A stretch of 64,000 nucleotides of DNA. It comes from Myxococcota bacterium. Its GTDB lineage: Bacteria > Myxococcota_A > UBA796 > CAJQPC01. Both the position numbers and the translations under genes were made by a program. The stretch is taken from contig DASCPX010000127.1 in the NCBI GenBank assembly GCA_036012755.1, positions 78,373 through 142,372 of the forward strand, read 5' to 3'. Shown in pieces: positions 1 through 64,000 of this stretch. A model generated the notes under the pieces. That model worked only from the letters and a program-made list of their open reading frames with translations. It did no database searches and was not told where the DNA came from. The number at the start of each line of letters is the position of its first letter. Positions within the stretch are counted from its first letter, which is position 1.

Positions 1-1
1 C

Positions 2-100
2 ATCGGGGAGATCGTGGCGGAGCCCGGCATCCGCATGGACGGCGCGGACTGGCCGAAGCCGGCGTGGACGCACTTCGACCAAGCCGGAGCGGCGCGATGA
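2..100 (+). CDS. thiL: 3' end of a gene truncated by the window edge, probably thiamine-monophosphate kinase
   Basis: Frame 2 reads IGEIVAEPGIRMDGADWPKPAWTHFDQAGAAR*. IG(E)I...W-x-H-F resembles the ThiL C-terminus. The TGA overlaps the next ATG (ATGA at 97-100). Confidence 0.5.
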   Translation: MGEIVAEPGIRMDGADWPKPAWTHFDQAGAAR

Positions 101-1359
101 CGCTCTCCCTGGTTCTGCTGGTGATCCTCATCCTGCTGTCCGGTTTCTTCTCCGGAAGCGAGACCGCGCTCTTCAGCCTCCAAGCCATCGACAGGGAGCG
201 CCTGAAGGAGGAAGGCGGAGCGGCGCTGACGGTGCTCCGACTGCTGGAGCACCCTCGCAGGACCCTCGCCTCGGTCCTCATGGGCAACGAGCTGGTCAAC
301 ATCAGCCTGTCCATCGTCTGCGCCGGACTGGTCATGTCGGTCTTCCCGGAGCGGCCTTACCTGAACCTGCTGGTCGCGACCCCGTTGCTCATCATCTTCG
401 GCGAGGTCACGCCCAAGACCCTCGCGCTGCGAAACAACCGGCGCTTCGCGATGTCCATCGCCCGACCCCTGGCGTTGTGGGCGCAGCTCATCACGCCGCT
501 GCGCTGGCTGCTCCAGTCCCTGGCCAACCTGGCGATCCGGGTGCTCGGCGGGAGCCAGGCCAGGTCAGAGGACCGGATCGAGGAGGAGGAGGTCCAGCGC
601 CTCATCGAAGAAGCCCACCAGGCCGGGCAGATCAACGCTCACGAGCACGAGCTCCTGCAGTCCGTGTTCGACTTCGGAGACATGTCCGTCGGGCGCCTCA
701 TGACCCCCGCTCCGGACATGGTGCGCTTCTCGGTCCACACCTCGTTCTCGCGCCTGGTCGAGCAGCTCGCGAAGCGCCGGTTCAGCCGCATCCCGATGTA
801 CGAGGGCACCCCCGACAACGTGGTCGGCATCCTGCTGGTGAAGGACCTGCTGGCCTACAAGGGCAAGACGCCGCCGTCGCCCAGCGAGCTCCGGAAGCAC
901 CTCAAGGGCGCCTGGTTCGTGCCCTCGAGCAAGCCGGCCGACGACATGCTCCGCGAGTTCCAGGGGCGCCGCGAGCACCTCGCGCTGGTCGTGGACGAGC
1001 ACGGTGGCATCGACGGGCTCATCACCCTCGACGACCTCCTCGACGAGCTCGTCGGCCCCAACCTCGACGTCCACGACGATCCGGAGATCAGCGTCGTCCA
1101 GCCAGGTCAGTGGACCGTCGCCGGGGGCATGGACCTCGAGGATCTCGCCGAGCTCACCGGGGTCTCCCTGCAGCGTGAGGAGGTCCACACCGTCGGAGGT
1201 TTCGTCATGGCCGAGCTGGGCGAGGTCCCCCGCGAAGGCCAGGAGCTCGCGCTGGAGGGCATCCGCATCGTGGTGAAGCAGATGGACGGCCGCCGCATCG
1301 CCGAGGTCGAGCTCTGGCGTCTCGGCACCCAGGGACAAGAGCAGGCGGCGGGCAAGTGA
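97..1359 (+). CDS. CNNM/HlyC/CorC family transporter (DUF21 + 2 CBS + CorC_HlyC)
   Basis: SGFFSGSETALFS, FGEVTPK, FSRIPMY, VVDEHGGIDGLITLDDLL and TVGGFV motifs. Start placed at ATG 97 because of the ATGA overlap. Confidence 0.92.
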   Translation: MTLSLVLLVILILLSGFFSGSETALFSLQAIDRERLKEEGGAALTVLRLLEHPRRTLASVLMGNELVNISLSIVCAGLVMSVFPERPYLNLLVATPLLIIFGEVTPKTLALRNNRRFAMSIARPLALWAQLITPLRWLLQSLANLAIRVLGGSQARSEDRIEEEEVQRLIEEAHQAGQINAHEHELLQSVFDFGDMSVGRLMTPAPDMVRFSVHTSFSRLVEQLAKRRFSRIPMYEGTPDNVVGILLVKDLLAYKGKTPPSPSELRKHLKGAWFVPSSKPADDMLREFQGRREHLALVVDEHGGIDGLITLDDLLDELVGPNLDVHDDPEISVVQPGQWTVAGGMDLEDLAELTGVSLQREEVHTVGGFVMAELGEVPREGQELALEGIRIVVKQMDGRRIAEVELWRLGTQGQEQAAGK

Positions 1360-2591
1360 GCATCGGCCTCGCCATCGGCATCGTCCTCTGCTGCCTGGTG
1401 TCGGAGGGCTTCTTCTCCGGCTCGGAGATCGCGGTGGTCAGCGCGGATCGACTCAAGCTGAAAGCCAAGACCGAGGAGGGCTCCCGGGGCGCCCGGACCG
1501 TGCTGGCCCTCCTGGAGCGCCCCGAGTTCCTCCTCGGGACCTGCCTGATGGGCACCAACCTCTCCACCGTCACGGCCTCTACCGCCGCCGCCGCCGCGCT
1601 GGTCACCGTATGGCCAGACGCCGGCCAGGTCGCGGCAGTCGCGCTGTTGTTCCCGCTCATCCTGCTCTTCGGCGAGCTCATCCCCAAGTCGCTGTTCCAG
1701 CACTACGCGGACCGCCTCGCGCCGCTGATCGGACCGCCCCTTCGCTTGTTCTCGATCCTGTTCTCGCCGGCCCTGTTCCTGATCGAGCGAGCCACGCGGC
1801 TCTTGTTCCAACTCACCGGCGGCGAGGGCGACATCCACCGCACCGCCAGCCGCGAGGACATCATCCTGCTCCTCGAAGCGAGCGACCAGGTGGCGATCGA
1901 CGAGGAGGATCGTGAGCTCATCCAGCGTGTCTTCGAGTTCGGTGAGGCCCGCGTGGAAGAGGTCATGGTGCCGCTGATCGAGGTCCAGTCCGTCAGCGAC
2001 GAGCTCACGGCGCGGGAGGCGATCGCGATGATGGTGGAGAGCGGACACTCCCGCATGCCGGTCTACGCCGAGCGGGTCGACAACGTCATCGGCATCGTCC
2101 ACCACCACGACCTGCTCTACCTGGAGAACCTCGACATCCCCGTGGCCGAGATCGCCAGCGCGCCGGTCTTCGTGCCAGAGAGCAAGCGCATCGAGAGCCT
2201 CTTCCACGAGTTCCAGAGGGACCGCATAGGCATCGCGGTCCCGGTCGACGAGTACGGCGGAGCGGTCGGGCTGATCACGGTCGAGGACATCCTCGAAGAG
2301 ATCGTGGGGGACATCGCGGACGAGCACGACGACGACGAGGCCCTCGTCGTGCAGCTACAGGACCGCGTCTGGCTCGCGAGCGCGCGCATCGAGGCGGACG
2401 CCCTCGAGGAGGCCACCGGCTTCGAGATCCCAGAGGGCGACTACGAGACCCTGGCGGGCTTCGTGCTGCGAAGGCTGGGCCGGGTGCCGGTGAAGGGAGC
2501 GCAGGTGCGTGAGGGTCTCTTCCGCCTGGTCGTCACCGAAGCCAGCGACCGGGCGGTCCTCGAGGTGCGGATAGAGCGCATCGGCGGATAG
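1356..2591 (+). CDS. Second CNNM/HlyC/CorC family transporter
   Basis: GFFSGSEIA, FGELIPKS, GHSRMPVY, VDEYGGAVGLITVEDILEEIVGDI and YETLAGF motifs. GTGA overlap with the upstream paralogue. Confidence 0.92.
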   Translation: MSIGLAIGIVLCCLVSEGFFSGSEIAVVSADRLKLKAKTEEGSRGARTVLALLERPEFLLGTCLMGTNLSTVTASTAAAAALVTVWPDAGQVAAVALLFPLILLFGELIPKSLFQHYADRLAPLIGPPLRLFSILFSPALFLIERATRLLFQLTGGEGDIHRTASREDIILLLEASDQVAIDEEDRELIQRVFEFGEARVEEVMVPLIEVQSVSDELTAREAIAMMVESGHSRMPVYAERVDNVIGIVHHHDLLYLENLDIPVAEIASAPVFVPESKRIESLFHEFQRDRIGIAVPVDEYGGAVGLITVEDILEEIVGDIADEHDDDEALVVQLQDRVWLASARIEADALEEATGFEIPEGDYETLAGFVLRRLGRVPVKGAQVREGLFRLVVTEASDRAVLEVRIERIGG

Positions 2592-2599
2592 GAGCCCCA

Positions 2600-3751
2600 A
2601 TGCGCGCCATCGTCCTCCAAGCTGACTGGGCCCCACGCGAGGGCTTCACCCCGAGCGCCGCGGAGCTCGCGGCGAGAAAGGCCACCGGCTCCGCCGTCTG
2701 GAGGAACCCGCGCTTTGTAGCCACGACGCTGGAGGACCCCACGCCGGGGCCGACCGAGGTCGTCGTCGAGGTGCGGGCCTGCGGGGTCTGCGGCTCCGAC
2801 ACCCACTGCTACGAGACCGACGACGAGGGCTACATCATCTTCTCCGGTCCGGTCTCGCTCCCGGTGGTGCCAGGGCACGAGTACACGGGTGAGATCGTCG
2901 CGGTGGGCTCGGAGGTCCGCGCGCTGCGCGTGGGGGACCTCGTCGCCGCTGAGGGCATGCTCAACTGCGGGGTCTGCGAGTCCTGCCGGGTGGGAAGACC
3001 CAACCAGTGCCCGCACCTCGAGATGGTCGGCTTCTCCGCGCCGGGCGCCTACGCCGGGTACATCGCTGTGCAGGAGCGCTTCTGCTGGAAGCTCGACGGC
3101 CTCGCCGAACACTACGGCGACGCCGAGGCCGCCTTGCAGATCGGCGCCCTCGTGGAGCCAATCGCCTGCTCGTACAACGGCATCTACGTCGCTGGGAGGG
3201 GGCTGCGCCCGGGAGACCACGTGGTCGTACACGGCGCGGGGCCGATCGGTCTCGGCGCGATCGCCCTCGCTCGGGCGGGCGGAGCGGCCAGCATCACAGC
3301 CTTCGACATCGCCCCGGAACGCGTGGCGCTGGCAAGGGCATGTGGCGCAGACACCGCCTGGGATCCGCGCGAGGTCGACACCGCCGAGGTGGTGCGAGAG
3401 GCCACGCGCGGCTGGGGCGCGGACATCCAGGTCGAGGCCGCGGGCGCCGCACTCCACACGATGCCGTCCATCGAGGACAGCTTCGCGCCTGGTGGCCAGA
3501 TGATCTACCTCGGGCGCACCGGTGAACGAGCGCCCGTCATGCTGGATGTCCTGGTCACCGGGGCTGCCTCGATCACGGGCTCGCGCGGCCACGTGGGCGG
3601 GGGCTGCTTCCCGCGGGTGATTCGACTGCTCGAGCGCGGGCTCCTCGTCGCCGATCCCATGATCACCAGTCGCGTACCCTTCTCGGACTTCATGGAGGCG
3701 CTGCGGCGGTCCTGCCTGCGCACGGACGGCAAGATCATGCTCGTCTACTGA
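2600..3751 (+). CDS. iolM: Zn-dependent MDR dehydrogenase, scyllo-inosose 3-dehydrogenase (IolM)-like
   Basis: CGVCGSD, GHE, CxxCxxC-x7-C and GAGPIG motifs. The long N-terminus (WAPREGF...GSAVWRNP), TDDEGYI and GSRGHVGGGCFPRVI match Thermotoga IolM as I recall it. Confidence 0.7.
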   Translation: MRAIVLQADWAPREGFTPSAAELAARKATGSAVWRNPRFVATTLEDPTPGPTEVVVEVRACGVCGSDTHCYETDDEGYIIFSGPVSLPVVPGHEYTGEIVAVGSEVRALRVGDLVAAEGMLNCGVCESCRVGRPNQCPHLEMVGFSAPGAYAGYIAVQERFCWKLDGLAEHYGDAEAALQIGALVEPIACSYNGIYVAGRGLRPGDHVVVHGAGPIGLGAIALARAGGAASITAFDIAPERVALARACGADTAWDPREVDTAEVVREATRGWGADIQVEAAGAALHTMPSIEDSFAPGGQMIYLGRTGERAPVMLDVLVTGAASITGSRGHVGGGCFPRVIRLLERGLLVADPMITSRVPFSDFMEALRRSCLRTDGKIMLVY

Positions 3752-3829
3752 CTACCCGGTCGCTTTTTCCCAATCAGGGGTAATGCGCGGGCGTGGAGGG
3801 TCCGTTGTCTAGAGCAGACGGAGGACTCG

Positions 3830-4300
3830 ATGTTCACGCTATCCGCCCACCGGCTCGGCCCGGAGGCCCCCATCCCCGATGAACTCCCCGAGTCCTCGCT
3901 CGAGTTCATCGACGGCGTGGACCACGGCATGGAGCTGCCCAGGTGCGTGCTGAGCGACCACGTCAACCTCCATGGGTGGCGCGAACACCGCGACGCCCTC
4001 GCGGGCCCCGCCTTCGATCCTGTCCACCTCTACCTCCGCAGCACAATCCCGACCGGGGCGATTCGCGGCGAGGAGGAGTGCGTCGCCGCCATCATCAAGG
4101 CGCGGCACGACCTCGCCTTCTGGAGCCCGATGGTCGGACATGGCCTCGGCGGCAGCTTCAGCGGCCACATGCGGGACCTCTACGACGACATCGATCTGCT
4201 CGAGCGCTTCCCGCCTCGGCGCCCCATCCTGCGGGCCCACTGGGAGCAAGCTCGCGCTACCCTGATCGACGCCCTTCCCGCCGCGCACAAGGCCGCCTGA
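3830..4300 (+). CDS. Hypothetical protein (156 aa)
   Basis: GGAGG SD upstream, GC3-biased codons, fills the gap between genes. No family recognised. Confidence 0.7.
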   Translation: MFTLSAHRLGPEAPIPDELPESSLEFIDGVDHGMELPRCVLSDHVNLHGWREHRDALAGPAFDPVHLYLRSTIPTGAIRGEEECVAAIIKARHDLAFWSPMVGHGLGGSFSGHMRDLYDDIDLLERFPPRRPILRAHWEQARATLIDALPAAHKAA

Positions 4301-4326
4301 GATCAGTCTCCAGGGGGGGGCACGCG

Positions 4327-4356
4327 TTGACGCCCGAAGCCGTCGCGTGGTACCTC
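4327..4356 (+). promoter_or_regulatory. Candidate sigma70-type promoter for the Hsp70 gene
   Basis: TTGACG at 4327-4332, 18-nt spacer, then TGG-TACCTC. The -10 element is imperfect. Confidence 0.3.
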
Positions 4357-4386
4357 TCCCTGAGTTTCCAGTATCCGAGGAAGGCG

Positions 4387-6169
<1,783 letters not shown>

Positions 6170-6183
<14 letters not shown>

Positions 6184-6994
6184 GCCTGGCGCCGTCCTCT
6201 CGGACGGCATCGTCATCGTCCTCGTACACCCACTCCATCCCGGCAACGTCGGTGCCGTCGCGCGGGCGATGGCCAACCTCGGCCTGTCCCGCCTCGTCCT
6301 CGTCGATCCGCCATGCTTCGACATGGAGAGGGCTCGCTGGATGTCCTCTGGTGGCCGCGACATCTTGGAGTCCGCTCGCTTCGTCTCCACGGTCGAGGAG
6401 GCGGTCGAGGGCTGCACGTGGGCGGTCGGCGCCACCTCTCGCAAGCGCCGCTGGCAGTGGCCCGTGCTGACCCCCAGGACACTCGCGAGCGCTGCCTTCG
6501 AGCGCGACGGGCCCCTAGCTCTGCTCTTCGGACGCGAGGACCACGGCCTGGACAACGAGTCACTGACCTGGTGCCAGGCGGCCCTGCGCATCCCGACCTC
6601 GGGCGAGCCCAGCCTGAACCTGGCCCAGGCCGTGCTGATGACCTGCTCCGCCCTCTTCAACGCTGCCGTGGACCGGGGTCTCGAGCCAGAGGACAGCGTC
6701 GTGCGACAAGGGAGACGCTCGGGAGGCGGGCCGCTCTCTTCCGTGCCCCTGCCACCGCAGCCCAAGGGGGATCTGCGGGTGCAGCGGCATGTCGTCGACA
6801 CCGCCGTCGAGCTCCTCTCGGAGACGCCCTATCTGCTCGGGCGCAACCCAGAGCAGGTCACCATCACGCTCGGTCAGCTGCTCGGGCGCGTGGAGCCCAC
6901 CAAGGTCGAGCTCGAGATCCTGCTGGGGATGCTCAAGAAGACCCGGTGGGCGCTGTCCTCAGTCGCGACGGCGGAGGGCGAGGAACCCGAGTAG
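6170..6994 (+). CDS. trmJ: TrmJ/LasT-family SPOUT tRNA/rRNA methyltransferase
   Basis: PGNVGAVARAMANLG, LLFGREDHGL and SLNLAQAV motifs. Confidence 0.85.
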
Positions 6995-8248
6995 GGCCAG
7001 GCCCAGGGCCGGGGCGACAGGCACGCCACAGCCGTTTCGAGGCTCGGCGGGCTGATCCCAGTCGGTACCACCAGGGTCGTCGGTGCCCGGATCAGTGCCT
7101 GGGTCCGTGCCTCCGTCCTCGCAGGTGCCGGGGTCGGTGGCCCAGCCCAGCCCACAGTTCGGGAAGCGATCCTCTAGCTGGCGGTCGTACTCGATGTACC
7201 GGATCTGCGTGGTGCTGTAGAGCCCGCTGGCGTAGAACACGAGGTCCTGGTCGACCGCCTCGGGCCCGTAGCGCATGTGGATGCGGGAGAAGTACGCGTC
7301 CCACGCTTCACCCTCCCAGCCGAGCGCCTGGACGTCCTCGTCGGCGAGGGGGTCGTCGGCGCAGGGGTCACAGCCGCTCGCTGTCCAGCCGTACTCCAGC
7401 GCCCAGCCCGGACGCTCGGCGGTGGCCAGCGCGTTCTTGAAGCGGTCGTCGACGAAGGCGCCGAGGCTGTCCCACTCGCCGAGATCGACCATGCAGCCGG
7501 TCTCCACCTCGACCTCCGGGTAGTTCGAGATGTGGGTCTGGCCGGAGTCCGACAGCATGTAGAGGATCAGGTCCTGCTCGCCGCCGGAGTTGAGCGTGCC
7601 GAGACGAATCGGGAGGCTGAAGACGTCGCTGTCGTAGCCGAACTGGAGCGGAGAGAGGTAGCTGGCTCCCTCGGGCACGTTCGCCAGGTTCACCTTGGCC
7701 GCGAAGAACTTCGAGCCCGAGGCGAGGTACTCGCCCAGCAGGTCCTCCGCTTCGGTGCCGACCCCGTAGCCGTTGTCGTTGAGCCAGGTGATGAGCGCCG
7801 CGCTCTCCTCTGCGGAGAGGATGACGATGTCGTACTCGCCGACCGAGAACTCGGCCTCGACCGTGACGCTGTCGTCAGCGTTGCCGCCACCTCCACCCTC
7901 GGAGGTCAATCCGCTGTCCATGGCCTCGGCGTCGTACTCCCACTGGAAGTCCTCGCACTCGTAGCGCACCAGCCGCGGAGCCGAGTAGGCGTCCACCCTG
8001 GTGACGACATCGGGCTCGACCACCGCGACGTCTTCTGCGCCAAGGACCTCCGGAACAGGCACCACGATGGCGAACTCCGAGGCGTCTCCCTCGAAGTCGT
8101 TGACCAGGGTCAGCGTCGTACGCGTACCCTGCCGGGCCACGGCGATCTGGCTCGCGTTGTTGTAGAGATCCGCGCCGACCTGGCCCACATAGGTGCCACA
8201 GAAGGCCTGCGCGTCGTTCGCTCCGAGGAGCGAAAGGGTGAGCAGCAT
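6959..8248 (-). CDS. DUF2330-domain secreted protein with MYXO-CTERM-like tail
   Basis: AQA|FCG signal, FAIVVPVP, YSAPRLV, VGEYDIVILSA, LPIRLG. C-terminus GCG...LALLGFLALRRRD. ATG 8248 has a GAGGAG SD. Confidence 0.85.
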   Translation of the reverse strand: MLLTLSLLGANDAQAFCGTYVGQVGADLYNNASQIAVARQGTRTTLTLVNDFEGDASEFAIVVPVPEVLGAEDVAVVEPDVVTRVDAYSAPRLVRYECEDFQWEYDAEAMDSGLTSEGGGGGNADDSVTVEAEFSVGEYDIVILSAEESAALITWLNDNGYGVGTEAEDLLGEYLASGSKFFAAKVNLANVPEGASYLSPLQFGYDSDVFSLPIRLGTLNSGGEQDLILYMLSDSGQTHISNYPEVEVETGCMVDLGEWDSLGAFVDDRFKNALATAERPGWALEYGWTASGCDPCADDPLADEDVQALGWEGEAWDAYFSRIHMRYGPEAVDQDLVFYASGLYSTTQIRYIEYDRQLEDRFPNCGLGWATDPGTCEDGGTDPGTDPGTDDPGGTDWDQPAEPRNGCGVPVAPALGLALLGFLALRRRD

Positions 8249-8321
8249 GATGGACTCCTCACGCCCTGCGAACGCGAGGGTAGCGGCAACGCGCACGCCG
8301 AGCAAGCGGTATGCTCATGGC

Positions 8322-9701
8322 GTGCTGACGTCGGTCCTGTTGGCCTGTGGGAATGACGAGCCGCCAGCCCAGGCCAGGCCGGACATCCTCGTGGTCGTGA
8401 TGGACACGGTACGAGCAGACCACCTCGGGGCATACGGCAGCGACAACGCGACCCCGATCTTCGACGCCTTCGCACAGAGCGCGGTCGTCTTCGAGGACGT
8501 CACGGGCTCCAGCTGGACCTGGCCGTCGCACGCATCCCTGTTCACGGGGGAGCCGCCGTGGGTCCACGGCGCCCACTTCACCGACGCAGAGGGGATCGAC
8601 CTCGCGGAGGGCTGGCTCCACGTGAGCCCGATGCGAGCGGACCTCCCCACCCTCGCCGAGCGCCTGACCGCGGCGGGCTACCGCACCGTGGCGCTCTCCG
8701 GGAACAAGCTGCTCAGCCCGGAGTTCGGCCTCACGCGAGGCTTCGAGACGGTCGAGGTCTTCTACAACCGCGATGACAAGGTGCTCCAGCGCGCCAACGC
8801 AGTCCTCGGCGAGGAGGACCCCCGACCCCTGTTGTTGTTCGTGAACCTCTACGCCGCGCACGCACCCTGGGAGGCCCGCCAGGACACCCAGTACCTGCGC
8901 GAGGAGTTGGCCGGAGCCGAGTGGGCCCACCCCTGGGTCGTCCAAGACATGGCGATCGCTCCTCACATGGGCCGCGGAGGCAGCGGTGGCGACCTCGCGG
9001 AGATGTGGCTGAACGGCGAGCTGGAGATCCCTCCGGAGGGCTGGGACCTCGTCAACCAGCTCTACGACGGCGAGGTCCGGCACGTCGACCGCGAGCTCGG
9101 CGCCCTCCTGGGCAGCTGGGCGGGCACGGGCCACACGGGCGTCGTCGCCGTGACGAGCGACCACGGCGAGTACCTCTCCGAGCGAGACATGATCCTCCAC
9201 TGCCGGACGCTCTACCCGGAGGTCACGCGAGTCCCCCTGGCGCTCCGAGCTCAGCCGGAGCTGCCCGCGGCGCTGCGGGTCTCCATGCCCGTGAACCTGC
9301 GCGAGCTGCACGACGCCCTGTTGTTGCTCGCCGGAGTGGAAGACCGGAGCCGGCTCATCGCGAGCGTCCACGGTGAGGCCCGACCCGAGCCGATCACAGC
9401 GCGCGCCTGGAGGGACCGCACCTGGGCCGAGCACATCGGCGGCGTCTACGCGCAGGGCTACAGGCTCTTCCGGGACCAGGACGACGTCCTGATCCTGGCC
9501 GATGACGGCACCGCCGAGCTCTACGACCTGGGCTCCGATCCGGGCATGGGCGCCGACCTCGCGGCGGAGCTTCCCCATCGCGTGACGCGCCTGGCGACAG
9601 AAGCAACGGGCGCTTTCCCGGAGAGCGAGACGGGCCTGCTCCAGGTCGACGAAGCGACCAGGAAGCAGCTGCAACAGATGGGCTACCTCTCGGAGGAGTA
9701 G
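8322..9701 (+). CDS. Sulfatase-family lipoprotein
   Basis: VVMDTVRADHL, SWTWPSHASLFTG, YDGEV, TSDHGE and ELYDLGSDP motifs. LLAC lipobox after GTG 8322. Confidence 0.85.
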   Translation: MLTSVLLACGNDEPPAQARPDILVVVMDTVRADHLGAYGSDNATPIFDAFAQSAVVFEDVTGSSWTWPSHASLFTGEPPWVHGAHFTDAEGIDLAEGWLHVSPMRADLPTLAERLTAAGYRTVALSGNKLLSPEFGLTRGFETVEVFYNRDDKVLQRANAVLGEEDPRPLLLFVNLYAAHAPWEARQDTQYLREELAGAEWAHPWVVQDMAIAPHMGRGGSGGDLAEMWLNGELEIPPEGWDLVNQLYDGEVRHVDRELGALLGSWAGTGHTGVVAVTSDHGEYLSERDMILHCRTLYPEVTRVPLALRAQPELPAALRVSMPVNLRELHDALLLLAGVEDRSRLIASVHGEARPEPITARAWRDRTWAEHIGGVYAQGYRLFRDQDDVLILADDGTAELYDLGSDPGMGADLAAELPHRVTRLATEATGAFPESETGLLQVDEATRKQLQQMGYLSEE

Positions 9702-9702
9702 G

Positions 9703-10235
9703 TCAGCCGACCCAGCCGTCGAAGGTTGCCTGGGCGGTGAGCAGCTCGCGGTCGATCGCCTCCGTGTCGCAGTCCTCGAAGGCGGGGAGCAGCAGCTGGC
9801 GGAGCTCGGCGTTGCCCCCGGCGAGTTGGCGACTCATGCCCGCGATGAGGACGCGCCGGAAGATGTCGCCGGCGTCACCGACATCTCGCATCAGGGAGTC
9901 GAAGCGGTCCCGGGACAGCACGAGCACCCGGGCCTCGCCCTCGGCCACGCAGGAAGCGCTCCTGAGCCCGCCGCCAGCGAGCGTCATGTGACCGAGCATC
10001 GCGGGCGCACGGATCCGCGCCAGGTGGCGCTCGGCGCCCGAGAGATCGGACTTCTTCACCGCGATGCAGCCCTCACCAGGACCCACATCTCGCCGCCTTC
10101 ATCGCCCTCTGAGCAGAGGGCCTCGCCAGGGGCGAAGCCGCGTCCGGGCAGCGCGTCGAGGATCTCGGCGAGGTGACTTGCACCCCCGGAGTCCACGCCT
10201 CGCTGGTCAAGCAGGGCCCGAGCCGTCTCGATCAT
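9703..10235 (-). pseudogene. cNMP-binding (Crp-type) domain protein split by a 1-nt deletion near 10075
   Basis: MIETARA...FAPGEALCSEGDEGGEMWVLV continues in another frame as EGCIAVKK...LGHMTL...RSASCVA. GTG GAG appears as GTGAG. May be an assembly error. Confidence 0.75.
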
Positions 10236-10728
10236 CGAATGGACTCCAGGATTGCGGCCTTCAGATCCTCCGGATCCTCGGCGTGCTCCTCCCACATGGA
10301 CCGGAGGTTCGCGTTGGTGCGACGGATGCGCTCCGCCAGCACGCGCACGGTGTGGGCCTGCATCGCGGCGAGCACCCGAGTGCCGCGAGCGTTGGTGAGG
10401 AGCTGCTGCGTGATGACCAGGACCTTCGTGGGCTCGACCGCGAGGACCTTGACCGTGTGGAGCGCGCCAGTGTCGAAGAAGGCTGCCTCTCCCGCGACCT
10501 CACCGACACCGTCCGCCCCACCTCGCGAGTCTCGGTGGCACCGACGACGTGGACCGACAGGCTGCCGCGCACCACGAGGAGTCCCGAGAAGGCCCAGCTA
10601 CCAGGCTCGAAGACGATCGCCCCGGCGCTGTACTCGCGCCCGTAGCCGTGCTCGATGAGGCGTTCGAGGTCTTCGACGGGCACGCCCTGCATGGGCTCGA
10701 GGGTCTGGAGTTCGGCGACGGTGACCAC
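10232..10728 (-). pseudogene. cNMP-binding domain protein split by a 1-nt deletion near 10511
   Basis: REYSAGAIVFEPG...VVRGSLSV...EVGR continues in another frame as GVGEVAGEAAFF...ILESIR*, ending in an ATGA overlap with the next gene. Confidence 0.75.
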
Positions 10729-10737
10729 GGCCCGATC

Positions 10738-12702
10738 CTACATGTCGTCTTCGGCGAGGACGACCAGGCCGTCTCCGCGGTTCAACGTGACCGGCGTGTC
10801 CTTGAACGGAATGAGCTTCACTCCGAAGTTCTCGCTGGCTTCCGACTCCAACTCGGCGAGCTTGTACCCGAGGCAGATCTCCGTGTCGCGCTTGCGGACA
10901 AGCGCCATCAGATCCCCGAAGTTCACCGTGACCGGGAACTCGTCGAAGTAGAGCCAGGCAGGCTTCACGTAGATCTCCGAGCCGTCTTCCTGGAACAGAT
11001 CGTCGTAGACGTCCTGGATGTCCGGCTCCTCGGAGATCTGGGCGAACATCATCGAGACCATGCGGTTGCTGATGATGAAGTCGTTGACCCCAGCGCGGCT
11101 GATGAGCTCCTGGTTCGCCGAGTCCAGGACCTCGGTGATGAGGTTCGTGGTGACGTCGCGGCCCGCGCTCCTGGCCGCGCGCTGGAGCTTGCGGAGGTGG
11201 AGCAGCACGATGATGGTCTCGGAGTCGACCCGCTCGGCGTCGATGTCGTCCATCGACTGCTTGAGGATGATGACGGTGTCGTAGGCGAAGGGGTCGACGC
11301 TGGCGAGATCCTCGCTGGCCATCGGGTCCAGTCGCAGCAACTTCGTGCCGACGTTGTCCAACTCGCCGTTGAGATCGTCCAGCGCCTTGGTGACGTGCTC
11401 TGGAGGGTCCTTCAGCATGACGTGGACCTCTGAGCCCTCCAGCACGTAGTCGCTGTACTCGGAGATCAGGATGGAGACCTTGGGCGACCAGCCGAGGATC
11501 AGCATGCGCTCCTTGCCCGGCTCGATGCGCACGTCCTTTCCGACGAGGTCCTTCGGCGAGTAGACCGGGTCCTTCTGGAAGTCGATCGTGGAGTCGTCGT
11601 CCGCCACGATCAGGATCTCGTCGCTGTCGTTCATCTGGTAGTCGGGATCGGTCCGCATCTCGATGGTGCCGTCAGAGGTCCGGATGCCGAGCGGGACGCC
11701 GTCAGGGAAGTGGAACTGGAGCGCGCCGAAGGTGATCCCGCCCCACGCCGCGTTGTGGAAGTACATCTCGCAACCCTCGAAGGAGAGAAGCTCGGCGTAG
11801 ACGACGGACAGGCCGCTGGTCCGCGAGGTCTGGACCATGATCTTGGCGAGGATCTCCTGTGCGTCGATGACGCTGATGCGATCCGGGGCGAGGTCCTGGA
11901 CGACCCGGCGGTTCCGCGGGTCGAAGACCTCTGCGACGATGACGATCTCGCTGTCCTCGCCCACGTGGGCGATGAGGGCCAGGACCGTCTTGATGACCTT
12001 CGCGTCGCTGGAGAGCTTCTCCTCGGCGGTCGCGGCCTCACCGCAGGTCGCCAGCACGATGGCGCTCTTGGCGCGCTCGGCGTTGACCTTGCCGAGGTTC
12101 AAAAGCGACGCTGTGGGGCCGGAGCGGGTCACCAGGCGCAGGTTCCGCCGGTCGGTCCAGACGTTCCGGAGGTACTCGTCCATCTCCTCCTTCTCCTCCT
12201 CCGAGAGCACGACGGCGACCGGGTCGTCGTCGCTCTCCTGGGCCTCGACCAGCTCGCGGAGGATCTCGGGGACGCGCGGGCCCCAGCCGACGATGAGCGT
12301 GTGGTCGCTCTCGAGGACCCGGGAGTGTCCCTTCTTCAGCTGGTCGATGGCCTGGTCGAGCGCGGTCGTGAGGAAGGCGATGAGCGCGGAGAAGATGACC
12401 ACACCGGTCATGCCGGAGATGATCGCGGTGACCTTGTAGGCGCCGAAGGTGGTGTTGTCCTGGGCCATGTTGCCGGGGTCGGTCAGCTGGAGCCAGGTGA
12501 ACCACACGCCCTGGGCCAGCTCGTGGGCCGTGTCGTTGAAGGCGCCGTCGAGGCCCCAGAGGGCAAGGCGCAGCACGACGATGACCAGGAACGAGACGAT
12601 GAAGGCGACCGTCAGGGCGATGAAGAGCGCGCGGCTCCCCTTCGCCAGGAAGGTGTCGACCTGGTAGCGGAGCTTCTCGCCCAAGGTGGCTTCGATGGAC
12701 AT
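10738..12702 (-). CDS. CASTOR/POLLUX (DMI1/SYM8)-like ion channel
   Basis: Two TM helices around a TDPGNMAQD filter (plant ADSGNHAD). KGHSRVLESDHTLIVGW, SGLSVVYAELLSFEGCEMYF and DGSEIYVKP motifs, with tandem RCK domains. Confidence 0.88.
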   Translation of the reverse strand: MSIEATLGEKLRYQVDTFLAKGSRALFIALTVAFIVSFLVIVVLRLALWGLDGAFNDTAHELAQGVWFTWLQLTDPGNMAQDNTTFGAYKVTAIISGMTGVVIFSALIAFLTTALDQAIDQLKKGHSRVLESDHTLIVGWGPRVPEILRELVEAQESDDDPVAVVLSEEEKEEMDEYLRNVWTDRRNLRLVTRSGPTASLLNLGKVNAERAKSAIVLATCGEAATAEEKLSSDAKVIKTVLALIAHVGEDSEIVIVAEVFDPRNRRVVQDLAPDRISVIDAQEILAKIMVQTSRTSGLSVVYAELLSFEGCEMYFHNAAWGGITFGALQFHFPDGVPLGIRTSDGTIEMRTDPDYQMNDSDEILIVADDDSTIDFQKDPVYSPKDLVGKDVRIEPGKERMLILGWSPKVSILISEYSDYVLEGSEVHVMLKDPPEHVTKALDDLNGELDNVGTKLLRLDPMASEDLASVDPFAYDTVIILKQSMDDIDAERVDSETIIVLLHLRKLQRAARSAGRDVTTNLITEVLDSANQELISRAGVNDFIISNRMVSMMFAQISEEPDIQDVYDDLFQEDGSEIYVKPAWLYFDEFPVTVNFGDLMALVRKRDTEICLGYKLAELESEASENFGVKLIPFKDTPVTLNRGDGLVVLAEDDM

Positions 12703-12764
12703 TGCTTCTCCTCCGGGCGAGGGCGTATCACCGGAACGAGGCAGCGTACGTACCCAGCGCCCGC

Positions 12765-13403
12765 TCAGAGCTCAGCGCAGGACTCCGGCTCCCGAGCGCA
12801 GCGCTTCATCGAGCCCTGGCAGGACTTCAGGTTCCTGGGCGAAGGCTGGAGATCCCCCGGGGGATCCTCGCAGCTGCCCTCTCCGAGCCGGTGCAGGGCC
12901 ACGCCAGCCCAGAACCCGAGCGTGTCCCCGGCGCTGCTGTCCAGAGCCAGCAGCCGGCCGATGTCCTCTGGCGGCGGGCCCTCGGCGAGCCACCGCTCGG
13001 CGGCGTGCCCAGAGCAGTCCGAGGCGTAGAAGCCCGCGCTGGAGCACAGCTCGATCTGCTGGAACAGGTCGTCTGACGGGCAGAGGTCCAACATGCCGAA
13101 GCGACAGGCAGGGCCGCTGCAGAGTGCCAGCAGATGCTCTATGCCCGCGTCGCAGTGGTCCTCTGCCGCGGCGACCACGCAGGCATCCCGCCAGCGCCCG
13201 GCCAGCTCGCAGGTCCGCTCGGCGGCGCCCATGTCCCCTGCGCTCTCCGCCTGGGAGAAGGCACAGTAGGCGAAGGTCTCCGCGTCGTAGGCGTAGTCCG
13301 CGCACTCCGGAAGGGCGGCGACGGCCGTGGGGTCCGCCGCGGTGACCTCCGGGGTCGACTCCGTGCCACCTGCACAGCCGAGCCCGAGCACCATCAGCGT
13401 CAT
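12765..13403 (-). CDS. Cys-rich hypothetical lipoprotein
   Basis: MTLMVLGLGC lipobox and many spaced Cys. ATGA overlap with the upstream gene. Confidence 0.7.
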   Translation of the reverse strand: MTLMVLGLGCAGGTESTPEVTAADPTAVAALPECADYAYDAETFAYCAFSQAESAGDMGAAERTCELAGRWRDACVVAAAEDHCDAGIEHLLALCSGPACRFGMLDLCPSDDLFQQIELCSSAGFYASDCSGHAAERWLAEGPPPEDIGRLLALDSSAGDTLGFWAGVALHRLGEGSCEDPPGDLQPSPRNLKSCQGSMKRCAREPESCAEL

Positions 13404-13714
13404 CTGTTCAGGTGCGCCGCGTCGATGCGCTGGATGCACATCCGCCGCGCGTGGCGGTCCAGGACCTCGCAGATCTCCATCCCTCGCTCCCTGGCGATGG
13501 CCTGTCCGTGCTCCCGCATCCACCCGTCGACGGCAGCTCCACGGACCACGGGGTCCTCGATTCCAGCGGTGAGCTCCAGCAACCTCGCTGAGTCCTCTGC
13601 GCCCAGGCGCGCGATCTCCCCGGCCCGGCAGGCGTCCCGCTCCAGCTCCTGCAGCTCCGAGCAGTCGGGCTGCTCCTCTGGGCCGCAAGCGAGTGTCAGG
13701 AGCAGTGAGAACAC
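13400..13714 (-). CDS. Small hypothetical lipoprotein
   Basis: GTG start, FSLLLTLAC lipobox, paired Cys. TATCGT lies 7 nt upstream. Confidence 0.65.
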   Translation of the reverse strand: MFSLLLTLACGPEEQPDCSELQELERDACRAGEIARLGAEDSARLLELTAGIEDPVVRGAAVDGWMREHGQAIARERGMEICEVLDRHARRMCIQRIDAAHLNR

Positions 13715-13804
13715 GCCGGAGACGATACCGCGGTGGTCGGACACAGGCCTGGATGCGCCCTGGGGGGCTTGCGGTGCCGCCCCGACCGGTGTGGGACTGT
13801 GCCC

Positions 13805-13858
13805 ATGAGTCACCTCGTCAGCTGTTGTTGTTGTCCCACCTCGGCCGAGGTGCGTTGA
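13805..13858 (+). CDS. Putative poly-cysteine leader peptide MSHLVSCCCCPTSAEVR
   Basis: ATG AGT CAC CTC GTC AGC TGT TGT TGT TGT CCC ACC TCG GCC GAG GTG CGT TGA directly upstream of cysH. Too short for the ORF track. Confidence 0.7.
   Translation: MSHLVSCCCCPTSAEVR
13837..13852 (+). promoter_or_regulatory. Perfect 16-bp palindrome/hairpin that sequesters a GAGGTG SD-like sequence
   Basis: CACCTCGGCCGAGGTG is its own reverse complement and begins 2 nt after the last Cys codon. Confidence 0.6.
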
Positions 13859-13868
13859 CGACTGCTGA

Positions 13869-14558
13869 CTGACGCAGACGACACGCCAACCACAGCTCTG
13901 CCGCCCCGGAACCGAGGACGCCCTCGAGGTCCTCGACTGGGCCACGCGCCGCTTCGCCGGTCGCCTGGTGCTCAGCACGTCCCTGGGACCTCAGAGCATC
14001 GTCGTGCTCGACCTGCTCACCCGCCTCGGGCGCGAGGTCGACACGGTCATGCTCGACACGGGCCTGCTGTTCAACGAGACCTACGCGCTGCGGCAGGAAG
14101 TCCAGGAGCGCTTCGGCGGCGAGGTGAAGCGCGCGACCGGCTGGTCGTTGAGGGAGCAGGAGGCCTCGATGGGCCCGCGGCTGTGGGAGCGCGACCCCGA
14201 TCGCTGCTGCGCCCTCCGCAAGGTCGCTCCGCTGCGAGAGCTGCTCGGCGGCTACGAGGCCTGGATCTCCGGCATCCGCCGCGACCAGTCACCCGCCCGC
14301 GCCAACGCAGAGGTCGTCGAGTGGGACGAGAGCTTCGGCCTCGTGAAGATCAACCCGCTGGTGGCCTGGACTCGCGACGAGGTCCAGGCCTACATCCGGC
14401 TCCAGGGCCTCCCGGTGAACCCCCTGCTGTCCCAGGGCTTCGGCAGCGTCGGCTGCTGGCCCTGCACCCACCCGAGCGCCGACGAGCGCGGCGGACGTTG
14501 GGTCGGCCGCGCCAAGACCGAGTGCGGCATCCATCTCTGCCCGAAGGAGACCACGTGA
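13869..14558 (+). CDS. cysH: APS/PAPS reductase, 4Fe-4S type; start uncertain
   Basis: LDTGLLF, CCALRKV, GIRRDQS, KINPL, SVGCWPCT and ECGIH motifs. The homologous N-terminus (ALEVLDWA) lies upstream of the track start, and the frame is open only from CTG 13869. Confidence 0.9.
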   Translation: MTQTTRQPQLCRPGTEDALEVLDWATRRFAGRLVLSTSLGPQSIVVLDLLTRLGREVDTVMLDTGLLFNETYALRQEVQERFGGEVKRATGWSLREQEASMGPRLWERDPDRCCALRKVAPLRELLGGYEAWISGIRRDQSPARANAEVVEWDESFGLVKINPLVAWTRDEVQAYIRLQGLPVNPLLSQGFGSVGCWPCTHPSADERGGRWVGRAKTECGIHLCPKETT

Positions 14559-15316
14559 ACCGCTCCCACATCGGAACCCAGCGCCGCATCGCCGGGACGG
14601 TCGAGGCCGTCCGCGCCGAGCTCGACACCTTCGAGACCGAGATCGCAGCGATCTCGCCAGAGGGACCCCTCCTGGTAGCGATGAAGCTCGACCTGGCGCA
14701 CGTGCTGGTGGTCGGCGGCGGCGCGGTCGCCACCCAGCGGGCCCGCTCACTCCTGTACGCCGGCGCCCAGGTGCGGGTGGTCGCTCCGCGGGTGTCGCCA
14801 GAGCTTCGCAGGCGCATCGCCTGGGGGGAGATCGCGTGGTCACAGAGGCGCTTCGAGGACAACGATCTCGACCACATGCAGCTGGTGATGGTGGCCATCG
14901 ACGACAGGGACGAGAGCCGTCGCGTAGCCTCGGCGGCCCGGTCGAGGTGCATCGCGGTGAACGTGGCGGATGTGCCCACGTTGTGCGACTTCTACATGCC
15001 GGCGAGCCACCGGGAGGGCCCGGTGCAGGTCGCCGTCTCGACCGGCGGAGTAGGCCCGGCGATCGCCGCGCGGGTCCGCGACCTGGTCGCGGCGGCCTTG
15101 CCCCCGGAGCTGGCGGAGGCCACACGGCGATTCGGCCAACTACGCAAGATCGTTCGCGAGCTCGAGCCATCACGAACCCGTCGCATGGAGCTCCTGGCGA
15201 GGATCGGGCGCAAGACGCCCTGGAGCGAGCTGGCCTGCCTGGAGAGCCGGAGCTCACTCGGAGCGGACGAGGCGCCTGCGGCGGCAGACCAGGAGCACCG
15301 CGAGGCCAGCGGCTGA
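14555..15316 (+). CDS. Precorrin-2 dehydrogenase/sirohydrochlorin ferrochelatase (CysG N-terminal, Met8/SirC type)
   Basis: VLVVGGGAVA, VNVADVPTLCDFYMP and VAVSTGG motifs. GTGA overlap with cysH and an AAGGAG SD. Confidence 0.88.
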   Translation: MNRSHIGTQRRIAGTVEAVRAELDTFETEIAAISPEGPLLVAMKLDLAHVLVVGGGAVATQRARSLLYAGAQVRVVAPRVSPELRRRIAWGEIAWSQRRFEDNDLDHMQLVMVAIDDRDESRRVASAARSRCIAVNVADVPTLCDFYMPASHREGPVQVAVSTGGVGPAIAARVRDLVAAALPPELAEATRRFGQLRKIVRELEPSRTRRMELLARIGRKTPWSELACLESRSSLGADEAPAAADQEHREASG

Positions 15317-16054
15317 CAGCGCGCCACCCGCGGCGGAGTGACAGCCGCAAGCCACGTCGAAGCGCGGCGCGTCGTCGTCAGCATCGCCGAGGAGCTCCGG
15401 GAGCACCAGGCAGTCGCCGCCGTAGGTGGCCTGGACCTCGTGAAAGGGATCGAGGACACGCACGACCGGACAGCTCTGCTCCTTCATCCAGTGCACGTAC
15501 CAGGTCAGGACGACCTCGCCGCCGAACTCCGGCATCCCGACCCAGGTCTCGATCTGCTCCCTCTCCACACCCTCGATCAGCCAGCCGTTTCCTGGCGCCT
15601 CGGGAGACTCGAGTGTGACCGTGACGATGTGCCAGGCCGGCTCACCCTCCTCGGCGCAGAGGTCCGGGTTGAAGTTGGTCGGGCTGATGTCGGTGTTCGT
15701 CCAGACGAGGTCACTTGCGAGCTCGCCGACCTCTGCGAACTGGAAGACGGTGAAGAGCTCTGTGCCGACGATGTCCGCGCCGTCGTAGACGACGAGGTCG
15801 TAGTCGTCGTCGTAGATCTCCTCGGGGATCTGGAAGCCGAGCCAGCCCACGGGGTGATCTGTCGCCGGGAGCCGCTCGCTCATCTGGTAGATCCGCTCCG
15901 GGTCCTCGACCAGGACCAGCTCGGCGTCAGGGCTGGACAGGCCCGTCCGGATGCGCACCCAGGAGGTCTTGCGCAGCTCGCCACCAAGGGGGATGAGGTC
16001 CTCGACGATGGGGGCCTCGCAGGCGGCCTGGGCGAGGGAGATCAGGGTCCACAC
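15254..16054 (-). CDS. Secreted hypothetical protein with MYXO-CTERM-like tail
   Basis: Short signal MWTLISLAQA. C-terminus CGCHS...LAVLLVCRRRR. Confidence 0.7.
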   Translation of the reverse strand: MWTLISLAQAACEAPIVEDLIPLGGELRKTSWVRIRTGLSSPDAELVLVEDPERIYQMSERLPATDHPVGWLGFQIPEEIYDDDYDLVVYDGADIVGTELFTVFQFAEVGELASDLVWTNTDISPTNFNPDLCAEEGEPAWHIVTVTLESPEAPGNGWLIEGVEREQIETWVGMPEFGGEVVLTWYVHWMKEQSCPVVRVLDPFHEVQATYGGDCLVLPELLGDADDDAPRFDVACGCHSAAGGALSAAGLAVLLVCRRRRLVRSE

Positions 16055-16076
16055 ACCAGCAGGATAGAGCCCCGGA

Positions 16077-16856
16077 GTGCAGGGCGTTCACGAGTTCCGG
16101 CTCCAGCTGCCGCGTCACGCCTTCGGTCCGGACCAGTACGCCCGACCGGGAGAGATCTGGCGGCTGTTCCAGGAGGCGGCGGTGCGGGCCTCGACCGAGT
16201 GCGGGTGGCCGCCCCAGCGCTACGCCGCGACCGAGACGGCCTTCGTCGTGACGGCCATGACCACCCGCCACGAGGGACGGATCCGATACGGCGACGATCT
16301 GCTCGTCGTCACCTGGCTCCGCGACTTCCGGCGCCGCATCCTCACGAAGCGGGAGATCCGCCTCTACCGGGGCGACGAGCTGGCCGCCGAGACGACCCAG
16401 CAGTGGGCTCATGTCGCGAAGACACCCTCTGGGATGGCGCCAGCGCCGGCGACGGACGCGCTCATCGACGCCTTCCATGCTCGGGACGATCTCGGGCCGG
16501 TCGTCGACCTGCCGGCCCTGGAGACGCGCGAGGAGCACGAGCCCCACACCTTCTCCTTCCAGTGCTGGCGGACCTGGATGGACCCCCTCGGCCACGCCAA
16601 CCACCCCGCGTACCTCGACTGGTGCGACGAGGCGGTCGCTCGCATGGCCCTGGCCAGGGGCGCATCAGAGGTCATCGCTTATGCGGAGCGCGTGCACTGG
16701 AAGGGCGCGGTGGTGGCGGGCGAGCAGGTGCACATAGAGACGACACCGGTGGGCAAGACCCGGTGCGGGGCATCGGTGCTGCGTCACGTCATCCGCACCG
16801 ACGCCGAGCTCAAGGCCCGCGCTACGACGATTCGGCGCTTCTTGCACGACGGCTGA
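16077..16856 (+). CDS. Acyl-ACP/acyl-CoA thioesterase (double hotdog)
   Basis: LFQEAA in the first hotdog and MDPLGHANHPAYLDW in the second. Confidence 0.8.
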   Translation: MQGVHEFRLQLPRHAFGPDQYARPGEIWRLFQEAAVRASTECGWPPQRYAATETAFVVTAMTTRHEGRIRYGDDLLVVTWLRDFRRRILTKREIRLYRGDELAAETTQQWAHVAKTPSGMAPAPATDALIDAFHARDDLGPVVDLPALETREEHEPHTFSFQCWRTWMDPLGHANHPAYLDWCDEAVARMALARGASEVIAYAERVHWKGAVVAGEQVHIETTPVGKTRCGASVLRHVIRTDAELKARATTIRRFLHDG

Positions 16857-17688
16857 GAGTCGCCAGCCCGACGCCGAGGAGGATCAGCAGGCCGCCCGAG
16901 AGCTCGATGACCGTCGGGACCTCTGCCAGCACGACCAGGGCGAGCAGCGTGGCGCCCACGGGTTCGAGCAACAACAAGGCCGCGACGACAGTGGCCCGCA
17001 CGTACCTGACAGAGAAGTTGAAGCCGATGTGGCCGACGAGCTGTGGCAGCAGGGCCAGGCCGACCAGCGCCCCCCAGACCTTCGGCTCCCAGCCGGACAG
17101 CGGCAGCCCACGACAGAGCGCCACGAGCAAGAGCGCCAGCGCCGCGAAGCCGCAGACCAGGGCGCCATAGGGGGCGAACTCCACGCGCTGGCGCACACTC
17201 CGGCCGACGAGCAGGTAGGCGGAGCTGAGCATGCCGCCGACCAGCGCCAGCCCGTCGCCGAGCAGGGAGCCCGAGCCGGAGGTGTCATGGGCCATCCAGC
17301 CGACACCCATCAGCGCGACGAGGATGCCGAACCAGAAACGCCGAGAGGGCGGCTGGCGGAACACGGCCCACTCGGCGAGGCCGACCCAGATCGGCGCGAG
17401 GGTCACGAGCACGACGCTGCGCATCACCGAGATGTGGTGGAGCGATGCGAACCAGACCCAGAAGTGCAGGGCCAGCGCGACGCCGGCCAGGGCGCTCAGC
17501 GCGAGGTCCCTGGCCCCGACGCGCGCCCGGAAGAGGGTCGGCGCGAGCAGCGCGGCGCAGATCCCCGTGCGCCAGAAGGCGACGACCACCGGGTCGGCCG
17601 CGTCGGCGAGGACAGCGAGCACACCACCGGTGCTGATACCGAGCACCCCGGCGACGAGCGCGGGCACGACCAGGCGGCGGGGTTCCAT
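16822..17688 (-). CDS. DMT/EamA-family transporter
   Basis: About 10 TM helices. AFWR, LALHFWVWFASL, PQLVGH and LLEPVGA motifs. Confidence 0.88.
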   Translation of the reverse strand: MEPRRLVVPALVAGVLGISTGGVLAVLADAADPVVVAFWRTGICAALLAPTLFRARVGARDLALSALAGVALALHFWVWFASLHHISVMRSVVLVTLAPIWVGLAEWAVFRQPPSRRFWFGILVALMGVGWMAHDTSGSGSLLGDGLALVGGMLSSAYLLVGRSVRQRVEFAPYGALVCGFAALALLLVALCRGLPLSGWEPKVWGALVGLALLPQLVGHIGFNFSVRYVRATVVAALLLLEPVGATLLALVVLAEVPTVIELSGGLLILLGVGLATLSRRARSAESS

Positions 17689-17712
17689 CGGGGGGACTGC
17701 TAACCTCGGGTG

Positions 17713-19542
17713 GTGCGCCGCATCCTGGCACTGAGTCTGCTGGCCGTCCTGCCCGCGGCAGCGCAGGACTCCGACGAACTCCACCTGCTCGCGGTCCATG
17801 GACTCCCGGAGATCTCCGGGCTGGCCTTCTCGCCCGACGGCACGCGCCTCTACGCCGCAGGGACCGACGATCTGGTCCGGGTCTTCGACAGCGCGGGGCT
17901 GTCCCTGCAGGACACCTACGGGCGCCGCGGCGCGCGCATGGATCACCTGAGTGTGTCCCCGGACGGCTACGTCGTCGCGGCTGGAGACCGGGATGGCGCG
18001 GTCACGCTCTTCGACGCCTGGACAGGCGAGGAGCTCTATCGATTCGGCGGGAACGGACGGCCGATCATCGGCCTGGCCTGGTCGGACGACGGCGGGACCC
18101 TCGGCATCGCCTCGATGCACGGCCCAATCCGCCTGGTCGACGCCGAGTCCGGTCGCCCCATCCAGACCATCCAGACCCCGGGGGAGTGGCTCTCGCGCGT
18201 GGCCTTCCACCTCCAGACCGGCGTCGCTGCCGGCACCGGTCGCGATGGCCACGTGCGCATCTGGGAGCTGCGCTCGGGCATCGTCGTCCAGACCCTGGAG
18301 GTCGGCGCGGTCGAGACCACGCAGCTCGCCTTCTCACCGAGCGGCGAGAGCGTCGCCGGAGGGGACTGGGACGGACGGGTACGGATCTGGAACACGGAGA
18401 CCGGCAAGCTCCGCGCCCGGATCACAGGCGCGGGCCGCACCGGCGGCCTGGTCTTCGTCGACGAGGACCGCCTCGTCGGTCGGGGCGCCGACGACGCACC
18501 CCTGGCGTGGAACATCACCGCCGGCACGGTAGTGGACTACGACCCGCCGCCTCGCTGGACTGGACTCCCGCCAGGGGAGCAGCCGGAGCCGGGGGCCGCC
18601 GACGGCGTCCACCAGCGCAACGACGCCGCATACAGCCCGCTCCTGGGCCAGGTCGCCGAGGCCTACGGCGACACCCTTCGCGTCTGGGACCTGGAGAGCC
18701 GCCAGGTCCTGGCCTCGAAGGACACCGGCCACGCGCCGGTCCGCAGCGTCGCGCTGTCCCCGGACGGCGCCCTGCTCGCCGTCGCCGACGCCAGCGGCAG
18801 CGTGCGCGTCCACGAGAGCCTCCGCGGCGGGGTGGTCGCTCACCTGGAGCTCCAGGACGGTCCGGCGCGCAGCGTGGACTTCTCACCAGACGGGACCAGG
18901 CTCGCCGTGGCCGGACCGGACCTCCACGTGCGGGTCTGGACCCCAGGCGCCGGCGAACCGCTCGAGGTGCTCTACGGCCACGAAGCCGAGCCCACCCAGG
19001 TGATCTACGGACGCGACCCGCTCTCCACCGGACCCGACGGCCAGGTCCTCCGCTGGAAGGACGGAGAGCCCCGCGGCTTCACCGCCCACGAAGACGGCGT
19101 CGCCTGGATGGCCCTGGCCCCTGACGGGCGCATCGCGACCTGGCCGCTGGAGGAGGGCCCGGTTCGCGGATGGTTCGCCAGCGGCGAGGTGAGCTTCGTG
19201 AGCCGCCTCGAACACCCTGGCGGCGTCGGAGACTTCGGCAGCGCGGGCCTCGCGAGCGCCACGGAGGATGACCTGGGGATGCTCGACGGCTGGACCGGTG
19301 TCCGGCGACCTCTGTCTCCGAGCTCGACCCGGTTGCTGAGCCTGACCTGGTCTCCCGACAACCGCCTCCTCGCCGGAGGGACACGAGGGGGCTCCGTCCA
19401 CGTGCTCGACGCCAGGACCGGTCAGCTGGAGGTCAGCCTGCGGGGCCACGCCGGCGGCGTCCGAACCGTCGCCTGGTCCGACGACGGCCAGATCCTCGCA
19501 TCCGGCTCCGATGACGGAACCGTGCGGGTCTGGACCCGCTAG
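17713..19542 (+). CDS. Secreted WD40-repeat beta-propeller protein
   Basis: Repeated AFSPDG...VRVW(D) units and GHAGGVRTVAWS, with an N-terminal signal peptide. Confidence 0.88.
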   Translation: MRRILALSLLAVLPAAAQDSDELHLLAVHGLPEISGLAFSPDGTRLYAAGTDDLVRVFDSAGLSLQDTYGRRGARMDHLSVSPDGYVVAAGDRDGAVTLFDAWTGEELYRFGGNGRPIIGLAWSDDGGTLGIASMHGPIRLVDAESGRPIQTIQTPGEWLSRVAFHLQTGVAAGTGRDGHVRIWELRSGIVVQTLEVGAVETTQLAFSPSGESVAGGDWDGRVRIWNTETGKLRARITGAGRTGGLVFVDEDRLVGRGADDAPLAWNITAGTVVDYDPPPRWTGLPPGEQPEPGAADGVHQRNDAAYSPLLGQVAEAYGDTLRVWDLESRQVLASKDTGHAPVRSVALSPDGALLAVADASGSVRVHESLRGGVVAHLELQDGPARSVDFSPDGTRLAVAGPDLHVRVWTPGAGEPLEVLYGHEAEPTQVIYGRDPLSTGPDGQVLRWKDGEPRGFTAHEDGVAWMALAPDGRIATWPLEEGPVRGWFASGEVSFVSRLEHPGGVGDFGSAGLASATEDDLGMLDGWTGVRRPLSPSSTRLLSLTWSPDNRLLAGGTRGGSVHVLDARTGQLEVSLRGHAGGVRTVAWSDDGQILASGSDDGTVRVWTR

Positions 19543-20582
19543 AGATCGTTGATGATGTAGTCGATGTAGGGCAGCCCGTCGTCGCGCTTGGCCTGGGCCG
19601 TGTAGCGGAAGCTCGAGAAGACGACCCGGCCCTTGCCGTCGCTGAAGCTCACCAGCATCGGCGAGGCGGCGATCGTGTAGTCGTCGAAGCCGTCGCGCCA
19701 GGTCGCGTCACCCGTCAGGTGGATCGTGGCGTCGGCGCCCACGGACTCGACGACCGGCCACTCGATGAGGTCATAGACGACGACCACGTCGGCCCCCACG
19801 GCCTCGCCCATGTCCTTGTCCGTGACGTGGGCCGTGACGCCTCCGGTCTCACCACGCTGAGCTTCGTCCGGGACGAGGTCGTCTCCCAGGAACTCTATGC
19901 GGTCCGGCCAGAGCCCCTCGACCACGTCATAGCTCCAGTCGGTGGCGTAGAGCGTGCCGCCTTGCTGGACGTAGGTGAGCAGGTTGGCCTGGACCTGGGC
20001 GATGGTCGCCGCGTCGCCGTCGCCGTCGGTGTCGTAGAAGACGTCCTCTTCGATGTGGCCGCCGTCGAGGAAGACCTTCTCGTACTCCAGCAGGGAGTCG
20101 ATGTTGCCGAGGAACTCGACGAGCTCGTCGCCGGTCTGGCCATTGACGACGTCGTAGGCCGGGATGCCGACCGCCGGGAGGACCTTGTCGAAGTCGTCGT
20201 AGTCACCGGTGATGACCACCACTTCGCCGCCACCGCCGCCGCAGCTCGGCGTGTCGAGCTCCACGCCGCCGGCCTCGGGCAGCTTGATCTCGAACTGGTC
20301 GATCATCTCGCTTCCGAACTGGACGTAGATCATGTAGGCGCGGTCCACCGGCAGCCCCGTGAGCGCGAACAGCCCGGTCTCGTCGGTGATCGACTGCACC
20401 GTGTCGTAGAGCACGTTGTCGCCGTCGAAGAGGTGGGTGTAGACCGTCGCCCCCTCGAGCCAGGTGTCGGTGTAGGGGCTGCAGATGCGGCCCGAGATGG
20501 TCGTGTCGTCGCCCGCGCTGACATCCTCGATGTTGTGGAGGGTGTTGTCGGGAGCGCAAGCGAGCAGGATGAGGTTGAGCAT
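19539..20582 (-). CDS. Hypothetical lipoprotein (carboxypeptidase-regulatory-like domain + GATase-like domain)
   Basis: MLNLILLAC lipobox, TDETGLFAL, YVQQGGTLYATDWSY and GKGRVVFSSF. TGATG coupling to the upstream adhesin gene. Confidence 0.7.
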   Translation of the reverse strand: MLNLILLACAPDNTLHNIEDVSAGDDTTISGRICSPYTDTWLEGATVYTHLFDGDNVLYDTVQSITDETGLFALTGLPVDRAYMIYVQFGSEMIDQFEIKLPEAGGVELDTPSCGGGGGEVVVITGDYDDFDKVLPAVGIPAYDVVNGQTGDELVEFLGNIDSLLEYEKVFLDGGHIEEDVFYDTDGDGDAATIAQVQANLLTYVQQGGTLYATDWSYDVVEGLWPDRIEFLGDDLVPDEAQRGETGGVTAHVTDKDMGEAVGADVVVVYDLIEWPVVESVGADATIHLTGDATWRDGFDDYTIAASPMLVSFSDGKGRVVFSSFRYTAQAKRDDGLPYIDYIINDL

Positions 20583-22588
20583 CAGTAGCTGCTCCCGGGG
20601 ACGAGGACGTAGATGTCCATGGTGTCGAGCAGGACGCTGTCGTCTCCGACGACGTTGAGCGTGAGCTGGAAGACCTGGTCCTCGTCGGTGGCCGCGACGG
20701 CGCCGCGGAACTCGAGCTGGAAGTCGATCTCCTGGCCCGTGACGGCCCCGGAGAGCTCGTATGACTCCGGCTGGATGTCGGTCACGAAGCCGTAGGGGTC
20801 GTTCTCGACCTGCAGGCTGACCGTGGAGAAGCGCACATCGCTGACAAGGTCCTCGATGGCGTCTGTGATGGTCTTCCGCAGCGTCGAGGAGCCGCCGCTC
20901 CAGCTGTAGACCAGCGGCGTGCCGCCGATCTTGGAGCCCGTGGCGTTGGCCAGGGTCTTCATCTGGGCCGAGGGCAGCGAGCTGTAGGTGTGGATGCCGA
21001 TGAGGTAGGCGCCGATGTCGCCGGCGGCGGCGATCACGTCGCTGGAGCCTGCGTCGAGGGGGCAGCCTCCCGGCGTGCCGTTGTAGCTGTTGTTGCTGCT
21101 GTCCGGGTCCCGCAGGTAGTTGTCGGTCGCGTAGACGATGATCGGCATCGAGTACTCGCGGAAGCCGTAGCCGCCGATGTCACCGCCACCGCTGGTGCTG
21201 CCGGACTGGGCGCCGGACTCGCTGCCTCCGAAGGCGTCGCTGGAGTCCTGGATGAAGCTGCGCACGTCGGTGCTGCTGTCGTAGCGCCCGTTGCAGTTCT
21301 GGTCGTAGCCGACGCCGGTCAGGCCCTGGTAGAGCGCCTCCATGCCGGACTCGGGTCCGTCGACCCCGTAGTGCGTGGGGATGGTGTTCATCTTGCCCTG
21401 GAGCGTGCTCACGTCGCTGGTGATCTGCTGGAGCAGGATGAAGGGCTTGTCCCCGGAGGAGGGGGACCCGTAGCTGCCGTAGGCATAGTCGTCGTAGGTG
21501 GCCAGCCCGTACTCGGCCTCTGGGATCGTCGTGGAGAGCGTGCTGACGATCTGGCTGAACTCGCTGCCCATCGCGTTGATCGTCGAGCCCATCGACCCCG
21601 TCGTGTCGATGAGGAAGGCGATGTCCCCCATCTGGATGTTCAGCACGAAGGCGAAGTCCTCTTCGACGGTCGCGCGCTCTTCGACCTCGACGTAGACCCC
21701 CTCGATGATGCTGTCGCTGTCGTTCGGATCGGAGCCGGCGCTGACCTCTGCCCCGTCGGCGTAGCCGTCGCCGTCCGTGTCGTCGTTCCAGGGGTCGGTG
21801 CCGGTCACGTAGATCTCGTCGAAGTCCGAGATCCCGTCGCCGTCGTCGTCCGTGTCGGCGAAGTCGTAGATGCCGTCGCCGTCCGTGTCCTTCGGCTCCT
21901 CTGTCGGGCCGCCGGTGCCACCCTCGATCGAGTCCGGCACCCCGTTTCCGTCACTGTCCTCGTCGAGGTAGTCGGGCACGCCGTCGCCGTCGGAGTCGTT
22001 GGGCTCGTCCTCCCACTGGTTGACGCCACCCTCCCAGATGTCGCCGATGCCGTCCCCGTCGCTGTCGTTGTCGTGGTAGTCGGGGGTCCCGTCGCCGTCG
22101 GTGTCCGGGGCGCCGCAGTCCTCGCCGATCTCGATGGAGTCCTTGATGCCGTCGCCGTCGTCGTCGAGGTCCGCGAAGTTGAGGATGCCGTCGCCGTCGG
22201 GGTCCTCTCCCCCCTCCTCGGCGTCAGGAATGCAGTTGTTGTCGCTGTCGCGGTCGCGGAAGTCGGGCGTGCCGTCGGCGTCGGAGTCCCAGGGCAGCGT
22301 GAGCACGTCGGTGTCGCCTGCCTCGAGCGAGTCGTCGACGCCGTCGTCGTCTGAGTCGGTGTCGAGGTGATCAGGGGTGCCGTCGCCGTCGGTGTCTTCT
22401 TCGAGGACGATCTCGTCGCCGTCCTCGTCGATCTCCCCCGTGTTCTCCCAGCCCTCGTGCATGTCGAGGATCGAGTCGTCGTCGCTGTCGACGTAGGAGA
22501 CTGGAGGTCCTTCACCCGAGTCATCGCTGGCGGTGTCGCCATTGCAGCCAGCGAGCGCGAGTAGGACCACGACAGAGCGCAAGATCAT
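20582..22588 (-). CDS. CglD-like lipoprotein: thrombospondin type-3 Ca-binding repeats + integrin-beta-like vWA domain
   Basis: LAGC lipobox, many DxDGDGxPD repeats, then [12 protein letters not shown] (MIDAS), [12 protein letters not shown] and IVYATD. Confidence 0.8.
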
Positions 22589-22662
22589 GACAGCTCCTGG
22601 TGGTGCCCGGGCGGCGCGTAGGGTAGCCGCGTCCGAGGCCCTCCACAATCAGAGTTTGCGAC

Positions 22663-23295
22663 ATGCGCGTGCCGGAAGCACCACACATCGCAGCGCCCTT
22701 CGTCCTTGCAGGGCTCCTGGCCTGCGGCGATGCACAGCCGGAGCCCGACGGCGACGCGGTCTACCTGGTGGCGATGGCACAGGAGTCGGCGGACGCGGCC
22801 GGGCTCGTCTGTGACGGCATCCCCTCACCTGCGCTACGCGGTGAGTGCGCCTTCTTCGCGGCCAGGGAACAAGGTCACCCAGAGGGCCTGTTCCTCTGCC
22901 CGGACGGCGACTGGGGCCGGCTCTGCCGATTCGAGCTCTACGACCGGGGCGGCCTGATCGGCGAGGAGGCCCGCGCCGCATGCGCAGGGCTCGGTGACAT
23001 CGAGGACCAGTGCCGGAGTCACGCGCTCCAGCGGGAGCTGGAGGCGCTGGCGGAGACGGAGCCACCCTGGGATGTCTCGGTCTTCGCGGACTACGGGATC
23101 GAAGAGGACGCAGTGGTGCTGGCCGCTCTCCACGCCGCGACCGGTGAGCCCTGCTTGGAGAGCTCGGAGGCTTGCGGACTCGTTGACGACGTCCTCGCGA
23201 CCTGGGCCGGCGAGGACCGGGGACTCGACAAGAGGCTCGGCGCCTGGCGGATGCGCCAGCGACCGAGGTGGGAGCGACGCTTCCCGGCGCGCTGA
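22663..23295 (+). CDS. Cys-rich hypothetical lipoprotein
   Basis: GLLAC lipobox and spaced Cys resembling the 12765-13403 protein. Confidence 0.65.
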   Translation: MRVPEAPHIAAPFVLAGLLACGDAQPEPDGDAVYLVAMAQESADAAGLVCDGIPSPALRGECAFFAAREQGHPEGLFLCPDGDWGRLCRFELYDRGGLIGEEARAACAGLGDIEDQCRSHALQRELEALAETEPPWDVSVFADYGIEEDAVVLAALHAATGEPCLESSEACGLVDDVLATWAGEDRGLDKRLGAWRMRQRPRWERRFPAR

Positions 23296-23362
23296 GGCCG
23301 CAGTGCTTGACGCCAGACGGTCATTGGTGTTGATTCGGTGGCGGCCTCACCAGGGAGCTACG

Positions 23363-23905
23363 GTGGCGGAAGTCGCAGAGCGCCTCGCGCTGACCCTGAA
23401 GCAGATGCGGCGGATGCGAGGTCTCACCCAGCATCGCCTGGCCCTTCTCTCGGGCGTGCCCCGGCCGACCATCGCGAACCTCGAGTCCGGCAGCGCGAAC
23501 CCCACGCTCCACGTCCTGACACGGGTCGCAGCTGCCCTCCAGGTCAGCCTCGAGGAACTCGTCGCGGCCCCCCCACCGATGGCGCGGTTCTACGAGGCCG
23601 ACCAGCTGGCGTCAGAGCTCCGCGGCGAGGTCCTGATCCGCCAGCTGCTGCCCGACGCCATCCCCGGCGTGGTGATGGAGCGCATGTGGCTGCCCATGGG
23701 GAGCGCTGTCACCGGCGTGCCCCATCAGCCGGGGACTCGGGAGTACCTGACCTGCGAGGTGGGTCGTCTCCGGCTCGAGGCCAGCGGTGAGATCCACAAG
23801 CTGGAGCCCGGGGACGTCGTCGTCTTCCGGGGCGATCAGGAGCACCGCTACGCCAACATCGCCCGCCGGCGGACCGTGGCCTATGCGCTCGTCATGCCGA
23901 GCTGA
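23363..23905 (+). CDS. XRE-family HTH + cupin transcriptional regulator (SutR/PuuR type)
   Basis: GLTQHRLA...IANLESGSANPTL helix-turn-helix, then a PHQPGTREYL...HRYAN cupin. GGGAG SD before GTG 23363. Confidence 0.88.
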   Translation: MAEVAERLALTLKQMRRMRGLTQHRLALLSGVPRPTIANLESGSANPTLHVLTRVAAALQVSLEELVAAPPPMARFYEADQLASELRGEVLIRQLLPDAIPGVVMERMWLPMGSAVTGVPHQPGTREYLTCEVGRLRLEASGEIHKLEPGDVVVFRGDQEHRYANIARRRTVAYALVMPS

Positions 23906-23960
23906 TGTAAGGAACCCCAACCCCCGGTCGTTGTCGTGGTGAGCAGAAACTGGAGCCACC

Positions 23961-24200
23961 ATGATCCTCGCCCTCTTCTTGTCCATCTCCCCCGAGGCCG
24001 AAGCATGCGGAATGCCGCACGACTACCAGATGAGCCTGGCCGCAATGATGGAGGAGGTCGAGGCCGTGCCGGAGCTCATCTTCGAGGCCGCGCCGACGAC
24101 CCCGGCGGAGGCCTTCGAGCTGCTCGCCCCTCCAGTCGAGAACGAGCTCGACGTGCCGGAGCAGCAGCAGCAGCCGGCCTCCTCGGCGCCGGTCTCCTAG
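23961..24200 (+). CDS. Small acidic secreted protein (79 aa)
   Basis: GGAG SD, signal MILALFLSISPEAEA|C, typical codon usage. Confidence 0.6.
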   Translation: MILALFLSISPEAEACGMPHDYQMSLAAMMEEVEAVPELIFEAAPTTPAEAFELLAPPVENELDVPEQQQQPASSAPVS

Positions 24201-25288
24201 CCTCCTCGGCCCTCGCCGGACCGGCGACAGAGGCCTTCGAGCGCGGGAATTGCAACCTCTGCCACACGGGCGTACCGGAGGTCGCGGAGGCCACCCGCGT
24301 CGAGAGCTGCACCGAGTGCCACATCTGGGTCCGCGAGGTCAGCGCAGATCCCGCCATGCGCGAGAGGGCCCTCGCGGCCTTCCCCAACTGGGAGCGCTAC
24401 GAGCACAACGTCGCCTCCTACCTCGTGGTGCCGTCCCTGGACGCCGCCATGGTGCGTCTCGACCCGGAGAAGATCGAGAGCTGGCTGGCCGACCCCCACG
24501 ACCTCCGTCCGGGCCTGCCCGAGACGATGCCGCGCTTCGACCTGAGCCCCGAGGAGCTCGCCGCGATCGGAGCCGCCTTCGCCGCCGCCCAGGAGCCGGT
24601 GCCCGCGACCCCGGCACCGAGCGAGGAGAACGTCGCCGCTGGAGCGGCCCTCTTCGTCGAGAAGGCCTGCACCACCTGCCACGCACTGGGCGGGCTTCAC
24701 ACCGGGGGGATCCCGACGGCGCCGGACCTCGCCCACACCCGTGATCGGATGGACCCCGACCGCACGGTCGCCTGGATCCTGGACCCACGAGGAATGTCAG
24801 CTGGGGGCATGATGCCGAGGATGCCGATGACGACCGAAGAAGCCGTCGCGATCCGCGACTACATCTTCCTCGTCGATCCGGAGTGGAGCGAGGCGCCGCC
24901 GCTGTCCCCAACGGTCGTGGCGTCCACCGCGCCGACCTCCTGGGACGAGGTGAACGAGCGGGTCTTCGGCAAGATCTGCGCCCACTGCCACATGGACCCC
25001 GAACAGAACCAGGGCCGCGCCGGACCGGGCAACGCCGGGGGCTTCGGCTACGCGGCGACCGGCATCGAGCTCCAGACCTACGAGGGGGTCGTGGCCGCCG
25101 CGGATCGCATCACGGCGTCGCTCGACAGACGCCGCGCAGAGGCCCACCGCGACGTGGTCGACTACGGGGAGCGACCGGCGACCCTCACGCGACCGGAGGC
25201 CCCCGGCATGCCGCTGGGGCTCCCGCCACTGAGCGACGAGGACCATGCGCTCGTGCTCGCATGGATCGAACAGGGCTTTCCCAAGTAG
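24170..25288 (+). CDS. Tetraheme cytochrome c; 5' end unresolved (start coordinate approximate)
   Basis: Four CxxCH motifs (CNLCH, CTECH, CTTCH, CAHCH) with MP-type distal Met ligands. The signal-like LLASSALA has no nearby in-frame start codon. Confidence 0.82.
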   Translation, partial: AAGLLGAGLLASSALAGPATEAFERGNCNLCHTGVPEVAEATRVESCTECHIWVREVSADPAMRERALAAFPNWERYEHNVASYLVVPSLDAAMVRLDPEKIESWLADPHDLRPGLPETMPRFDLSPEELAAIGAAFAAAQEPVPATPAPSEENVAAGAALFVEKACTTCHALGGLHTGGIPTAPDLAHTRDRMDPDRTVAWILDPRGMSAGGMMPRMPMTTEEAVAIRDYIFLVDPEWSEAPPLSPTVVASTAPTSWDEVNERVFGKICAHCHMDPEQNQGRAGPGNAGGFGYAATGIELQTYEGVVAAADRITASLDRRRAEAHRDVVDYGERPATLTRPEAPGMPLGLPPLSDEDHALVLAWIEQGFPK

Positions 25289-25292
25289 CGGA

Positions 25293-26282
25293 TCAGGCGG
25301 CGGAGGCCTTGCGCACGGCCTCGCCCAGGACCCTCGGGAGGAGCTCGCGTGTCTCGGCGAGCGTCTTCTTGAGCAGGACTCCGGCGGCCCGCTCGTGGCC
25401 ACCCCCAGATGGGTGCAGGACCTGAGCCAAGCGGGCGACGTCGACCTTGCCGCGGCTCCGGAGGCTCAGCTTGACGAGTCCGGGGCCGCGCTCGACCAGG
25501 AGCACGGAGATCTGCACGCCCTCGGTGTAGAGCAGGGTCTCGACGATGCCCTCGACGTCGCTCAGCCTGCTGCCGAGCTCCTCGATGAGCTCGGCAGAGA
25601 CGATGCCCTGAACGACCGCTCCGTCCTCGTGGTAGGTGCAGGTGTCGAGGACGCGAGCCTTCAGCGCCATGCCCGGGCGACGGCGCTCCATGAGCACGCG
25701 GATGGCGATCGCGCTGTGGTCGATGCCCTCGTCGAGCAGGCGGGCGGCCATGCGGTGGGTGGACGCCGAGGCGTTGCTGTACCGGAAGCCGCCGGTGTCG
25801 AAGATGATGCCCGCGTAGAGCAGCTGGGCGAAGACCTCGTCGAGCTGGACTCCCCAGGCGTCCATCATCTCGAGCACCATCTCGCAGGTCGAGGCCGCGT
25901 CGCGGTCGATCACGGCGAGGGTGTAGCCGTCCCCTCTAGTCGTGTCGTGGTGGTCGACGATGGCGGTCGTGGCCGAGGTTCGGAAGGCGAGGTCGACGCT
26001 CGGAGAGAGCCGGGTCTTGTCTCCGTCGAGCACCACCACGAGGTCGTAGGGCCCGGCGACGCGCCGATCCGGGATCATCCGGTCGGATCCGGGCATCCAG
26101 GCGTAGCGGAAGGACGCGACCCCAGCCACGTCGACCTGGGCGCCCGCGATCTCGCGGATGGCCCGCTGAAGGGCAAGGCACGCGCCGATACTGTCACCGT
26201 CCGGGTCCTCTGGCCCCGTGAGCAGGACGCGCTCCGCTCCCTCGATCAGTCGGCGCATCGCGGCGGTGTCGAGCGTGGCCAT
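25293..26282 (-). CDS. nrnA: DHH/DHHA1 nanoRNase/pAp phosphatase
   Basis: PDGDSIG, DHH, DTGGF, SLRS and GGGHERAAG motifs. Confidence 0.88.
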   Translation of the reverse strand: MATLDTAAMRRLIEGAERVLLTGPEDPDGDSIGACLALQRAIREIAGAQVDVAGVASFRYAWMPGSDRMIPDRRVAGPYDLVVVLDGDKTRLSPSVDLAFRTSATTAIVDHHDTTRGDGYTLAVIDRDAASTCEMVLEMMDAWGVQLDEVFAQLLYAGIIFDTGGFRYSNASASTHRMAARLLDEGIDHSAIAIRVLMERRRPGMALKARVLDTCTYHEDGAVVQGIVSAELIEELGSRLSDVEGIVETLLYTEGVQISVLLVERGPGLVKLSLRSRGKVDVARLAQVLHPSGGGHERAAGVLLKKTLAETRELLPRVLGEAVRKASAA

Positions 26283-26354
26283 CCCTGGCTCCGACCCAGA
26301 AAAGAAGCCAGTCTAACGGTGGCCCGTACCCATGCCAACCGATACGGGGCGCGG

Positions 26355-27980
26355 ATGCAAGAGAAGAACGAAACAACCGAACCGCCTGGCGGTCGCCGCG
26401 TCGACGACTACAAGAGCGGCCGCCGCTTCGCCGACTTCCCCCTGTCGGCAGAGGTCCTCAAGGGCCTCGAGGAGCTGGGCTACGAAGAAGCCACGAGCGT
26501 CCAGGCCGCCTCCATCGAGCCGGGACTCGCCGGCCGCGACCTCATCGTCCGGGCAAAGACCGGCACGGGCAAGACCGCCGCCTTCGGGATCCCCATCGTC
26601 GAGCGCATCGACGCCGGCTGCCGCAAGGTCCAGGCCATCGTGCTCTCACCCACACGCGAACTTGCCAACCAGATCGCGAAGGAGCTGGCAGGGGTCGCGA
26701 AGTACAAGGACATCCGCATCCTCCCCATCTACGGCGGCGTCTCGATGGGTCCCCAGGAGACCGCCCTGCAGGAGGGCGTCGAGCTCGTCGTCGGCACGCC
26801 TGGGCGGGTGAGCGACCACATCCGGCGCGGAAACCTCGACCTGTCCGATGTCATCGTCAGCTGCCTCGACGAGGCAGACGAGATGCTCTCGATGGGCTTC
26901 TACAAGGACGTCACCGCGATCCTCAAGAAGGTGCCGACCACGGCCCAGACCTTCCTGTTCTCGGCGACGGTCGAGGCCGACGTGAAGCGCCTGGTCTCCA
27001 AGTTCCTCAAGGATCCCGAGGACATCATGCTCTCGACCGACACCGATCGGATCGACGGCATCACCCACGTGCTCTACGAGTCGAGCCCGGACTTCCACAA
27101 GGCGCGCGCGCTGTTGGCCGTCATCGACCAGGAGCAGCCCGGCTCGACGATCGTGTTCTGCAACACGCGCGAGGACACCGCGACCGTCGCGACCTTCCTG
27201 GACCGCCAGGGTCTCGACGCCCAGCTCATCTCGGGCGAGCTCCCCCAGCGCAAGCGGGAAGCCGTCATGGCAAAGGTCAAGAGCGGCGAGGTGCAGTTCC
27301 TCATCGCCACGGACGTCGCCGCCCGCGGCATCGACATCAGCGACCTCACCCACGTCATCAACTACGCCCTGCCGCAGGATCCGGCGGTGTACATGCACCG
27401 CATCGGTCGAACCGGCCGCATCGGCAAGGAGGGCATGGCGATCACGCTGGCGGGTGGGGCGGACCTCGCTACACGCCTGGTGCTCGAGCGACAGTTCGAG
27501 ATCGACTTCACCAAGCGGGAGATGCCAACGCCCGACGAGGCGCAGAGGCTCCGCGTCGAGCGCCAGGTCGCGATCATCAAGGGGACCATGGGCACGACGG
27601 CCTTCGAGGGCTTCCTCGGTCTCGTCCGCGCGCTCAAGGAGCGTCCCGACGGCGACATGCTGCTGGCGACCGCGATGAAGGGGTTCTTCCTCTGGGACCG
27701 CGAGCGCCGGATCAGCGGCGGTCTCGACACGGTCACGGCGGTCCAGGAAGCCCGTGGAGAGAAGCGGGAGCGCCGCGGCGGTGGCGGCGGTGGCGGAGGA
27801 AGAGGCGGGTCGGGCGGACGCCGAGGCGGCGGTCGCGGGCGCGGCGACAAGCCTCGGTCCTCTCACGACTCGAAGCCCAAGAGCCAGAAGGACGACAGGG
27901 GCCCGAAGACCGACAAGGGCAACAAGGGTGAGGGCGCGCCGAAGCGTCGTCGTCGCCGTCGTCGTCCCTCCTCCGACTGA
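26355..27980 (+). CDS. DEAD-box RNA helicase (DeaD/CshA-like) with RGG/basic tail
   Basis: Q motif, AKTGTGKT, PTRELA, TPGR, DEAD, SAT, ARGID and HRIGRTGR motifs. Confidence 0.95.
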   Translation: MQEKNETTEPPGGRRVDDYKSGRRFADFPLSAEVLKGLEELGYEEATSVQAASIEPGLAGRDLIVRAKTGTGKTAAFGIPIVERIDAGCRKVQAIVLSPTRELANQIAKELAGVAKYKDIRILPIYGGVSMGPQETALQEGVELVVGTPGRVSDHIRRGNLDLSDVIVSCLDEADEMLSMGFYKDVTAILKKVPTTAQTFLFSATVEADVKRLVSKFLKDPEDIMLSTDTDRIDGITHVLYESSPDFHKARALLAVIDQEQPGSTIVFCNTREDTATVATFLDRQGLDAQLISGELPQRKREAVMAKVKSGEVQFLIATDVAARGIDISDLTHVINYALPQDPAVYMHRIGRTGRIGKEGMAITLAGGADLATRLVLERQFEIDFTKREMPTPDEAQRLRVERQVAIIKGTMGTTAFEGFLGLVRALKERPDGDMLLATAMKGFFLWDRERRISGGLDTVTAVQEARGEKRERRGGGGGGGGRGGSGGRRGGGRGRGDKPRSSHDSKPKSQKDDRGPKTDKGNKGEGAPKRRRRRRRPSSD

Positions 27981-27989
27981 GATCCCAGC

Positions 27990-28811
27990 TCAGGGACTGG
28001 TGATCTCGACCATCTCCTTGCCGTAGACCTTGAGCAGCGGGCCACCGTTGCCGATGTTGCCGCTGACGTTGGTGCCGGAGTTGGTGCCCTCGACGGTGTG
28101 GAGCACGCTCACGCTCCCGCCGGTGGCCTGGAGCCTGACGTCCGCCGACAGGGGGAGGACCAGCGTGGCGCCGCCCTTGCTCGCGGTGATGCCAGAGGAC
28201 TTCGTGACGCTGCTGTCCGCTGACAGATCGACCTTCACGTCGCCGTCCGGGGCGCGGACGTTGAACTGGCTGTAGCTGCCAGACACCATGATGTCCCCGC
28301 TGGTGTTGGCGGCCTTGACGGTCCCATTGCAGTTGCTGACGGAGATCCAGCCCTTTCGAGCAGTCACCGTGATCCGGGTCTGCTTCGGCAGGGACACCAC
28401 GAGCGGGACGGTGATGCTCTCGACTCCGCTGCGGCTCCCCGGGACGATCGTGCTGACCTTGCCCCAGGTCCCCTTGCCCTGGGCCTGGAGCCGGATTCCG
28501 TCGCCCACCGCCTGCATGGGCGCTTCCTTGGTGCCTTCGATGACGAAGTCGATGCGGGCGTTGACCTCCTCTGTGTCCGTGCAGCGCACCGTGATCGGGC
28601 CGCCGTAGTGCGTGATGGTCACAGCGGCGTTGTCGTCGAGCTTCTCGCTGCGCTCCGTGTGGCCGCCGGAGTAGGTCATCGTCGAGGCGGCTGTCTCGCC
28701 GCCCAGATCGATGTCGTCGAGATCGATGTCGAAGTCACCGAACCCGTAGTCTTCTTCGTCATCCTCGGCGAAGGCCGCTCCAGCGAGCGCGATCAACATT
28801 GCGAGTGGCAT
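27990..28811 (-). CDS. DUF4097-like beta-strand repeat secreted protein
   Basis: Signal peptide, acidic linker, GxIxV repeats and a GNIGNGGPLL C-terminus. Confidence 0.65.
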   Translation of the reverse strand: MPLAMLIALAGAAFAEDDEEDYGFGDFDIDLDDIDLGGETAASTMTYSGGHTERSEKLDDNAAVTITHYGGPITVRCTDTEEVNARIDFVIEGTKEAPMQAVGDGIRLQAQGKGTWGKVSTIVPGSRSGVESITVPLVVSLPKQTRITVTARKGWISVSNCNGTVKAANTSGDIMVSGSYSQFNVRAPDGDVKVDLSADSSVTKSSGITASKGGATLVLPLSADVRLQATGGSVSVLHTVEGTNSGTNVSGNIGNGGPLLKVYGKEMVEITSP

Positions 28812-28896
28812 TGGTTTTCCAGTTTGAAGTCTGCACTTGGCAGTTTGCCGTGGATCGGGTGCCGCCTGCCGGGAGCTGGCGAGGTTATGTCCCGTG

Positions 28897-29889
28897 ATGC
28901 TGCCTGCGATCCCTTACTGCGATCTCCACATCCACGTCGGCGCGAGCGTCGCCCCCCACGTCATGTGGTCCATCGCCCACCAGCAAGGCTTCAAGCTCCC
29001 CGTCAACAACTACTGGGAGTTCGTCGACCTGATCACGGCCAACCCGCGCAAGGTCAAGAGCCTCGATGACTACCTGAAGATCCTCCATGAGTGGACGGAG
29101 AAGATCCAGTCTTCGCCGCTGGCGCTCGAGCGCGCCATCTACGAGATCATCGGCAAGGAGTACCGCGGCTCACGGGTCGAGAAGATCGAGCTCCGCTTCA
29201 ACCCGATGAAGCGCAACCTGGAAGGCCAGCGGGACCTCGACCACATCATCCACGCGGCCTTGCGCGGCATGGATCGCGCCTCCTTGGAGTACGGCGTCGA
29301 GGCTGGGCTCATCTTCTGCCTCGCGCGCGAGTTCCCGCCAGAGCAGAACGAGGTCATCCTCGACAAGGCCATCAAGTACCAGGCGCGCGGCGTCGTGGGC
29401 ATCGACCTCGCCGGCACGGAGACCCACACGATCGAGCTGTCGGAGGCCGTCGGGAAGTACGCCGCCATCTTCCAGCGGGCCCGGGAGGCCGACCTCGGCA
29501 CCACCGTCCACACGGGAGAGACGATCTCGACCTCGGGCGAGGGCGTCATCGCGGTGCTGAAGCACCTCAAGCCGAACCGCATCGGCCACGGCGTGCGGGC
29601 CGCCTACAACGAGGACGCCACGAAGATGCTCGCTGACACGGGCTGCGTGCTCGAGATCTGCCCGACCTCGAACCTGAACACCCGCGCCATTCGCCACCTC
29701 GAGGAGTTCAAGTACATCATCGGCACCTTCCAGGACGCCGGCGTGCTGTTCACCATCAACACCGACGGCACCTACCTCTGCGAGACGAACATCCAGCGCG
29801 AGTTCGCGCTGATGACGGACAGCGGCGTCTTCGACGTGGCCGCCAGCGAGCGTGCCCGGATGCTCGCGTTCGAGGCGAGCTTCATCTGA
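28897..29889 (+). CDS. Adenosine deaminase-family amidohydrolase
   Basis: DLHIH, ELRFNP, GIDLAG, HTGE, RIGHG, EICPTSN and INTDG motifs. Confidence 0.88.
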   Translation: MLPAIPYCDLHIHVGASVAPHVMWSIAHQQGFKLPVNNYWEFVDLITANPRKVKSLDDYLKILHEWTEKIQSSPLALERAIYEIIGKEYRGSRVEKIELRFNPMKRNLEGQRDLDHIIHAALRGMDRASLEYGVEAGLIFCLAREFPPEQNEVILDKAIKYQARGVVGIDLAGTETHTIELSEAVGKYAAIFQRAREADLGTTVHTGETISTSGEGVIAVLKHLKPNRIGHGVRAAYNEDATKMLADTGCVLEICPTSNLNTRAIRHLEEFKYIIGTFQDAGVLFTINTDGTYLCETNIQREFALMTDSGVFDVAASERARMLAFEASFI

Positions 29890-30329
29890 TCCTCCTCGGC
29901 GCCGCGCTGGCAGCGACGGCCGAGGTCAGCCAGGAGCGCGTGATCTCCGCGCCATTGGAGGAGGTCCGCGCCTTTCTGCTGGACCCGGAGGAGGCAGCCT
30001 CGCTGACCCCGGACGTAGAGAGCGTGGAGGTGCTCACCAGCGACACCTGCGATCTGGTCCGCACCACGAACAAGGGGCTGCTCTCCAGCGTCGAGTACGT
30101 GGTGAAGCGCTGCTATGCCGACGACGGCGTACAGGAGACGCTGGTCGAGAGCGAGGACTTCACGGCCTACGAGGCCAGCTACACCCTCACGGCGGTCGAC
30201 GGCGGCACCAAGGTCGTCTACGACGTGACTGTCGGTGTCGACATGCCAGTGCCCGACTGGGCGATCCGCATGGGAGTCGAGCGCTCGACCGCGGCCACGA
30301 TGGAGGCCCTGGCGGCGCACTTCGATTAG
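29886..30329 (+). CDS. SRPBCC/START-fold ligand-binding protein; start CTG 29886 or GTG 29940
   Basis: ISAPLEEVRAFL...PDVESVEVL...DGGTKVVY pattern. The in-frame upstream ILLGAALA looks like a signal peptide. Confidence 0.75.
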   Translation: MILLGAALAATAEVSQERVISAPLEEVRAFLLDPEEAASLTPDVESVEVLTSDTCDLVRTTNKGLLSSVEYVVKRCYADDGVQETLVESEDFTAYEASYTLTAVDGGTKVVYDVTVGVDMPVPDWAIRMGVERSTAATMEALAAHFD

Positions 30330-30337
30330 GCCCCCCC

Positions 30338-33300
30338 ATGGCACGCCTTGCTTGTGGACTGGATCTTGGAGGGAGCGGCGTCCGCTGCCTCGTCGTCGAC
30401 CTCGAGACCGGACGACGCTGGAGCGCGCGACGCCCGCTGAGACTCGTCCCGGCGGGGCCCTGGTCCTGGGATCTGGACCTGGAGGCGACCTGGAGCGCTG
30501 CGCTGGCTGTCCTGCGCGGGGCCCTGGAGGCAGCGGGCAGCGGCGAGGTCGTCGGCATCTCGTCCTCTTGCATGCGCCAGGCGATGGTGGTCCTGGGCTC
30601 CGAAGTGGTGCTCCTGGCGACCCCGAACATCGACGCGCGGGGAGCCGGCCAGGCCGAGCAGCTGGCGGAGACCGGCGAGAATCGCCTGCGTCGCACGGGT
30701 CGCTGGCCGGACCCTGCCTCCGCCGCCGCCCGCCTGGTCTGGCTCCGTGACGAGGGCCGCATCGGCCTGGCGCGTCACTTCCTGTCCCTCGGTGACTGGC
30801 TCTCCTGGAAGCTCTGCGGGGCGCTGGCCGCCGAGCGCTCCCAGGCCGGAGAGTCGGGGCTGCTCACCCTCACCGGACGCTGGGACCGAAACGCCATCGA
30901 GCAGCTCGAGCTGCCAGTGGACATCTTCCCCGAGCTCGTCCAGGCCGGCGCCGAGCTCGGTGGCCTGAGCGCCGAGGCGGCCTCGCTCGTCGGGCTCCCG
31001 GCCGGAACACCCGTCCACGCAGGAGGTGGTGACACCCCCTGCGCCCTGCTCGGAGCCGGGGTCGCCCAGCCCGGGCAGGCCGGCATCGTCGCCGGGACCA
31101 CCTGCCCGATCCAGCACGTGGTCGGCGTACCGAAGCCCGAACGACAGCTGCGCCTCGGCCACCACGTCGTCGCCGGACGCTGGCTGCTCGAGAAGAACCA
31201 GGTGCTCGCGGGGCAGGTGCTCGGGCAGCTCGCCGCAGCCTTCTTCGAGGACCACCCGGCCCCGGTCGCTCGACTAATGGAGGTCGCCAAGGACGGGCGG
31301 TCCGCCGCGGTCGCCTCCATGGGCGCGACCCCCTTCCGCGCGGACCAGCTGAGCCTGCCCGTGATGGGACTGCACCTCTCTCCGTTCCAGACCAGCGACG
31401 CCCGGGCGGACCTCGCCCGCGCGGCCGTCGACGCCGTCTGTCGTGGCATCGCGCAGAACATCCCGGGGGAGCCCGAACAGCTGCGGGTCACCGGGGGGCT
31501 CTCACAGAGCCGCTGGTTCGTCGAGCAGCTCGCCGGACACCTGGGCACGCCCGTGCTCAGGACACTCCGACCCGAGTCCTCGGCCCTGGGCGCCGCGATG
31601 CTCGCGTGTCCGGACGGGGTGGCGGCCTGCGAACACCTCGTCGAGCTGGAGAGCGTGTCTCCCGCCTCTGTGCGCGAGCCCTCCCCGACTCTCCTGAGGG
31701 CCTTCGCAGACCTGGAGCCAGAGGTCGCCGGGGAGCTGGTCAGTGCCTCCTTCGACGACCAGCCGCAGGACATTCCCCACCTGCCAGAGGCGCTGCGCAT
31801 CTACGTGTCCGCGTCAGTCGACGAGGACAGCCTCGCCCGACTGCGCAGCCTGGGAGAGGTGGTCTATGCCCCCTACCGCGAGGTCCAGACCCTGCTGACC
31901 GGAGAGGCGCTCGTCGAGGCGCTGCAGGGGGTCCACGTGTTCGTGACCGAGGTCGACGTGGTCGACCTGGAGGCCCTGGAGGAGCTCCCGCAGCTCCGCG
32001 TCATCGCATGCTGCCGCGGTCGCGTCGTGAACGTCGACGTTGCCTCGTGCACCGCCCTCGGCATCCCGGTCCTGGGTGCGCCTGGGAGAAACGCAGAGGC
32101 TGTCGCAGACTTCACCGTCGCTGCCTCGTTGGCGCTGCTGCGCAAGCTCGTCCCCGCGGATCGCTTCCTTCGAAGCGGTGTCGAGGCCGGCGACATGGGA
32201 CGCATGGGCATGGCGCACGAGGCCTTCCAGGGCTTCGAGCTGGGGGGGCGCACGGTGGGCCTGATCGGCTTCGGAGCCGTGGCGCGCGCGGTCGCCAGGC
32301 GGCTGAGGTCCTTCGGCTCGCGGGTGATCGCTTTCGATCCCTTCGTCCCTGACCAGGTGATCTGGGCAGGAGGTGCGGAGCCCGTCTCGCTGGAGGCGCT
32401 CCTTCAGCGGTCGGATGTCGTGTCCCTCCACGCCGCCGCCACGGACGAGACCCGCGGGATCATCGGCCGCCAGGCCCTCTCGGCGATGAAGGAGAGCGCC
32501 CTCTTGATCAACACCGCCCGCGCGGCCCTCGTCGACCAGGACGCCCTCGTCGATGCCCTGCGCTCCGGTGGGATCGCGGGGGCATGCCTCGATGTGTTCG
32601 CGGTAGAGCCGCCAGGCTCCGACGAGCCCCTGCTGCAGCTCGACAACGTGCTCGCGCTGCCCCACATCGCCGGCAACACCCACGACGTCGGGCGCCACCA
32701 GGGCCGCATCGTCGTCGAGGGGCTCGAGGCGCTGCTTCGCGGGGAGCGCCCGCGGACCCTGCTCAACGACGTCCTCGAGGGCTTCTCCTGGGATCAGAGG
32801 CCAGAAGCGGACGCAGAGGAGCTGGAAGCGCTGCGGGCCGGGCCCGGACCCGGGGTCACCGACCTCGAGATCGCCGCGACAGCGAGCCTGCCCGAGATCT
32901 CGATGCCGACCCCGGAGCTCATGACGGAGCCCGCGCCAGAGTCCGGCTTCGCGGCCCTGGTGGCTGCCTTCTGCGGCCTCGCAGAGTCCGACCCGGACAT
33001 CCAGGCCTTCGCGACTGGCCGGGACATCACGGCGCAGTACCTCGCCCCCGACGCCGACGTCGGCTTCCACATGGTCTTCCGTGACGGCCGGGCGGTGGTG
33101 CGGCCGGCCCCCTACGCCGGCAAGCCGGACGTGACGGTGAAGATGAACGCAGAGGTCATGGACGGCGTCTTCGGCGGCGAGGTCAACGGCATGAAGGCGG
33201 CCATGACCGGGAAGCTCTCGTTCATGGGCAACACCGTCAAGGCGATGACGATGCAGCGGGTGCAGCCACAGATGACCAGGCAGTGGCTGGCTGCGCGCGA

Positions 33301-34000
33301 GCGCGTGGGCGAGCTCGACTTCTCGCGCCCCGAACCCACCAGGTCCCAGATAAGTCCGATCGAAGGCGACGACGGCATCCTGAGAGGTGCCCTCGCGGCG
33401 GGCGTCGGCGAGCTGGTGGAGGCCGGGCTGATCACCTCCACCGGCGGCAACGTGAGCATCCGGGTCGGACCCGAACGAGCGCTGCTCACTCCGAGCCAGC
33501 TCTTCAAGGGCGACCTGCGGCCAGAGCTGATGGTGCTGGTCGACCTCGACGGGGAGCCCCTGCAGCAGGTGGGCGCAGCGCCGACGAGCGAGCGCATGAT
33601 CCACTGCTCGATCCTGAAGGCGAGGCCGGACGTCGGAGCGGTCGTCCACAGCCACGCGCCGATGGCCACGACGCTGGACCTCGCCGGCCTGCCCTTCCTG
33701 CCGATCTCGACCGAGGCAGCCTTCGTCGGAGAGATCCCACGGGTCTGTTTCACGATGCCCGGCACCGACGAGCTCGCAGGGGCGATCGTCCAGGCCCTCG
33801 GCAGCGGCAGCGCCGTGATCATGAGCAACCACGGCCTCGTCGTCGCGGGCAGCTCGCTTCGGCGCGCCCTGGACCTGACTCACATCATCGAGGACACGGC
33901 GGCGAAGCTCATCGACTGCCAGAAGATGGGCAGGGTCCCTCCGGTGTTGCCCCCCGAGACCGTCGAGATGCTTCAGTCGATCGGCGAACTCATCGCCTGA
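30338..34000 (+). CDS. 1220-aa fusion: FGGY kinase + D-2-hydroxyacid dehydrogenase + SCP2 + class II aldolase
   Basis: Kinase: GLDLGGSG, PNIDARG, GGGDT, VTGG, ALGAA. Dehydrogenase: PGRNAEAVA, GFGAVA, NTARA, DVFAVEP, PHIAG. SCP2: AAMTGKLSFMGN. Aldolase: GNVSIR, TSERMIH, HSH, NHG. Confidence 0.88.
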   Translation: MARLACGLDLGGSGVRCLVVDLETGRRWSARRPLRLVPAGPWSWDLDLEATWSAALAVLRGALEAAGSGEVVGISSSCMRQAMVVLGSEVVLLATPNIDARGAGQAEQLAETGENRLRRTGRWPDPASAAARLVWLRDEGRIGLARHFLSLGDWLSWKLCGALAAERSQAGESGLLTLTGRWDRNAIEQLELPVDIFPELVQAGAELGGLSAEAASLVGLPAGTPVHAGGGDTPCALLGAGVAQPGQAGIVAGTTCPIQHVVGVPKPERQLRLGHHVVAGRWLLEKNQVLAGQVLGQLAAAFFEDHPAPVARLMEVAKDGRSAAVASMGATPFRADQLSLPVMGLHLSPFQTSDARADLARAAVDAVCRGIAQNIPGEPEQLRVTGGLSQSRWFVEQLAGHLGTPVLRTLRPESSALGAAMLACPDGVAACEHLVELESVSPASVREPSPTLLRAFADLEPEVAGELVSASFDDQPQDIPHLPEALRIYVSASVDEDSLARLRSLGEVVYAPYREVQTLLTGEALVEALQGVHVFVTEVDVVDLEALEELPQLRVIACCRGRVVNVDVASCTALGIPVLGAPGRNAEAVADFTVAASLALLRKLVPADRFLRSGVEAGDMGRMGMAHEAFQGFELGGRTVGLIGFGAVARAVARRLRSFGSRVIAFDPFVPDQVIWAGGAEPVSLEALLQRSDVVSLHAAATDETRGIIGRQALSAMKESALLINTARAALVDQDALVDALRSGGIAGACLDVFAVEPPGSDEPLLQLDNVLALPHIAGNTHDVGRHQGRIVVEGLEALLRGERPRTLLNDVLEGFSWDQRPEADAEELEALRAGPGPGVTDLEIAATASLPEISMPTPELMTEPAPESGFAALVAAFCGLAESDPDIQAFATGRDITAQYLAPDADVGFHMVFRDGRAVVRPAPYAGKPDVTVKMNAEVMDGVFGGEVNGMKAAMTGKLSFMGNTVKAMTMQRVQPQMTRQWLAARERVGELDFSRPEPTRSQISPIEGDDGILRGALAAGVGELVEAGLITSTGGNVSIRVGPERALLTPSQLFKGDLRPELMVLVDLDGEPLQQVGAAPTSERMIHCSILKARPDVGAVVHSHAPMATTLDLAGLPFLPISTEAAFVGEIPRVCFTMPGTDELAGAIVQALGSGSAVIMSNHGLVVAGSSLRRALDLTHIIEDTAAKLIDCQKMGRVPPVLPPETVEMLQSIGELIA

Positions 34001-34004
34001 GCCC

Positions 34005-34970
34005 TCAGAAGCGCATCGACCAGGTCAGGCCAGGTCCCTCGTCGGCGAGGAGGATGCCGACACCACCCACCCCGAGACCGACTACCGCCACGCCGGCGCC
34101 GGCGAGCACCAGGGTGTTGGTGAGGGTTCGTGCGGCGTCGAGCTCCGCGACCGTGGAGGCGTCGTCGAAGCCTTGACGCGCCGTGTAGCTGGCGCCGTAG
34201 ACACCCCCGGCGGCAGCGAGCCCCGCGACGCTGGCGACCAGCAGGGGTGTCTTCATCGGCGGACGCTCGCGGGTGACCGTGACGACCTCGTCGGTGGTGT
34301 AGCCCCCCGCGAGGACCTCTGGATCGCCTCGCTTCTTCTTCTTGTTGTCTTCCTTTGCCGCGGCGTCGACGTCCTTCTGCTCGTTGAGGGTCAGGGTCGC
34401 GTCCTCGACCAGGTTCGCAGGAAACTCGTTGCCGACGACGAGCCAGCTGGCGCGCACGGCCCCGTCGCTGCCCACCTGCTGCACGACGTGGTAGCGGCCG
34501 GTCGTCGCCTTGGGCTCGTCCAGCAGGCGGCCGTCGATGACGAGCTTGGAGCCGGAAGGGACGACCAGGCGCATGCCATCGACCGGGTCGCCCGGGAGAC
34601 CCTCGTAGGCCTTCGCGGCGTCGTAGGTCTTGTAGAGCGCACTGCCCAGATCCATCGACTCGATGTCGAACTGGTAGGTCGGCTCCAGCTCCCTGGCGAC
34701 GCGGAACCAGAGGGATGCCTTGTCCGGGTCACCGCTGTTGAAGCTGTAGACGCCCAGCGCCCTGTAGGTCGCCGCGTACAACGACGGCGTCATGGGCTCG
34801 GCCATGCAGAGGATGCCCCCCTCCATGCGAGTCCCTGCCTGGGTCATCTCGCCGCCGCCTTCGTCGCGCATGCCGTCGGTGATCGCCGTGAGATCCTCGA
34901 ACAGCAGGTCGGTCGTGTAGACGCCCTCGCAAGCGCTGGAGGGGGCGGTCAGAGATAGAAGCAGGCCCAT
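34005..34970 (-). CDS. Hypothetical secreted/membrane protein (TPR-like helix pair, C-terminal TM hairpin)
   Basis: Signal peptide, two C-terminal hydrophobic segments, terminal Phe and an AGGAG SD. Confidence 0.7.
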   Translation of the reverse strand: MGLLLSLTAPSSACEGVYTTDLLFEDLTAITDGMRDEGGGEMTQAGTRMEGGILCMAEPMTPSLYAATYRALGVYSFNSGDPDKASLWFRVARELEPTYQFDIESMDLGSALYKTYDAAKAYEGLPGDPVDGMRLVVPSGSKLVIDGRLLDEPKATTGRYHVVQQVGSDGAVRASWLVVGNEFPANLVEDATLTLNEQKDVDAAAKEDNKKKKRGDPEVLAGGYTTDEVVTVTRERPPMKTPLLVASVAGLAAAGGVYGASYTARQGFDDASTVAELDAARTLTNTLVLAGAGVAVVGLGVGGVGILLADEGPGLTWSMRF

Positions 34971-34991
34971 GGTCACTCCTGACGGACCAGT

Positions 34992-35507
34992 CTACCCCGG
35001 ACGAATCCAGGCCACCGGCGTCTCGGCCTCGACGCTGCCGCCATCGTCCACGCCCCAGCGCTCCAGGGTCCCGGCCTGGTCCGCCTTGATCGGCGTGAAG
35101 GTCTTCATGACCTCCATGAGCGCCAGGGTCTGCAGTCGCTTCACGACAGCTCCGACCTCGACGAAGGGTGGGTCTGCCGGGGTCGGGCGCTGGTAGATCG
35201 TCCCGGCCATCGGCGCACGGACGGCGACGAGGCCCTCGTGCCCCTCTTGTTCCTCGAGCACGGTCGGGACGTCGGCGCCGAGGAGCCCGATCTCGACGAG
35301 CACCTCGCCGTACTGCAGCCAGCCAGCGGGGAGCACCTCGACGACCTGCCCACCCCCTGCGGGAGCGACGATCTCCAAAGGGCGCCCGAGCCGGACGATC
35401 ACCCCCAGCACCAGGCCTTCGCGCAGCTGCGCGCCTCGCTGCACCCGGGGGTCCCAGCGCCCGACCGTGGGGCTGGCGAGGGCCGCGTTCCCCTTCACCG
35501 CCTTCAC
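34992..35507 (-). CDS. Biotin carboxyl carrier protein
   Basis: [13 protein letters not shown]...PFVEVG...EVMKT biotinylation motif. GTGA overlap with the upstream gene. Confidence 0.85.
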
Positions 35508-37222
35508 AGGACCTCCAGATCGTGGATGGACCAGATGCGAGGGTTCTTGATGGTGCGGTAGCCGATGGACTGGTAGCAACAGGCCACGGCCACCTCGAGC
35601 CAGGCCCGCAGCTCGGACAGCGGGACCACCTCGTCGGTGTCCATGCGGGCGGCGGCGGCCACCGGGTCCATGTCGGCCTCGATCCGGGCGGCGGTGCGAT
35701 CCATGCCGGCTTGGATGGCTGCCCGCTCTACCGGGTCCTGCGTCTCGATCTCGAAGTCGTCGTCGAGCTTGGTGTTGAAGGCGGCGATCGACAGGGTCCG
35801 TCCCTCCATGACCGCTTGCCGCGTCAGCGGCGTGGAGAGCTGCAGCACCGGGTCATAGGGGTGGCCGGCCATCGCGTAGTAGCCGGCGCCCGAGGCCTTG
35901 CGCAGCAGCACCGTGATCATCGGCGTCCGGTTCGTCGAGTTGGCGTAGATGAGCGAGCTCCCGTAGCCCAGCAGGCCCTGGGCCTCGGCCTCCGTCCCGA
36001 TGTCGAAGCCAGCGACGTCCTGCAGCCACACCAGCGGGATGCCGTCGGTGTTGCAGGCGCGGCTGAAGGTCGCCAGCTTGGCGATGCCCTGGCGGTACAA
36101 GATGCCGCCAGCGCGCCTCTCGCCGGCACGCCCGGGGTGCTCGGTGAGCTCTGGGTTGTTCGCGAGGATGCCGACCCAGAGACCGTCGATGCGGGCGAGG
36201 CCGACGACGACCTCCTTGCCGGTGTCGGGGAGCACCTCGTGGAAGAGCGAGCCGTCCACGAGCCGCGCGATGACCTCGCGCACGTCGTAGACCTCTCGAT
36301 AGTCGACCGGGAAGAGCGAGGAGAGCTCCTCCGTTGCGTGCAGCGGAGCCATCGGGTCAGCGCCGTGGCGGTAGTAGTCGGCCCCGGAGGAGGGCAACCT
36401 CGCCACGTCGTCGCGGATTCGGCGGAGGCAGATTTCGTCGCCCGGGACGCGCACGTCAGCGCAGCCGGAGCGTCCGACGTGGACCTCTGGCCCGCCGATG
36501 TCGAGGCTCGTGAGCTTGAGTGACTTCGCGCCCTTGATGAGCGCCGCGCCGGCGATGACCATGTAGGCCCGCTCGGTCATGTAGACGCGGTCGCTGATGA
36601 TGGGCATGTACCCGCCACCGGCGATGCAGTCTCCGAAGACACCGGCGATCTGCGGCACCCCCGCCGCCGAGAGTCGGGCGTTCTTCGTGAAGATGTGGCC
36701 GGCTCCCCTCCGACCCGGGAAGGAGTTCGCCTGCTCCGGCAGGAACAGGCCCGAGCAGTCGACGAGGTAGATCATCGGCAGGCGCAGGCGCAGGCCGATC
36801 TCCTGGGCTCGCTGGATCTTCTCCGGTGTGCGCGGCCACCACGAGCCGCTGGCGACGGTGTTGTCGTTCGCGACGAGCACGGTCCAGCGGCCGTGGACCT
36901 TCACGAAGGCGGTCACGACACCGGCTCCCGGGGCGACTCGGCGGCTGCCCGCGAACTCACGACCCCAGTTCACGAGGCTGCCGAAGGGGAAGACGCGGGT
37001 CCCCTCGTCCTTGAGGAGGTCGATGCGCTCCCAGGTCGTCAGCTTCCCCTTGTCGTGCACACGCTCGACGTACTTCGGGCCCCAGCCGGCCCGCACGACC
37101 GCGAGCTTGTCCGCCAGGGCTCCGTCGAGCTCCGCCATGCGGGCTGCCTTGGCCCGCACATCGGCGTCACCGAGCAGCTCGTCCAGCGGTCGACCGATGG
37201 GCGACAGGGGCGTGCGGGCCAT
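35504..37222 (-). CDS. Acyl-CoA carboxylase carboxyltransferase subunit (MCC/GCC-beta-like)
   Basis: [29 protein letters not shown] and GAGYYAM motifs. Confidence 0.9.
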
Positions 37223-38554
37223 CTACAGCATCTCCTCCAGCGTGCTCGTGTCGTAGTCGCCCGAGACGAAGGGCGGGTGGGACAGCAGTCGCTGGTGCAG
37301 CGGGATCGTGGTGTCGACGCCCTCGATGGTGGTCTCCGCCAGGGCCTCGCCGAGGCGGTCGAGGGCCTCTGGACGGGTCGGGGCGTGCACGATGAGCTTG
37401 GCGATCATCGAGTCGTAGTGGGGTGAGATCGTGTCGCCGACGCGCAGGTGGGTGTCGACCCGAATCCCCTCGCCCGTCGGCCACTGCAGCTTCGTGATGG
37501 TCCCGGGACATGGCCGGAAGGTCTCGGGGTCCTCTGCGTTGATGCGGACCTCGATGGCGTGCCCGTCTGCCTTCACCTGGTCCTGGGTCAACGGCAGGGG
37601 CTGGTTGGCAGCGACCCGGAGCTGCAGCTCCACGAGGTCGAGGCCGCAGACGGCCTCGCTCACCGGGTGCTCGACCTGGAGCCGGGTGTTCATCTCCATG
37701 AACCAGAGGTGCCCGTCCTGCCCGCGCAGCATCTCGATGGTGCCGGCGTTGCGGTAGCCGGCGCGCGCGGCGATGCCGGCGACGAGCCCACCGATCTCCG
37801 CGCGCTCGTCCGGGCTCAGGGCGACCGACGGCGACTCTTCGAGCAGCTTCTGGTGCCGCCGCTGGATCGAACACTCTCGCTCACCCAGGTGGATGCCCCG
37901 ACCCTCTGAGTCGACGATCACCTGGAACTCGATGTGGCGTCCGCCGGTGATCAGCTTCTCCAGGTAGAGGCGCCCGTCGCCGAAAGCGGCGGTGGACTCG
38001 GCGGTGGCGCTGTCGAAGGCGGCTTCGAGCTCTTCAGGGGCGTAGACACGCCGCATGCCACGTCCCCCTCCCCCGGAGGCCGCCTTCAGCAAGACCGGGT
38101 ACCCGGCCTGCGCTGCAAAGGACCTGGCCTCGTCGAGTCCGACCGGGCCGGGAGAGCCGGGGATCAGCGGCATGCCGAGCTCCGCCATCGTCGAGCGCGC
38201 CGCGACCTTGTCTCCCATCAACCGGATCAGCGAGCTCGTCGGGCCGACGAAGGAGATGCCCAGGGCTTCGCAGCGGGCGGCGAAGGTGGCGTTCTCGGCG
38301 AGGAAGCCCCAGCCCGGGTGCACCGCCGTACAGCCCGTGTGGCGAGCCACCTCGAGCACGGCGTCCTGGTCCAGGTAGCTCAGCGCCGAGCGCGGAGGCC
38401 CGATGACGACGACATCGTCAGCTTCCTCGAGCCAGCCGAGGTCTCGGTCCGCCGTGGATGCCACCACGACGACCTCGACCCCCATGCGCTTGCAGGTGCG
38501 CGTGACCCGCGCGGCGACCTCGCCGCGATTGGCGATGAGCAGACGCCGGAACAC
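37223..38554 (-). CDS. Biotin carboxylase subunit
   Basis: [47 protein letters not shown] and YDSMIAK motifs. Confidence 0.95.
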
Positions 38555-39003
38555 TAGGAGCCCTGCAGTTCCTGCTGGAGCAGCGTGCGGGCGAGTCCCC
38601 CGTCGATGTCGGCCCGATGCGCCTTCATCAGTGAGCCCATGGCGCGACCGAGGTGCTTCGGCTCGGTGGCCCCGGAGGAGGCGATGGCCTCTCTGACCCA
38701 GGCGAGGGTCTGGGCCTCGTCGGCGAGCTTCGGAAGGAAGCCCTCGATGACCGCGAGCTCCGCGCGCTCGCCGCTGGCAAGGTCGTCACGGCCCGCCTGG
38801 TCGTAGGTCTGGGCGGCGTCGATGCGCTGCTTCTTCAGCTTGCGCAACAGGGCGAGCACCGCGTCGTCCGTGACCTCGCCCTTGCCGGCCTTCTGCAGCT
38901 CGATGATGCCCGCGCGGATCATCCGCAGCGCGCCGAGGCGCTCCTTGTCGCGAGCCCGCATCGCGGTCTTCATGTCCGCGTTCACCTGCTCGGAAATACT
39001 CAT
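38554..39003 (-). CDS. yqeY: GatB/YqeY domain protein
   Basis: DMKTAMRARDKERL, KQRIDA...AGRDDLA..E..EL and FLP motifs. Confidence 0.88.
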   Translation of the reverse strand: MSISEQVNADMKTAMRARDKERLGALRMIRAGIIELQKAGKGEVTDDAVLALLRKLKKQRIDAAQTYDQAGRDDLASGERAELAVIEGFLPKLADEAQTLAWVREAIASSGATEPKHLGRAMGSLMKAHRADIDGGLARTLLQQELQGS

Positions 39004-39040
39004 GAGCCCTCCGAAGGCCACGGGGACCTCCGCGAAGGCG

Positions 39041-40906
39041 CTATCCCGGTGCCGGTTGGTTCTCACCCTCCCGGCGAAGCAACTGCGCACAGAGGAGGAC
39101 GAGGGCAATGGCCAGCCCACCGATGGCGATGAGGGCGACCCAGCGATCGCTCGCGTCGGAGACGCTGTGGCCGAGAGGGGGGCCCAGGCTCCCCTCGCGC
39201 ACGACGCCGTCGACGAGCAGGTCCCCATAGAGCCGGAGGTCGTAGTCGGGGCGACCGACGTCGGGGTTGCCGTAGTAGAGGGTCGCGCCGCCCGCCGGCG
39301 CCACCGCCACGACCGAGGGTCCCTTGCCCCAGGCCCGGACGCGGATCTCGTCGAGGGGGAGATCGTCTCCGTTGTCGATGTAGATCTCGAGCTCCTCGGT
39401 CCTCTGCTGCACGCCCATGGACAGACGGGCGGTGCCGTCCTTTGGCAGGACGGTCCAGCCCGCGCTCCGCCCCCCCACGATCACGACGCCCCGCGAGAAG
39501 GCCCGGCTGTCGGTCGTCAGCTCGATGTGGTCGAGGTAGGCGGCCTCCTCCAGCTCCACCACCAGGCGCGTCCGACCCGGCTCCTCGTACCTCGTCAGGG
39601 CGGTCCCGACAGGCCGAGGCGAGCCCGGGTCGAGCAGGTAGGGGATCTGGTGACCCTCCTGGTCGACGATGCGTAGGTCGCTCAGGTCCTGCCTGGCCGA
39701 GATGAGCACCTCCTGGGGAAGGACCCACCGGGTCGGAAGCCCCGGATCGTCGCCGCGGAGCTCGCGGGTCAGGGGGTGGTGGCGCACGAGCGCCTCGGAT
39801 CCCCGGACGAGGGCATCCGGGACGAGCTGGGCGGGGTTGTGGCCGGGGTTGTCCGCCCACGCCGCGACCACGAGTGCAGGGTCGGACTCCAGCAGCTCGA
39901 CGAGCGCATGGTCGAGGTCGTGCTCACCGGGTTGCTGGAGCACGGGGGCAGCGTAGAGCTGCTGAGGCCCCGGACCGCCGTCGAGCAGCAGCAGCCGACG
40001 CCCGGTGGCCTCGAGGTGAGCGCCGCTGATGTGCAGCGGAGCGTCGCGCCCGTCCGCGACGTGGATCTCCAGCTCCGAGCCCACCTCGCCGTCGAGGGGG
40101 ATCACCAGGTGCTCCACGTTCGCTCCGCCCAGCTGGAGCCTCTCGATGCGGCCCCGCCCGAGGTGGTGCTGTCGAAGGTCGGTGCCGTCGAAGCGCCGCG
40201 TCCAGACCTGGACCTCGCGGTCGAAGCGGCGGTCCTCGATGTCCAGGACCAGCTCCCGCGCGTCCAGTCCCGGCCCGGGCAGGGACACGCGGTACACGGA
40301 GGTCTGGGGCAGCTCGGGCGAAGCCTCCTCGACGTCGAGGTCCAGCTCCACGGGGGGCACTCCAATCTCGGCGCCCCACCTGACCCTGACGCCCTGCCAC
40401 CGCACGGGCACAGTAGCGTGAACGGTGTACAGGCCGGGAGGCAGCTCCGGCAGCTCCACGCTGAGGTTCTGGCGGTCCTCGTGAGCGATGCGAGCGTTCC
40501 AGAGCAGGCCCTCCGCCACGCGCCGCCCGTCGACGTCCTTCACGACCAAGGGCAGCACCCACTGGCTGCCGAGCCCGGCGACGTCGACCTGGAGTTCGTC
40601 GACCGGATGCCCGACGCCCCGCGTGTCGAAAGCGAAGGCCGAGCTCAGGGGCGGACCGAGGTCCCAAAGCGGCCACCAGTCCGGCTGGGCATAGCGCCGA
40701 TCCGTGTGCTGGTCGGAGTCGAGCACCAGGCTGGCGACGGCGTGTCCTTCCGCATCGAGGACCAGGAGGTCCTCTGGGTTGGGCCACGCGGCGGCCTCGC
40801 CGAGATCGACCAGCACGGCGCCCTCGGCAGGCAGCTCCAGGGTGGCGCGCTTCGCATAGACCGCAGGCTCGACGGCCCACGCCGTGGCCAGGAGGACCAT
40901 GATCAT
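39041..40906 (-). CDS. DUF3999-like secreted protein with C-terminal TM
   Basis: DLSDLRIVD...IPY, IDNGDDLPL and LYYGNP...PDYDL motifs. ATGA-coupled to DUF2339, its usual partner. Confidence 0.7.
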   Translation of the reverse strand: MIMVLLATAWAVEPAVYAKRATLELPAEGAVLVDLGEAAAWPNPEDLLVLDAEGHAVASLVLDSDQHTDRRYAQPDWWPLWDLGPPLSSAFAFDTRGVGHPVDELQVDVAGLGSQWVLPLVVKDVDGRRVAEGLLWNARIAHEDRQNLSVELPELPPGLYTVHATVPVRWQGVRVRWGAEIGVPPVELDLDVEEASPELPQTSVYRVSLPGPGLDARELVLDIEDRRFDREVQVWTRRFDGTDLRQHHLGRGRIERLQLGGANVEHLVIPLDGEVGSELEIHVADGRDAPLHISGAHLEATGRRLLLLDGGPGPQQLYAAPVLQQPGEHDLDHALVELLESDPALVVAAWADNPGHNPAQLVPDALVRGSEALVRHHPLTRELRGDDPGLPTRWVLPQEVLISARQDLSDLRIVDQEGHQIPYLLDPGSPRPVGTALTRYEEPGRTRLVVELEEAAYLDHIELTTDSRAFSRGVVIVGGRSAGWTVLPKDGTARLSMGVQQRTEELEIYIDNGDDLPLDEIRVRAWGKGPSVVAVAPAGGATLYYGNPDVGRPDYDLRLYGDLLVDGVVREGSLGPPLGHSVSDASDRWVALIAIGGLAIALVLLCAQLLRREGENQPAPG

Positions 40907-43491
40907 GCCGACACCTCCTCGCGCGACAGCACGACCTTCTGGAGCAGCACCGCCGCCCCCAGGAGGGTGATCGCAGCGCCGACGACCGAGCCGACCCGCC
41001 ACATTCCGGCGAGGTCCCAGAGGTCCACGAAGAAGACCTTGCCCGCCGCCAGCAGCAAGATGCCCATGGCCAGCAAGCGCGTGTACTTCGAGTCGCCTCG
41101 CACACCGATCGCCAGCAGCATCGCGCCGAAGCCAGCCCAGCCGAGGCTGCGGGTCATCTCGTTCGCGAAGTCACCCCGCCCCCAGTCCGGAGCTCCGTCG
41201 GTGGCGAAGGCGATGTCGACCTCGAGGTTGAGCAGCATGAAGAACGCGACCACCGCGGCGAAGCGCAGGACCCGCGTGATGGGGAAGTCCGTGAAGGCAC
41301 CGACGCGGTCGAGCAGACGGGCAGACAACAGGAGGCTCCCGCCGAGGACCACGTAGGTGAGCGTCAGCTCGTTGAACCCCGGCACGACATAGGCAGGCCA
41401 GTCGATGACGAGCGGGTCCATCAGCAGGCGTCCACATGCGAGCGCGACGAGCGCCACGCTGAAGAGCTTGACGCCGGGATGCCTGATGCGGCTGGAGAGC
41501 CAGGCCAGGACCACCGCCTCGGCGGACCAGCCGAGCACCACCCACTGCCCGTCGAGCTGCACCGGGACGGCGATGCAGGCGAAGAGCGTCGCGGCGATGA
41601 CGTAGGCAGCCAGCTTGCGTTCGTCACCTTCGAGTGTCCGCTTCACCTGCGCGGCAGCGGCGAGGCTGACCAGGCCGAGCACCAGGGGCAACAGCCCGAT
41701 GGCCTCTGCTCCGAGGCCCTCCTCCCATGCCAGCTGCAGGGGGTAGTAGAGCACCGGTCCCGCGAGCGCGGAGGTCAGCCAGGGCAAGGTGCGGCTGGAG
41801 TCTCGGCGCAGGAAGGGCCAGAGGGTCAGGCCCGTGACGACGAGCAGGACAGCCGGCGCGATCCATGCAACGCGCAGGTCGTCCGCCATCGGACCGAGAG
41901 CCGGATAGGCCACGGCGGCCGCTCCAGCGAGCCCGGCGATGCCCGCGATCCCCCGCCCTCGCGCAGAGGCCACCATGCCGATGAGGCCCAGCGATGCCAC
42001 GCCCAGGGTCACGAGCACCCGCGGCCCATCGCCCTCGGCGGCGCAGACACCCATGGTCAGTCCGGTGACGCCGAGCAGCGCCGGCAACAGGAGCTCCCTC
42101 TGGAGACCCTGGCCCCATGGCCGCCGGAGTCCGGCCAGCCACCACCCCGCCGTGGGCGCCAGCAGCACCGCCGTGACCAGCGCGTGCAGGAGGTGGCTCG
42201 GCCTCCCGAGGCTGTCCAGGTGTGACTCCCAGCCGATACCGGTCACCAGGCCCGCGAGCGCCAGCCCGCCGAGGCCGACCCAGGCCAACAGCGGCCAGTC
42301 CCTGCGGTGGCTGACCAGGCGCAGCGCCGCGGCGAGGCCCAGGAAGAAGATGGGGAGGAGCCACACGACCGGGCCGGGATCGTGGAGGACGGCCTGGACG
42401 GTGGCTCCTTCCCAAGTCACGAGATGGCGTGGGACGACCAGGGGCAGGACCGCCAGCGACTGGGCGGCGAGGGTCCCGGAGGCGACCATGGCCACGAGGG
42501 AATCGGTCTTGTCGCGCATCGCCACGGCGGCGGCCATGGCCGCGAACAGTGCCGCAGCACCCAGGCCGAAGGGGAGCTGGTCCGCGTCGCCGTACTCCAC
42601 GCCCCAGGCCAGCTGGAGCACGAGGGTGCCCAGACCCGCCATGCCGACGATCGCCGGCCACTTGCGGAGCACGGCGGTGCTCAGCACGCCAGCGTTGAGG
42701 ACGGCGAGGTAGGCGAAGAGCGCCAAGGCGCGATTGTCTCCGGTGAAGAGCAGGACGGGGGTCATCAGCCCGCCGGCGAGGCCCAGGACCGCCAGGAACT
42801 GGGAGTCACGGCGCCAGGCGAGCAGCACGCTGGCGATCGTCACGCCACTCATCAGCGCGAAGGCAGCCGTGTTGGGGAAGAGCTCGTAGAGGGAGTGCCC
42901 GGCGTAGAGCGCACCGTAGAGGATGCCGATTCCAGCGCCACCGAGCCCGGCAGCCGCGAGGCCGTATTCACGTCGATACAAGCGCTCCGAGCCGATCAGG
43001 GCCGCGACACCGGCGAGGACGCCCGTCGCGAAGCGGGCCCCGGGGCCGAAGAAGGCGAGCCAGCCCTGGTCCAGCGCGTAGTTGAAGAAGAGCAGACCGC
43101 CGATGAGCAGGCCGAGGCCACCGGCAGCGGCGAAGACCCAGGCGCCGACGTGCTCCGCGGTCTTCGCGGGTCTGGGTGGCTCGAATACCGGTGGCGGCTC
43201 GGTGGCCTTCGGAGGCTCGGCGGCTTCCGGCGGCTCGGCGGCCTCCGGCGGGGCCTCGGCAGGCACGGTCGCCGCGATGGGAGTCTCGGCCACTCGGGTG
43301 ACCGGGCTGAGCTCCTGCCTGGACTCGACGCCCCGACGACGAAGCACCGCGACCTGCTGCTCGAGGGTCCGCATGCCGTTTTGCAGCCTTCGGAGCTTCG
43401 AGTGAGCCGTCAACGCGAGGATGAGGGCCAACAAGGGCAGAGCCCCGATGACCAGCAGCAACAGGACAACGAGACCGACCAGATCATCCAT
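40903..43491 (-). CDS. DUF2339 polytopic membrane protein
   Basis: N-terminal TM + coiled coil + Pro-rich linker, then many TMs. GGLMTPVLL and KVFFVDL...RVGS motifs. Confidence 0.85.
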   Translation of the reverse strand: MDDLVGLVVLLLLVIGALPLLALILALTAHSKLRRLQNGMRTLEQQVAVLRRRGVESRQELSPVTRVAETPIAATVPAEAPPEAAEPPEAAEPPKATEPPPVFEPPRPAKTAEHVGAWVFAAAGGLGLLIGGLLFFNYALDQGWLAFFGPGARFATGVLAGVAALIGSERLYRREYGLAAAGLGGAGIGILYGALYAGHSLYELFPNTAAFALMSGVTIASVLLAWRRDSQFLAVLGLAGGLMTPVLLFTGDNRALALFAYLAVLNAGVLSTAVLRKWPAIVGMAGLGTLVLQLAWGVEYGDADQLPFGLGAAALFAAMAAAVAMRDKTDSLVAMVASGTLAAQSLAVLPLVVPRHLVTWEGATVQAVLHDPGPVVWLLPIFFLGLAAALRLVSHRRDWPLLAWVGLGGLALAGLVTGIGWESHLDSLGRPSHLLHALVTAVLLAPTAGWWLAGLRRPWGQGLQRELLLPALLGVTGLTMGVCAAEGDGPRVLVTLGVASLGLIGMVASARGRGIAGIAGLAGAAAVAYPALGPMADDLRVAWIAPAVLLVVTGLTLWPFLRRDSSRTLPWLTSALAGPVLYYPLQLAWEEGLGAEAIGLLPLVLGLVSLAAAAQVKRTLEGDERKLAAYVIAATLFACIAVPVQLDGQWVVLGWSAEAVVLAWLSSRIRHPGVKLFSVALVALACGRLLMDPLVIDWPAYVVPGFNELTLTYVVLGGSLLLSARLLDRVGAFTDFPITRVLRFAAVVAFFMLLNLEVDIAFATDGAPDWGRGDFANEMTRSLGWAGFGAMLLAIGVRGDSKYTRLLAMGILLLAAGKVFFVDLWDLAGMWRVGSVVGAAITLLGAAVLLQKVVLSREEVSA

Positions 43492-43549
43492 GACTGACCT
43501 CCACGACCTGGAGAGTCACCGGGCGATGTCAGCCTCCCTTCGACCTGCG

Positions 43550-43587
43550 GTGAAAGGTCCGCCAAGCGCGCATGAAAGCCGCGTGAA
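43550..43587 (-). promoter_or_regulatory. cre-tag-like direct repeat TTCAC-N6-TTCAT with a third in-phase TTCAC
   Basis: Minus-strand half-sites at 43587-83, 43576-72 and 43554-50 (11-bp phase), upstream of DUF2339. Confidence 0.45.
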
Positions 43588-44037
43588 TCAGGCCAGGTCC
43601 TGGCAGAGCTCGCGCTCGAGGTTCTGGAGCATGGCGCGCATGCCGCCCTCGAGACCCTCGCGAAGACCGGCGCCGTCGAGGACCGCGCCGAGAACGCTGC
43701 CGGGGTCGTAGTCCAGGTGCAGGGTCACCATCGTGTGGCGCGAGGCGCGCGGGGTGCGCAGCGAGTAGCTGAGCGTTCCGCTCGTGCGCTTGCCGCCGGT
43801 GCTGCAGAGGACCCGGCGACCGCCGTGGGCGTCGTCCACGCGCTCGAAGGTGTAGGGCATCGTCCGCTTCTTCGGGAATGCCGAGAACGTGAGGTCCCAG
43901 GTCCGGTCCCCCGTGCGGCTCGTCCCGCTCCAGGCGCCCTGCAGGATGCGGTCATGGTTGTCGGCCTTCGACAGCCACTCCAGGACTTCGTTGCGCTTGG
44001 TGTTCTCGACGAGGATGTCGGTGGTGAGGACGGCCAT
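43588..44037 (-). CDS. SRPBCC-family protein
   Basis: START-like layout, VTLHLDYDPG and a C-terminal helix (LQNLERE). Confidence 0.65.
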   Translation of the reverse strand: MAVLTTDILVENTKRNEVLEWLSKADNHDRILQGAWSGTSRTGDRTWDLTFSAFPKKRTMPYTFERVDDAHGGRRVLCSTGGKRTSGTLSYSLRTPRASRHTMVTLHLDYDPGSVLGAVLDGAGLREGLEGGMRAMLQNLERELCQDLA

Positions 44038-44076
44038 CGTGCGCTCCAGCGGCGGCGAGGATAACGCGCCGCGACG

Positions 44077-44913
44077 ATGCTGCCGGCAACGCTACCCGTG
44101 CTGATTCCGTGGTGGGAGCCCGCGGTCTACCACCTCGGCCCGATCCCGATCGATCCGTGGGCCGTGTTGGTGTGCATCGGCTTCGTCGTCGGCATGGAGG
44201 TGGCCCGCGCCAGGGGCATCTCGATCGGCCTCGACACCCGCGACGTGGTCGATGGCGCCGTGTTCATCGTGCTGCTGGGATTCGTGGTCGCCCACTGGGT
44301 CCACGTCGTCGCCTACAACCCCGAGCTCATGGAGCTCGACGGCCAGTTCGACATGATGACGGCCGGCAAGGAGCTCCTGAACCCATTCGGCGGCGTATCC
44401 AGCAACGGCGGCTTCCTCGGGGCCGTCATCGGCACCATCCTCTTCTACACGCTCATCAGGAAGCGGGACTTCTGGATCCACGCCGACAACGGCATGTACG
44501 GCTTCGTCTTCGGCTACGTCTTCGGGCGACTCGGCTGCTTCTCCGTGCACGACCACCCTGGCGCGACCATCGAAGAAGTGCCCTGGCTGTCCTTCATGAT
44601 GGTCGACTGGCAGCCGGGCCCCGCCCGCCTGGACATGGCGCTGGTCGAGGCCTGCTGGCTGGCCCTGATCGCGCTGGTCTTCTTCGCCGTCAACCGGAAG
44701 TGGAAGGGCTCCCACGGCAAGTTCATCGCGCTCTGGTGCATGCTCTACGCGCCGGTCCGCTTCGGCCTCGACTTCCTCCGCGCCGTCGATCGCCGCCTCT
44801 GGCTCGGCCTGACCCCGGCGCAGTACGGCTCGATCCTGATGTTCGTCGCCGGCGCCGTGATCATCGTCCGCCTGTGGAAAAAGCGATCCGAGGGCGAAGA
44901 GCCGAGTCCGTGA
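44077..44913 (+). CDS. lgt: Prolipoprotein diacylglyceryl transferase family
   Basis: LGPIPI, GGVSSNGGFLG, FGRLGCFSVHDHPG, RFGLDFLR and LTPAQ motifs. Confidence 0.85.
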   Translation: MLPATLPVLIPWWEPAVYHLGPIPIDPWAVLVCIGFVVGMEVARARGISIGLDTRDVVDGAVFIVLLGFVVAHWVHVVAYNPELMELDGQFDMMTAGKELLNPFGGVSSNGGFLGAVIGTILFYTLIRKRDFWIHADNGMYGFVFGYVFGRLGCFSVHDHPGATIEEVPWLSFMMVDWQPGPARLDMALVEACWLALIALVFFAVNRKWKGSHGKFIALWCMLYAPVRFGLDFLRAVDRRLWLGLTPAQYGSILMFVAGAVIIVRLWKKRSEGEEPSP

Positions 44914-44920
44914 CGGGCGC

Positions 44921-45685
44921 TCAGGGTGTGAGCAGGTCTCCGGCCGCCAGCGGCACCCAGTACTTGCCGCCGTCGACCAGCACCGGAGCTTGGGACAGGC
45001 GGATCTCGTCACCGGACTCCAGCGCACAGAGGATCTCCTCTTCGGCGCTCCAGGAGTTGGCCTTGCGGGGATAGTCGGCCCTGACGTACTTGCCGAACTT
45101 CAGGGTGTAGACCTGTCCGATGTCGGCGTCGAAGGGGAAGCCCGCGTACCAGTAGCCGACGACGGTCCCCGTCGTCCCGCCGCAGCGTCCGTCCGTGATC
45201 GCAGGCGCCTCGAGGGCTGGCGGCTCGACGACGATCGGATCCTCCGCAACCTCTGGGGGCTGCGAGACAACGGGTTCCACCTGTGGGGACTTTGAGGCTT
45301 CCGGCATCTCCGGAGAGGGCGCCAGCGCCTGCGCCGGGACATCAGGCTGCCGCTTCTCGATGTGCTCGTCTGCCGTCCCGTACCAGGCCGCGGCCCCGAT
45401 CGCGATGACCAACAAGACGCCCCCGGCAGCGATCGCAGCCCGCAACGGCACGTTCGGGGGATCCAGGGTCTCGGCCAGCTGCGCCAGGTTCGGGTCCTTC
45501 GGACGCCTCGCGGCGGCAGCCTTCGCGAGGGCCGGCAGCCTGGCGCCGGCTGCCTGGATGGCCGAGGCCCACTCCGCGTCCTGGAGGCCGACATCAGCTA
45601 GGAGCGCGGCTCGCTCCTCGGGATCCGAGAAGCGCTTGGCGAAGAAGCTCACGAGTTCGTCGAGCTCGGCACGATCCAGGTGCAT
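44921..45685 (-). CDS. Single-pass membrane protein, possible EAD1-like N-terminal domain
   Basis: Helical N-terminus ending AAAARRPKDPNLAQL, one TM, a Pro-rich linker and a small beta C-domain. Confidence 0.6.
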   Translation of the reverse strand: MHLDRAELDELVSFFAKRFSDPEERAALLADVGLQDAEWASAIQAAGARLPALAKAAAARRPKDPNLAQLAETLDPPNVPLRAAIAAGGVLLVIAIGAAAWYGTADEHIEKRQPDVPAQALAPSPEMPEASKSPQVEPVVSQPPEVAEDPIVVEPPALEAPAITDGRCGGTTGTVVGYWYAGFPFDADIGQVYTLKFGKYVRADYPRKANSWSAEEEILCALESGDEIRLSQAPVLVDGGKYWVPLAAGDLLTP

Positions 45686-45739
45686 GCCGACCCTTACCCC
45701 AAAGTTGGGCTCGCGTCAGTTGCTGACTACGTTGTCGAC

Positions 45740-47755
45740 ATGCTCCTTGCGCTCCTCGCCTGCACGCCGAAGACCCCGATCGCCGATCCGAAGCTGAGTG
45801 CTCCTCCCGAGGGCCTCGACCACGCCCAGCTTCCGCTGGTCCGAGCCGCCCCCGGAGCAGCCAAGATCTACGTGGAGGCCACGCTGCCGGATGGAAGCAA
45901 GGGCATCTTCCTCGTCGACACGGGAGCGTCGGTGACGGCCATCGACCAGGAGGTCGCGGACCGCCTGGGCCTGGTGGTCGACGACCCGATGGGGGTGATC
46001 CAGGGCTTCGGCGGCCAGACGGCGTGGCGACGTTCGGAGCTCCCCTACGTCGAGCTCGGCGGCGTCATCGTGCCGAACATCGAGGTCGCGGTCGGCCTGC
46101 CGGGGGTGCCCGAGTACACCGGCGCCATAGAGGTCGACGGCATCTTCGGGAACAACGTCTGGAGCGACTTCGTGGTGGCCCTCGACTATCCGGCCGACCT
46201 GCTGGAGATCGGACGGCCAGGCACGATCGAAGTCCCCGCCACGGCGGTCCCCATGGTCTTCGACGGCAGCCACATCCACACGATCGTGCGCCTCGTCGCA
46301 GAGGGCGCGGATGGCGAGGAGATCGCTCGCGACCTGCTCCTGGAGGTCGACACCGGAGCCCGGAGGATCCTGCTGTCCGGCGCCACGGGGGACGGCCTCG
46401 GAGACATCGCGACAGAGGGAGAAGAGCCCATCTTCGGCCTCGGCGCGTCAGAGAAGATGCCGGTCTCGGCCTTCTACCGGCAGACCCGGCACGTGGACCT
46501 CGTTCGCGCCGAGCTGGGAGGTGTCTCCATCGACGACCCGGGCCACGCCACCTGGATCAACTACGACGCCAGCCTTCCTGTCGGCCCGGATCTGCTCGGA
46601 CTCGTCGGCCATCACGTCCTGGCGGACCACCGCGCTGTCTTCGACTACCCGAACGGTCGCTTCGCCCTCACCGAGTCGATCCACGAGCCTCGCCAGCTCG
46701 ACGGCCACCAGCTGATGCTGGACCGCGAGCTCGAGGACAACGGAGACGATCCCGACCGCGCGCTGCTGCGTGCCCGCTACCGCGCCGCCCTAGAGGACGT
46801 CGAGGGCGCGCTCGGCGAGGTCGACGTCTACCTCGGTGAGCACGCGGACGACCTCGACGCCACCGTGCTCCGCGCCAGGCTCCTCCGCTACGACGGCGAC
46901 CTCGCCGGCTACGCGGACATCGTCGCCGGCCTGGATCCCGGGGACCTCGTCGACCAGGGTGAGATCGTCGCCACGGTCAACGGGCTCCTGCTGGAAGACC
47001 GGAACCAGGACGCTGTCGACCTCGCCACCGCAGCCGTCGCCCTCCGTCCTGACGACTCCGCCGCTCATGTCGCCTCCGCCGACGCACTCCTGAACGTCGG
47101 GAACGCTGCTGGGGCACGAACCGCGATCGCCAACGCGGCGAGGCTCGAGGAGAACCCCGACGCCTACCTGAAGCGCCGAGCCCGCATCGCCCTCGCGGAA
47201 GAGGACGTCTTCGCGGCCCTCGCCCACCTCCGGACGCGCCTGGCGCTGTACCCCTCCGATGGCGAAGCCCTGTGGTTCTACGCGATGCTCGTCGCCGAGC
47301 GGGAGGAGTTGGACGCAGCTGCGACCTTCGAGCGAGACGCGGCGGCCGCGATGCGCCGACTCCACCGCGAGAGCCGCCCCCTCGACTTCCTGATGGCCTC
47401 GCTGGCCCTGGTGGGTGCGGACGTAGAAGGCCTCCACGACGAAGGCGTCGAGCGCGACTGCCAGCCGATAGAAGAGGGTCCCAGCCAGGACAACTGCCTC
47501 GCCTGGTACGCCGCGATGTCCGGTCTCCGTGACGACGACTCCCTCGCCCTCATCGAGTCAGCGGTCGCCGAAGAGGCCAACCGCAGCGACTTCCTCGACA
47601 CCCTGGCGATGGTCCACCTGGCCAGGGGAGAGCACCAGGAGGCTGCGGACGCGGCCCTCCTGGCGGCGCGCATCACGCCGGACCGCTTCTACCACCTCTG
47701 GCAGGCAGAGCGCATAGCTGCCCTCGCCGCGGGAGCCGCGGAGCCCACCGAGTAG
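45740..47755 (+). CDS. Lipoprotein with two retropepsin-like aspartyl protease domains + TPR-like region
   Basis: FLVDTGAS...DGIFG and EVDTGA...GLVG motifs, a helical repeat C-half and an MLLALLAC lipobox. Confidence 0.82.
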   Translation: MLLALLACTPKTPIADPKLSAPPEGLDHAQLPLVRAAPGAAKIYVEATLPDGSKGIFLVDTGASVTAIDQEVADRLGLVVDDPMGVIQGFGGQTAWRRSELPYVELGGVIVPNIEVAVGLPGVPEYTGAIEVDGIFGNNVWSDFVVALDYPADLLEIGRPGTIEVPATAVPMVFDGSHIHTIVRLVAEGADGEEIARDLLLEVDTGARRILLSGATGDGLGDIATEGEEPIFGLGASEKMPVSAFYRQTRHVDLVRAELGGVSIDDPGHATWINYDASLPVGPDLLGLVGHHVLADHRAVFDYPNGRFALTESIHEPRQLDGHQLMLDRELEDNGDDPDRALLRARYRAALEDVEGALGEVDVYLGEHADDLDATVLRARLLRYDGDLAGYADIVAGLDPGDLVDQGEIVATVNGLLLEDRNQDAVDLATAAVALRPDDSAAHVASADALLNVGNAAGARTAIANAARLEENPDAYLKRRARIALAEEDVFAALAHLRTRLALYPSDGEALWFYAMLVAEREELDAAATFERDAAAAMRRLHRESRPLDFLMASLALVGADVEGLHDEGVERDCQPIEEGPSQDNCLAWYAAMSGLRDDDSLALIESAVAEEANRSDFLDTLAMVHLARGEHQEAADAALLAARITPDRFYHLWQAERIAALAAGAAEPTE

Positions 47756-47758
47756 GCC

Positions 47759-48562
47759 TCAGGGAGTGGCCTTCTTCACGGCGTGCTCACGCCGATCGAC
47801 GATCTCGCCGAGAGGATCGAAGATGGTCGCGACGTCGGCCTTGTTGTTCCAGATGGGCTCCGGACTGCCCAGGTAGATGAGCAGCTGCGAGCCGGGATCG
47901 GTCTGGTGTTCTCCGACGCCGCTGTGGACCTCGACCGTGTGCCCGGCTGGCACCACCAGGTCCGGGAAGGTCCAGCTGTTGTCGCGGGCGTCGGTGATCC
48001 TGTAGCCCTCGACGTTCAGGGCCTCCGTGGTGATGTTGCAGACGCGCAGGTACTCGCCGTTGACGTTCTCGCGATCGTCTCCGGCGGCGTTGGCGTGGAA
48101 GGAGGTCATGTGCAGCGTGCTCTCGTAGCCCTCCGTCACCCAGATGCCGCGGTCGCTCTCGCGCGCCTCGGCCTGCGCCGCCAACAAGGCGTCCACGTCG
48201 CCGAGTCCGAGCGGAGGGATGAGGAAGACGTGAGCGACGCCGAGGGACACGAGGTAGTCCGCCAGCGGCTCCCCCTCGACCTCGACCCAGGCGATGAGGC
48301 GGCCGTAGGAGTCGCGCTCGAGAGAGCCGTAGGTCAGCGTCACGTCCTTGCCCTTGACGAAGCGCTCCGTGGCCACGCGGGCCTCGTCTCCGAAGACCTC
48401 CGCCGGCCGGAGCTCGGGGGTGTTCACGCCGGCTACGCGGACCTTGTCGCCGGTGTCGAGGGTGAAGGTGTCGCCATCGTAGACGCTGGAGACCGTGGCC
48501 TTGGTGGGGCCAGGACCGAACTCGTCTGCGAGGAGGGGAGAGATGAAGAGGGCGATGAGCAT
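47759..48562 (-). CDS. Secreted thermonuclease (SNase) + lamin-tail domain protein
   Basis: YDGDTF, VRVAGVNTPE and RDSYGRL; LTD motifs EYLRVCN and IWNNKAD. Confidence 0.88.
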   Translation of the reverse strand: MLIALFISPLLADEFGPGPTKATVSSVYDGDTFTLDTGDKVRVAGVNTPELRPAEVFGDEARVATERFVKGKDVTLTYGSLERDSYGRLIAWVEVEGEPLADYLVSLGVAHVFLIPPLGLGDVDALLAAQAEARESDRGIWVTEGYESTLHMTSFHANAAGDDRENVNGEYLRVCNITTEALNVEGYRITDARDNSWTFPDLVVPAGHTVEVHSGVGEHQTDPGSQLLIYLGSPEPIWNNKADVATIFDPLGEIVDRREHAVKKATP

Positions 48563-48570
48563 GGAGCCCG

Positions 48571-49347
48571 CTAACCCCCGCTCGGCCTGTTCGCTTCCGG
48601 ACGGGGGGGCTCGCAGAACATGCGGCGAAGCTGGCGCATGAGTGGCTTGAGCGATGTGTGGCGCACGACGCCGCAGGCATCCTGCACGGAGAACCACTGC
48701 ACCTCGCCGATCCCCTCGTCTTCTGCGGGACAGAAGCGCTCCGGCGGGCTGTCGACCTCGATGAGGTAGACATGCATCGACTTCAGTCGCGGCTCCCCCT
48801 CCGGCGTGTGGAAGCCGTATCGGACGACCCCCAGGTCGCAGCCGATGCGCAGCGGCGCCTCGAAACCCATCTCCTCCTGGAGCTCCCTGCATGCCGCCTG
48901 CTCGGGAGTCTCGCCGACCTCCAGCTTGCCCTTGGCGATCTCCCAGGTCGTGCCCCAGCGCCTCGTGCAGCTCACCAGCGCCAGCTCTACCTCGCCTCGG
49001 TCGCGGCGTACCAGGAAGCCACCCGCGCTGACCTGCTCGCGAAAGCCGTCCTTGAGGTTGAGCACGTGGCGGACGCCGATCCGTGGGGCCGTCCAGAGCC
49101 CGGAGCGGGTCCGCGAAAAGCGCGTGCCGGATCTGCGCGCCCGTCCGGCGTCGACGTAGAGCACGACAGGCCCTGCAGAGGAGCGGTGTGCGACCGCCCA
49201 GGCATCCGACTCGACGGCGGACAGGAAGACCCGCCGCCCGGGACCCGCGTCGAGGACGCCGGCGCGCCTGTACCGCTCCAGCCGCGAGACGTTGCTCGCG
49301 TGGTACAGGATGTCCGGGACGAAGTGGCGTCGACGACGACCGCTCAT
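48571..49347 (-). CDS. Tpt1/KptA C-terminal (NAD-binding) lobe fused to a Nudix hydrolase
   Basis: PDILYHAS...RRVFLS...AVAHR...PVVLYVDA...GTRF...GLW, then SAGG and the Nudix box KGKLEVGETPEQAACRELQEEMG. Confidence 0.78.
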   Translation of the reverse strand: MSGRRRRHFVPDILYHASNVSRLERYRRAGVLDAGPGRRVFLSAVESDAWAVAHRSSAGPVVLYVDAGRARRSGTRFSRTRSGLWTAPRIGVRHVLNLKDGFREQVSAGGFLVRRDRGEVELALVSCTRRWGTTWEIAKGKLEVGETPEQAACRELQEEMGFEAPLRIGCDLGVVRYGFHTPEGEPRLKSMHVYLIEVDSPPERFCPAEDEGIGEVQWFSVQDACGVVRHTSLKPLMRQLRRMFCEPPRPEANRPSGG

Positions 49348-50297
49348 TCGTGGATGATCGCACAGGGCCGCTCGGCGAAGTGGCGGTAGGCGCGCTCGGT
49401 GCCTTCGACCATGGCCTCTACCGAGAACTCCCGGGCCCGCGCTCGACCCGCCTCGATCGGGGGATGGGCTCCGGCGAGGGCTCCTCTCAGCGCGGTCCGA
49501 AGGGCATCGGGGTCCTCGGGAGGTACGAGCAAGCCCACCCCGGCGAGCACCTCTGGCAGCCCGCCGGCGGTGGTGGCGACGACCGGGACACCCGCGTGCA
49601 GCGCCTCCACGACCACCTGGCCGAGGCCCTCTTCCTTGCTCGGGTGAACGAAGACATCCGCGCGGGCGAACAGGGCCGCGACGTCATCACGCTGGCCAAG
49701 GAGCTCCAAGTGGCTGTGATCGTCCAGCGGTCCCTCGCCGGCGACGAGGACCCGGGCGTCCAAACCCCTGGCAGCCTCGTCCAGCGTGGCGTGGTCCTTG
49801 TGGTCGACGAGGGCGCCGACAGCGAGCACGATGCGGCCCTCGCCGAGCTCCGCTGGGGGCATCGGCGACAGGGGCTCCACGCCGTCGTGCACGACGACCA
49901 TGCGCTCCTCCGACACGACACCCGCCAGGATCCGCCTCACCGCATCGCTGACGCACACGTAGCCGAGGGCCCGCCCGTACTTGAAGCCACCGGAGACAGG
50001 GAAGTCGACTCGGCGATGCACGACCGGACGAGCGCCGGCGAGCACGCAGACCTGGTGAGCGTGAGAGGTGTGAGCGGCGAGCACGTCCCACTCCAGCTTG
50101 CGAAGCGAGAGCGCGCTCCGGGGGTCGGTCCCCGGGTAGGCCCGGACCTGCGGGAGGCCCAGCCGCGAGACCGGTGACCCCGGTACGCAGAGCAGCACCT
50201 GCTCGTGTCCGCGCCCGGCCAGCCCCCTGGTCAACAACTCCAGCTGGCGTTGACCACCCCGCCACTGCATCGAGGTGTCGACATGAACGATCTTCAC
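49344..50297 (-). CDS. Glycosyltransferase family 4
   Basis: WRGGQRQ, HRRVDF, KDH and PSKEEGLG...EA motifs. Confidence 0.88.
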   Translation of the reverse strand: MKIVHVDTSMQWRGGQRQLELLTRGLAGRGHEQVLLCVPGSPVSRLGLPQVRAYPGTDPRSALSLRKLEWDVLAAHTSHAHQVCVLAGARPVVHRRVDFPVSGGFKYGRALGYVCVSDAVRRILAGVVSEERMVVVHDGVEPLSPMPPAELGEGRIVLAVGALVDHKDHATLDEAARGLDARVLVAGEGPLDDHSHLELLGQRDDVAALFARADVFVHPSKEEGLGQVVVEALHAGVPVVATTAGGLPEVLAGVGLLVPPEDPDALRTALRGALAGAHPPIEAGRARAREFSVEAMVEGTERAYRHFAERPCAIIHE

Positions 50298-50443
50298 AGC
50301 TTGCGTGACTCTTCGGGTGCAAGCCGCGGGATCCCGTCGACCACCGGGTAGAGCCGCTTGCAGGGAGCGCAGGCGAGGCCCCCCGGCGCTGCCTTCAGCG
50401 GCCCCCGGCAGCGCGGACAGACCAGGATCTCCACCCACTTCAT
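50294..50443 (-). CDS. Trm112/YcaR-family zinc-ribbon protein (49 aa, absent from the ORF track)
   Basis: MKWVEILVCPRCRGPL...LACAPCKRLYPVVDGIPRL. Overlaps both neighbours (ATGA, GTGA). Confidence 0.85.
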   Translation of the reverse strand: MKWVEILVCPRCRGPLKAAPGGLACAPCKRLYPVVDGIPRLAPEESRKL

Positions 50444-51246
50444 CCGGGCACCCGCCAGCGGTCGTGTAGCCAGAGCCAGCCATGGGGTCGCTCACGGAGC
50501 CGTTCTTCGTACCAGCGAGTGAGGCGGGCCGTGTCGTCCTCTACATCACCGCTGAGCTCCAGCGGGCCGTAGAACCGCACCCGGTGACGCCCGGTGCCCT
50601 CCCGCCACTGCCAGCATCCAAAGACCGGGACGCCGGTCCGGGCGTGAGCCGCCGCGGCCGCCGGAGAGGTCCAGGCGGGCTGGCCGAAGAAGGGCACGGG
50701 GATGCCCTGGTTGCGCCGCTGGTCCATCACGAAGATGACCATGTGGCCAGCATCGAGGGCCTCGTAGGCGTGCCTCATCGAGCTGCCCGGCGGCAGGAGA
50801 TAGAGCCCGGCTTTGTCCCTGATGTCCGCGATCACGCGGGCGACCTCACCCTGAGCCGGCGGCTTCACGAAGACGGACAGCGGCACCTCCTGGCTCTTCG
50901 GAAAGGCGGCCATCGCGAGGTCCCAGGAGCCGGAGTGGGAGCCAATGACGAGGGTCCCCTCCCCCCGCGCGTGACGCTCGCGGATGGGGTCCACCCCCTC
51001 CCACTCGATGTGGACGGGGTCCCGAAAGTGCCGCAAGAGCTCCGTGTAGCCGAGGAGGATCTCGGCGACCGTGCGCCGCAGGGTCGGCCCGGGTGGCAGC
51101 TCGGGAAAGGCCCGGGAGAGGTTGGCCGCCGCGACGTTTCGTCGAATCGGAACCAGGAGCCACCAGATCCAGCTCAGCGCCCACGCACAGAGCCTCGCCA
51201 GTGGAAGCGGGATTCGGCCGAGGACCCAGGCGGCGGCTCGCGTCAC
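50440..51246 (-). CDS. lpxL: Lipid A late acyltransferase (LpxL/HtrB family)
   Basis: HSGSWD (HxxxD), DQ, VPFFG and WLWLHDRW motifs. Confidence 0.85.
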   Translation of the reverse strand: MTRAAAWVLGRIPLPLARLCAWALSWIWWLLVPIRRNVAAANLSRAFPELPPGPTLRRTVAEILLGYTELLRHFRDPVHIEWEGVDPIRERHARGEGTLVIGSHSGSWDLAMAAFPKSQEVPLSVFVKPPAQGEVARVIADIRDKAGLYLLPPGSSMRHAYEALDAGHMVIFVMDQRRNQGIPVPFFGQPAWTSPAAAAAHARTGVPVFGCWQWREGTGRHRVRFYGPLELSGDVEDDTARLTRWYEERLRERPHGWLWLHDRWRVPG

Positions 51247-53069
51247 GCGATCGCCCGCGTCTCGAAGAGAGCCTGGAGGCGCTCGCGGAGCACGCCCGCG
51301 CCGACGCTGACCTCGACGCGCAGCCCAACGACGTGAGCCTCCTCGCCGAAGCGCACCGCGTCCTTCTCTGTCGTGACGAGTGGATGCTCCGCCACTACCT
51401 CGCCAGGGCGGAAGCGGTGGTGGTCGGGAAAGGGACTCCAGCCGCGCACATCGACGCCGGCTTCCACCAGGGCCTCGAGGAAGCGACCCGGCCGGTGGAT
51501 GCCCGCGAAGGCATGGACAGGTCCCTCCGGCAGGCCCTCCAGGACGACCTCGGAGCTGATGTCGGCGGGCCCGCCCCCTCGCGTCGACCAGACGAGGTCT
51601 GCCTCGTGGAGCCCGCCCGGGCGAGCCTCGCCGACAGGAATGAGCCCGCCGGCCAGTGGGTGGACAGCGTCCACGACGAGGATGTCGAGGTCCTTGTCGA
51701 TGGGGCTGTGGAAGCCATCGTCGAGGACAACCACGTCGGCCCCCAGCGCCGCGGCCTCTGCGACGCCGGCGACGCGGTCGACCCTGGCGACCACGATGAC
51801 CTCTTCCCTCATCATCGTCAGCTCATCGCCGAGGTCGTCCGCGGCGCGACCGTAGCCCCGAGACACGACCGCTGGTGTGCGGCCCAGGGCCTTCAGCTCC
51901 GCCACGACTTGTCGGACGACCGGGGTCTTGCCGCTGCCGCCGCTGGCGAGGTTTCCGATCGAGATCACCGGCAGGGCAGCCCTGGGCCCACCGCGCTCCG
52001 AAGACCAGGCCGAATACAGGAGGGACAGCGGCCAGAGCCAGCGCCGATAGAGCTCCTCCGGGGGCGGCTCAGACCGCACCCGCTCGAGGACCGGCGCGAC
52101 GTCGATGACCGGTGGGATCGGCTCGAGCAGCCCCATCGCCATGGCCTGCGCGATGCCCTCCGCGAGGTCGGCCGCCTGGATGCAGCGGTCGTCGAAGAGC
52201 GAGGCATTCGCTGCGATCTCGGGCCCATGGACCACGGGCACACCAGCCGCGAGGGCCTCTGCGGGCGAGTGACCCCCGATGGCAGCGTCGAAGGTCCCGC
52301 CGACGAAGGCGACGTCTGCGGCTCGGTAGAAGCCAGCGAGCTGGCCCACCACGTCGAGCAGGTGGAAGCGCTCCCGGCCGTCGAGGAGATCGCGATCGAA
52401 GCGCTCCGGATGACGGGGGGCCAGGAGCAGGAAGGGCGGGTCCTCCATGCGGTCGAGGGCATCGAGCAGCCGCTCGGTGTCGCCCTCGCGCACGGACCCG
52501 GCGACGAGCAGCGGGCGCGGCAGCTGAAGCGGCGGCTCTGGCAGGACGGCGGCGAGCTTCAGCGCTCCGAGTCCGACGTCCTCGATGGCCGACAGCACTG
52601 CTGGCATCCACCGCCGCAGGCGGCGCGTCCCAGGACCCTCGCGAGCAGCGACCCGCAGCACCGGGATGGCTCGACCTCGGGCGGCCATCACCAGGTTCGG
52701 CCAGATCTCGGCCTCGACGAGCACCAGCGCAGAGGGCCGCAGGCGCCGCAACCACAGGTCCACGACCAGGGGGTGGTCGAGGGGCAGCGCGGCCAGCGCG
52801 TGGTGACCGACAGCGACTGGAAAGGCGGTGTCGCTGGTGGCCGTCCTCAGCAGCACCCTCCGAGCTGGACGCAGGGCCTCGAGCAGTGCTTGAGCCGCCC
52901 TGCCCTCGCCGACCGAGGCCGCGTGGACGACGATGGCTCCGGGCTCGACCCCTGGAAGCCGCAGCCCCCACCGCTCGGCCCAGCGCACGCGGGTGCGCGG
53001 GTGGAGCCAGGTCCCGACCAGCAACAGCGGCGTCGCCAGCCACCAACACAGCCGGTAGAGCCTCAGCAC
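51243..53069 (-). CDS. waaA-lpxK: Fused Kdo transferase (WaaA) and lipid A 4'-kinase (LpxK)
   Basis: N-half: HAASVGE, EAEIWPN, APRHPERF, GGHSPAE. C-half: IGNLASGGSGKTP, SRGYG, GDE, DDGFH, FPDHH, TTEKDAV. Confidence 0.88.
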   Translation of the reverse strand: MLRLYRLCWWLATPLLLVGTWLHPRTRVRWAERWGLRLPGVEPGAIVVHAASVGEGRAAQALLEALRPARRVLLRTATSDTAFPVAVGHHALAALPLDHPLVVDLWLRRLRPSALVLVEAEIWPNLVMAARGRAIPVLRVAAREGPGTRRLRRWMPAVLSAIEDVGLGALKLAAVLPEPPLQLPRPLLVAGSVREGDTERLLDALDRMEDPPFLLLAPRHPERFDRDLLDGRERFHLLDVVGQLAGFYRAADVAFVGGTFDAAIGGHSPAEALAAGVPVVHGPEIAANASLFDDRCIQAADLAEGIAQAMAMGLLEPIPPVIDVAPVLERVRSEPPPEELYRRWLWPLSLLYSAWSSERGGPRAALPVISIGNLASGGSGKTPVVRQVVAELKALGRTPAVVSRGYGRAADDLGDELTMMREEVIVVARVDRVAGVAEAAALGADVVVLDDGFHSPIDKDLDILVVDAVHPLAGGLIPVGEARPGGLHEADLVWSTRGGGPADISSEVVLEGLPEGPVHAFAGIHRPGRFLEALVEAGVDVRGWSPFPDHHRFRPGEVVAEHPLVTTEKDAVRFGEEAHVVGLRVEVSVGAGVLRERLQALFETRAIA

Positions 53070-53401
53070 AGATCCTCGATGTCCGGGTCCCAGCGAAAGC
53101 GCCTCATGGGGATGCGGTCCTCTATGAACTCGACCCCCTCCTCCTGGAGCAGCGCCCTCTGGAGATCGCCGCGGATGGGGTCCCCCGCAAAGGCGATGTG
53201 CCCGCTGGTGCGCACGACCCGCTGCCAGGGCACGACGACGCCTTCCTTGTCGATGCCTCCTTCGCAGAGCCCGGCCAGCGCCCAGCCCACCTGCCGCGCG
53301 GCTCCGGGAGAGCCGATGGCGGCGGCGACGTCGCCATAGGACAGGACCAGTCCCTCAGGGATGAGTCGGACGACCCGGTACACCTCGTCGTAGAAGCTCA
53401 G
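53063..53401 (-). CDS. Alkyltransferase-like (Atl/YbaZ) MGMT-family protein
   Basis: IPEG...SYGDVA...ARQVGWAL and PWQRVV (Trp replaces the catalytic Cys), LQEEGV. Start CTG 53401 or GTG 53383. Confidence 0.85.
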   Translation of the reverse strand: MSFYDEVYRVVRLIPEGLVLSYGDVAAAIGSPGAARQVGWALAGLCEGGIDKEGVVVPWQRVVRTSGHIAFAGDPIRGDLQRALLQEEGVEFIEDRIPMRRFRWDPDIEDLC

Positions 53402-55101
53402 AGGCGCCCCCCGTACAGGCGCCCGTAGGTGCCCTCGCCGACGAGGTCCTCGTGGCGACCCGCCTGGACGACACGGCCCTCGTCGAGGACCAGGATGACG
53501 TCCGCGTCCCGAATCGTGCTGAGGCGGTGAGCGATGGCGATGGTCGTGCGCCCCGCCTGCAGACGTCTCAGCGCAGCCTGAACCAGCTCCTCGTTCTCCC
53601 TGTCCAGGGCCGAGGTGGCCTCGTCGAGGACGAGGATGGGGGCGTCGAGCAGGAGCGCGCGAGCGATGCAGATGCGCTGCCGCTGCCCCCCGGACAGCCG
53701 CAGGCCAGCCTCCTCGAGGGCCGTGTCGTAGCCCGCTGGGAGCTCGCGTATGAAGGCGTCGGCCTCGGCGGCCACGCATGCCTCGACGACCTCTGCGAGG
53801 CTGGCGTCGGGACGCCCGAGGCGCACGTTGTCGAGCACGCTGGCGTCGAAGAGGAAGGGCTCCTGGCTCACGACGGCGACGTGTCGCCGCAGAGACGACA
53901 GGGTGTAGTCACAGAGCGCCCGTCCGTTGAGGAGGATCCGTCCCGCCGTGGGGTCGTGGAAGCGCGGGACGAGGCCAGCCAGGGTGCTCTTGCCGGCCCC
54001 GCTCGCACCGACGAGCGCCACCATCTCCCCAGCCTCGACGGCGAAGCGCACGCCCCGGAGCACCGGACCATCGCCGTAGTCGAAGCCCACGTCCTCGAAG
54101 ACGAGCCTGCACACCTCCGAGGACAGCGGCACGTCACCCTCGGGGACGGAGTCCTCGCAGTCGAGGACCTCGAAGACCCGCTGGGCTCCAGCGAGGGCGC
54201 GCTGTCCGAGGCTCACGATCTCGGAGAGCGACTTCAAGGGCTGGTTCATCAGGCCGAGGGCGACCAGGAAGGCGATGAGCTCGCCGGCCTGCAGCGTGCC
54301 TGCGAAGACCCGCTGCCCCCCCCACCACAGGACCAGGCCGACGCCGAGCGCCGCGACGAGCTCGATGACCGGACCGGGTAGGAGCTGGGCCAGGGTGCGC
54401 CGAAGGATGAGGCGGTACTGCTCCTCGTTGTCGACGTCGAAGGCCTCCAGACGCAGCTCCTCGGCGCGGAATGCCTGCACCGTGCGGATCCCCGTGAGGC
54501 TCTCCTGGGCCGTCCCCGTGAGCCCGGCGAGGTTGTCGAGAGAGTCCCTCGCCGCCGCCCGCAGGCGCCGTCCGAAGGCCGCGATCGGCCAGGCGATGAC
54601 AGGCAGGGCGATGATCGCCATGGTCGCCAGCCGCCAGTCCATCCAGAAAATGGAGGCCACCAGGAAGACGAGCGTCAGCGGCTTCTGGACGAGGGTGGCC
54701 CAGGCGCTCACGAGGTACTGGACCTGCCCGACGTCCTGGGTGAGCCAGGTGAGCCGCTCGCCGAGTGCCATCCGCTGGTGCCAGCCGGGCTTCAGCACGA
54801 GGAGGCGCTCGAAGAGCTGACGCCTGAGCCGCGTGACCACGGAGAAGGCGACGGACTTCGTGATCATCGCCCGGCCCACACCCACGGTCCCCGACAGCAG
54901 GTAGAGGCCGGCGACGGCGAAGGGCAGGACCGCAAGGGACGCGGCGTCGTGCTCGATGAGGACGCGGTCGAGCACCTGCTCGATCAACACCACCAGCGCC
55001 CCCGGGATGGCAGCCGCGAGGCCCATCATCACCGCGGCGAGGGCGAGCCGCCCGGCGTAAGGCCGGTAGTAGAGCAGCAGGCGGCGAAGGGTCGGACTCA
55101 T
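53398..55101 (-). CDS. msbA: Lipid A export ABC transporter
   Basis: Six-TM domain, GASGAGKS, LSGGQRQR and LDEATSALD motifs, in lipid A operon context. Confidence 0.88.
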   Translation of the reverse strand: MSPTLRRLLLYYRPYAGRLALAAVMMGLAAAIPGALVVLIEQVLDRVLIEHDAASLAVLPFAVAGLYLLSGTVGVGRAMITKSVAFSVVTRLRRQLFERLLVLKPGWHQRMALGERLTWLTQDVGQVQYLVSAWATLVQKPLTLVFLVASIFWMDWRLATMAIIALPVIAWPIAAFGRRLRAAARDSLDNLAGLTGTAQESLTGIRTVQAFRAEELRLEAFDVDNEEQYRLILRRTLAQLLPGPVIELVAALGVGLVLWWGGQRVFAGTLQAGELIAFLVALGLMNQPLKSLSEIVSLGQRALAGAQRVFEVLDCEDSVPEGDVPLSSEVCRLVFEDVGFDYGDGPVLRGVRFAVEAGEMVALVGASGAGKSTLAGLVPRFHDPTAGRILLNGRALCDYTLSSLRRHVAVVSQEPFLFDASVLDNVRLGRPDASLAEVVEACVAAEADAFIRELPAGYDTALEEAGLRLSGGQRQRICIARALLLDAPILVLDEATSALDRENEELVQAALRRLQAGRTTIAIAHRLSTIRDADVILVLDEGRVVQAGRHEDLVGEGTYGRLYGGRL

Positions 55102-56372
55102 CGGGGCTCCGAATCGTAGCCCTCCACCACGGCGACCTGCCACGTGCCGATGACACGCTCTCCATGGCGCGCGACGATGTCGTGGCTGCCGCTGCGCTCG
55201 GCGTAGAGCCCGTCGGTGGGCCAGGTGTCACCAGAGCGGCTCGGCCGAAGCACGACGGATCGCTCGGGGAGCCCGTCTCGCCAGAGGTCGAACTGGCTCT
55301 GTCGTCCGGCACCCGGCACGGTCGTGGCGTCGACGCCCCCGTAGAAGCGCACCCAGGCGGCCTCCTGGTAGCGCTCGCAGAGGACCGGCTCGAGACCCCA
55401 GGCGCCGGCGGACTCGCCCACCACCTCGCCCATCCGGAGCTGATCGACGGGGTCCTTCTGGAGGGGAAGGACCGAGAAACAGGCGTGGACCAGCACCACC
55501 GCGCTCAGCAGCAGGCCGATCGCTCCCCCCCACTCGGCGAAGTTGCGAGCGACGCCGTTGGTCCGAGAGGCCCCGACGACCGCCGCCATGCAGAAGGGCA
55601 GGCCCCAGTTCCCCTCCCCTCGTGACAGCAGCGAAGCGCCCCCGAACACACAGAGGGTCAGCACAGCCGACCACCACCAGCGATCCCGCGGCCCCCTGGC
55701 GATCCAGAAGGCCGCGGAGACCGGGACGAAGACACCCAGGAAGAAGACCTGCGCCCCAAGGAACTCGAGCAGGGGTCCGAGCCCACCGTCGCCGCGCCCG
55801 AGGCCGTGGTCGAGCTGGAAGAGCACGTGACCGGCCAGGCTCGGCGCCGCGAGGAGCATGGCCAGCCCGGCGCTCATCCAGGCCCGCCTGCTCCTGGGCT
55901 CTGCCAGCACGAGCGCCACCACCAGCAGGACCCCGGAGAGCTTGAACCACAGGGCAGCCCCGGCGAGGAGCCCGGCCAGCACCCAGCGCCCGCGCTCGGC
56001 CGCCACGATGGACAGCACCCAGAAGGCCAGGAGGCCCGCGTCCGGCGTCGCGAGCACAGAGGGCAGGACCACGCCGGGCACCGCGAGGCAGAGCAGCAGC
56101 GTGTGTCGTCGCCGCTCGTGCCAGAGGAGTGCCGACAGCGCCACTCCCTGCAGGACCAGCCCTCCGGCGCGGACTCCCAGCTCCGAGTCCCCGAGCACGG
56201 TGGTCCCGGCCCGAATCAGCCAGGCGACGCCCGCGGGGTGGTCGAAGTAGGAGATCCCGAGCGCCTCGCTCCAGGTCCAGTAGTAGGCCTCGTCAGCCGC
56301 CAGGCCGAGCCGGGCCGCGATGACGAGCCGGAGACCAGTGACCACCCAGACAGCCGCGATCCCCCACTTCAC
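55098..56372 (-). CDS. ArnT/PMT-type (GT-C) membrane glycosyltransferase
   Basis: DEAYYWTWS, YFDHP and TPD motifs, with many TMs. Confidence 0.8.
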   Translation of the reverse strand: MKWGIAAVWVVTGLRLVIAARLGLAADEAYYWTWSEALGISYFDHPAGVAWLIRAGTTVLGDSELGVRAGGLVLQGVALSALLWHERRRHTLLLCLAVPGVVLPSVLATPDAGLLAFWVLSIVAAERGRWVLAGLLAGAALWFKLSGVLLVVALVLAEPRSRRAWMSAGLAMLLAAPSLAGHVLFQLDHGLGRGDGGLGPLLEFLGAQVFFLGVFVPVSAAFWIARGPRDRWWWSAVLTLCVFGGASLLSRGEGNWGLPFCMAAVVGASRTNGVARNFAEWGGAIGLLLSAVVLVHACFSVLPLQKDPVDQLRMGEVVGESAGAWGLEPVLCERYQEAAWVRFYGGVDATTVPGAGRQSQFDLWRDGLPERSVVLRPSRSGDTWPTDGLYAERSGSHDIVARHGERVIGTWQVAVVEGYDSEPR

Positions 56373-57391
56373 GCCAGGTGCTCGGCGACGAAGCTGGCGA
56401 TGCGCGCAGTCGCGCCGGGCCCCTCCAGGAGCGCCCGCACCTCCTCCAGGTCCGCCAACTGCCGCTCCGAACCCTCCAGGGCGGCGACAAGGTCAGCAGG
56501 TCCGAAGTCCTGCAGGAGCTCCGGAACGGCCCTGCGCCCCAGCACCAGGTTCGGGAGGGCCATGTGCTCGACACCGGTGACGAGCAGCTTGCCGATACCA
56601 TAGGTCAGAGGGTTCACCCGGTAGCAGACGACCATCGGCCGCCCGAGGCAGGCGAGCTCCAAGGTGGCGGTGCCGCTGGCGGTCAAGGCAGCCTTCGCCC
56701 CGGTGGCGGCGCTGGAGATGTCCTCGACGATCTCGATCCCCGGCAGGGCCGGCAGCTCGATGCCCGCGGCCCGTGGCAGCCGGGTGACGAGACCGGTCTG
56801 GCGGGCCGCCTCGACGAGGTCGTCCAGCAGGCGATCGACCTCCGACTTCCGCGAGCCGGGGAGGATGGCCAGGTCCTGCCCGAGGGGGCCTGCGTGCTCG
56901 ATCCGCTCGGCCACCGGGTGACCGAAGAACAGCGCCCTGCCGCCGTGCCGTTCATAGAAGGCAGGCTCGAAGGGGAGCAGGCAGATGACGGCCTCCGCGA
57001 TCTCCGCGATCTCCTTGGCCCGACCCTTGCGCCACGCCCAGACCTGGGGCGAGACATAGAACACCACGTCCACGCCTCGCTCGCGTGCCTTTCGCGCCAG
57101 CGGGATGTTGAAGTCGGGGGCGTCCACGACCACCAGGAGCGACGTCCCCGGAAGGCGGGCCACGAGCTCCTCGCGAATGCGCAGCGCGTCGGGGATGACG
57201 CCGATGACCTCGACCAGTCCCATCACGCCGAGGCGCTCTGCGTCGGCTATGGCCTCCACACCAGCCGCGCGCATGGCAGGGCCCGCCAGGCCGTAGGCCT
57301 CGATCTCGAGGTGCTCGCCCAGCGCGACCACGAGCTCGGCCGCCAGTTCGTCCCCGCTCGGCTCGGCGGCGGAGATCATCAGACGCCTCAT
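56369..57391 (-). CDS. lpxB: Lipid A disaccharide synthase
   Basis: EPSGD, DAPDFN, YVSPQVWAWR, LPFE, GHP, LPGSR and SGTATLE motifs. Confidence 0.93.
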   Translation of the reverse strand: MRRLMISAAEPSGDELAAELVVALGEHLEIEAYGLAGPAMRAAGVEAIADAERLGVMGLVEVIGVIPDALRIREELVARLPGTSLLVVVDAPDFNIPLARKARERGVDVVFYVSPQVWAWRKGRAKEIAEIAEAVICLLPFEPAFYERHGGRALFFGHPVAERIEHAGPLGQDLAILPGSRKSEVDRLLDDLVEAARQTGLVTRLPRAAGIELPALPGIEIVEDISSAATGAKAALTASGTATLELACLGRPMVVCYRVNPLTYGIGKLLVTGVEHMALPNLVLGRRAVPELLQDFGPADLVAALEGSERQLADLEEVRALLEGPGATARIASFVAEHLA

Positions 57392-58242
57392 CGGCGTCTT
57401 TCGATGGCCTCTGCGATGCGGTCGGCGAGCGCTACGGCCACGGCGGCCTCCTTCGCAGGACAGGGGTAGTCCCCCTCGCCGCGAACAGCTGCGAAGAACG
57501 CGGCGTGCATGGCTTCGAGGGCGTCACCCTCTGCCACATCGAGCTTCTCCGGCGACAGCGAGCCCTCACCCCACCGCACCCGGGATCCAGTCCCGCCCTG
57601 AAGGTCCAGGCTCCAGTAGCGGCCCTCGTCCATCAGCCGGAAGCGCCGGCTCGAACCCCGCGAGATGCGGCTCGCCGTGAGCGTGGCCACGCACCCGGTC
57701 GAGGTCTCGAGCCAGACCTCTGCGACGTCGACGCCGGCGGTGACAACTGGGACTCCGACCGCGCGCAGCTCCGTGACCGTCCCACCCGCGAGGTGGAGCA
57801 AGAGGTCCAGGTCGTGGATCATCAGGTCGTGCACGACATCGACGTCCACGCCCCGGGCGCTCGGGGCAGCCAGCCGCTCCACGCGGATGTAGCGGGGCCG
57901 CGTGTCGTCGGGCAGCGCGAGCACTGCCGGGTTGAAGCGCTCCTGGTGGTTGACGCTGCAGGCGCGGTACCGCGCGAGGAGCGCTGCGTCCCGACCCGTC
58001 GAGGCCAGCGGCTTCTCCACGAGGCAGGGGACTCCCCGCTCCAAGAGCGGGATCGCGACCTCTGCGTGGGCGCTCGCCGGAACAGCCACGATGGCCGCGT
58101 CCAGCTCGCGGGGGACCTCTTCCGCGGCAGGCAGCCCTTCGGGCACACCCGCCGGGTCCACGACGACGAGCTCGACGGTGCCGAGCAGCTTCTGGGCGTG
58201 AATGCGACCCATGTGGCCGCAGCCGACGACTGCCACGCGCAT
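57388..58242 (-). CDS. Gfo/Idh/MocA oxidoreductase, GnnA-like
   Basis: GCGHMG, EKP, ERFNP, DVDVVHDLMIHDLD and TASRIS motifs. Lies between lpxA and lpxB. Confidence 0.8.
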   Translation of the reverse strand: MRVAVVGCGHMGRIHAQKLLGTVELVVVDPAGVPEGLPAAEEVPRELDAAIVAVPASAHAEVAIPLLERGVPCLVEKPLASTGRDAALLARYRACSVNHQERFNPAVLALPDDTRPRYIRVERLAAPSARGVDVDVVHDLMIHDLDLLLHLAGGTVTELRAVGVPVVTAGVDVAEVWLETSTGCVATLTASRISRGSSRRFRLMDEGRYWSLDLQGGTGSRVRWGEGSLSPEKLDVAEGDALEAMHAAFFAAVRGEGDYPCPAKEAAVAVALADRIAEAIERRR

Positions 58243-58244
58243 GG

Positions 58245-59039
58245 TCAGCTCTCGCTCCCGGAGCCGGCGGCTCGGCAGACTCCGCGCCCGCTGTTCTCGA
58301 CGAAGCTGGCGAGCTCGACGACCTGGAGGTCATCCGCCCAGGTCTCCCGCACGCGCTCGGCGGCGATGCGCAGCGGCGCCGTACCGCCGAAGAGCTCCCG
58401 GTAGGCCTGGCGGAGGCGGGTGATGACGCCGATGTCGTAGCCCGCGCGCCGGAGCCCGATGATGTTCAGCCCGAAGAGCCGGGCCCGGTCGCCCTGGGCG
58501 ATCGTGAAGGGGGGGACGTCGAGCGCGACCATGGCGCCTGCCCCGACCATCGCGCAGCGCCCGATCCGCGCGTACTGGTGCACCCCCGCCAGGCCACCGA
58601 GGACCGCCCGGTCCTGCACCACGACGTGCCCGCCGATCGCGACGCTGTTGGCGAAGACGCAGTGGTCCCCGACGGTGCAGTCGTGCGCGACGTGGGAGCT
58701 CGCCATGAAGAGGTTGTGGTTGCCGACCCGCGTGATCGCGCCGCCCGCGACCGTTCCGCGGTGGATGGTGGCGTACTCGCGGATGATGTTGCCCTGTCCG
58801 ATCTCGAGAGTCGTGCGCTCACCGCCGTACTTCAAGTCCTGCGGCGGGCCCCCGACACAGGCGAATGGATGGATGCGCGTCCCGGCGCCGATGCTGGTGG
58901 GACCCTCGAGCACGGCGTGGGCGCCGACGGCGACCCCATCCGCGAGCTTCACCTCGGGTCCGATGACGGCGTAGGGACCGACCTCGACGTCACCGAGCTC
59001 GGCGGCGGGATCGACGATCGCTGTGGGATGGATGGCCAT
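58245..59039 (-). CDS. lpxA: UDP-GlcNAc acyltransferase
   Basis: IHPTAIV, PQDLKY, REYATIHRGT, SHVAHDC, VHQ and LNIIGLRR motifs. Confidence 0.95.
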   Translation of the reverse strand: MAIHPTAIVDPAAELGDVEVGPYAVIGPEVKLADGVAVGAHAVLEGPTSIGAGTRIHPFACVGGPPQDLKYGGERTTLEIGQGNIIREYATIHRGTVAGGAITRVGNHNLFMASSHVAHDCTVGDHCVFANSVAIGGHVVVQDRAVLGGLAGVHQYARIGRCAMVGAGAMVALDVPPFTIAQGDRARLFGLNIIGLRRAGYDIGVITRLRQAYRELFGGTAPLRIAAERVRETWADDLQVVELASFVENSGRGVCRAAGSGSES

Positions 59040-59049
59040 GCCCAGACTC

Positions 59050-59940
59050 TTAGACCTCTCCCGCGGGAGTGGCAAGCTCACGGACCAGCGCTGCGCCGAC
59101 GGGATCGTAGAGCCTGATCGGTTCGCTACAGACGAGCACCTGCGTGCCGACGGGCAGCACGCCCGAGTGCCTCTTGCGGCGACCGGGGAGCTCCAGCGTG
59201 TGGGTCGCGCCGGAAGGCTCCAGGAAGAAGAAACCGCCGAGGGTCTCCACCAGCACCCCGGTCTCCAGCGCCCACACTCGCGGCGACTCGCTCAGGCGGG
59301 GAAGGCGGAGGCGCTGCCCTGATCCGACCAGCTCCGGCCCGGGCAGGCCAACGGTCCACAGCACTCCGGCCCTCGAGTCCACCGCAAGGACCTGGAGGGT
59401 GTGCGGCGACGAACTCGGGCTCCAGCTCTTGATGTCGTCCCAGACCCGCAGACCAGCCCGCTGCACCGTGACCAGCCTGCCCTCGTGGAGGCAAGCGTCC
59501 ATGCAAGGGGCGTCGTCGCGACTCGGCTTGCCCTCGATGAGCTCGCCGGCGTGCAGCTCCTGGGGCCTGTCGTGCATCGGATCGGCCAGGAGGATCCTGT
59601 CCCCGAGCCGAAAGACCCGGGCGCGGGCCGAGACGTCGAGGTCCTCTGCGTAGTGGGGCCTGGTGTCGAAGGTCCAGGACTTCCAGCCCAACCGCAACAG
59701 CGTGGAACCGAGCCAGACGGGACGGCCGCTGGCGTCCGGGAGCGCGATCTCGCCACGGTCGTTGACCGCGACGCCGAGGCCCTCTACCGGCGTGGTGGAC
59801 TGGATCTCCCCCGTCGAGAGCGACCAGATCACGGCGCGCTTGGAGAACAGCGCCACCACCACGTCACCGCCTGCCGCGATGGCAGCGGGAAAGAGGGGGT
59901 CGACCAGGCCGAGGGAGCGAACGAAGTCGGACCAGCTCAC
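59050..59940 (-). CDS. Hypothetical protein (beta-propeller-like) inserted between fabZ and lpxA
   Basis: GTGA-coupled to fabZ, beta-strand-rich repeats, no family recognised. Confidence 0.6.
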   Translation of the reverse strand: MSWSDFVRSLGLVDPLFPAAIAAGGDVVVALFSKRAVIWSLSTGEIQSTTPVEGLGVAVNDRGEIALPDASGRPVWLGSTLLRLGWKSWTFDTRPHYAEDLDVSARARVFRLGDRILLADPMHDRPQELHAGELIEGKPSRDDAPCMDACLHEGRLVTVQRAGLRVWDDIKSWSPSSSPHTLQVLAVDSRAGVLWTVGLPGPELVGSGQRLRLPRLSESPRVWALETGVLVETLGGFFFLEPSGATHTLELPGRRKRHSGVLPVGTQVLVCSEPIRLYDPVGAALVRELATPAGEV

Positions 59941-60368
59941 GGAGCCCCGACCGTGGCCATGAGCCGACCGTCGGCGACCTTCTCTCCGTCGACCTCGGCC
60001 CGGCAGCGGAAGGTCCAGATGGCACGCCGCACCGTGTCCTTCTCGACGTGGAGGTAAAGCACGTCACCCGGCCTCACGGGCTTTCGGAAGCGCAGCTTGT
60101 CGAGTCCGAGCAGGTAGACGGATGCCCCGGCGCGATCGGGGTTGGCGGAGAGCGCGACCACCGCGGCGACCTGGGCGAAGGCCTCCGCGATGAGCACCCC
60201 GGGCATGATGGGCCGCTCCGGGAAGTGGCCCTGGAAGTGTGGCTCGTTGACCGAGACGCACTTGACGCCGACCGCGCGCTCACCGGGCACGCACTCGACG
60301 ACCCTGTCGACCATCAGGAAGGGGTAGCGGTGCGGCAGGGTCCGCAGGATGGCGTCGACGTCAATCAC
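59937..60368 (-). CDS. fabZ: 3-hydroxyacyl-ACP dehydratase
   Basis: LPHRYPFLMVDRV, GHFP, MPGVLIAEAFAQ and FRKPVRPGD motifs. Confidence 0.95.
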   Translation of the reverse strand: MIDVDAILRTLPHRYPFLMVDRVVECVPGERAVGVKCVSVNEPHFQGHFPERPIMPGVLIAEAFAQVAAVVALSANPDRAGASVYLLGLDKLRFRKPVRPGDVLYLHVEKDTVRRAIWTFRCRAEVDGEKVADGRLMATVGAP

Positions 60369-61401
60369 CGGCTTCCTCCAGGCGAGCCTCCAGCTCCGTG
60401 ACACGACGCCGCAGTCTACGAAGCTCGCGGTCGATCTCCGGCAGGCTCTCGAGGGTCTTGATCGCGCGCAGCCAGGTGCCGTGCTCGATGGCAGGGACAC
60501 CCGCCAGCCTGGCTCCCGCCGGTGCGTCTCGGGCGACCATCGCATGTCCGGCCGCCGTCACGCCGTCGCCGATCTCGAGGTGTCCCAGGGCTGTCGAGCG
60601 CACCGCCATGGTCACGCCACGACCCAGCGTCGTGCTGCCGCAGATGCAGGTGAGCGCGACGAGGACGCTGTGCTCGCCGATGTCGGCGGCGTGCCCGACC
60701 TGCACGAGGTTGTCGGCCTTCACTCCGCGGCGAACACGGGTGCCGCCGAGGGCCGCTCGGTCCACGCAGCTGTTGGCGCCGAGCTCGACATCGTCCTCGA
60801 CGACGGCCGGCGCCGGCTGGGGGATCTTGAGCAGCCCCTCCCGGGTAGGAGCGAAGCCGAAGCCCTCGCTGCCGACGACGGCTCCCGGATTCAGCCAAAC
60901 CCGATCCCCCAAGACGCACCCGTCCATCACGACCGCACCTGGGAAGAGCCGCACGTCCTCTCCGAGCACGGCGTCCTCGCCGACGTAGGAGCCGGACTGC
61001 AGCCAGGCGCGGCGCCCGATCCTGGCACCCGGACGAACCACCGCGAAGGGCTCGACGACGACGTCCTCGCCGAGCAGGGCACCAGGAGCGACGGATGCGA
61101 GCGGGTCGACACCCGGAGGCGGACGCTTCGGCGGATGGAAGAGCGCCAGCGCCCGAGCAAAGGCGGCGTAGGGGTCGGCGCAGTGAAGGAGCGTGTGGCC
61201 CGGCGCGTCGACGCCCTCTGCGACGAGCACGGCCCCGGCGCGGCTCTCGGCGAGGTGGCGAAAGTACCGGGGGTTTGCGACGAAGGCGAGGTGCTCGGGA
61301 CCCGCCTCCCGGAGGTCTCGAAGATCTACGAGGACGGCGTCGCCGTCACCCCGGACGCGAGCGCCGAGGCGCTCAGCGAGCTCCGCGACCGTGAAGCCCA
61401 T
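60361..61401 (-). CDS. lpxD: UDP-3-O-acyl-glucosamine N-acyltransferase
   Basis: Hexapeptide repeats, GSEGFGF, KIPQ, GANSCVDR and DNLVQVGH motifs. Confidence 0.95.
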   Translation of the reverse strand: MGFTVAELAERLGARVRGDGDAVLVDLRDLREAGPEHLAFVANPRYFRHLAESRAGAVLVAEGVDAPGHTLLHCADPYAAFARALALFHPPKRPPPGVDPLASVAPGALLGEDVVVEPFAVVRPGARIGRRAWLQSGSYVGEDAVLGEDVRLFPGAVVMDGCVLGDRVWLNPGAVVGSEGFGFAPTREGLLKIPQPAPAVVEDDVELGANSCVDRAALGGTRVRRGVKADNLVQVGHAADIGEHSVLVALTCICGSTTLGRGVTMAVRSTALGHLEIGDGVTAAGHAMVARDAPAGARLAGVPAIEHGTWLRAIKTLESLPEIDRELRRLRRRVTELEARLEEAGD

Positions 61402-61404
61402 CGC

Positions 61405-61914
61405 TCAGGGGGCGGACTTCGCGTTGTAGCGCTGGATGACCGTGTCGGTGAGGTCAGCCCCGCTGCTGTAGAGGACCATGCCCTGGCTGACCTCGAGGAT
61501 GAGGTCGTAGGAGCCCTCGCGACCGATGTCCTCGGCCACGGTCTGGAGCCCGCTCATGAGCTGCTCCATCGCGGAGAAGTAGGCGACCTGCATCTCGTAG
61601 TCCGCTTGGGCATAGGCCTGCTGGAACTCGTACTGCTTCTGGGTCAGGCGCTGCTCGTACTCGGCCCGGGCCGTGTCGCTGAGGATGGCCCGCTTGGACT
61701 CGTACTCCTGCGCCAGGGAGTTGAGCTCGGCCTCGAGCTGCTCGATCTTGGCCTTCTCCCCGGCGTACATCGTGTCGAGACGCTGCTGGGCGGCCTTGCC
61801 TTCGTCGATCTCCTGGATGGCGCGGCCGTAGTCGACCGTTCCGATCTTCGCGGCGTCGGCAGGGGCCGACCAGAACACGATGGCGAAGACAACAGCGAGG
61901 ATTCGCGTCAGCAT
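61405..61914 (-). CDS. skp: Skp/OmpH periplasmic chaperone
   Basis: Signal peptide, KIGTVD, coiled coil, YDLILE and DLTDTVI. Sits upstream of lpxD. Confidence 0.9.
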   Translation of the reverse strand: MLTRILAVVFAIVFWSAPADAAKIGTVDYGRAIQEIDEGKAAQQRLDTMYAGEKAKIEQLEAELNSLAQEYESKRAILSDTARAEYEQRLTQKQYEFQQAYAQADYEMQVAYFSAMEQLMSGLQTVAEDIGREGSYDLILEVSQGMVLYSSGADLTDTVIQRYNAKSAP

Positions 61915-62008
61915 TTAGCTCTCGGGGTGCGAGGGGGTTGGGGGATAACACGGGTGGGAACCCATACTGGACGGGGTCCGTTCCTCTCGCACCGGTTAGC
62001 GCGCGGGG

Positions 62009-63094
62009 GTGCTGGCCGCCGCCCTCCTCGTCATCGCTGGCTTTGCCGCCCTCTACCAGGGTGGAAACGCGCTGCTCAGCGGCGCCAGCGGTCTCGCCCG
62101 AGCCCTGGGCATCTCTCCCCTGGTCGTCGGACTCACCGTCGTTGCCTTCGCGACCTCCGCGCCGGAGCTGTCCGTCAGCGTGATGGCGGCCGTCGACGGG
62201 AGCCCCGACATCGCCGTCGGAAACGTGCTCGGCTCGAACATCTTCAACACGCTCGTGGCGATCGGAGCGGTCGCGGCGTTGAGGCCGATTGTGATCGACG
62301 CGCCACTGTTCCGGCGGGAGATCCCCCTCTGCATCGTTGCCACCCTGATGGCCGGAGGGCTCGCCTGGACCGGCGGAGTGCTCCAACGGGCCGAGGGCGG
62401 GGTCCTCGTCGCAGTGCTGGTGTCCTACCTCCTGTTCGTGGTCGTACAGGCACGCTCGGACCCGGCCCCGGACAAGGCGGAAGACGGGGAGCCCGAGGCC
62501 GAGCGAGACACCAAGGCGGCCGGCATCGCCATCGTGGGCTCGCTCGCGGCCGACTTCACCGCCTTCGGGCTGCCCATCGCCAGCGCGCTGACCGCGGTGA
62601 ACGCCCACTTCCACTCCCGCAAGGGGACGGTCACAGTGCGGGTCCTGGCGGTCGTCTTCGGTCTCGGGCTCCTGGTCTTCGGCAGCGAGGCGCTCGTCAA
62701 CGGTGCGCGGACGCTCGCGCTGGCCGCGGGGATCTCGGAGGCCACCGTCGGGCTCACGGTCGTCGCGATCGGCACTTCCGCGCCGGAGCTGGCGACCGCG
62801 CTGGCAGCCGCCAAGCGCGGACAGAATGCGATCGGGGTCGGAAACGCGCTCGGGAGCAATCTCTTCAACGTGTTGGGCGTGCTCGGAATCGCGGCGCTGA
62901 TCCACCCGGTCACCGTCGCTCCCGGCTTTCTGAGTGTCGACCTGTGGGTGGCACTGGCCGCCGTAGCGGTCCTCTTGCCCTTCGCCTTGCGTGGCGGCCG
63001 GGTCGGGCGCGCCGCCGGCGCGAGCATGTGCCTGGCGTGGATTGTCTACACGACTTGGCTCATCGCACGCGACGCGGGGACGGTCGTGGGTTGA
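62009..63094 (+). CDS. Calcium/sodium antiporter (YrbG/NCKX family)
   Basis: Two alpha repeats: GLTVVAFATSAPE...GNVLGSN and GLTVVAIGTSAPE...GNALGSN. Confidence 0.92.
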   Translation: MLAAALLVIAGFAALYQGGNALLSGASGLARALGISPLVVGLTVVAFATSAPELSVSVMAAVDGSPDIAVGNVLGSNIFNTLVAIGAVAALRPIVIDAPLFRREIPLCIVATLMAGGLAWTGGVLQRAEGGVLVAVLVSYLLFVVVQARSDPAPDKAEDGEPEAERDTKAAGIAIVGSLAADFTAFGLPIASALTAVNAHFHSRKGTVTVRVLAVVFGLGLLVFGSEALVNGARTLALAAGISEATVGLTVVAIGTSAPELATALAAAKRGQNAIGVGNALGSNLFNVLGVLGIAALIHPVTVAPGFLSVDLWVALAAVAVLLPFALRGGRVGRAAGASMCLAWIVYTTWLIARDAGTVVG

Positions 63095-63154
63095 TTCTTG
63101 GCCGTCCTAGTGCTTTCCTGACCCCTTCCCACGGCACGGTTTCCAGGAGACGTC

Positions 63155-64000
63155 ATGCAGGCAAGCATGTTGTTCGCACTCGCTCTGATCGCTTGCGGAG
63201 ACAAAGACACGACCGACGACAGCGCCGAGCCGATCGTCACCGACGAGGACGGCGACGGTTACGACGGCCTCGATCACGGTGGAGATGACTGCGACGACAC
63301 GAACGCGTACATCAACCCTGGCGCCACAGAGGTCTGCGACACCCTCGACAACGACTGCGACGGCACCGTCGACAACGACGACGCGACCGACGCCACCACC
63401 TACTACTACGACGGAGACGGAGACGGCGTCGGCGTCGATGACGACACCACGACTGCCTGCTCGCTGCCCTCCGGCTACAGCGAGACCTACGGGGACTGCG
63501 ACGACACGCAGCCCGACGCCTACCCCGGAAACACAGAGGTCTGCGACGGGATCGACAACAACTGCAACTCCTCGATCGACGAAGCGAGCGCGGAGGACGC
63601 GGAGACCTGGTACCCGGACAACGACGGCGACACCTACGGCGACACGGACTACCCGGCCGTGGCCTGCGACGCCCCCGGCGGGTACGTCGCGGACGGCACC
63701 GACTGCAACGACACCCGCAGCGACATCAACGTCGATGGAACCGAGATCTGCGACTCGCTGGACAACGACTGCGACGGCACCGTGGACGAGGACGACGCCA
63801 CCGACGCCTCGATCTGGTACGAGGACGCCGACGCCGATGGCTACGGCACGGCCTACTGGGACGTCGGTGACACAGGCGACACGGGCTGGGACACAGGCGA
63901 CACGGGCTGGGACACAGGCGACACGGGCTGGGACACGGGCGACACAGGCTGGGACACAGGCTGGGACACAGGCTGGGACACAGGCTGGGACACAGGCTGG
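63155..64000 (+). CDS. Lipoprotein with MopE-related putative metal-binding repeats; runs off the window end
   Basis: AGGAG SD, MQASMLFALALIAC lipobox and three units of DC(D/N)D...E(V/I)CDxxDNxCxxxxD(E). No stop before 64000. Confidence 0.85.
   Translation, partial: MQASMLFALALIACGDKDTTDDSAEPIVTDEDGDGYDGLDHGGDDCDDTNAYINPGATEVCDTLDNDCDGTVDNDDATDATTYYYDGDGDGVGVDDDTTTACSLPSGYSETYGDCDDTQPDAYPGNTEVCDGIDNNCNSSIDEASAEDAETWYPDNDGDTYGDTDYPAVACDAPGGYVADGTDCNDTRSDINVDGTEICDSLDNDCDGTVDEDDATDASIWYEDADADGYGTAYWDVGDTGDTGWDTGDTGWDTGDTGWDTGDTGWDTGWDTGWDTGWDTGW
63869..64000 (+). repeat. Coding tandem repeat: 4 x 21 bp (DTGDTGW) then at least 4 x 12 bp GACACAGGCTGG (DTGW)
   Basis: Units start at 63869, 63890, 63911 and 63932, then 63953, 63965, 63977 and 63989. 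In frame with the ORF. Confidence 0.92.

Follow-up and report, generated by a model that had tools for sequence, protein, structure and literature searches.

The window, a stretch of 64,000 nucleotides from a Myxococcota bacterium (genome G000), carries a very short open reading frame (ORF) with four consecutive cysteine codons directly before the sulfate-assimilation gene cysH, which raises the question of whether this ORF belongs to a cysteine-sensing attenuator, by what mechanism such an attenuator would act, and whether this copy still functions. In classical attenuators such as E. coli trpL and Salmonella hisL, a leader ORF rich in the end-product amino acid is combined with an antiterminator and an intrinsic terminator. 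In the available parts of the literature, cysteine attenuation has been demonstrated for translation alone, in mycobacteria, and a terminator form figures solely as a prediction upstream of cysS.

Leader ORF and Hairpin in the Window

The first-pass annotation of this DNA had described a 17-codon ORF with four TGT codons, a perfect 6-bp hairpin, three alternative complementarities and a leader stop codon that overlaps a TTG at 13855, and all of them are present in the sequence. The elements of the leader region are as follows.

13767..13804, + strand: likely promoter region of a presumably leaderless or near-leaderless transcript, with a TTG-type -35 (13769-13774) and a non-consensus -10
13805..13858, + strand: poly-Cys leader ORF, 17 codons, ATG-led, assigned to the terminator-type family by its sequence, its orthologue in the relative L047 and its match to the covariance model R1
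13823..13834, + strand: four TGT (Cys) codons, the putative sensor, with an in-frame Cys cluster in relatives
13837..13852, + strand: 6-bp hairpin, identical in L047, whose 3' part (13844-13850) is predicted to serve as the antiterminator strand, its partner being deleted in the window
13855..13872, + strand: 5-codon mini-ORF starting with TTG, overlapping the leader stop codon and with its own stop codon overlapping the CTG at 13869, which lies in the cysH frame

The TGT codons are in the minority in this genome, where the long ORFs use TGT for 2014 of 15071 Cys codons (13%), as the annotated dominance of TGC had implied. ATG-led ORFs of ≤45 codons with four consecutive Cys codons occur five times in the 6.7 Mb of the genome, and the window leader is the sole match of the family model R1 in it (E 0.03), with the model having been trained without this leader. 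No further Cys leaders were found upstream of the cysK-like and sat loci of the genome. ORF-terminal runs of four Cys codons with Tyr-rich tails were observed on contigs C129 (219324, 220012) and C138 (36262), which resemble protein C-termini and not leaders. The genome encodes one tRNA-Cys, and a tRNA-Sec gene is also present. It gave 21 MYXO-CTERM matches, compared with none in 14 control genomes, which makes an origin from Myxococcota likely. A consensus promoter scan of the window leader region gave no match; a promoter-down change at the -10 was considered and dropped, the -10 of L047 being non-consensus too, and the extra A seen in the L047 -10 belongs to an upstream stop codon. An Rfam scan of eight loci returned only Trp_leader, whose score of 24.6 bits (E 0.53) falls short of the gathering cut-off of 41.

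An Intact Relative and the 89-nt Deletion

Among 80 metagenome loci, which are a sample from a larger collection, L046 matches the window exactly; the closest relative is L047, which is syntenic and encodes a CysH that is 79% identical. The upstream channel gene common to L047 and the window matches at 83% over 1.2 kb, and homology in the leader region begins at 13767 (32 of 39 columns by alignment, also seen with blastn). From the Cys run on, the two leaders differ at one position in 42 nt, with a dS for cysH of 0.62-0.72. A Castor/Pollux-like ion channel gene at 10738-12702 of the window is syntenic in L047. The mini-ORF is present in L047 too, so it was inherited, but the CTG frame is closed there by a stop codon.

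In L047, the leader is followed by a 10-bp intrinsic terminator with a U-run (1913-1938), a Shine-Dalgarno (SD) sequence and a TTG start codon for cysH. No intrinsic terminator with a U-run was found between the leader and cysH in the window, where 89 nt lying between two 6-nt repeats are missing relative to L047, and the junction is marked by a single repeat copy.

13886..13891, + strand: deletion scar, a single CCAACC copy; in L047 this 6-nt repeat flanks the 89 nt that hold the terminator, U-run, SD and cysH start

The polarity of this deletion is judged from one close relative together with the family pattern. An assembly error at the junction was rejected: of eight runs examined, X1, X5, X6, X8 and X12, from four studies, have contigs in which the junction is unchanged, X7, X9 and X13 do not cover it, and X1 is a possible source of the window DNA, a caution that also holds for the full-length X5 and X6 contigs. 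The leader region of the window, taken as a whole, folds no better than shuffled sequences (z -0.69), against z -4.12 for the intact leader of L047.

The comparison also gives the hairpin a different meaning. Its 3' arm can pair with the 5' arm of the L047 terminator, with a duplex of -20.7 kcal/mol against a shuffled mean of -14.3 (p 0.028), suggesting that this arm is the antiterminator strand of a transcription attenuator and not a mask over an SD.

The cysH Start and the Truncated Operon

Downstream of the scar, the remains of a sulfate-assimilation operon were identified.

13886..14558, + strand: cysH body of the APS-reductase type, with iron-sulfur Cys motifs and invariant Cys columns, over the cut-off of the NCBIfam models PRK02090 and TIGR00434, without SD or canonical start
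14555..14644, + strand: the first ~30 codons of sulfite reductase (sir), residues 1-30 matching the L047 sir start at 57% (E 2e-6), with the remaining ~2.1 kb absent
14639..15316, + strand: N-terminal (dehydrogenase/ferrochelatase) half of CysG, fused in frame to the sir stub, with the methyltransferase half absent

Of the two sulfate-assimilation genes that had been annotated behind the leader, cysH was confirmed, and its Cys motifs are presumably those of an iron-sulfur APS reductase; the supposed cysG proved to be the sir stub joined to the N-terminal half of CysG. The closest CysG (G013) is full length and continues for 471 aa, and the methyltransferase half was absent from the whole window contig. 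The cysH frame is open only from the CTG at 13869 and contains no ATG, GTG or TTG before 13968, with the family models matching from about 13914. The in-frame near-cognate codons have no SD, their duplexes ranging from +0.7 to -1.3 kcal/mol against -6.6 at the L047 start. The TTG at 13855 was rejected as a cysH start, as it lies in another frame and opens the 5-codon ORF that ends at 13872, and so was a programmed frameshift at the mini-ORF stop, for which inspection revealed no slippery or re-pairing site.

In relatives, the operon order is cysH-(cysK)-sir-cysG, and sulfite reductase is present in 16 of 17 other genomes with the same cysH clade. Neither sulfite reductase (NIR_SIR profile; tblastn with three Sir proteins) nor CysD was found in the window genome, which is 96% complete. 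Sulfite reductase occurs in only 2 of the 21 other genomes of the family, showing that its loss is the family norm. The window genome has a second cysH (L336:3250-5472, contig C14) behind a methyltransferase gene and a B12-binding radical SAM gene; this second type occurs in 19 of the 21 family genomes, most of them without sulfite reductase, and its role is likely not assimilation. A possible candidate for the displaced half of CysG is the solo CobA on contig C9, but the match extends over just 11 nt and is out of frame (E 0.04). This exact match, between 15227-15237 of the window and the sequence before the solo CobA, falls at both domain boundaries in different frames and is probably due to chance.

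Distribution of the Leader Family

A Cys-rich upstream ORF (uORF) precedes cysH at 16 of 18 loci of the same cysH clade in the order and at none of 27 other cysH loci, the upstream sequence of one of these extending for just 120 nt; as the genomes are kin, these counts are no independent test. The leader was also present before all five clade cysH genes of another family of the same class, outside the order. In the rest of the phylum, where the survey reached 4 kb upstream, a near leader was found at 0 of 40 cysH loci (of 90 matches outside the class), and there was one far match at -3.9 kb. In four genomes with a separate sir, this gene bears a leader of its own, suggesting that the leader follows the pathway. 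The search upstream of the cysteine genes of relatives that the first-pass annotation had proposed thus recovered poly-Cys leaders before cysH, sir and cysK/M, which bears out the proposed tie to cysteine-pathway genes. The Cys cluster is kept in frame in relatives with a mixture of TGT and TGC and with interrupting residues, and is therefore not a microsatellite. Homology, co-occurrence within the clade and conservation of the Cys frame establish that the leader family is real, and the window leader is a genuine member of it.

The covariance model R1, built from 15 terminator-type leaders and run on 151 genomes, gave 30 matches in 25 of them, comprising 11 known loci and 19 new ones. Eighteen of the 19 new sites hold a poly-Cys ORF, seven lying before cysK/M, nine before one family of RimK-like ATP-grasp ligases, one before a YeeE-type pair and one without a gene behind it. 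ThiS-ThiF-rhodanese genes follow at four of the seven cysteine-synthase sites. In L379-L382 (G153, G057, G152 and G026), the Cys leader precedes a cysM-type gene and then genes for a JAB protease and ThiS-ThiF-rhodanese, a sulfur-carrier route, and at least in G153 there is a second Cys run behind the first terminator. An orphan Cys leader with a hairpin and no gene on the same strand behind it was seen at L368:1500-1600 (G013, contig C9).

The ATP-grasp ligase (L351:541-1485 in G002; L383-L412) occurs in 75 of 154 genomes of the order and was not found in the window genome. A Cys-run ORF lies upstream of it in 15 of the best 30 of the 75 genomes, two of these ORFs having no clear start, and the antisense control gave none. 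A PDB search with the ligase found no match and its neighbours are not conserved. The cassette gives this widespread enzyme a likely sulfur role.

Among 80 named loci, two Anaerolineae and one Ca. Aquilonibacter have leaders close to cysH, and four Actinobacteria have them ahead of sir. The former loci (L129, L149 and L160) have a poly-Cys leader and a terminator before cysH, and L129 has two successive terminators. L037 (G133) has no leader; about 180-160 nt ahead of the cysH anchor lies a long palindrome, part of which is repeated in a second copy. The palindrome resembles a repressor operator, which suggests that a transcription factor may have replaced the leader. In L036 (G092) and L292, the clade cysH and sir have no leaders, and the cysH match contains a TGA, so the cysH of G092 is possibly another decaying copy.

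Two Leader Types and Their Codon Bias

At 26 loci of the class, 17 terminator-type and 19 SD-type leaders were recognized, the former including the window leader and one case with a weak U-run, both assigned by homology. Ten of the 26 loci carry two leaders in series, with the terminator type always first: a TGT-rich leader with a terminator is followed by a TGC-rich leader with an SD hairpin. A promoter-like pattern (TA...T placed 6-9 nt upstream of the start, together with a TTG -35), whose spacing would fit a leaderless transcript, was observed at 14 of 26 first leaders, the window and L047 not being among them, and at none of ten second leaders. TGT makes up 58 of 78 Cys codons (74%) in terminator-type leaders and 42 of 121 (35%) in SD-type leaders, compared with 13% in the genome (Fisher p 5e-8, which is overstated, the loci being related). 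On the CysH tree, whose deep forks lack resolution, the two architectures lie dispersed.

Computed Tests of Switching

Stalling was modelled by masking the ribosome-covered RNA up to 9 nt past a Cys codon and compared with a mask at the stop codon. The 41 leaders include 19 true terminators, and one further flagged hairpin is an SD hairpin. Capture of the terminator 5' arm averaged 0.73 with the ribosome at Cys and 0.21 at the stop and was higher at Cys in 18 of the 20 flagged hairpins (0.74 and 0.38 in L047), a contrast that is partly trivial because less masking leaves more partners. In 10 of 20, the antiterminator duplex surpassed the shuffled controls (p<0.05), and stall-state pairing was above the shuffled mean in 18 of 19, with p<0.05 in 8 of 19. 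The ribosome-free state also favours the antiterminator (mean 0.69), unlike in trp. Covariation is weak: the antiterminator showed five doubly changed cells, a number reached by 53 of 500 shuffles, and is 81% paired with three doubly changed pairs, not beyond shuffles; the terminator is 92% paired with one doubly changed pair, and the helix of SD-type leaders is 91% paired with one doubly changed cell.

The SD is paired in most of the SD-type leaders, and the hairpin is robust. At equilibrium, release of the SD on stalling was predicted for 1 of 20, and among truncated transcripts for 7 of 15 (four loci without a stable anti-SD were dropped, and the window and L123 were left out), which makes the translational tier less certain. 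The family probably works as a transcription attenuator that is often doubled by a translational tier.

Proposed Mechanism and Fate of the Window Copy

We consider it likely that the window ORF belongs, as the leader, to a transcription attenuator which senses cysteine by means of the ribosome, and that this copy was broken recently and is now a relic without terminator and cysH start. Where the element is intact, as in L047 and at least 15 further loci of the class, scarcity of Cys-tRNA would stall the ribosome on the Cys codons, and the leader strand behind them could then pair with the 5' arm of the terminator, so that the terminator would be disarmed and RNA polymerase would read into cysH-(cysK)-sir-cysG. 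When cysteine is ample, the ribosome would cover the antiterminator strand, leaving the terminator free to form. Many relatives have another poly-Cys leader behind this one, which likely controls access to the SD of the first gene. The deletion between short repeats took away the terminator, the SD and the start codon of the window copy, and sir and half of cysG were lost in two other events; with all these parts gone, this copy has most likely ceased to exert any useful regulation. A broader and more tentative reading, which may well prove wrong, is a class-wide cysteine ribulon built on a two-tier switch, in which a short UGU-rich leader gates termination and a second, longer UGC-rich one on the same mRNA gates the ribosome-binding site, with one tRNA setting two thresholds via synonymous codons; the ATP-grasp ligase would be a sulfur-scavenging or thiol enzyme, and the window a regulon being dismantled as sulfate assimilation is given up.

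The state of CysH itself fits less easily with decay. Its changes number 11 against 10 for L047, so the relaxed selection that was looked for is not seen, and dN/dS is about 0.25, which points to a recent loss or to a gene that is still functional. Moreover, the CTG frame and the sir-cysG fusion are both in frame, which is expected by chance in about 1 in 9 cases and counts against a relic. The operon might instead have been rewired and be working, with loss of the terminator making it constitutive, a relay of 4-nt stop/start overlaps leading translation to the CTG at 13869, and the APS reductase and CysG N-half kept for another use. All three joints are NTGA overlaps, the CTG is in frame only since 90 nt in total differ from L047, a ribosome on the leader frees it from 0.03 to 0.96 in the folding model, and solo CobA and Sat are encoded elsewhere in the genome. 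Yet the overlaps were inherited from L047, the CTG has no SD, and a second cysH exists in the genome. The CysG N-half is absent from both same-genus genomes, and no user of sirohydrochlorin (CbiX, an Ahb-type domain or sir) was found in the window genome; co-option of this half was rejected for want of CbiX or an Ahb-type domain. On balance we regard a rewired operon as improbable.

The mechanism first proposed for the window, in which the hairpin hides an SD and stalling on Cys codons frees cysH initiation, now appears very unlikely, even though GAGGTG is SD-like (-5.4 kcal/mol) and relatives do have SD-sequestering leaders. The orthologue L047 has its SD and start about 100 nt downstream, behind the intrinsic terminator, the TTG at 13855 is out of the cysH frame, and when the window was folded with a ribosome footprint, GAGGTG remained mostly paired in every stall state (P free 0.13-0.22). 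We give equally little credence to functional Cys-rich micro-peptides that bind metals or thiols, or to an RNA acting without translation. Cys clusters could bind metals, and the helices are kept in sequence more than by covariation, but the non-Cys residues are unconserved, the length varies, the number of Cys ranges from 3 to 10, and the leaders keep a fixed position before cysteine-pathway genes and terminators, with an antisense control of 0/30. Least credible of all is a chance GTT microsatellite or an assembly artefact: although the genome has 128 runs of at least four TGY triplets, frame and position are conserved across dozens of loci with mixed codons, and the junction is identical in contigs of four studies, which refutes this alternative. 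Compared with these alternatives, we favour a broken transcription attenuator, and the window copy would accordingly be the wrong one to assay and shows the need to compare such leaders with their relatives.

Comparison with Known Systems

Like trpL and hisL, the family has a short ORF rich in the pathway amino acid, a predicted antiterminator and an intrinsic terminator with a U-run before a biosynthetic operon. Unlike them, it senses cysteine, appears to be often leaderless, is often paired with a second leader and places one shared cassette before several unlinked genes, and its window copy has no terminator. The Lyubetsky group has reportedly made further predictions of Cys leaders (2010, 2014).

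The mycobacterial polycysteine leaderless sORF attenuators, or 'Cys ribulon', exert translational control (Canestrari et al., bioRxiv 10.1101/834739); according to the available part of that report, no previous case of attenuation by a Cys uORF was known to its authors. As there, poly-Cys uORFs, many apparently leaderless, lie here before several cysteine loci, and the second leader type appears to hide the SD. In contrast to those attenuators, which act on translation and for which the accessible text reports no terminator, the window leader is of the terminator type, has its Cys codons in the middle of the ORF with a separate pairing strand behind them, and comes from another lineage; the window copy has no SD-led in-frame start that could be sequestered in the mycobacterial manner. 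The Cys leaders predicted earlier by Seliverstov et al. (PMC1262725) are, in the portion available, without terminators. A related element is uORFC-8-2 before cysS in Rhodobacterales, a predicted Cys uORF with an intrinsic terminator (PMC8632094), which differs, as far as the accessible part describes it, in having two Cys codons, preceding only cysS, being alphaproteobacterial and having neither sulfate-reduction genes nor a tandem form. Searches of the open literature found no report of myxobacterial, tandem or ATP-grasp-linked Cys leaders, and the available parts of PMC3862929 and PMC4833913 hold nothing on Cys leaders or UGU, though their supplementary leader lists could include these loci.

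The family thus offers many natural terminator-type and tandem variants for testing, and its UGU bias can be used to test directly if starvation thresholds are tuned by synonymous codons that share one tRNA. For the tandem form, the Salmonella mgtCBR attenuators, which sense ATP and proline at transcription according to the part of the report available (Lee and Groisman, PMC3641672), likewise have two leader ORFs in series on one mRNA; unlike these, both leaders are Cys-rich here and seem to work in turn on transcription and on translation.

What the first reader, a model, noticed from the sequence alone, without database searches (positions are those of the whole stretch)
30338..34000. Four-domain pathway in one polypeptide: YoaC-like kinase, YoaD-like dehydrogenase, SCP2 and class II aldolase
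Seen: one uninterrupted 1220-aa ORF with catalytic motifs for three enzymes and an SCP2 lipid-binding domain between the dehydrogenase and the aldolase. Known: PNIDARG marks the LsrK/YoaC-like FGGY branch, and RG..VNVD...PGRNAEAVA marks YoaD-like dehydrogenases. Bacillus subtilis yoaDCB is an S-box-regulated operon of unresolved function. Class II aldolases cleave or decarboxylate keto-sugar phosphates. Inference: a Rosetta-stone fusion that links YoaC/YoaD chemistry to an aldolase step. SCP2 and the adjacent SRPBCC gene suggest a hydrophobic (alkyl or thio-substituted) sugar substrate.
Basis: partly seen in the sequence, partly recalled or inferred. Interest (0 to 1): 0.72.

Follow-up and report, generated by a model that had tools for sequence, protein, structure and literature searches.

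The report
Enzyme likely clipping hopanoid side chains
One intact gene joins a sugar-type kinase, a dehydrogenase, a lipid-carrier domain and an aldolase; some of its relatives sit beside hopanoid side-chain genes, so it likely cuts a three-carbon sugar phosphate off the polyol tail of bacterial hopanoid lipids, which would explain part of the shortened hopanoids found in sediments.

Summary
The ORF is real: 1220 aa, FGGY kinase, 2-hydroxyacid dehydrogenase, SCP2, class II aldolase. All 120 listed homologues keep this order, and split operons of the same parts exist. The aldolase is closest to DrdA/FucA; the kinase is LsrK-like but far below the LsrK cut-off; the dehydrogenase has lost the carboxylate-binding glycine and gained two invariant arginines. 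Partner genes point to hopanoids. In Anaerolineae (251 genomes) an HpnO-like transaminase and HpnA travel with this pathway in genomes where no squalene-hopene cyclase was found. One copy sits inside an shc-hpnG-hpnB/hpnA-hpnH cluster. Aldehyde oxidoreductases and steroid-type CoA ligases are frequent neighbours. Best reading (about 0.48): phosphorylate C35 of bacteriohopanetetrol, oxidise C34, cleave to DHAP plus C32 hopanal. No step is shown biochemically. Against: most carriers lack the hopanoid-type partners, shc is not enriched in a second class, and this genome has none of those partners. YoaC/YoaD kinship could not be tested. The adjacent SRPBCC gene is weak evidence. The scan found this family before on other DNA, once with the same hopanoid idea.

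The parts
30338..34000 (+). Four-domain ORF, 1220 aa
30338..31657 (+). FGGY kinase domain (aa 1-440), LsrK branch; D9, R80, D99, R101, D232 kept; the most divergent kinase of the aligned family (27 of 116 conserved positions changed, others median 7, maximum 18)
31787..32872 (+). D-2-hydroxyacid-dehydrogenase-fold domain (aa 484-845); triad R728/E757/H776 invariant; canonical Gly73 and Gly231 replaced; extra invariant R560 and R584
   Evidence: PMC6303947 passages
32939..33307 (+). SCP2 lipid-carrier domain (aa 868-990)
   Evidence: Z 12.5, rmsd 2.1, 107 aligned, human SCP2
33365..33997 (+). Class II aldolase domain (aa 1010-1220); E1085, H1104, H1106, H1165 invariant; FucA Phe131 position is Pro1141
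29886..30329 (+). SRPBCC/START-fold gene, 8 nt before the fusion; possible hydrophobic leader from a CTG at 29886; occupies with the fusion a variable slot of the chromosome; membership of the pathway doubtful

Best explanation
The protein is a four-domain fusion that likely removes a three-carbon unit from the polyol side chain of bacteriohopanepolyols. Inferred steps: SCP2 holds the hopane rings; the kinase would phosphorylate the terminal C35 hydroxyl of bacteriohopanetetrol (a 5-hopanyl-5-deoxy-ribitol); the dehydrogenase would oxidise the neighbouring C34 hydroxyl with NAD+, giving a 5-substituted ribulose 1-phosphate; the metal aldolase would cleave C33-C32, as DrdA does with 5-deoxyribulose 1-phosphate, releasing DHAP and the C32 aldehyde (bishomohopanal). 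Neighbouring AOR, ALDH or possibly P450 genes would oxidise it to the C32 acid. In the fullest operons an M28 peptidase, an HpnO-like transaminase run backwards and HpnA would funnel N-aminoacyl and amino hopanoids into the tetrol. Shown: domains, catalytic residues, gene neighbourhoods, co-occurrence. Not shown: any substrate or reaction, or the order of kinase and dehydrogenase.
For: (1) Aldolase: best PDB match by sequence and by Foldseek is 6BTD, which is DrdA, cleaving 5-deoxyribulose 1-phosphate to DHAP and acetaldehyde and accepting various aldehydes (PMC6079011 passages). (2) DH: lacks the Gly73 that binds carboxylate in over 90% of the family (PMC6303947 passages; the four commonest residues there are D46, N30, R9, L8 of 110) and has invariant R560 and R584, which fits a phosphorylated, non-acid substrate (inference). 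(3) Among 160 loci, HpnA lies beside the pathway in 8, and an aminotransferase plus M28 peptidase in 7. HpnA of L012 and L048 passes the TIGR03466 cut-off (430.7 and 446.4 against 367.65). The aminotransferase is 52% identical over its length to the one closing a Streptomyces hpnCDE-shc-hpnH cluster, against 38% to a Methylocystis enzyme outside such a cluster. HpnO interconnects ribosylhopane and aminotriol, and N-aminoacyl aminotriols exist (PMC12583986 passages). (4) Class of G062 (record titled Anaerolineae), 251 genomes: pathway DH in 23, HpnO-like gene in 9 (8 with the DH, 0 with shc), HpnA in 20 (7 with shc; 9 of the other 13 with the DH). Without the seed: 7 of 8 against 15 of 242, and 8 of 12 against 14 of 231, Fisher p about 1e-7 and 5e-7 (kin not independent). 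The HpnO-M28-HpnA-AOR block occurs with both fused (L207, L208 without AOR in view) and split (L201) forms. (5) L048 lies between shc-hpnG-hpnB and hpnA-hpnH; L028 is 3 kb from shc; 2 of the 10 shc-bearing carriers, chance about 7e-4, computed after the fact. (6) Aldehyde-oxidising or acid-activating neighbours: AOR in 20 of 160 loci, a close ALDH in 2, a ligase at 47% or more to the L018 enzyme in 15 (L018 scores 617.6 against a 750 cut-off for steroid-24-oyl-CoA synthetase). (7) The DH domains most like the query's (64-67%) include those of the HpnO/HpnA operons L012, L101, L207, L208.
Against: No reaction is shown. 14 of 22 non-seed Anaerolineae carriers lack both HpnA and the HpnO-like gene. 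In the class of G063 shc is not enriched: 12 of 53 carriers against 26 of 98 others (hand count), and the neighbouring P450 occurs in 25 of 98 non-carriers. This genome (95.95% complete) has no shc, no P450, no HpnO-like gene above 35% and only sub-cut-off HpnA matches; the gene stands alone. The small residues at the aldehyde pocket are not special to SCP2 forms: SCP2-less relatives also lack Phe and Tyr there. The kinase-DH-aldolase trio without SCP2 occurs beside sugar transporters, so the chemistry is general. HpnA has no established function. No tree could be built, so the HpnA/HpnO link may be one inherited event. The DH orthologue threshold was set after seeing the score gap.
Confidence: 0.48

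Rival explanations
1. Same chemistry on another lipid-bound polyol, for example phytosphingosine-derived or long-chain 1,2,3,4-tetrol head groups, giving DHAP plus a fatty aldehyde that enters beta-oxidation.
For: SCP2 is not hopanoid-specific; generic acyl-CoA ligases, dehydrogenases and thiolases are common neighbours; this genome has an unlinked ALDH-SCP2-SDR/MaoC-thiolase cluster but no ring-attacking enzymes found. D-ribo-phytosphingosine has matching stereochemistry (recalled).
Against: A sphingoid base would reach the 2-oxo state by transamination, leaving the always-present DH without a role (inference); the linked transaminase is closest to the hopanoid-cluster enzyme; shc-cluster locations are unexplained.
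Confidence: 0.22
2. Catabolism of a small soluble polyol or ketose (AI-2/DPD, 5-deoxy- or 5-methylthio-pentitol, or a tetritol giving DHAP plus formaldehyde), with SCP2 as a membrane or scaffold module. This is nearest the first reader's YoaC/YoaD idea.
For: Kinase closest to LsrK; LsrR/DeoR-type regulator upstream in 4 of 160 loci; SCP2-less trios beside sugar transporters in L089, Streptomyces and Klebsiella plasmid records; DrdA is the nearest aldolase.
Against: LsrK score 128 against a 528 cut-off; SCP2 is kept as a separate gene inside split operons in Chloroflexota and archaea; lipid- and hopanoid-type partners dominate the SCP2 forms. The adenosine deaminase next door is conserved in four relatives that lack the fusion, so it is incidental.
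Confidence: 0.2
3. This particular copy is a transferred orphan with an altered or idle kinase, or the family runs in a synthetic or remodelling direction inside hopanoid producers.
For: 27 of 116 conserved kinase positions differ, including Q234P, G289V, E365D, G366A; not found in 153 other genomes of the order; no partner genes here; L048 sits in a biosynthetic cluster.
Against: The kinase is 78% identical to that of P0003 while linkers are 47-55%, keeps the catalytic aspartates and models as a full FGGY fold (pLDDT 92.4); 40 of 50 carrier genomes gave no shc match.
Confidence: 0.1

Closest known systems
5-Deoxyribose salvage DrdK-DrdI-DrdA (DHAP shunt), PMC6079011
   Same: Class II aldolase cleaving a 5-substituted ribulose 1-phosphate to DHAP plus an aldehyde; DrdA is the top sequence and Foldseek match.
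   Different: Entry by an FGGY kinase plus an NAD dehydrogenase rather than an MtnK-type kinase plus isomerase; SCP2 domain; one polypeptide; only 28% identity.
LsrK, autoinducer-2 kinase
   Same: Best PDB match of the kinase by sequence (L012, E 3e-76) and fold (TM 0.79-0.80); shared NxDAR motif.
   Different: Score 128 against a 528 cut-off; 26% identity; no lsrF/lsrG context recognised in the neighbours I annotated.
HpnO and HpnA of hopanoid gene clusters
   Same: Close relatives flank the fusion in several lineages.
   Different: There they build the side chain; here they mostly occur where no shc was found, implying the reverse direction (inferred). They are absent from the window's genome at those thresholds.
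D-2-hydroxyacid dehydrogenases (SERA/GHRB types), PMC6303947
   Same: Fold, Arg-Glu-His triad, NAD-type Asp.
   Different: Gly73 and Gly231 replaced; two extra invariant Arg; all NCBIfam scores far below cut-off.
Bacillus subtilis YoaC/YoaD
   Same: A kinase and dehydrogenase pair of unproven function (PMC2885750 passage).
   Different: Sequence kinship not testable here; no aldolase or SCP2 in that operon (recalled).

Membership tests
Class II (FucA/DrdA-type) aldolase | Three metal-binding His and a catalytic Glu | tested here: met
   E1085, H1104, H1106, H1165 invariant in 110 of 110, aligned to DrdA and FucA
Class II (FucA/DrdA-type) aldolase | Fold | tested here: met
   6BTD TM 0.91 on target, rmsd 1.6; Z 27.8, rmsd 1.8, 205 aligned to 4c25
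Class II (FucA/DrdA-type) aldolase | Retro-aldol cleavage to DHAP rather than decarboxylation, epimerisation or dehydration | not testable with these tools
   Decarboxylases of the same fold are tied in Z (2z7b 27.1)
FucA (L-fuculose-phosphate aldolase) | Curated score and Phe131 pocket residue | tested here: not met
   81 against 264 bits; Phe131 position is Pro in 71 of 71 fused forms
LsrK | NCBIfam NF008187 cut-off | tested here: not met
   128.4 against 528
FGGY kinase | Both Pfam domains, catalytic aspartates, fold | tested here: met
D-2-hydroxyacid dehydrogenase | Arg-Glu-His triad and Rossmann motif | tested here: met
   R728, E757, H776, D667 invariant; the last Gly of the motif is Ala649 in this copy
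D-2-hydroxyacid dehydrogenase | Gly73 amide that binds the substrate carboxylate | tested here: not met
   Arg562 here, mostly Asp or Asn in the family
SCP2 | Pfam cut-off and fold | tested here: met
   42.7 against 21.3 bits
YoaC/YoaD branch | Sequence grouping with B. subtilis YoaC and YoaD | not testable with these tools
   No route to the sequences; names absent from the main texts of PMC3245297 and PMC6303947; supplements not seen
HpnO (for the neighbouring transaminase of L012) | Closest relative in an hpn cluster | tested here: inconclusive
   52% to the Streptomyces cluster enzyme, but the annotation does not name it HpnO, only the plasmid collection was compared, and no tree was built
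HpnA (neighbours in L012, L048) | TIGR03466 cut-off | tested here: met
   430.7 and 446.4 against 367.65

The most novel reading that the evidence does not exclude
This family is a dedicated enzyme for catabolism of the bacteriohopanepolyol side chain, spread across Anaerolineae, uncultured delta-proteobacteria/Myxococcota, Halioglobus and, in split form, archaea. It turns the C35 tetrol into DHAP plus a C32 aldehyde and acid, so part of the C32 hopanoic acid in sediments is an enzymatic product, and HpnA is the missing ribosylhopane/BHT oxidoreductase.
Probability: 0.42. Interest if true: 0.88.

Novelty: new variant of a known kind. Interest (0 to 1): 0.72.

Why it matters
Hopanoids are major bacterial membrane lipids and widely used biomarkers. 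Hopanoic acids in environmental samples are ascribed to oxidative cleavage of vicinal diols of bacteriohopanoids (PMC4339782 passage); my searches found no genes for that step (open-access library only). The enzyme predicts a specific product (C32, not C31 or C33) and gives a marker gene that is common in some groups (53 of 151 genomes in one class). It also offers a test for HpnA and for the unassigned ribosylhopane-to-BHT step (PMC12583986 passage). If the hopanoid reading fails, it is still an unstudied, widespread lipid-polyol or polyol pathway in one polypeptide that can be assayed with coupled ATP, NAD and DHAP read-outs.

Tried and rejected
Frameshift or chimera: rejected by conservation. 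Some genome loci do show breaks inside the gene (L023, L025, L037, L044, L053, L064, L069, L070, L079); whether these are sequencing errors was not tested. Expression: no RNA holder listed. Link to the upstream adenosine deaminase and nucleoside salvage: rejected, the deaminase is present in four relatives without the fusion. SRPBCC as pathway partner: SRPBCC genes do head split operons (L054, L149, L150, L203, L204, L214, L215), but their profile does not find the window gene at E 10 and finds another contig instead. Biosynthetic role: 40 of 50 carriers gave no shc match. Aldehyde-pocket residues as a lipid signature: not specific. Naming the transaminase by database labels: uninformative. 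Ether-lipid cleavage suggested by glyoxalase-like neighbours (8 of 160 loci): considered; class II aldolases need a free hydroxyl for metal chelation (recalled), not pursued. Tree of DH domains: not obtained, script machine lost. Rodionov-type S-box paper not held; supplements of PMC6303947 could not be seen and may place YoaD in a subfamily. PMC8537080 (passages) was irrelevant. No complex prediction was run.
Full report
Observation. The frame 30338-34000 is open for 1220 residues and Pfam places FGGY_N/C, 2-hydroxyacid dehydrogenase, SCP2 and class II aldolase domains in that order. A search of the protein collection found 376 proteins at E 1e-10 or better among 7998 candidates scored; the 120 listed all carry the four parts, and with the query 121 of 121 have the same order, with mean identities of 39, 61, 40 and 55% per domain over the 118 non-self, non-orthologue rows. 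The fusion is therefore real. Reads add little: one contig spans the stretch but may be its source.

Anatomy. In a 110-sequence alignment the aldolase keeps Glu1085 and three His; its best solved match by sequence and by predicted structure is 6BTD, which is DrdA, the 5-deoxyribulose 1-phosphate aldolase (PMC6079011, passages). FucA Phe131 aligns with invariant Pro1141 and a DrdA Tyr with Thr1125; that these line the aldehyde pocket is recalled, and SCP2-less relatives also lack the aromatics. Decarboxylases of this fold score equally well structurally, so aldol cleavage is inferred. The dehydrogenase keeps its triad but not Gly73 or Gly231, which are conserved in over 90% of the family (PMC6303947, passages; alignment), and has two extra invariant arginines; I read this as a site remodelled for a polyol phosphate. 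The kinase is nearest LsrK but scores 128 against a 528 cut-off. This copy's kinase is the most divergent in the set, yet as conserved against P0003 as the other domains and folds confidently. The SCP2-aldolase model has pTM 0.88, which hints at a fixed packing of the two domains but does not show channelling.

Distribution. The DH orthologue was not found in 153 other genomes of the order, and in same-genus G002 a different gene fills the slot between the deaminase and the downstream gene. The closest DH domains are from Chloroflexota-titled and unnamed metagenome loci (64-67%), which suggests transfer (inference, no tree). Elsewhere the fusion occurs in records titled Anaerolineae, Deltaproteobacteria, Myxococcota, Halioglobus, Spirochaetales, Binatia and Thermoleophilia; split operons occur in Chloroflexota, Actinomycetota, Bacteroidota and archaea, several with a free SCP2 gene.

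Neighbours. I called genes with a simple script and annotated cluster representatives and near neighbours, not every gene. Across 160 loci: aldehyde ferredoxin oxidoreductase 20; a CoA ligase at 47% or more to the L018 enzyme 15; a P450 directly upstream 13 (nearest solved structures include CYP142 steroid C26-monooxygenase, with a narrow margin); KshA-like Rieske 12; HpnA 8; transaminase and M28 peptidase 7. The transaminase is 52% identical to the last gene of a Streptomyces hopanoid cluster. PMC12583986 (passages) states that HpnO makes aminotriol from ribosylhopane, that the ribosylhopane-to-BHT enzyme is not established, that hpnA is absent from alphaproteobacterial genomes without hpnH, and that N-tryptophanyl, N-ornithinyl and N-phenylalanyl aminotriols occur. 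L048 lies between hpnB and hpnA, which are adjacent in G073, and L028 is 3 kb from shc.

Genome-level tests. Of 50 carrier genomes (50 of the 80 genome loci), 10 matched shc, 9 over cut-off; six had HpnA over cut-off without shc, five of them next to the fusion. In 251 genomes of the class of G062 the DH orthologue was in 23 (21 at E 7e-90 or better plus two partial matches at 59-65%; threshold chosen after seeing the scores), the HpnO-like gene in 9, HpnA in 20 and shc in 7 plus 2 partial. HpnA went either with shc (7 of 7, adjacent in 6) or, in 9 of the other 13, with this pathway; none of the 9 shc genomes had the DH. Fisher tests are strong but ignore kinship. Against the reading: 14 of 22 non-seed carriers have neither gene; in 151 genomes of the class of G063 the DH is in 53 and shc is independent of it (12 of 53 against 26 of 98, hand count); the P450 is in 23 of 53 carriers and 25 of 98 others.

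This genome. No shc, hpnCDEGH or P450 was found, the best HpnO-like match is 35% and HpnA matches are below cut-off. An unlinked cluster on C16 holds the best ALDH match (42% to the L029 enzyme) with SCP2, an SDR/MaoC protein and an SCPx-type thiolase; it could take the aldehyde, which is untested. On my reading this organism would harvest DHAP from scavenged hopanoids and leave the rings.

Mechanism and verdict. BHT is a ribitol carrying hopane at C5 (established from its route via adenosyl- and ribosylhopane). Phosphorylation at C35 and oxidation at C34 give a ribulose 1-phosphate analogue with the 3R,4R pattern inferred for DrdA (the BHT stereochemical match is recalled), and cleavage gives DHAP and the C32 aldehyde. 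This accounts for all four domains, for three alternative aldehyde-oxidising neighbours and for the HpnO/M28/HpnA block. I put it at 0.48, another lipid polyol at 0.22, a small polyol at 0.20, an idle or synthetic role at 0.10. Nine literature searches (listings, with passages read from seven papers) showed no description of this architecture or of side-chain catabolism genes; the library lacks most subscription journals, and supplements were not seen. Three earlier notes of this scan describe the same family on other DNA; I had written the hopanoid idea down before seeing them, and they are not independent support.

Noticed in passing
window 29886-29939: The SRPBCC frame extends upstream to a CTG overlapping the deaminase stop, adding a short uncharged hydrophobic leader; earlier notes on this genome describe ultra-short export signals.
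   Followed up: partly
G000:C16:128157-143242 (L252): ACAD, ALDH, free SCP2, SDR-SCP2-MaoC protein, carboxyltransferase and SCPx-type thiolase in one cluster; a candidate branched-lipid side-chain oxidation unit.
   Followed up: partly
L016:3427-7959 and L022:3480-8001: A second, unrelated omega-aminotransferase fused to SCP2, with SDR, P450 and a Zn alcohol dehydrogenase upstream of the fusion: possibly a convergent amine-to-alcohol funnel.
   Followed up: partly
L018, L031, L045, L060, L070: Halioglobus-type cassette: KshA-like Rieske and amidohydrolase divergent from fusion, VOC protein and CasG-like ligase; TonB receptor or RPE65 oxygenase nearby in some.
   Followed up: partly
L071:8040-11219, L074, L168, L171, L175: DH and kinase followed by a HAD phosphatase instead of an aldolase.
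   Followed up: no
L129, L155, L156, L126: Versions with two SCP2 domains in tandem.
   Followed up: no
L200:4932-8074 and L199:5342-8705: SCP2-less aldolase-kinase-DH trios beside sugar transporters in Klebsiella and Streptomyces plasmid records; an unassigned small-polyol pathway; the Klebsiella aldolase is annotated as methylthioribulose-phosphate dehydratase.
   Followed up: partly
L202:8564-10932 (G162): HpnA and an HpnO-like gene as a convergent pair on another contig than the split operon, in a genome where no shc was found.
   Followed up: partly
window 20582-22648: Exported-type protein with many Asp-rich calcium-binding-like repeats and a vWA-like C-terminal part (by eye).
   Followed up: no

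Follow-up and report, generated by a model that had tools for sequence, protein, structure and literature searches.

A Nudix domain of the Ap4A-hydrolase type joined to the NAD lobe of Tpt1 in one order of Myxococcota

In Tpt1/KptA, an RNA lobe and an NAD lobe are closed upon each other by a GHS linker which contacts Arg121 and His125 (PMC8464070). NAD+ binds only to the C-lobe of the Runella enzyme, with an affinity that depends mainly on the ADP moiety, and the double exchange N163A-V165A is lethal (PMC8464070). Within the pocket, His101, Thr103 and Arg139 bind the adenosine ribose and the phosphates of NAD+, and His125 binds the NMN ribose (for His125, PMC10622864). The role of Tpt1 in bacteria without 2'-phosphate RNA is an open question (PMC10622864; PMC8120803).

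The Nudix enzyme aq_158 hydrolyses Ap4A–Ap6A and, in vitro, converts ppp-, pp-, m7G-, Ap4-, NAD-, FAD- and sugar-capped RNA to 5'-monophosphate RNA; the same source describes Nudix specificity as hard to predict from sequence (PMC13145063). The residues by which Ap4A hydrolases bind the P1-phosphate and the base have been described as well (PMC4734340). An earlier note on the DNA studied here had not recognised the combination of a Tpt1 lobe with a Nudix domain as characterised. The pairing as such is in print for a Bodo saltans virus protein, whose Nudix domain was suggested to process ADP-ribose products (PMC9503650), and that viral fusion is itself uncharacterised. No paper on the bacterial Tpt1-Nudix family or its lobe-less form was found in the open literature searched, although this architecture may be among those listed in the supplements of PMC9503650; in public annotations, some long members already bear the name Tpt1/MutT fusion.

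Locus and domain architecture

The fusion gene lies in a stretch of 64,000 nucleotides of a Myxococcota contig (DASCPX010000127.1), referred to as the window, in which the following features were located:

48571..49347, minus strand: Tpt1 NAD-lobe/Nudix fusion gene, 258 aa (ORF; single copy in 57/61 related genomes)
49321..49347, minus strand: Arg-rich N-terminal arm, residues 1–9, occupying the place of the Tpt1 GHS linker (sequence and charge count)
49054..49320, minus strand: Tpt1/KptA NAD lobe (ART fold), residues 10–98 (profile, fold and alignment matches)
48610..49044, minus strand: Nudix domain of the aq_158/Ndx1/CT771 Ap4A-hydrolase type, residues 102–246 (profile and fold matches)
48862..48930, minus strand: Nudix box, G140–F162 (sequence and family alignment)
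49344..49347, minus strand: ATGA, fusion start codon overlapping the stop of the upstream GT4 glycosyltransferase gene
47759..48562, minus strand: downstream gene with SNase and lamin-tail domains, starting 8 nt past the fusion stop
49344..58242, minus strand: upstream LPS/lipid A gene run (Pfam)

The start of the fusion gene is fixed because its ATG overlaps the glycosyltransferase stop, and the protein begins right at the lobe boundary because residue 86 is the first of the NAD lobe in Clostridium Tpt1 (PMC6333775). An RNA-lobe profile found zero matches in the six-frame ORFs of the source genome (96% complete), in which neither PF01885 nor the Tpt1 or RNA-lobe profiles detected a second Tpt1 part. 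The ATGA overlap and the empty RNA-lobe search rule out a mis-called start or a split gene and bear out the absence of the RNA lobe stated in the earlier note. A search for shorter forms gave 18 matches, the seven best of which read as pieces cut from the fusion family, and no clear example of a standalone lobe. The GC content of the gene is similar to that of the remainder of the window, and a promoter and terminator scan of the locus gave no signal above chance.

Residues ~10–95 had been read as a KptA C-lobe pattern, and the named motifs are indeed present (LYHAS 14–18, RRVFLS 38–43, PVVLYVDA 60–67, GTRF 74–77 and SGLW 82–85). Pfam PTS_2-RNA (PF01885) aligns residues 10–87 with positions 99–175 only of its 177 (E 8e-4), at 19.9 bits against a gathering cut-off of 26, and the NCBIfam KptA models, run on residues 1–101 alone, match residues 11–95 (E 1.8e-7 to 4.3e-4), likewise under their cut-offs. 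The AlphaFold2 model of the protein, built from a 111-sequence alignment, reaches a pLDDT of 95.3 and a pTM of 0.88. Compared with 48,161 solved chains, a fold comparison of the kind the earlier note had suggested, residues 6–98 superpose on residues 86–179 of the Tpt1 chain 9LD3_A (Z 13.6, rmsd 2.4, 92 aligned), identifying an ART/Tpt1 fold, and the lobe matches a Tpt1 structure cluster with a TM of 0.89. A lobe-only HMMER search (91-residue query, unfiltered) returned 52 matches; among the 46 new ones scanned against Pfam, 45 carry NUDIX, PTS_2-RNA or both and one is a repeat protein. The lobe search also found P0180, a 376-aa protein combining a shikimate-kinase-like P-loop domain with a full Tpt1.

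The Nudix domain is recognised by PF00293 over residues 105–229 (E 8e-16; 58.7 bits vs a cut-off of 21.1). Its Nudix box is intact (G140-x5-E146-x7-R154-E-L-Q-E158-E159-M-G161-F, with Phe in the last position), as the earlier note had observed, and the box residues G140, E146, R154, E155, E158, E159 and G161 are invariant in all 65 genome copies, which comprise 56 from a search of the order, eight from a sample of the phylum and the window's own. Also invariant in these copies are Q105, R129, W135, E136, K139, K189 and E211, while Y177 is found in 62 (Phe in the other three) and H230 in 63. The likeness to Ap4A hydrolases proposed in that note is confirmed by fold: against solved chains, residues 104–246 match the Ap6A/Ap4A hydrolases Ndx1 (Z 17.4) and CT771 (Z 16.4), and Foldseek ranks aq_158 first (3I7U, E 5e-11; ~26% identity), with CT771 and MutT1 also among the top solved folds. 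Bdellovibrio RppH (3EES) scores as well as aq_158 in a single-sequence search, and the NCBIfam models for RppH (18.5–24.4 vs 116–259 bits), NudC (16.5 vs 158) and MutT (36.5 vs 97.9) stay under their cut-offs. The conserved residues K139, Y177, K189, H230 and S232, aligned via aq_158 with human K42, Y82, K89, F128 and E130, would by this mapping occupy phosphate- and base-binding positions.

A profile of standalone Nudix genes, made from eight of 29 matches in other orders of the phylum, hits aq_158 at 1.6e-32 (next best 4e-16) and, in the source genome, the fusion gene first (2.5e-18 vs 1.3e-10). Of the 61 order genomes, 55 were matched, 53 of them once and two of them twice, and the match is the fusion gene wherever coordinates were compared, two genomes aside; in genome G024 another gene scores slightly better. 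The fused Nudix domain therefore seems to represent the aq_158-like gene in this order, and its type favours Ap4A and RNA 5' ends over free ADP-ribose. Models of RppH and ApaH had no match in the 61 order genomes at E 1e-15 (controls: 3/14 and 1/14), an absence that is probably common outside Proteobacteria. In the source genome, searches for YqeK, RNase J and DUF952 gave no match, and NudC stayed below its cut-off; the genome does encode RNase E/G, RtcB, a Macro domain and nine further Nudix genes, of which we take two to be MutT-like and two NudF-like from motif typing. Any RNA-directed role could be filled by these other Nudix genes.

The two domains were also predicted as separate chains (residues 8–99 and 100–247, own alignment; ADP-ribose was included but unscored). 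Their score of 0.82, against 0.00 for the best of three controls, passes a mark reached by 116 of 157 solved complexes and two of 215 mismatched pairs, and halves of the same gene tend to pass it. The runs agree in at least 93% of contacts, with partner pLDDT of at least 90. The predicted interface joins lobe residues 9–13, 64–69 and 96–99 to Nudix residues 102, 175–178, 186–188 and 231–235, that is, on the Nudix side, to the Y177–K189 hairpin and the H230 helix. Contacts are made by P11, D12, D66, R69, L96 and N97 with Y177, G178, P186-R187-L188 and S232, named residues that are mostly invariant in the family and are not shared by standalone Tpt1 and Nudix proteins. Conservation reaches at least 80% of copies at 13 of 24 interface residues, and the mean frequency of the top residue is 0.74 at the interface, 0.70 in the pocket and 0.58 and 0.62 in the two domains. 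The lobe is therewith predicted to dock rigidly on the hairpin of the Nudix nucleoside pocket; among the solved-structure matches listed, none holds both domains in one structure.

Distribution, residue changes and lobe loss across the order

A protein search identified 146 relatives among 2254 candidates; the 120 listed are 47–100% identical and 187–371 aa long, and those with a name carry the label Myxococcota. When 61 genomes of this order were searched with a profile, 57 gave exactly one match, and all seven sampled families were represented (f1–f7, the window belonging to f1). Across 251 genomes sampled evenly from the phylum, both domains were matched in 34 of the 36 order genomes and in 0 of the 215 outside, 29 of which matched one domain only. 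A one-protein search of genome contigs gave three loci, including two true relatives labelled Myxococcota, and a search of viral contigs found no relative of the fusion. The fusion is a core single-copy gene of one Myxococcota order and not an island. An additional, intact Tpt1 accompanies it in about 27 of 151 order genomes (E < 1e-31).

Copies were classed as long or short by a 10-bit cut with an RNA-lobe profile built from standalone Tpt1. By this measure the RNA lobe is present upstream in 33 of the 65 genome copies (22 with the RH motif, 11 without), in which it is often decayed, and absent from 32. Families f2 and f7 are entirely long and f3 is long in 15 of 16 copies; f4, f5 and f6 are entirely short, and f1 is short in 17 of 20. 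In a tree of the shared part, which is unrooted and contains two long f6 branches of unsure place, six changes between long and short are required, five of them forced by well-supported branches, and a single origin of the short form as one clade was rejected (p-AU 3e-5). Because the two lobes share a single Tpt1 ancestor, the changes are read as losses, and the short form would have arisen as copies of a full Tpt1-Nudix fusion repeatedly lost the RNA lobe. Living members of the order would preserve the steps from the full fusion to the lobe-only form; the family constitutes a natural deletion series (full, decayed and lobe-less, with repeated losses) in which the role of each Tpt1 lobe is directly testable.

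The residues of the Tpt1 reaction were followed through these copies and 27 standalone Tpt1 proteins, 26 from the order and one from outside; 27 of 29 standalone loci passed a pattern requiring RH, GH[ST] and HG[TS], so these columns, and no others, are invariant by construction. The strict Arg-His-Arg-Arg tetrad (Cth R18, H19, R68 and R121) is present in all 27 standalone proteins, in 0/33 long and in 0/32 short genome copies. The GHS linker is found in none of the 65 copies and Lys66 in none of the 33 long ones; His occupies the His125 position in 3/33 long and 1/32 short copies, and Asn163 is kept in nine of 65. In the window copy, Arg18, His19, Arg68, Lys66 and the GHS linker are missing, G37 stands in the Arg121 column with R38 one position later, and F41 replaces the His of the HLS motif. 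A looser form of the tetrad, in which R-H and R are kept and the fourth Arg is in place or one position away, occurs in five of the 33 long copies from genomes and in 16 of 44 long proteins from databases, suggesting that some long forms may retain activity. Transferase chemistry has probably been lost in the window copy and in most of the family.

Residues of the adenosine side of the pocket fared differently. His101 of the His-x-Thr motif has its equivalent, H16, in 24/33 long and 30/32 short copies (53/65 in a separate count), Thr103 is kept in 17/33 and 23/32, and the Arg139 equivalent, R55, in 31/33 and 32/32. The window copy retains H16, S18, R38 and R55 and carries the adenosine-ribose motif as H16-A17-S18, with Ser in the Thr103 place. 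When five lenient pocket features are scored (H16, T/S/C18, R/K38, an aromatic residue at 41, and R55; chosen after the alignment was seen), 32 of 32 short copies keep four or five. Three or fewer remain in 14 of the 22 long copies with RH, all but few of them in f2 and f7, and decay to this level affects all eight f2 copies and six of seven f7 copies. The short forms probably still have an ADP-binding pocket; its decay in f2 and f7, two families that retain the RNA lobe, makes the pocket dispensable there, so that binding of a ligand is not essential to the family as a whole.

Outside the pocket, the lobe shows invariant residues of its own (P11-D12, E46, W50, H54, R69, R72 and N97), and R55 is the only Tpt1 pocket residue among the 18 lobe positions conserved in at least 90% of copies. 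E46 (60/65), W50 (65/65) and H54 (63/65) line one helix face (window region 49186–49212), are not pocket residues, lie outside the predicted interface and could form a dimer, partner or ligand site. Furthermore, where Tpt1 has an acidic linker, the fusion family has a basic arm. A net charge of at least +3 in the 15 positions before the PD motif was counted in 30/32 short copies, 22/33 long copies and 0/27 standalone Tpt1, a count in which related copies are not independent and some positions may lie upstream of the real start codon; from random translation of these loci, 9.4 of the 32 short copies would be expected, against the 30 observed.

The genomic surroundings were surveyed for gene clusters within about 5 kb of 64 loci, with 23 representatives scanned of 45 clusters listed. 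In the window, the upstream LPS/lipid A run comprises an oxidoreductase, lpxB, PMT-like, msbA-like and alkyltransferase-like genes, a kdtA-lpxK fusion, lpxL and GT4. The gene with SNase and lamin-tail domains recurs in 34/64 loci and an aspartyl protease-TPR gene (45680–47755, plus strand, in the window) in 33/64, in f1, f3 and some of f5 and f6. lpxL adjoins the fusion gene in 15 of 19 f1 loci and in no other family, and a functional link to LPS synthesis was rejected on the ground that this synteny is confined to f1. Upstream of the gene, f2, f4 and f5 have ileS and unnamed genes. In f2, the family with the most decayed NAD pocket, nadB (L-aspartate oxidase) directly follows in 8/8 loci (e.g., L056:3266–4918, minus strand); a link to NAD synthesis was likewise discarded, this adjacency being found in f2 only and nadB of the source genome lying on another contig. 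No recurring RNA-repair, RNA-decay, defence or toxin-antitoxin partner was found in the 64 loci within ~5 kb, and a defence, toxin-antitoxin or RNA-repair island was rejected for want of such neighbours and given a GC content like that of the window. To the RNA role preferred below, these surroundings lend no support.

Several neighbouring genes were noted in their own right. Two ORFs of locus L086 (2961–3839 and 3856–4980, plus strand) lie between ileS and the fusion gene with no NCBIfam match; the first is also without a Pfam match and recurs in 19 loci of f2, f4, f5, f6 and f7. In the window, 51243–53069 (minus strand) is a 608-aa ORF with Kdo-transferase (PF04413) and LpxK (PF02606) domains, 53063–53524 (minus strand) an alkyltransferase-like DNA-binding gene (PF01035) within the LPS run, and 44921–45685 (minus strand) a 254-aa ORF with a weakly EAD1-like N-terminus, whose L071 homologue scores above the EAD1 cut-off.

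Candidate functions of the fusion protein

The reading we prefer, and to which we would give an even chance, is that an Ap4A-type Nudix enzyme acts on Ap4A and RNA 5' ends while a disarmed, docked Tpt1 lobe binds an adenine nucleotide and tunes the choice of substrates. An ancestor of the order would have fused a whole Tpt1 to its aq_158-like Nudix gene. The transferase chemistry would have been lost early, as the positions of the GHS linker, Lys66, His125 and Asn163 are changed in long and short forms alike, and the RNA lobe would later have decayed or dropped out several times while the Arg-rich arm stayed, likely as a grip on RNA, a polyanion or polyphosphate. The Mg-dependent Nudix site would perform the chemistry, splitting Ap4A into ATP and AMP, and its product 5'-monophosphate RNA would become a substrate for RNase E/G. 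The lobe likely binds the ADP part of NAD+, ADP-ribose or a cap, thereby selecting or tuning substrates. The earlier note had proposed a reader-eraser or a writer-eraser for ADP-ribose- or NAD-modified molecules; the reader-eraser stays plausible on the pattern of ADP-binding residues in 32/32 short copies. A bolder version, which we regard as unlikely, makes the protein a metabolite-gated decapping and Ap4A enzyme, in which NAD+ or ADP-ribose sensed by the lobe sets the rate of RNA 5'-end deprotection and Ap4A turnover throughout the order; in this version, the NAD pocket of a disarmed tRNA-splicing-type transferase would have been kept as an allosteric sensor, held tight against the substrate lid of the Nudix domain. 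A lobe that senses NAD+ or ADP-ribose would represent a new mode of RNA-decay regulation; a purely structural lobe would be a lineage-specific accessory domain on an ordinary hydrolase.

Such a structural role is the least improbable of the rivals, if still a minority prospect. Here, the Nudix activity is the same and the lobe is a cap or a protein/RNA docking surface on the hairpin that binds no nucleotide. The pockets of f2 and f7 have decayed while the interface residues stay, R55 is the sole pocket residue among the most conserved lobe positions, and the E46/W50/H54 patch lies beyond both pocket and predicted interface, all of which would suit this role; the short copies tell against it, since they do not form one clade and all 32 nevertheless keep four or five of the five pocket features, with H16 in 30 and R55 in 32. 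We consider it distinctly improbable that the lobe is an active ART-fold NAD+ glycohydrolase or small-molecule transferase whose product ADP-ribose the Nudix domain cleaves to AMP and ribose 5-phosphate. This would agree with the NAD+ glycohydrolase activity of archaeal Tpt1 (PMC10622864), with the existence of lobe-only ART-fold proteins of the DUF952/CC0527 kind (PMC8120803), with the nadB gene after the fusion in the eight f2 loci, with an Atlas cluster named DUF952/NUDIX (0.85, a lead only) and with language-model features, uncalibrated for protein parts, which place the lobe on its own close to small viral proteins and an Arr cluster (0.92–0.94). However, other residues stand at the two positions that contact the NMN half, His125 and Asn163, the Nudix domain is not of the ADP-ribose pyrophosphatase type, the nadB link is limited to the one family with the most decayed pocket, and there is no toxin-antitoxin or defence context. 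The source genome, moreover, already holds a Macro domain and two presumably NudF-like genes, as typed by motif.

The writer-eraser part of the earlier proposal is not supported for the window copy, in which three of the four essential Tpt1 residues belonged to the missing lobe, the fourth, an Arg, is displaced by one, and neither the GHS linker nor the His of HLS is left. It would have the lobe ADP-ribosylate 5'-phosphate RNA or DNA ends or 2'-phosphates, with the Nudix domain removing the mark or producing the 5'-monophosphate acceptor, and with the task of the RNA lobe taken over by the basic arm or by the Nudix domain. Tpt1 does cap 5'-phosphate ends (PMC6182162; PMC10622864), aq_158-type enzymes do produce them (PMC13145063), and the lenient tetrad persists in the long copies counted above. 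Yet a writer is unlikely because no copy keeps the strict tetrad or the GHS linker; the RNA lobe, furthermore, recognises the acceptor phosphate in both 2'- and 5'-transfer (PMC12678800), and the separate intact Tpt1 that accompanies the fusion in some genomes suggests different jobs. We accordingly rate the writer-eraser among the faintest prospects, and on a par with it the reading of the fusion as a scavenger of ADPR>p. This was proposed for the viral KptA-Nudix fusion (PMC9503650), and a Tpt1 lobe co-purifies with ADP-ribose-1''-phosphate; its 1''-phosphate, however, is held by residues of the RNA lobe (PMC6333775), which is absent here, and neither the source genome (96% complete) nor most genomes of the order contain another Tpt1 as a source of the product.

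Comparison with known systems

Proteins joining a Tpt1 lobe to Nudix have been met elsewhere. The Bodo saltans virus tRNA 2'-phosphotransferase/Ap4A hydrolase (A0A2H4UTN1; PMC9503650) has the same domain pair and is the top match among predicted viral structures (E 2.5e-13), but it shares only 16% identity, superposes with an rmsd of 13.8 and shows a different predicted domain arrangement, and we infer that the viral and the bacterial fusions arose independently. The BFVD entries A0A3G5AJ65 and A0A3G5A8T0 (Sylvanvirus and Hyperionvirus, both named Tpt1) also match the model, and more giant-virus Tpt1-Nudix fusions may exist. The lobe-only ART proteins of the DUF952/CC0527 group resemble the fusion in their lone KptA-like NAD lobe, and one ESM Atlas cluster joins DUF952 to Nudix; the nearest sequence relatives of the fusion lobe are, in contrast, Tpt1 and not DUF952, and PF06108 (DUF952) has no match in the fusion protein at E 0.1 and none in the source genome. 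A Tpt1 lobe with an aq_158-type Nudix domain is thus near-universal in one order and occurs again in a giant virus, with the DUF952-Nudix cluster as a possible third case, and the recurrence suggests that the two domains meet at RNA 5' ends and adenine dinucleotides.

With Tpt1/KptA (PF01885; PDB 6E3A, 8TFI, 9LD3 and 7KW8) the fusion shares the fold of the NAD lobe, the His of HGT, a Ser or Thr at the Thr position and the Arg139 equivalent, and its long relatives still carry the winged-helix RNA lobe. It differs in that the short form lacks the RNA lobe, the GHS linker, Lys66, His125 and Asn163, in the displacement of Arg121 by one position, and in its new invariant surface residues and the added Nudix domain. 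The nearest fold and profile are those of aq_158, an Ap4A hydrolase and Omnivore RNA pyrophosphatase (3I7U; PMC13145063), together with Ndx1, CT771, NUDT2 and MutT1, with which it shares an intact box. It is unlike aq_158 in having WEIAKGK where W.(L/F)PKG stands, in an identity of ~26%, and in the additional ART-fold lobe that is predicted to cover the Y177–K189 hairpin. The fusion protein is not a member of Tpt1/KptA; it is a member of the Nudix superfamily which most likely works like aq_158.
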